IMG/VR virus record: IMGVR_UViG_3300045988_067725
Coordinates: 1-11,684 of that record
Reading direction: 5' to 3' (one strand)
Length of the DNA stretch: 11,684 nucleotides
From: a virus
The first letter of the stretch is position 1. Each line of letters opens with the position of its first letter. Positions 1-11,684 of this stretch are shown piece after piece. Under the pieces are notes generated by a model. It did no database searches. It saw nothing but the letters and a program-made list of their open reading frames with translations, and had not been told where the DNA came from. The position numbers were made by a program, and so were the translations under genes.

Positions 1-6208: not shown

Positions 6209-7420
6209 ATGGCAAAAACCAAACAAATACTGTACAATGATTTGCAGCGACTTGTAAAAGACAAAGACACAGCCGTTGCAAACTTTGTTGCGACCTGTTA
6301 CAACAGGTTGCAAGCTATGTTTGTTTATACAGGGGTTGCCGACCTCCACGCCCTCAATATACAGGCGTTGGAATTTGCGTTGCAGTCAAAAGGGCATTGC
6401 ATCGTTGCCGAGGTAAACGGGGAGTTGTACGCACTGACAGGCGAACCAACGGGCGAACTGAACGCCTATTATGAGCCAACGCAGTACATTGTTGCAAACC
6501 CGTGGTTGAAGTTGAACAAAACCTATACTATTGGCAAAGATTGCGTTTTGTTTCGCAATGATTATTTAATGCAGGGGTTACAGCCTGTTATTGGACGGTA
6601 TGCGGTTGAATTGACCGACACCGAAATATCATTGAACACGGCAGCGGTTTTAAGCCGTATAACAATGCTGATAAGCGCAGCAGATGACAAGACCAAAGCG
6701 AGCGCAGACCTGTTTTTAACAAAGATATTAAACGGTGACTTTTCGGTTATCGGTGAAAATGCGTTTTTTGACGGTGTGAAGTTGCAGACGTTGTCGACCT
6801 CACACACCAACTATATAACGCAACTGATTGAATTAACGCAGTATTATAAGGCGTCTATGTGGCACGAAATGGGTTTACAGGCAAATTATAATATGAAGCG
6901 TGAACGACTTACACAGGGTGAAACAGAGGCGAATGTTGACAGCCTGTTACCGTTGGCGGACGCAATGTTAACAGAACGCAAACGGGCGGTTGAACGTATG
7001 AACGAAATGTTTAACACAACCGTTACCGTTGAGTTTGGCAGCAGTTGGCGCACACTACACGAAGAGGAAGAGCGCAACAACGAAATTGTCAACACCCAAA
7101 GCGACACCCACGAGTTGCCCGACAATGGCACGGACGGGGGCGGCAACGAACCGACAGACGGCAACCCCGACAACGGGGGTGACGGCACGGGGCGCAATGA
7201 TGGAACGTATAACGCAGGGGGTGACACTGACACCGACCGACAAGGCGCACCCACGGACGGGGGCGAATTGGAAACGGGCGAACAGGGGCAACCCAACGTG
7301 GACGAGCCAGAGCCTACCACGGAACGTGACACCGAGGGCAACCCGAAAGACAACGAACAGGGAGAGGACGCAGACAGCGACACCGAACCCGACAACAATA
7401 AAAAGGACAAACAGCAATGA
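6209..7420 (+). CDS. Portal / head-tail connector protein (phi29 gp10-like) with an acidic disordered C-terminal extension (403 aa)
   Basis: Position is directly after the packaging ATPase. The segment YYKASMWHEMGLQANYNMKRERLTQGETE resembles my recollection of phi29 gp10 ([29 protein letters not shown]). The last ~110 aa are low-complexity and rich in D, G, T, N, E and P. Confidence 0.8.
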   Translation: MAKTKQILYNDLQRLVKDKDTAVANFVATCYNRLQAMFVYTGVADLHALNIQALEFALQSKGHCIVAEVNGELYALTGEPTGELNAYYEPTQYIVANPWLKLNKTYTIGKDCVLFRNDYLMQGLQPVIGRYAVELTDTEISLNTAAVLSRITMLISAADDKTKASADLFLTKILNGDFSVIGENAFFDGVKLQTLSTSHTNYITQLIELTQYYKASMWHEMGLQANYNMKRERLTQGETEANVDSLLPLADAMLTERKRAVERMNEMFNTTVTVEFGSSWRTLHEEEERNNEIVNTQSDTHELPDNGTDGGGNEPTDGNPDNGGDGTGRNDGTYNAGGDTDTDRQGAPTDGGELETGEQGQPNVDEPEPTTERDTEGNPKDNEQGEDADSDTEPDNNKKDKQQ

Positions 7421-7980
7421 CACGTTACAGCGACATATTTACACCTACCAACGGGGTATTTGCTATAATGGCAACAGGCGTGTTTGAAGCGTTGTTTGGA
7501 AACACCCACACGCCCGAAGATTTGGACGCATACGCATACACGAAGTTTGCAGGGCGTACCCTGTTGCCGTGCATAACAGCAGAAAACGCAGCAGAGATTT
7601 TAACACCGTTGTTTTTGGCGAAGTTTGACAAATGGCAGACCGTTAAAAACGCACTTGCAACACCTGTTGAAGTTGGCAGCGTTAAGACCGTGGAAAAGAC
7701 CGAGGGAAACGAAGACCACACGGACACCGAGGACACCACGGACACCGACAGCGAAAAGGCGTACAACAGTGCTGATTTTGTTGAAAGCGGTAAAACAGCA
7801 CGCACGCAGGAACAGGCACGCAAAAGACAGTACGACCAAACGAAGACCACAACCCGACAGGTTGAAGACGTGCAACGGGCAATTAACGAAGCCGTGGACG
7901 CAGCCAACAAATACAACTTTGTTGACATCGTGCTAAAAGAAATTATTAACAACATAACATTATCCGTTTATGAAGATTGA
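7417..7980 (+). CDS. Probable scaffolding protein (187 aa)
   Basis: Lies between the portal and capsid genes. ATGA start/stop overlap with the portal (7417..7420) and an 11-nt overlap with the capsid gene suggest translational coupling. The middle is acidic (EKTEGNEDHTDTEDTTDTDSE) and the C-terminus looks helical. Function is assigned by position and composition only. Confidence 0.75.
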   Translation: MTRYSDIFTPTNGVFAIMATGVFEALFGNTHTPEDLDAYAYTKFAGRTLLPCITAENAAEILTPLFLAKFDKWQTVKNALATPVEVGSVKTVEKTEGNEDHTDTEDTTDTDSEKAYNSADFVESGKTARTQEQARKRQYDQTKTTTRQVEDVQRAINEAVDAANKYNFVDIVLKEIINNITLSVYED

Positions 7981-9157
7981 ACAGATTGCAACGCTGATGA
8001 ACAGCGTAACGGGTGAAGTGTTGGGAAAAACCAACATTGTAACCGAAGACCTCAGCAACGTTGTTGAGGTAGGTACAGAGATTTTCAACGCAAATGCGGT
8101 TGACGCTTACGTTAAAGCGTTGGTAAACCACATCGGCAAAGTAGTGTTTGTAAATCGTCCCTATGTTGGCAAAGTGCCGTCTGTACTTATGGACAGTTGG
8201 GAGTTTGGCAGCGTGTTGGAAAAGATTAGCGCAGACACGCCACAGGCAACCGAAAACGACACTTGGGATTTGCAGGACGGGCAGACCTATGCGCAGGACG
8301 TGTTTTACAAACCGACCGTTTCGGCAAAGTTTTTCAACAGCCGTGTAACATTTGAAGTGCCCGTATCAATTACCGAAAGACAGGTACGACAGAGTTTCAG
8401 CAGCGCAGAGCAACTCAACGGGTTTATATCTATGATATACGGGGCGGTTGAGAAGTCTATGACTATCAAGACGGACGCACTTATTATGCGTACTATCAAC
8501 GCAATGACCGCACAAACATTTGTTGCGGACGCAGCAGCGTTTGGCGCAGAAACACCCAACTACAACAGCACAAGCACAACCCGTTGTGTGAACCTGTTGA
8601 AGTTGTACAACGACAAGTTTAAGCCTACAAAGGCACTGACAGCATCGGACGCAATAACCAACCCCGAATTTGTACGCTTTGCATCGTACATTATGGGTAT
8701 GTATGCAGACCGTTTCGGCAGCATTTCAACCCTGTTTAACATCGGGGGCAAAGACCGTTTCACGCCGTCGGACGTGTTGCACTTTGTCGTATTGAGCGAC
8801 TTTGCACAGGCAGCCAAAACGTACCTGTACAGCGACACCAAACACAACGAGTTTGTGCAGTTGCCGAAACACGAAACAGTACCGTATTGGCAGGGCAGCG
8901 GTACAAATTACGCATTTGCCGACACCTCCAAAATTGACGTTAAAGTTGGCGGTAAATCCGAGGGCGTAAATGTATCTGTTGGCGGTGTGTTGGGCGTTAT
9001 GTTTGACCGTGACGCATTGGGCGTTGCTTGCTTGGATAAGCGAGTAACAAGCACCTACAACGCAAAAGCAGAGTTTTTCAACAATTACTATAAGTTTGAC
9101 GCAGGGTATTTCAATGATACCAACGAAAACTTTGTTGTTTTCTATGTTGGAGAGTAA
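7970..9157 (+). CDS. Major capsid protein, phi29 gp8-like (HK97 fold expected), 395 aa
   Basis: Several segments parallel remembered gp8 blocks: LSNVVEVGTEIF...ALVNHIGKVVFVNRPY (gp8: ANNVAEVGAGI...LVDRIGLVV), LNGFISMIYGAVEKS, and FFNNYYKF near the C-terminus. The gene is followed by a strong terminator. There is no C-terminal Ig-like domain. Confidence 0.85.
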   Translation: MKIEQIATLMNSVTGEVLGKTNIVTEDLSNVVEVGTEIFNANAVDAYVKALVNHIGKVVFVNRPYVGKVPSVLMDSWEFGSVLEKISADTPQATENDTWDLQDGQTYAQDVFYKPTVSAKFFNSRVTFEVPVSITERQVRQSFSSAEQLNGFISMIYGAVEKSMTIKTDALIMRTINAMTAQTFVADAAAFGAETPNYNSTSTTRCVNLLKLYNDKFKPTKALTASDAITNPEFVRFASYIMGMYADRFGSISTLFNIGGKDRFTPSDVLHFVVLSDFAQAAKTYLYSDTKHNEFVQLPKHETVPYWQGSGTNYAFADTSKIDVKVGGKSEGVNVSVGGVLGVMFDRDALGVACLDKRVTSTYNAKAEFFNNYYKFDAGYFNDTNENFVVFYVGE

Positions 9158-9177
9158 CTTTTGAGGGTTTAACGTTA

Positions 9178-9217
9178 CAGGGCGCACACGCAACAACAGG
9201 CGTTGCGCCCTGTTTTC
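9178..9217 (+). terminator. Rho-independent terminator after the capsid gene
   Basis: cagggcgcaCacgc (9178..9191) pairs with gcgttgcgccctg (9200..9212), giving a 13-bp stem with a single-C bulge. The loop is aacaacag, and TTTTC follows. Confidence 0.8.
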
Positions 9218-9230
9218 ATATATTGACAAT

Positions 9231-9665
9231 ATGGTAACACTCAAATTATACGAATATACAGGCGCACCCAACGTTATAAATAAGCAGTTGGGCGAACCGT
9301 CTGCAACGTTGCAGGGGGTTTTGTACGACCGTACAAACGTACTGCAACCCGTGGTTAAATTGGAGCGCATCACACCCACATTTAATTACGTCTATATTGA
9401 GCCGTTGAGCCGTTTTTATTTCGTTTCTAACGTTACAATAGTGGACGCAAATTTTATGTTGGTAACGTTGCAAGAAGACACGTTAAAGACATACGAAACG
9501 ACTATATTAAACGCAACAGCCACGGCAACCAAAACGGCAACCCCGAATTATGACAGCAACAACACACCCGTTTTTGACGTGCGAAAGCAGTTGCAGCAGT
9601 TGGAGTTTGGGGGCGGTTTTGACGAAACAGGCAGCGTTATTATGGTAACAATTAAAGGTGATTAA
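9231..9665 (+). CDS. Tail protein (144 aa); resembles the N-terminal domain of phi29 gp9-type tail-knob proteins
   Basis: NYVYIEPLSRFYFVSNVTIVDANFMLVTLQEDTLKTY resembles the remembered gp9 N-terminal block SYIMFQN...[30 protein letters not shown]. It is the first gene after the capsid terminator. Confidence 0.75.
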   Translation: MVTLKLYEYTGAPNVINKQLGEPSATLQGVLYDRTNVLQPVVKLERITPTFNYVYIEPLSRFYFVSNVTIVDANFMLVTLQEDTLKTYETTILNATATATKTATPNYDSNNTPVFDVRKQLQQLEFGGGFDETGSVIMVTIKGD

Positions 9666-9670
9666 AGACT

Positions 9671-11278
9671 ATGGCAAGGACATACACAATAACGTTGAAC
9701 GGCACAAATTGCACTGCAAAACAGTTGGTTTCACCTGTTGAAGCAGGTGCAAGCAGCACCGTTATAATACAGGCGTTTTCGGGGTATTGGTTCGTTGATC
9801 CGTGGCAGGTTTCATATTTTGACTATGATAACGGGTATTACACCCGTAAAACCTGTATTTTGAACGAAGACAAAACCGAAGCGACATTTGAATTTACAGG
9901 CATAGGCAGCAACATTGTTATTGACGCAACAGCGGTTGAAGCACCCAAACCGACCGACTACAAAATTATAACAGCGTTGACCGAGTGCCAAGTTACACCG
10001 TTAGACGGGTTTAACGCAGGTGATACCGTGCAATTAGAAGTTACTGCAAACCGTTGGTTTTACTTTGGCACTGATACCCCGTTTGTACGTTATACCAACA
10101 CCGAGGGAAACGAAGTAACGCACCCGTTTGAACTGACAACGAACCAATACGGCACGTTGAAAATAACGGACGCAAACAGCGACATAACAGTTACAGGCGT
10201 AGCCACAAAGACCCCAAACGCTATATTTATAGCAACAGACGGTTTACACAACGCAACGTGTGATTTACCGCAATTTTTGAATTTTGGCACAGAGTACACA
10301 GCAAACGTAAAAGTTGAAAAAGGGTATAAATTTGACCCTAACGCAATTTGCGGTATATCGTGGCAAACAAATTTCGGTGAATTTACTGCAAAGTATTTCA
10401 CCAAAGCAGAAGACGGCAAAAGTGCAACACTGACGTTTACCACACCAGAACAGGACAAAATTGAAGAATACATAATGAGCGTGTACGGCACGCCCGTACC
10501 TGTTGTTGAGTATGACGGTATATATGGAAGTATAAACGTTTACGTTGTAGATGATACGCAATTAAATGAATTTGCAAAACAACGTTATGTTGTAAGCACT
10601 GACCCACAAACAGGCGTTTCAGATTATGACGATATGGGCGAATTTGTTTTGCGCTTACATCGTGTTTACGTTGGCGTTGGTACTTTGACCGACACAGTAA
10701 TTAAAGCAGGTAGATACAACACAGGTATTGCCACAAAAGCACCTTTGCAAGACGTGGCACAGGTTGAGTTTGACAGCGTGAGAGTACCGACACCCAACAA
10801 CGACATAACAGACTACAACGCAGACGTAGAACTATATTTGCCGTTTGTTGGTACAATACAATTAGACGCAAATACAGTTGTGGGGCGTGACGTTTCAATT
10901 ACATACGTTGTAAACATCGTTACAGGTCAAGCAGCAGCGTTTGTTTACGTGGACGGTGCAACAATATACAACGGCAAATGTAAAGCGGTTTCACCTATGT
11001 TATATCGTACATATAGCGACAAATTTGGCGAACTGACAAACGACACAACCACGTTGCAGGGTTTAACGCCTTACATACTGATACGTTACAATGAGAGCAG
11101 ACAGGCACAACCGTACAACGCAAACAAGCGTGACCGCATCGGCAATTTTACGGGGCGCAACACGTTTGTTGATATTGACAACCTACAAACAGACGGTATG
11201 TATTTAGCAGAATACAGCGACATATTAAACCGACTGCAACAGGGCGTTGTAATTGAGCCAACAGGCACGAACCCGTAA
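9671..11278 (+). CDS. Tail / receptor-binding protein (535 aa): three tandem ~90-aa beta-sandwich-like repeats plus a gp9-like C-terminal domain
   Basis: Repeats at residues ~4-93, ~96-182 and ~184-277 each start Y/F-x-I with one early Cys. They end ...IVIDATAVEAPKP, ...ITVTGVATKTP and ...IMSVYGTPVP. The C-terminus RIGNFTGRNTFVDIDNLQTDGMYLAEYSDILNRLQQGVVIE resembles the remembered phi29 gp9 C-terminus ([39 protein letters not shown]). The last 102 codons lie inside ITR-R. Confidence 0.85.
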   Translation: MARTYTITLNGTNCTAKQLVSPVEAGASSTVIIQAFSGYWFVDPWQVSYFDYDNGYYTRKTCILNEDKTEATFEFTGIGSNIVIDATAVEAPKPTDYKIITALTECQVTPLDGFNAGDTVQLEVTANRWFYFGTDTPFVRYTNTEGNEVTHPFELTTNQYGTLKITDANSDITVTGVATKTPNAIFIATDGLHNATCDLPQFLNFGTEYTANVKVEKGYKFDPNAICGISWQTNFGEFTAKYFTKAEDGKSATLTFTTPEQDKIEEYIMSVYGTPVPVVEYDGIYGSINVYVVDDTQLNEFAKQRYVVSTDPQTGVSDYDDMGEFVLRLHRVYVGVGTLTDTVIKAGRYNTGIATKAPLQDVAQVEFDSVRVPTPNNDITDYNADVELYLPFVGTIQLDANTVVGRDVSITYVVNIVTGQAAAFVYVDGATIYNGKCKAVSPMLYRTYSDKFGELTNDTTTLQGLTPYILIRYNESRQAQPYNANKRDRIGNFTGRNTFVDIDNLQTDGMYLAEYSDILNRLQQGVVIEPTGTNP

Positions 11279-11305
11279 CAATGTACACCAACAGCAAAAC
11301 AACGC

Positions 11306-11356
11306 AACAGGGCGCACGTATTGAAGCCACACAGCACACATACGGCACGCCCTGTT
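11306..11356 (+). terminator. Candidate terminator hairpin downstream of the tail gene (mirrored at 329..379)
   Basis: aacagggcg (11306..11314) pairs with cgccctgtt (11348..11356). An inner cgtat/atacg extension is possible. The stem shares CAGGGCGCAC with the capsid terminator. No U-tract follows, so confidence is moderate. Confidence 0.4.
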
Positions 11357-11597
11357 ACCTGTTGGCAACGTATGAAACCTGTACAAATTAACAACACGGG
11401 CAAACGTTGAGCCAACAGGCACGGCAAAGCATCACACACGCAACCGTTGGCACGTTACGGCACGACACGGCACGGCACGAAACATATTTGTTACAATTTA
11501 CAAATGTAAACTGAACGGTTTACAAAACTAAACAACCTGTTTACATTTGTGAATTTTTTTGCAACACGTTAATAATTGTTAAATAATGTTAATACTA

Positions 11598-11642
11598 ATG
11601 TTTCACGTGAAACATCGTGGGCGGTGTGTTCCACGTGGAACA
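11598..11642. promoter_or_regulatory. Mirror copy of the two terminal palindromes in ITR-R
   Basis: atgtttcacgtgaaacat at 11598..11615 and tgttccacgtggaaca at 11627..11642. Confidence 0.6.
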
Positions 11643-11684
11643 ATCACGGCACGGGGAAAGGGGCGACAGGTGAGCGAGGTGCAT

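Follow-up and report, generated by a model that had tools for sequence, protein, structure and literature searches.

A 714-nt inverted terminal repeat that includes the 3′ end of a tail gene in a phi29-like phage of the human gut

Inverted terminal repeats (ITRs) are 6 bp long in phi29 itself and 6 to 16 bp in Bacillus phi29-like phages (PMC6266182), and they measure 25 to 30 bp in Clostridium phi29-like phages (PMC3362512). The nearest cultured relatives of the phage described here are the Astrithrvirus-like phages, which have ITRs of about 150 to 220 nt and whose large proteins encoded after the major capsid protein (MCP) represent the C-part of a split tail knob, according to a review (PMC11476376). 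With respect to replication, template switching by the phi29 polymerase occurs in vivo and gives rise to subgenomic molecules of mainly right-end origin (Murthy et al. 1998, as summarized in PMC4974454).

The stretch of DNA analyzed here (11,684 nt; the window) resembles Pectobacterium phage DU_PP_III, Enterobacter phage Entb_47, and the gut MAG “Bacteriophage sp. 2692_55609” in its size (~11 to 12 kb), gene order, and protein-primed polymerase, and it shares a split tail knob with Ig-like domains with the Astrithrvirus-like phages (PMC11476376). Perfect or near-perfect ITRs of hundreds of nucleotides are found in DU_PP_III (219 bp) and Entb_47 (about 144 to 149 bp), as in the window. Astrithrvirus-like ITRs are noncoding, however, whereas the ITR of the window is 3 to 5 times longer and contains 308 nt of the tail gene.

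Genome content and the terminal repeat

Judged by its sequence, the window is a complete genome, to within a few bases, of a phi29-like, protein-primed linear phage. This small phi29-like/Astrithrvirus-like phage comes from the human gut, and its host probably belongs to the Bacteroidales. We observe genes for a gp16-type packaging ATPase, a connector, and a phi29-type MCP (PF05894, PF05352, and PF25622) in the same order as in Entb_47 and DU_PP_III, as well as a protein-primed family-B DNA polymerase on the plus strand at 2657-4864 (PF03175 DNA_pol_B_2, E = 1.5e-17; phrog_1907, E = 5.9e-75). The 205-aa open reading frame (ORF) directly 5′ of the polymerase gene (2017-2634, plus strand) had no significant match in family searches and is a candidate terminal protein by position alone, following phi29-like gene order. 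The first gene, with its ATG at 918, is preceded at a distance of ~48 nt by a Bacteroidota-type promoter motif (TTTG...TAnnTTTG; 837-870, plus strand). A megablast search with the whole window gave no match among INPHARED phages, and the tail protein family was not found in 185,579 reference bacterial genomes in which a host or carrier state was sought.

Positions 1-714 are the exact reverse complement of positions 10971-11684 (714 nt, 100% identity, repeat search of the window), as a preliminary description had reported, and nothing near such a length is expected by chance. That description had also taken the repeat to be a real ITR of a protein-primed, phi29-like genome, which is borne out by its terminal position, the family-B polymerase, and junctions recovered from multiple libraries. 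The coding part of the right arm (10971-11278) holds two bases of codon 434, codons 435 to 535, and the stop codon of the 535-aa tail gene, followed by 406 nt 3′ of the stop (11279-11684). The ITR is thus indeed not limited to noncoding DNA, and the 102 final codons originally counted are correct with the stop codon included. Because the tail gene crosses 10971 without a break in the window as well as in the extension-free strains L003 and L036, we take the right arm (10971-11684) as the donor or original copy and the left arm (1-714) as the derived copy, which is joined to unique DNA in at least eight other contigs.

The noncoding part of the arm (1-406, mirrored at 11279-11684) consists of an outer ~321 to 350 nt of ancestral ITR, with the replication origin at its tip, and then of ~60 to 90 nt that formerly separated the tail stop from the old boundary. 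The inverted repeat lies at both physical ends, and the window ends within 1 to 4 nt of two independent contig ends: L007, a relative with 70% amino acid identity, stops 1 nt before the end of the window, and L036 begins 4 nt beyond its start (GGGT+ATGCACC...). Given these two contig ends, the true ITR is probably a few bases longer than 714 nt. Furthermore, the window tip (ATGCACC) has no terminal reiteration for sliding-back, and the L036 tip reads GGGTATGCACC, from which it follows that the true terminal tip is probably missing from the window.

Two 16-bp palindromes resembling chromosomal parS are located at 43-86 (mirrored at 11599-11642), namely TGTTCCACGTGGAACA at 43-58, with one mismatch, and TGTTTCACGTGAAACA at 71-86, which matches exactly the 16-bp palindromic consensus TGTTNCACGTGAAACA. 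The window holds four matches to this consensus versus 0.02 expected, and parS-type palindromes occur in the ITRs of nearly all relatives. The ITRs of the window carry host-type parS-like sites, which are putative ParB targets. Exact copies of TGTTTCACGTGGAACA are present in the phi29 genome, in which parS sites recruit host Spo0J (PMC2731898). The palindrome is the same 16-bp one, but the phi29 sites are internal and serve spore entrapment, whereas those of the window lie in both ITRs and the probable host is a non-sporulating member of the Bacteroidales.

The 535-aa ORF (9671-11278, plus strand) is the last gene, following the MCP gene and a 144-aa ORF (9231-9665). Its product carries three Ig-like domains at the N terminus, and its C-terminal half is conserved; by tblastn (E = 8e-9 to 1e-6), residues 217 to 529 match the large protein encoded after the MCP in Astrithrvirus-like phages, with about 25 to 28% identity over the C-terminal half. 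We regard it as the probable large subunit (C-part) of an Astrithrvirus-type split tail knob, a label drawn from this homology and the literature, since comparison of phi29 gp9 with the family profile gave no signal (hhalign, probability of 0.07%). PDB sequence searches with the protein and the family profile returned nothing. An AF2 model is confident for residues 1 to 270 (three beta domains) and of low confidence for residues 280 to 535, and Foldseek with this model, in which the C-terminal half is poorly modeled, gave only generic Ig-like matches. The inverted copy of the gene's 3′ end in the left arm (407-714, minus strand; codons 434 to 535 plus the stop) is a truncated fragment that holds a 93-aa ORF (407-688) with Met443 as its ATG. 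The 93-aa product is annotated as a gene on 9 to 10 public contigs, and the fragment is most likely a passenger.

Variation among relatives and the left boundary

ITR length was compared across related genomes, as had been proposed at the outset, and the closest strains do not carry the tail-gene part of the repeat. L036 (97.1% nucleotide identity), whose left end is almost complete, has an ITR of 321 nt with its boundary 87 nt past the tail stop, and L003 (97.4%) has an ITR of ~350 nt ending about 59 nt past the tail stop; both are wholly noncoding. In the Logan unitigs L003 and L004, the ends share exactly 30 nt (k − 1) in inverted orientation, which places their ITR boundary 3′ of the tail stop. 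Among 56 IMG/VR relatives, retrieved with the family alignment (the tail protein as a single sequence gave none), the exact ITR has a median length of 181.5 nt (range, 55 to 490 nt) and enters a large ORF in 0 of 56. The outer parts of the ITR are perfect in most relatives, and the inner parts are often decayed (78 to 96% identity). The view that this ITR is unusually long therefore stands with respect to cultured phi29-like phages, which it far exceeds, but not with respect to the gut clade, in which hundreds of base pairs are usual; at 714 nt it is about twice the ancestral length and not a hundred-fold outlier.

A distant relative in IMG/VR, L119, has a perfect 868-nt ITR that takes in the final 108 tail-gene codons, together with its own relic (360-406/851-897), with ITRs of 262 to 268 nt in its ~93%-identical relatives. 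On the evidence of this single contig, L119 appears to have gained a tail-gene extension independently of the window. The extension starts at N434 of the tail protein in the window and at the equivalent of V425 in L119, 9 residues apart, and this near-coincidence of two independent starts is not predicted by a purely accidental model.

At the left boundary of the window, we observe a direct repeat (257-321/707-771) that spans the end of the ITR, its copies being 450 nt apart and 94% identical, without any difference in the first 40 nt. Positions 707-783 represent a relic of the inner end of an older left ITR, and the arm's own copy of this sequence is at 257-321 (mirrored at 11364-11428; repeat search). 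Between the start of the direct repeat (707) and the end of the ITR (714) are 8 nt, TTTGCCGT, that the tail-gene copy (as the reverse complement of 10971-10978) shares with the old ITR (257-264). The relic shares homology with the inner left arm of L036, a 49-nt stretch of it recurs unchanged in the right arm of L037, and three of its four differences from the window's own arms correspond to the ITR allele of L007. It is polymorphic among contigs and, with 94% identity plus indels, shows that the earlier ITR was already imperfect in its inner part. We also considered a mis-join in the de Bruijn graph at the exact 40-nt repeat (257-296/707-746) and rejected it, as it would yield 1-296 joined to 747 and not the 714/715 junction.

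This 714/715 junction is crossed by at least eight contigs (L012, L013, L014, L015, L023, L024, L025, and L027) and, by 16 to 20 nt, in L001, L010, and L016. The right junction (10970/10971) is crossed by three contigs (L001, L010, and L002). About 10 ENA assemblies, whose contig names follow three styles (NODE_, k127_, and scaffold_), contributed the junction contigs, and many of those at 714/715 come from one faecal-transplant project (PRJEB12357/“LISI16-1”), that is, from independent libraries of perhaps one phage population. The repeat structure is known here from assembled contigs; the window alone shows the left arm's outermost ~150 nt joined to the junction, and the other contigs end 138 to 196 nt from the tip. 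The exact junction 32-mer was absent from IMG/VR, and its sole match among JGI metagenome contigs was L012.

Origin of the extension

We consider it likely, on the basis of these sequence comparisons, that the repeat combines an ancestral noncoding ITR (the outer ~320 to 350 nt) with a recent, lineage-specific extension (the inner ~365 to 395 nt) whose sequence was copied to the left end from the right. Copying of a strand begun at the right terminus would have proceeded leftwards across the tail gene's 3′ end to 10971. After pairing at the 8-nt microhomology, it would then have continued with the left end as template, within the inner portion of the old left ITR. In this way, 714 nt of right-end sequence would have replaced the old left-terminal ~264 nt, adding a net 450 nt, and the remnant of the old inner ITR would have been left stranded at 707-783. 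Either the polymerase might have switched templates during strand-displacement replication, or a truncated left end might have been repaired on the right end, with this microhomology as the primer; both routes yield the same product and are indistinguishable by sequence. A single right-end copying event explains every feature of the extension, namely, the observed structure, right-to-left direction, relic, microhomology, and absence in sister strains. We infer the enzyme, which would be the protein-primed polymerase encoded at 2657-4864, and the moment of the copying event.

The extension is taken as strain-specific and recent because strains with 97% identity carry only the ~321- and ~350-nt noncoding ITRs. 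Since it is strain-specific, and since the inner ITR of relatives often decays, the perfect identity of the arms would reflect recency and not a constraint on the tail protein. A constraint of the repeat on the conserved tail C-terminus, as proposed in the preliminary description, is not supported: L003 and L036 lack the extension, the left copy is truncated, and breakage of the inner ITR is tolerated, given that many relatives are imperfect there (78 to 96%). Of the two origins offered with it for the perfect identity, a recent strand-switch duplication is favored and homogenization less so.

The boundary nevertheless varies among strains with at least 97% identity (321 nt in L036, about 350 nt in L003, and 714 nt in the window), with TGTG microhomologies at both the L036 and L003 boundaries and a possibly different junction in L015, 4 to 5 nt deeper in the tail gene, all of which suggests that end-to-end copying recurs. 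Taken further, this could mean a frequent, active rescue of host-damaged termini with variable junctions and a non-random, repeated capture of the ~100-codon tail-knob C-terminus, a reading that we hold to be unlikely. If it were true, the non-random capture could reflect either a hotspot of replication-transcription collision or selection for a second, separately expressed copy.

The same variation, together with the perfect outer ITR of most relatives, might also be expected of an old, actively homogenized ITR, whose arms are re-copied through a panhandle or strand switch while the tail C-terminus evolves in concert and under constraint. We find this improbable, since the closest strains are without the extension, which is thus not old, and since inner ITR decay to 78 to 96% in many relatives indicates that homogenization does not reach hundreds of nucleotides inward; the relic, too, marks the earlier inner ITR as imperfect. 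Lineage-A contigs are ~100% identical in the arms, so that recency and ongoing homogenization are inseparable among them and co-varying substitutions in the two arms are not available.

Retention of the left copy for a function, for example to express the C-terminal domain of the tail knob in free form (from the 93-aa ORF) or to provide a cis-acting DNA element at both ends, appears quite doubtful. The near-same segment was captured in two independent lineages (N434 and the V425 equivalent), but this coincidence has a chance of ~1 in 10 if take-off is limited to the last ~200 codons (an estimate). The segment is the most conserved part of the tail protein, and an ORF with a start codon persists in both left arms; however, their start codons do not correspond, the window having an internal ATG and L119 a junction-made GTG, and no Bacteroidota-type promoter was found 5′ of the 93-aa ORF and facing it. 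Furthermore, close strains thrive without the extension, and lineage-B tail variants are numerous.

Least credible is an assembly or amplification artefact (a fold-back, MDA chimera, or mis-join that put the inverted right end onto the left end): ITR-bearing metagenomic contigs are a known source of artefacts (PMC9610469) and several supporting contigs have 1-2x coverage according to their names, but the same 714/715 join recurs in at least eight contigs, across about 10 assemblies and varied assemblers, the junction overlap of just 8 nt is below what a k-mer graph join needs and so rules out a de Bruijn graph join, the stranded relic bears alleles of other strains, consistent with a biological event, and the 93-aa ORF and first gene lie side by side on contigs of up to 2.5 kb. 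Junction contigs from several libraries likewise counter the fold-back or MDA chimera raised as an alternative in the preliminary description.

Comparison with known protein-primed and linear systems

The ITR of the window does not reveal a new kind of system. It offers a natural, sequence-resolved snapshot of ITR growth in protein-primed genomes, in which one end is copied to the other through a short microhomology and the old boundary is kept as a relic. Inference of this process had so far drawn mainly on adenovirus genetics and on phi29 studies done in vitro or with defective molecules. Among 97%-identical strains, both the length of the ITR and its boundary vary, which bears on the use of the ITR as a completeness flag in viromics, on strain tracking in faecal-transplant data, and on deciding whether long, gene-containing ITRs in metagenomic contigs are artefacts.

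Adenovirus ITRs are repaired through a panhandle or by strand switching, with one end templating the other, and kalilo-type fungal linear plasmids have ~1.3-kb TIRs that overlap the ends of ORFs. As in the window, one end regenerates or extends the other, and long TIRs may hold coding sequence; these systems have eukaryotic hosts and other polymerase and terminal-protein lineages, and the likeness is one of mechanism only. In vitro evolution of TP-genomes reportedly involved template switching with inverted end duplications as well (Esteban and coworkers, 1997). Template switching in phi29 (Murthy et al. 1998, as cited in PMC4974454) starts at one end, mostly the right, and gives inverted duplications of that end, in line with the window; its products are defective subgenomic molecules, whereas the window is a full-length, apparently viable genome from natural samples.

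In the haloviruses SH1, PH1, and HHIV-2, which have ITRs of 309 to 337 nt, the authors were undecided between recombination and a replication mistake (PMC3622292). These viruses are likewise protein-primed and their inner ITR boundary varies between close relatives, but the boundary shift is 18 to 28 nt, noncoding, and captures no gene, with no relic described, in all of which the window differs. A complete or partial copy of cox1 is found within the ITRs of hydrozoan linear mitochondrial DNA (mtDNA) (PMC3267393). Here, too, a terminal gene or fragment is inverted at the other end within the ITR, and there is a polB/terminal-protein ancestry; in contrast to the window, the genome belongs to an organelle, the feature is ancient and found throughout the clade, and polB has been lost from Hydroidolinan mtDNAs.

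The 714-nt terminal repeat and its occurrence among strains

A repeat search of the window returns inverted arms at 1-714 and 10971-11684 that are 100% complementary over 714 nt. Given these coordinates and those of the last plus-strand ORF, the 535-aa tail gene (9671-11278, + strand), the right arm takes in two bases of codon 434, codons 435 to 535, the stop codon and then 406 nt downstream, and the preliminary description of the arms, of their overlap with the tail gene and of the downstream stretch was accurate. Spanning sequence at both junctions is present in other assemblies. Among public contigs with 100% identity to the window, retrieved by exact-protein look-ups, the left junction (714/715) is crossed by L012 (window 325-2669), L013 (196-1542), L014, L015, L023 (187-879), L024, L025 and L027, with L001, L010 and L016 extending 16 to 20 nt across it, and the right junction by L001, L010 and L002. 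About ten ENA assemblies, with names in the styles of different assemblers, supplied the junction contigs, several of which belong to one faecal-transplant project (PRJEB12357) whose libraries are independent and possibly sample a single phage population. A k-mer graph mis-join at 714/715 is ruled out, since the two sequences overlap there by only 8 nt, which is too short. The 714-nt repeat is correct and real.

Close relatives carry shorter repeats. Contig L036, 97.1% identical to the window and nearly complete at its left end, has an ITR of 321 nt, with 87 nt separating the tail stop from the ITR boundary that follows it. The Logan unitigs L003 (97.4% identical) and L004 (tail protein at 50% amino acid identity) each have exactly 30 nt common to both ends, inverted; Logan unitigs are built with k = 31, and 30 nt is the expected k-1 overlap where both ends of the unique region enter one collapsed ITR node. 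This places the boundary past the tail stop, by about 59 nt in L003 and 27 nt in L004. Many other tail-protein variants are full-length on Logan unitigs of about 10.7 kb, which is only possible if the ITR lies outside the gene. Judged from these sequences, the extension into the tail gene is strain-specific.

An IMG/VR profile search yielded 80 relatives, and in 56 whole contigs among them the exact terminal inverted repeats run from 55 to 490 nt (median, 181.5), some of these lengths (55, 99, 119, 141) apparently being set by assembly k-mers. In none of the 56 does the ITR cross an ORF of at least 150 aa. Inward of the exact ITR, similarity is only 78 to 96% in many relatives, and sister-clade contig L029 shows the same imperfect inward similarity, so that perfect identity is evidently preserved in the outer ITR and lost in the inner ITR. 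On this pattern, perfect identity over 714 nt points to recency; the same pattern speaks against the earlier proposal that the repeat constrains the tail C-terminus.

There are signs that ITR boundaries move often: between L036 (300-325) and L003 (1-35), each about 97% identical to the window, the boundary is shifted by 29 nt, and both joins lie at TGTG microhomology adjoining CTTATAAT. Nor does ITR similarity follow genome similarity. For contig L007, identity in the tail protein is just 70%, yet its noncoding terminus (3368-3742), compared by eye, is close to window 11279-11684, differing by a few indels and one variable stretch, whereas L036, 97% identical overall, reaches only 91.6% in its left arm (5-311). 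Such patterns suggest that phage ends are exchanged by recombination. Within the ITR, a CGTGCC(GT) short-repeat run at window 205-235 (mirrored at 11450-11480) is conserved in L036 and L007.

A relic at the junction and the proposed copying event

The ITR boundary falls within the inner copy of a 65-nt direct repeat, in which 257-321 recurs 450 nt further on, at 707-771, with 94% identity overall and no mismatch over the initial 40 nt. The arm ends with the 8 nt that open this inner copy, TTTGCCGT (707-714), and these 8 nt are tail-gene bases 10971-10978 read as the reverse complement. Window 713-1395 aligns with L036 265-939, including the inner part of the L036 left ITR. The inner copy contains a run of 49 nt identical to the right arm of contig L037, and it departs from the arms of the window at four bases, three of which agree with the L007 ITR allele. 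On this alignment, identity and allele evidence, the inner copy is a relic, an older left ITR's inner end that stayed in place when everything to its left was overwritten. The relic region (715-783) is a further sign of mobile boundaries, as it differs among otherwise identical window-lineage contigs: L014 has lost about 36 nt lying between short direct repeats, two bases in L023 have been converted to the arm allele, and L015 (1x coverage) has a tail-gene copy reaching 4 to 5 nt deeper before the relic, possibly a different junction.

The junction and the relic are explained by one copying event, right end onto left end. A strand from the right terminus would have been copied through 10971 and then extended along the left-end template from old position 265; about 264 nt of the old left end would have given way to 714 nt, a net lengthening of 450 nt. 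This could have occurred by a template switch of the replicating polymerase, or by a truncated left end annealing to the right end through the same microhomology and being extended, with the same product. Template switching by phi29 polymerase in vivo gives rise to right-end-derived subgenomic molecules, possibly upon meeting transcription (PMC4974454). Because all window genes are transcribed rightwards, right-end forks would meet tail-gene transcription head-on, and we infer that such collisions would rationalise both the right-end donor and the take-off region. Of the preliminary interpretation, a recent duplication of strand-switch type holds, while an ancient, maintained structure constraining the tail protein does not; the feature itself is well known, and this repeat is an unusual variant of it.

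By sequence comparison, contig L119 (IMGVR_UViG_3300045988_014704; 11,897 nt) is an independent second case, represented by one contig only. Its perfect 868-nt ITR (1-868/11030-11897) reaches into the 561-aa tail gene, taking in the final 108 codons and the stop. In relatives about 93% identical to L119 the ITR measures 262 to 268 nt, and the unique DNA begins to align at L119 position 869; a relic of an older ITR of about 264 nt (851-897 versus 360-406) lies just inside the left arm of L119. No clear microhomology was seen at the L119 join. In protein coordinates the starting points of the captures are separated by 9 residues (window N434 versus the equivalent of V425), and the net gains are similar (450 nt and 491 nt). 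This closeness may be coincidental, with a chance of about one in ten by our rough estimate, or may stem from a packaging limit or a hotspot. The L119 ITR also has five tandem repeats of about 48 nt versus about three, by our own count, at the left end of L075, the one relative compared.

Gene content, genome ends and parS-like sites

Contigs carrying this phage come from human gut metagenomes, and a motif of a Bacteroidota-type promoter precedes the window's first gene. Substantial ORFs are on the plus strand throughout and, by Pfam and PHROGs, include a protein-primed family-B polymerase (2657-4864, +), a gp16-type packaging ATPase (4876-6108, +), a connector (6209-7420, +) and a phi29-type major capsid protein (7970-9157, +). 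The polymerase gene differs by a 12-nt indel (window 3268-3303 versus L001 2570-2617; 735 versus 739 aa) from L001, a same-study scaffold otherwise 100% identical to the window. Window 6750-7750, the connector 3' end plus the next ORF, has high G+C (up to 0.56) and a very strong A-over-T skew (0.48); at the equivalent position (7080-7320) L119 has GAAAC/GACCC-rich short tandem repeats that would, if translated, give an acidic, low-complexity peptide. In the window's clade the tail gene is the last gene, and a sister clade (L009, L029, L030) has a minus-strand module with a Peptidase_M15_3 lysin at the right end. No lysin domain was matched in the ten window ORFs scanned, and lysis may depend on a helper by analogy with phage Phanie, which reportedly requires one.

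In tblastn, the 535-aa protein matches only Astrithrvirus-like phages of Gram-negative hosts, namely, DU_PP_III, Entb_47 and a Salmonella phage (24 to 28% identity, residues 217-529), whose gene order is the same as the window's. A review presents the Astrithrvirus-like group, along with a faecal MAG of 12.1 kb attributed to Bacteroidales, as the smallest phi29-like phages and reports that their tail knob comes in two pieces, a small N-part and a large C-part bearing additional Ig-like domains (PMC11476376). In agreement with that review, an AF2 model of the 535-aa protein has three confident N-terminal beta domains; its C-terminal half is poor. We infer only that the protein is a tail knob subunit, because sequence, profile and structure comparisons found no direct link to phi29 gp9.

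Relatives support the window's termini as physical ends: the last base of L007 falls 1 nt inside that of the window, and in L036 (1-15) GGGT precedes the window's first bases, ATGCACC. The window is probably short of at least four terminal bases at each end, possibly including a G-run for sliding-back. The first 10 nt of the L119 relatives L058, L069, L075 and L059 show ragged starts (TAAGGTACGC, AAGGTACGC, GTACGC and TACGC), and assembled termini in these phages are probably a few bases short.

The most intriguing by-product of the analysis is the family-wide presence of parS palindromes in the ITRs. The 16-bp palindromes TGTTCCACGTGGAACA and TGTTTCACGTGAAACA match the consensus of bacterial chromosomal parS (ParB/Spo0J), with four matches observed in the window (43-58, 71-86, 11599-11614 and 11627-11642) versus 0.02 expected. 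Almost every relative (L039-L119) has one to three copies per ITR arm, and many have an extra copy near 5.0 to 5.1 kb, in the ATPase/connector intergenic region. Just ahead of the connector gene, the intergenic positions 6100-6210 of the window contain several parS half-sites (CGTGGAACA twice, GTTTCACG once) where many relatives have the full palindrome. The predicted ITR sites suggest that gut phages of the window type may hijack host ParB, and phi29 has the same parS sites, which are known to recruit Spo0J.
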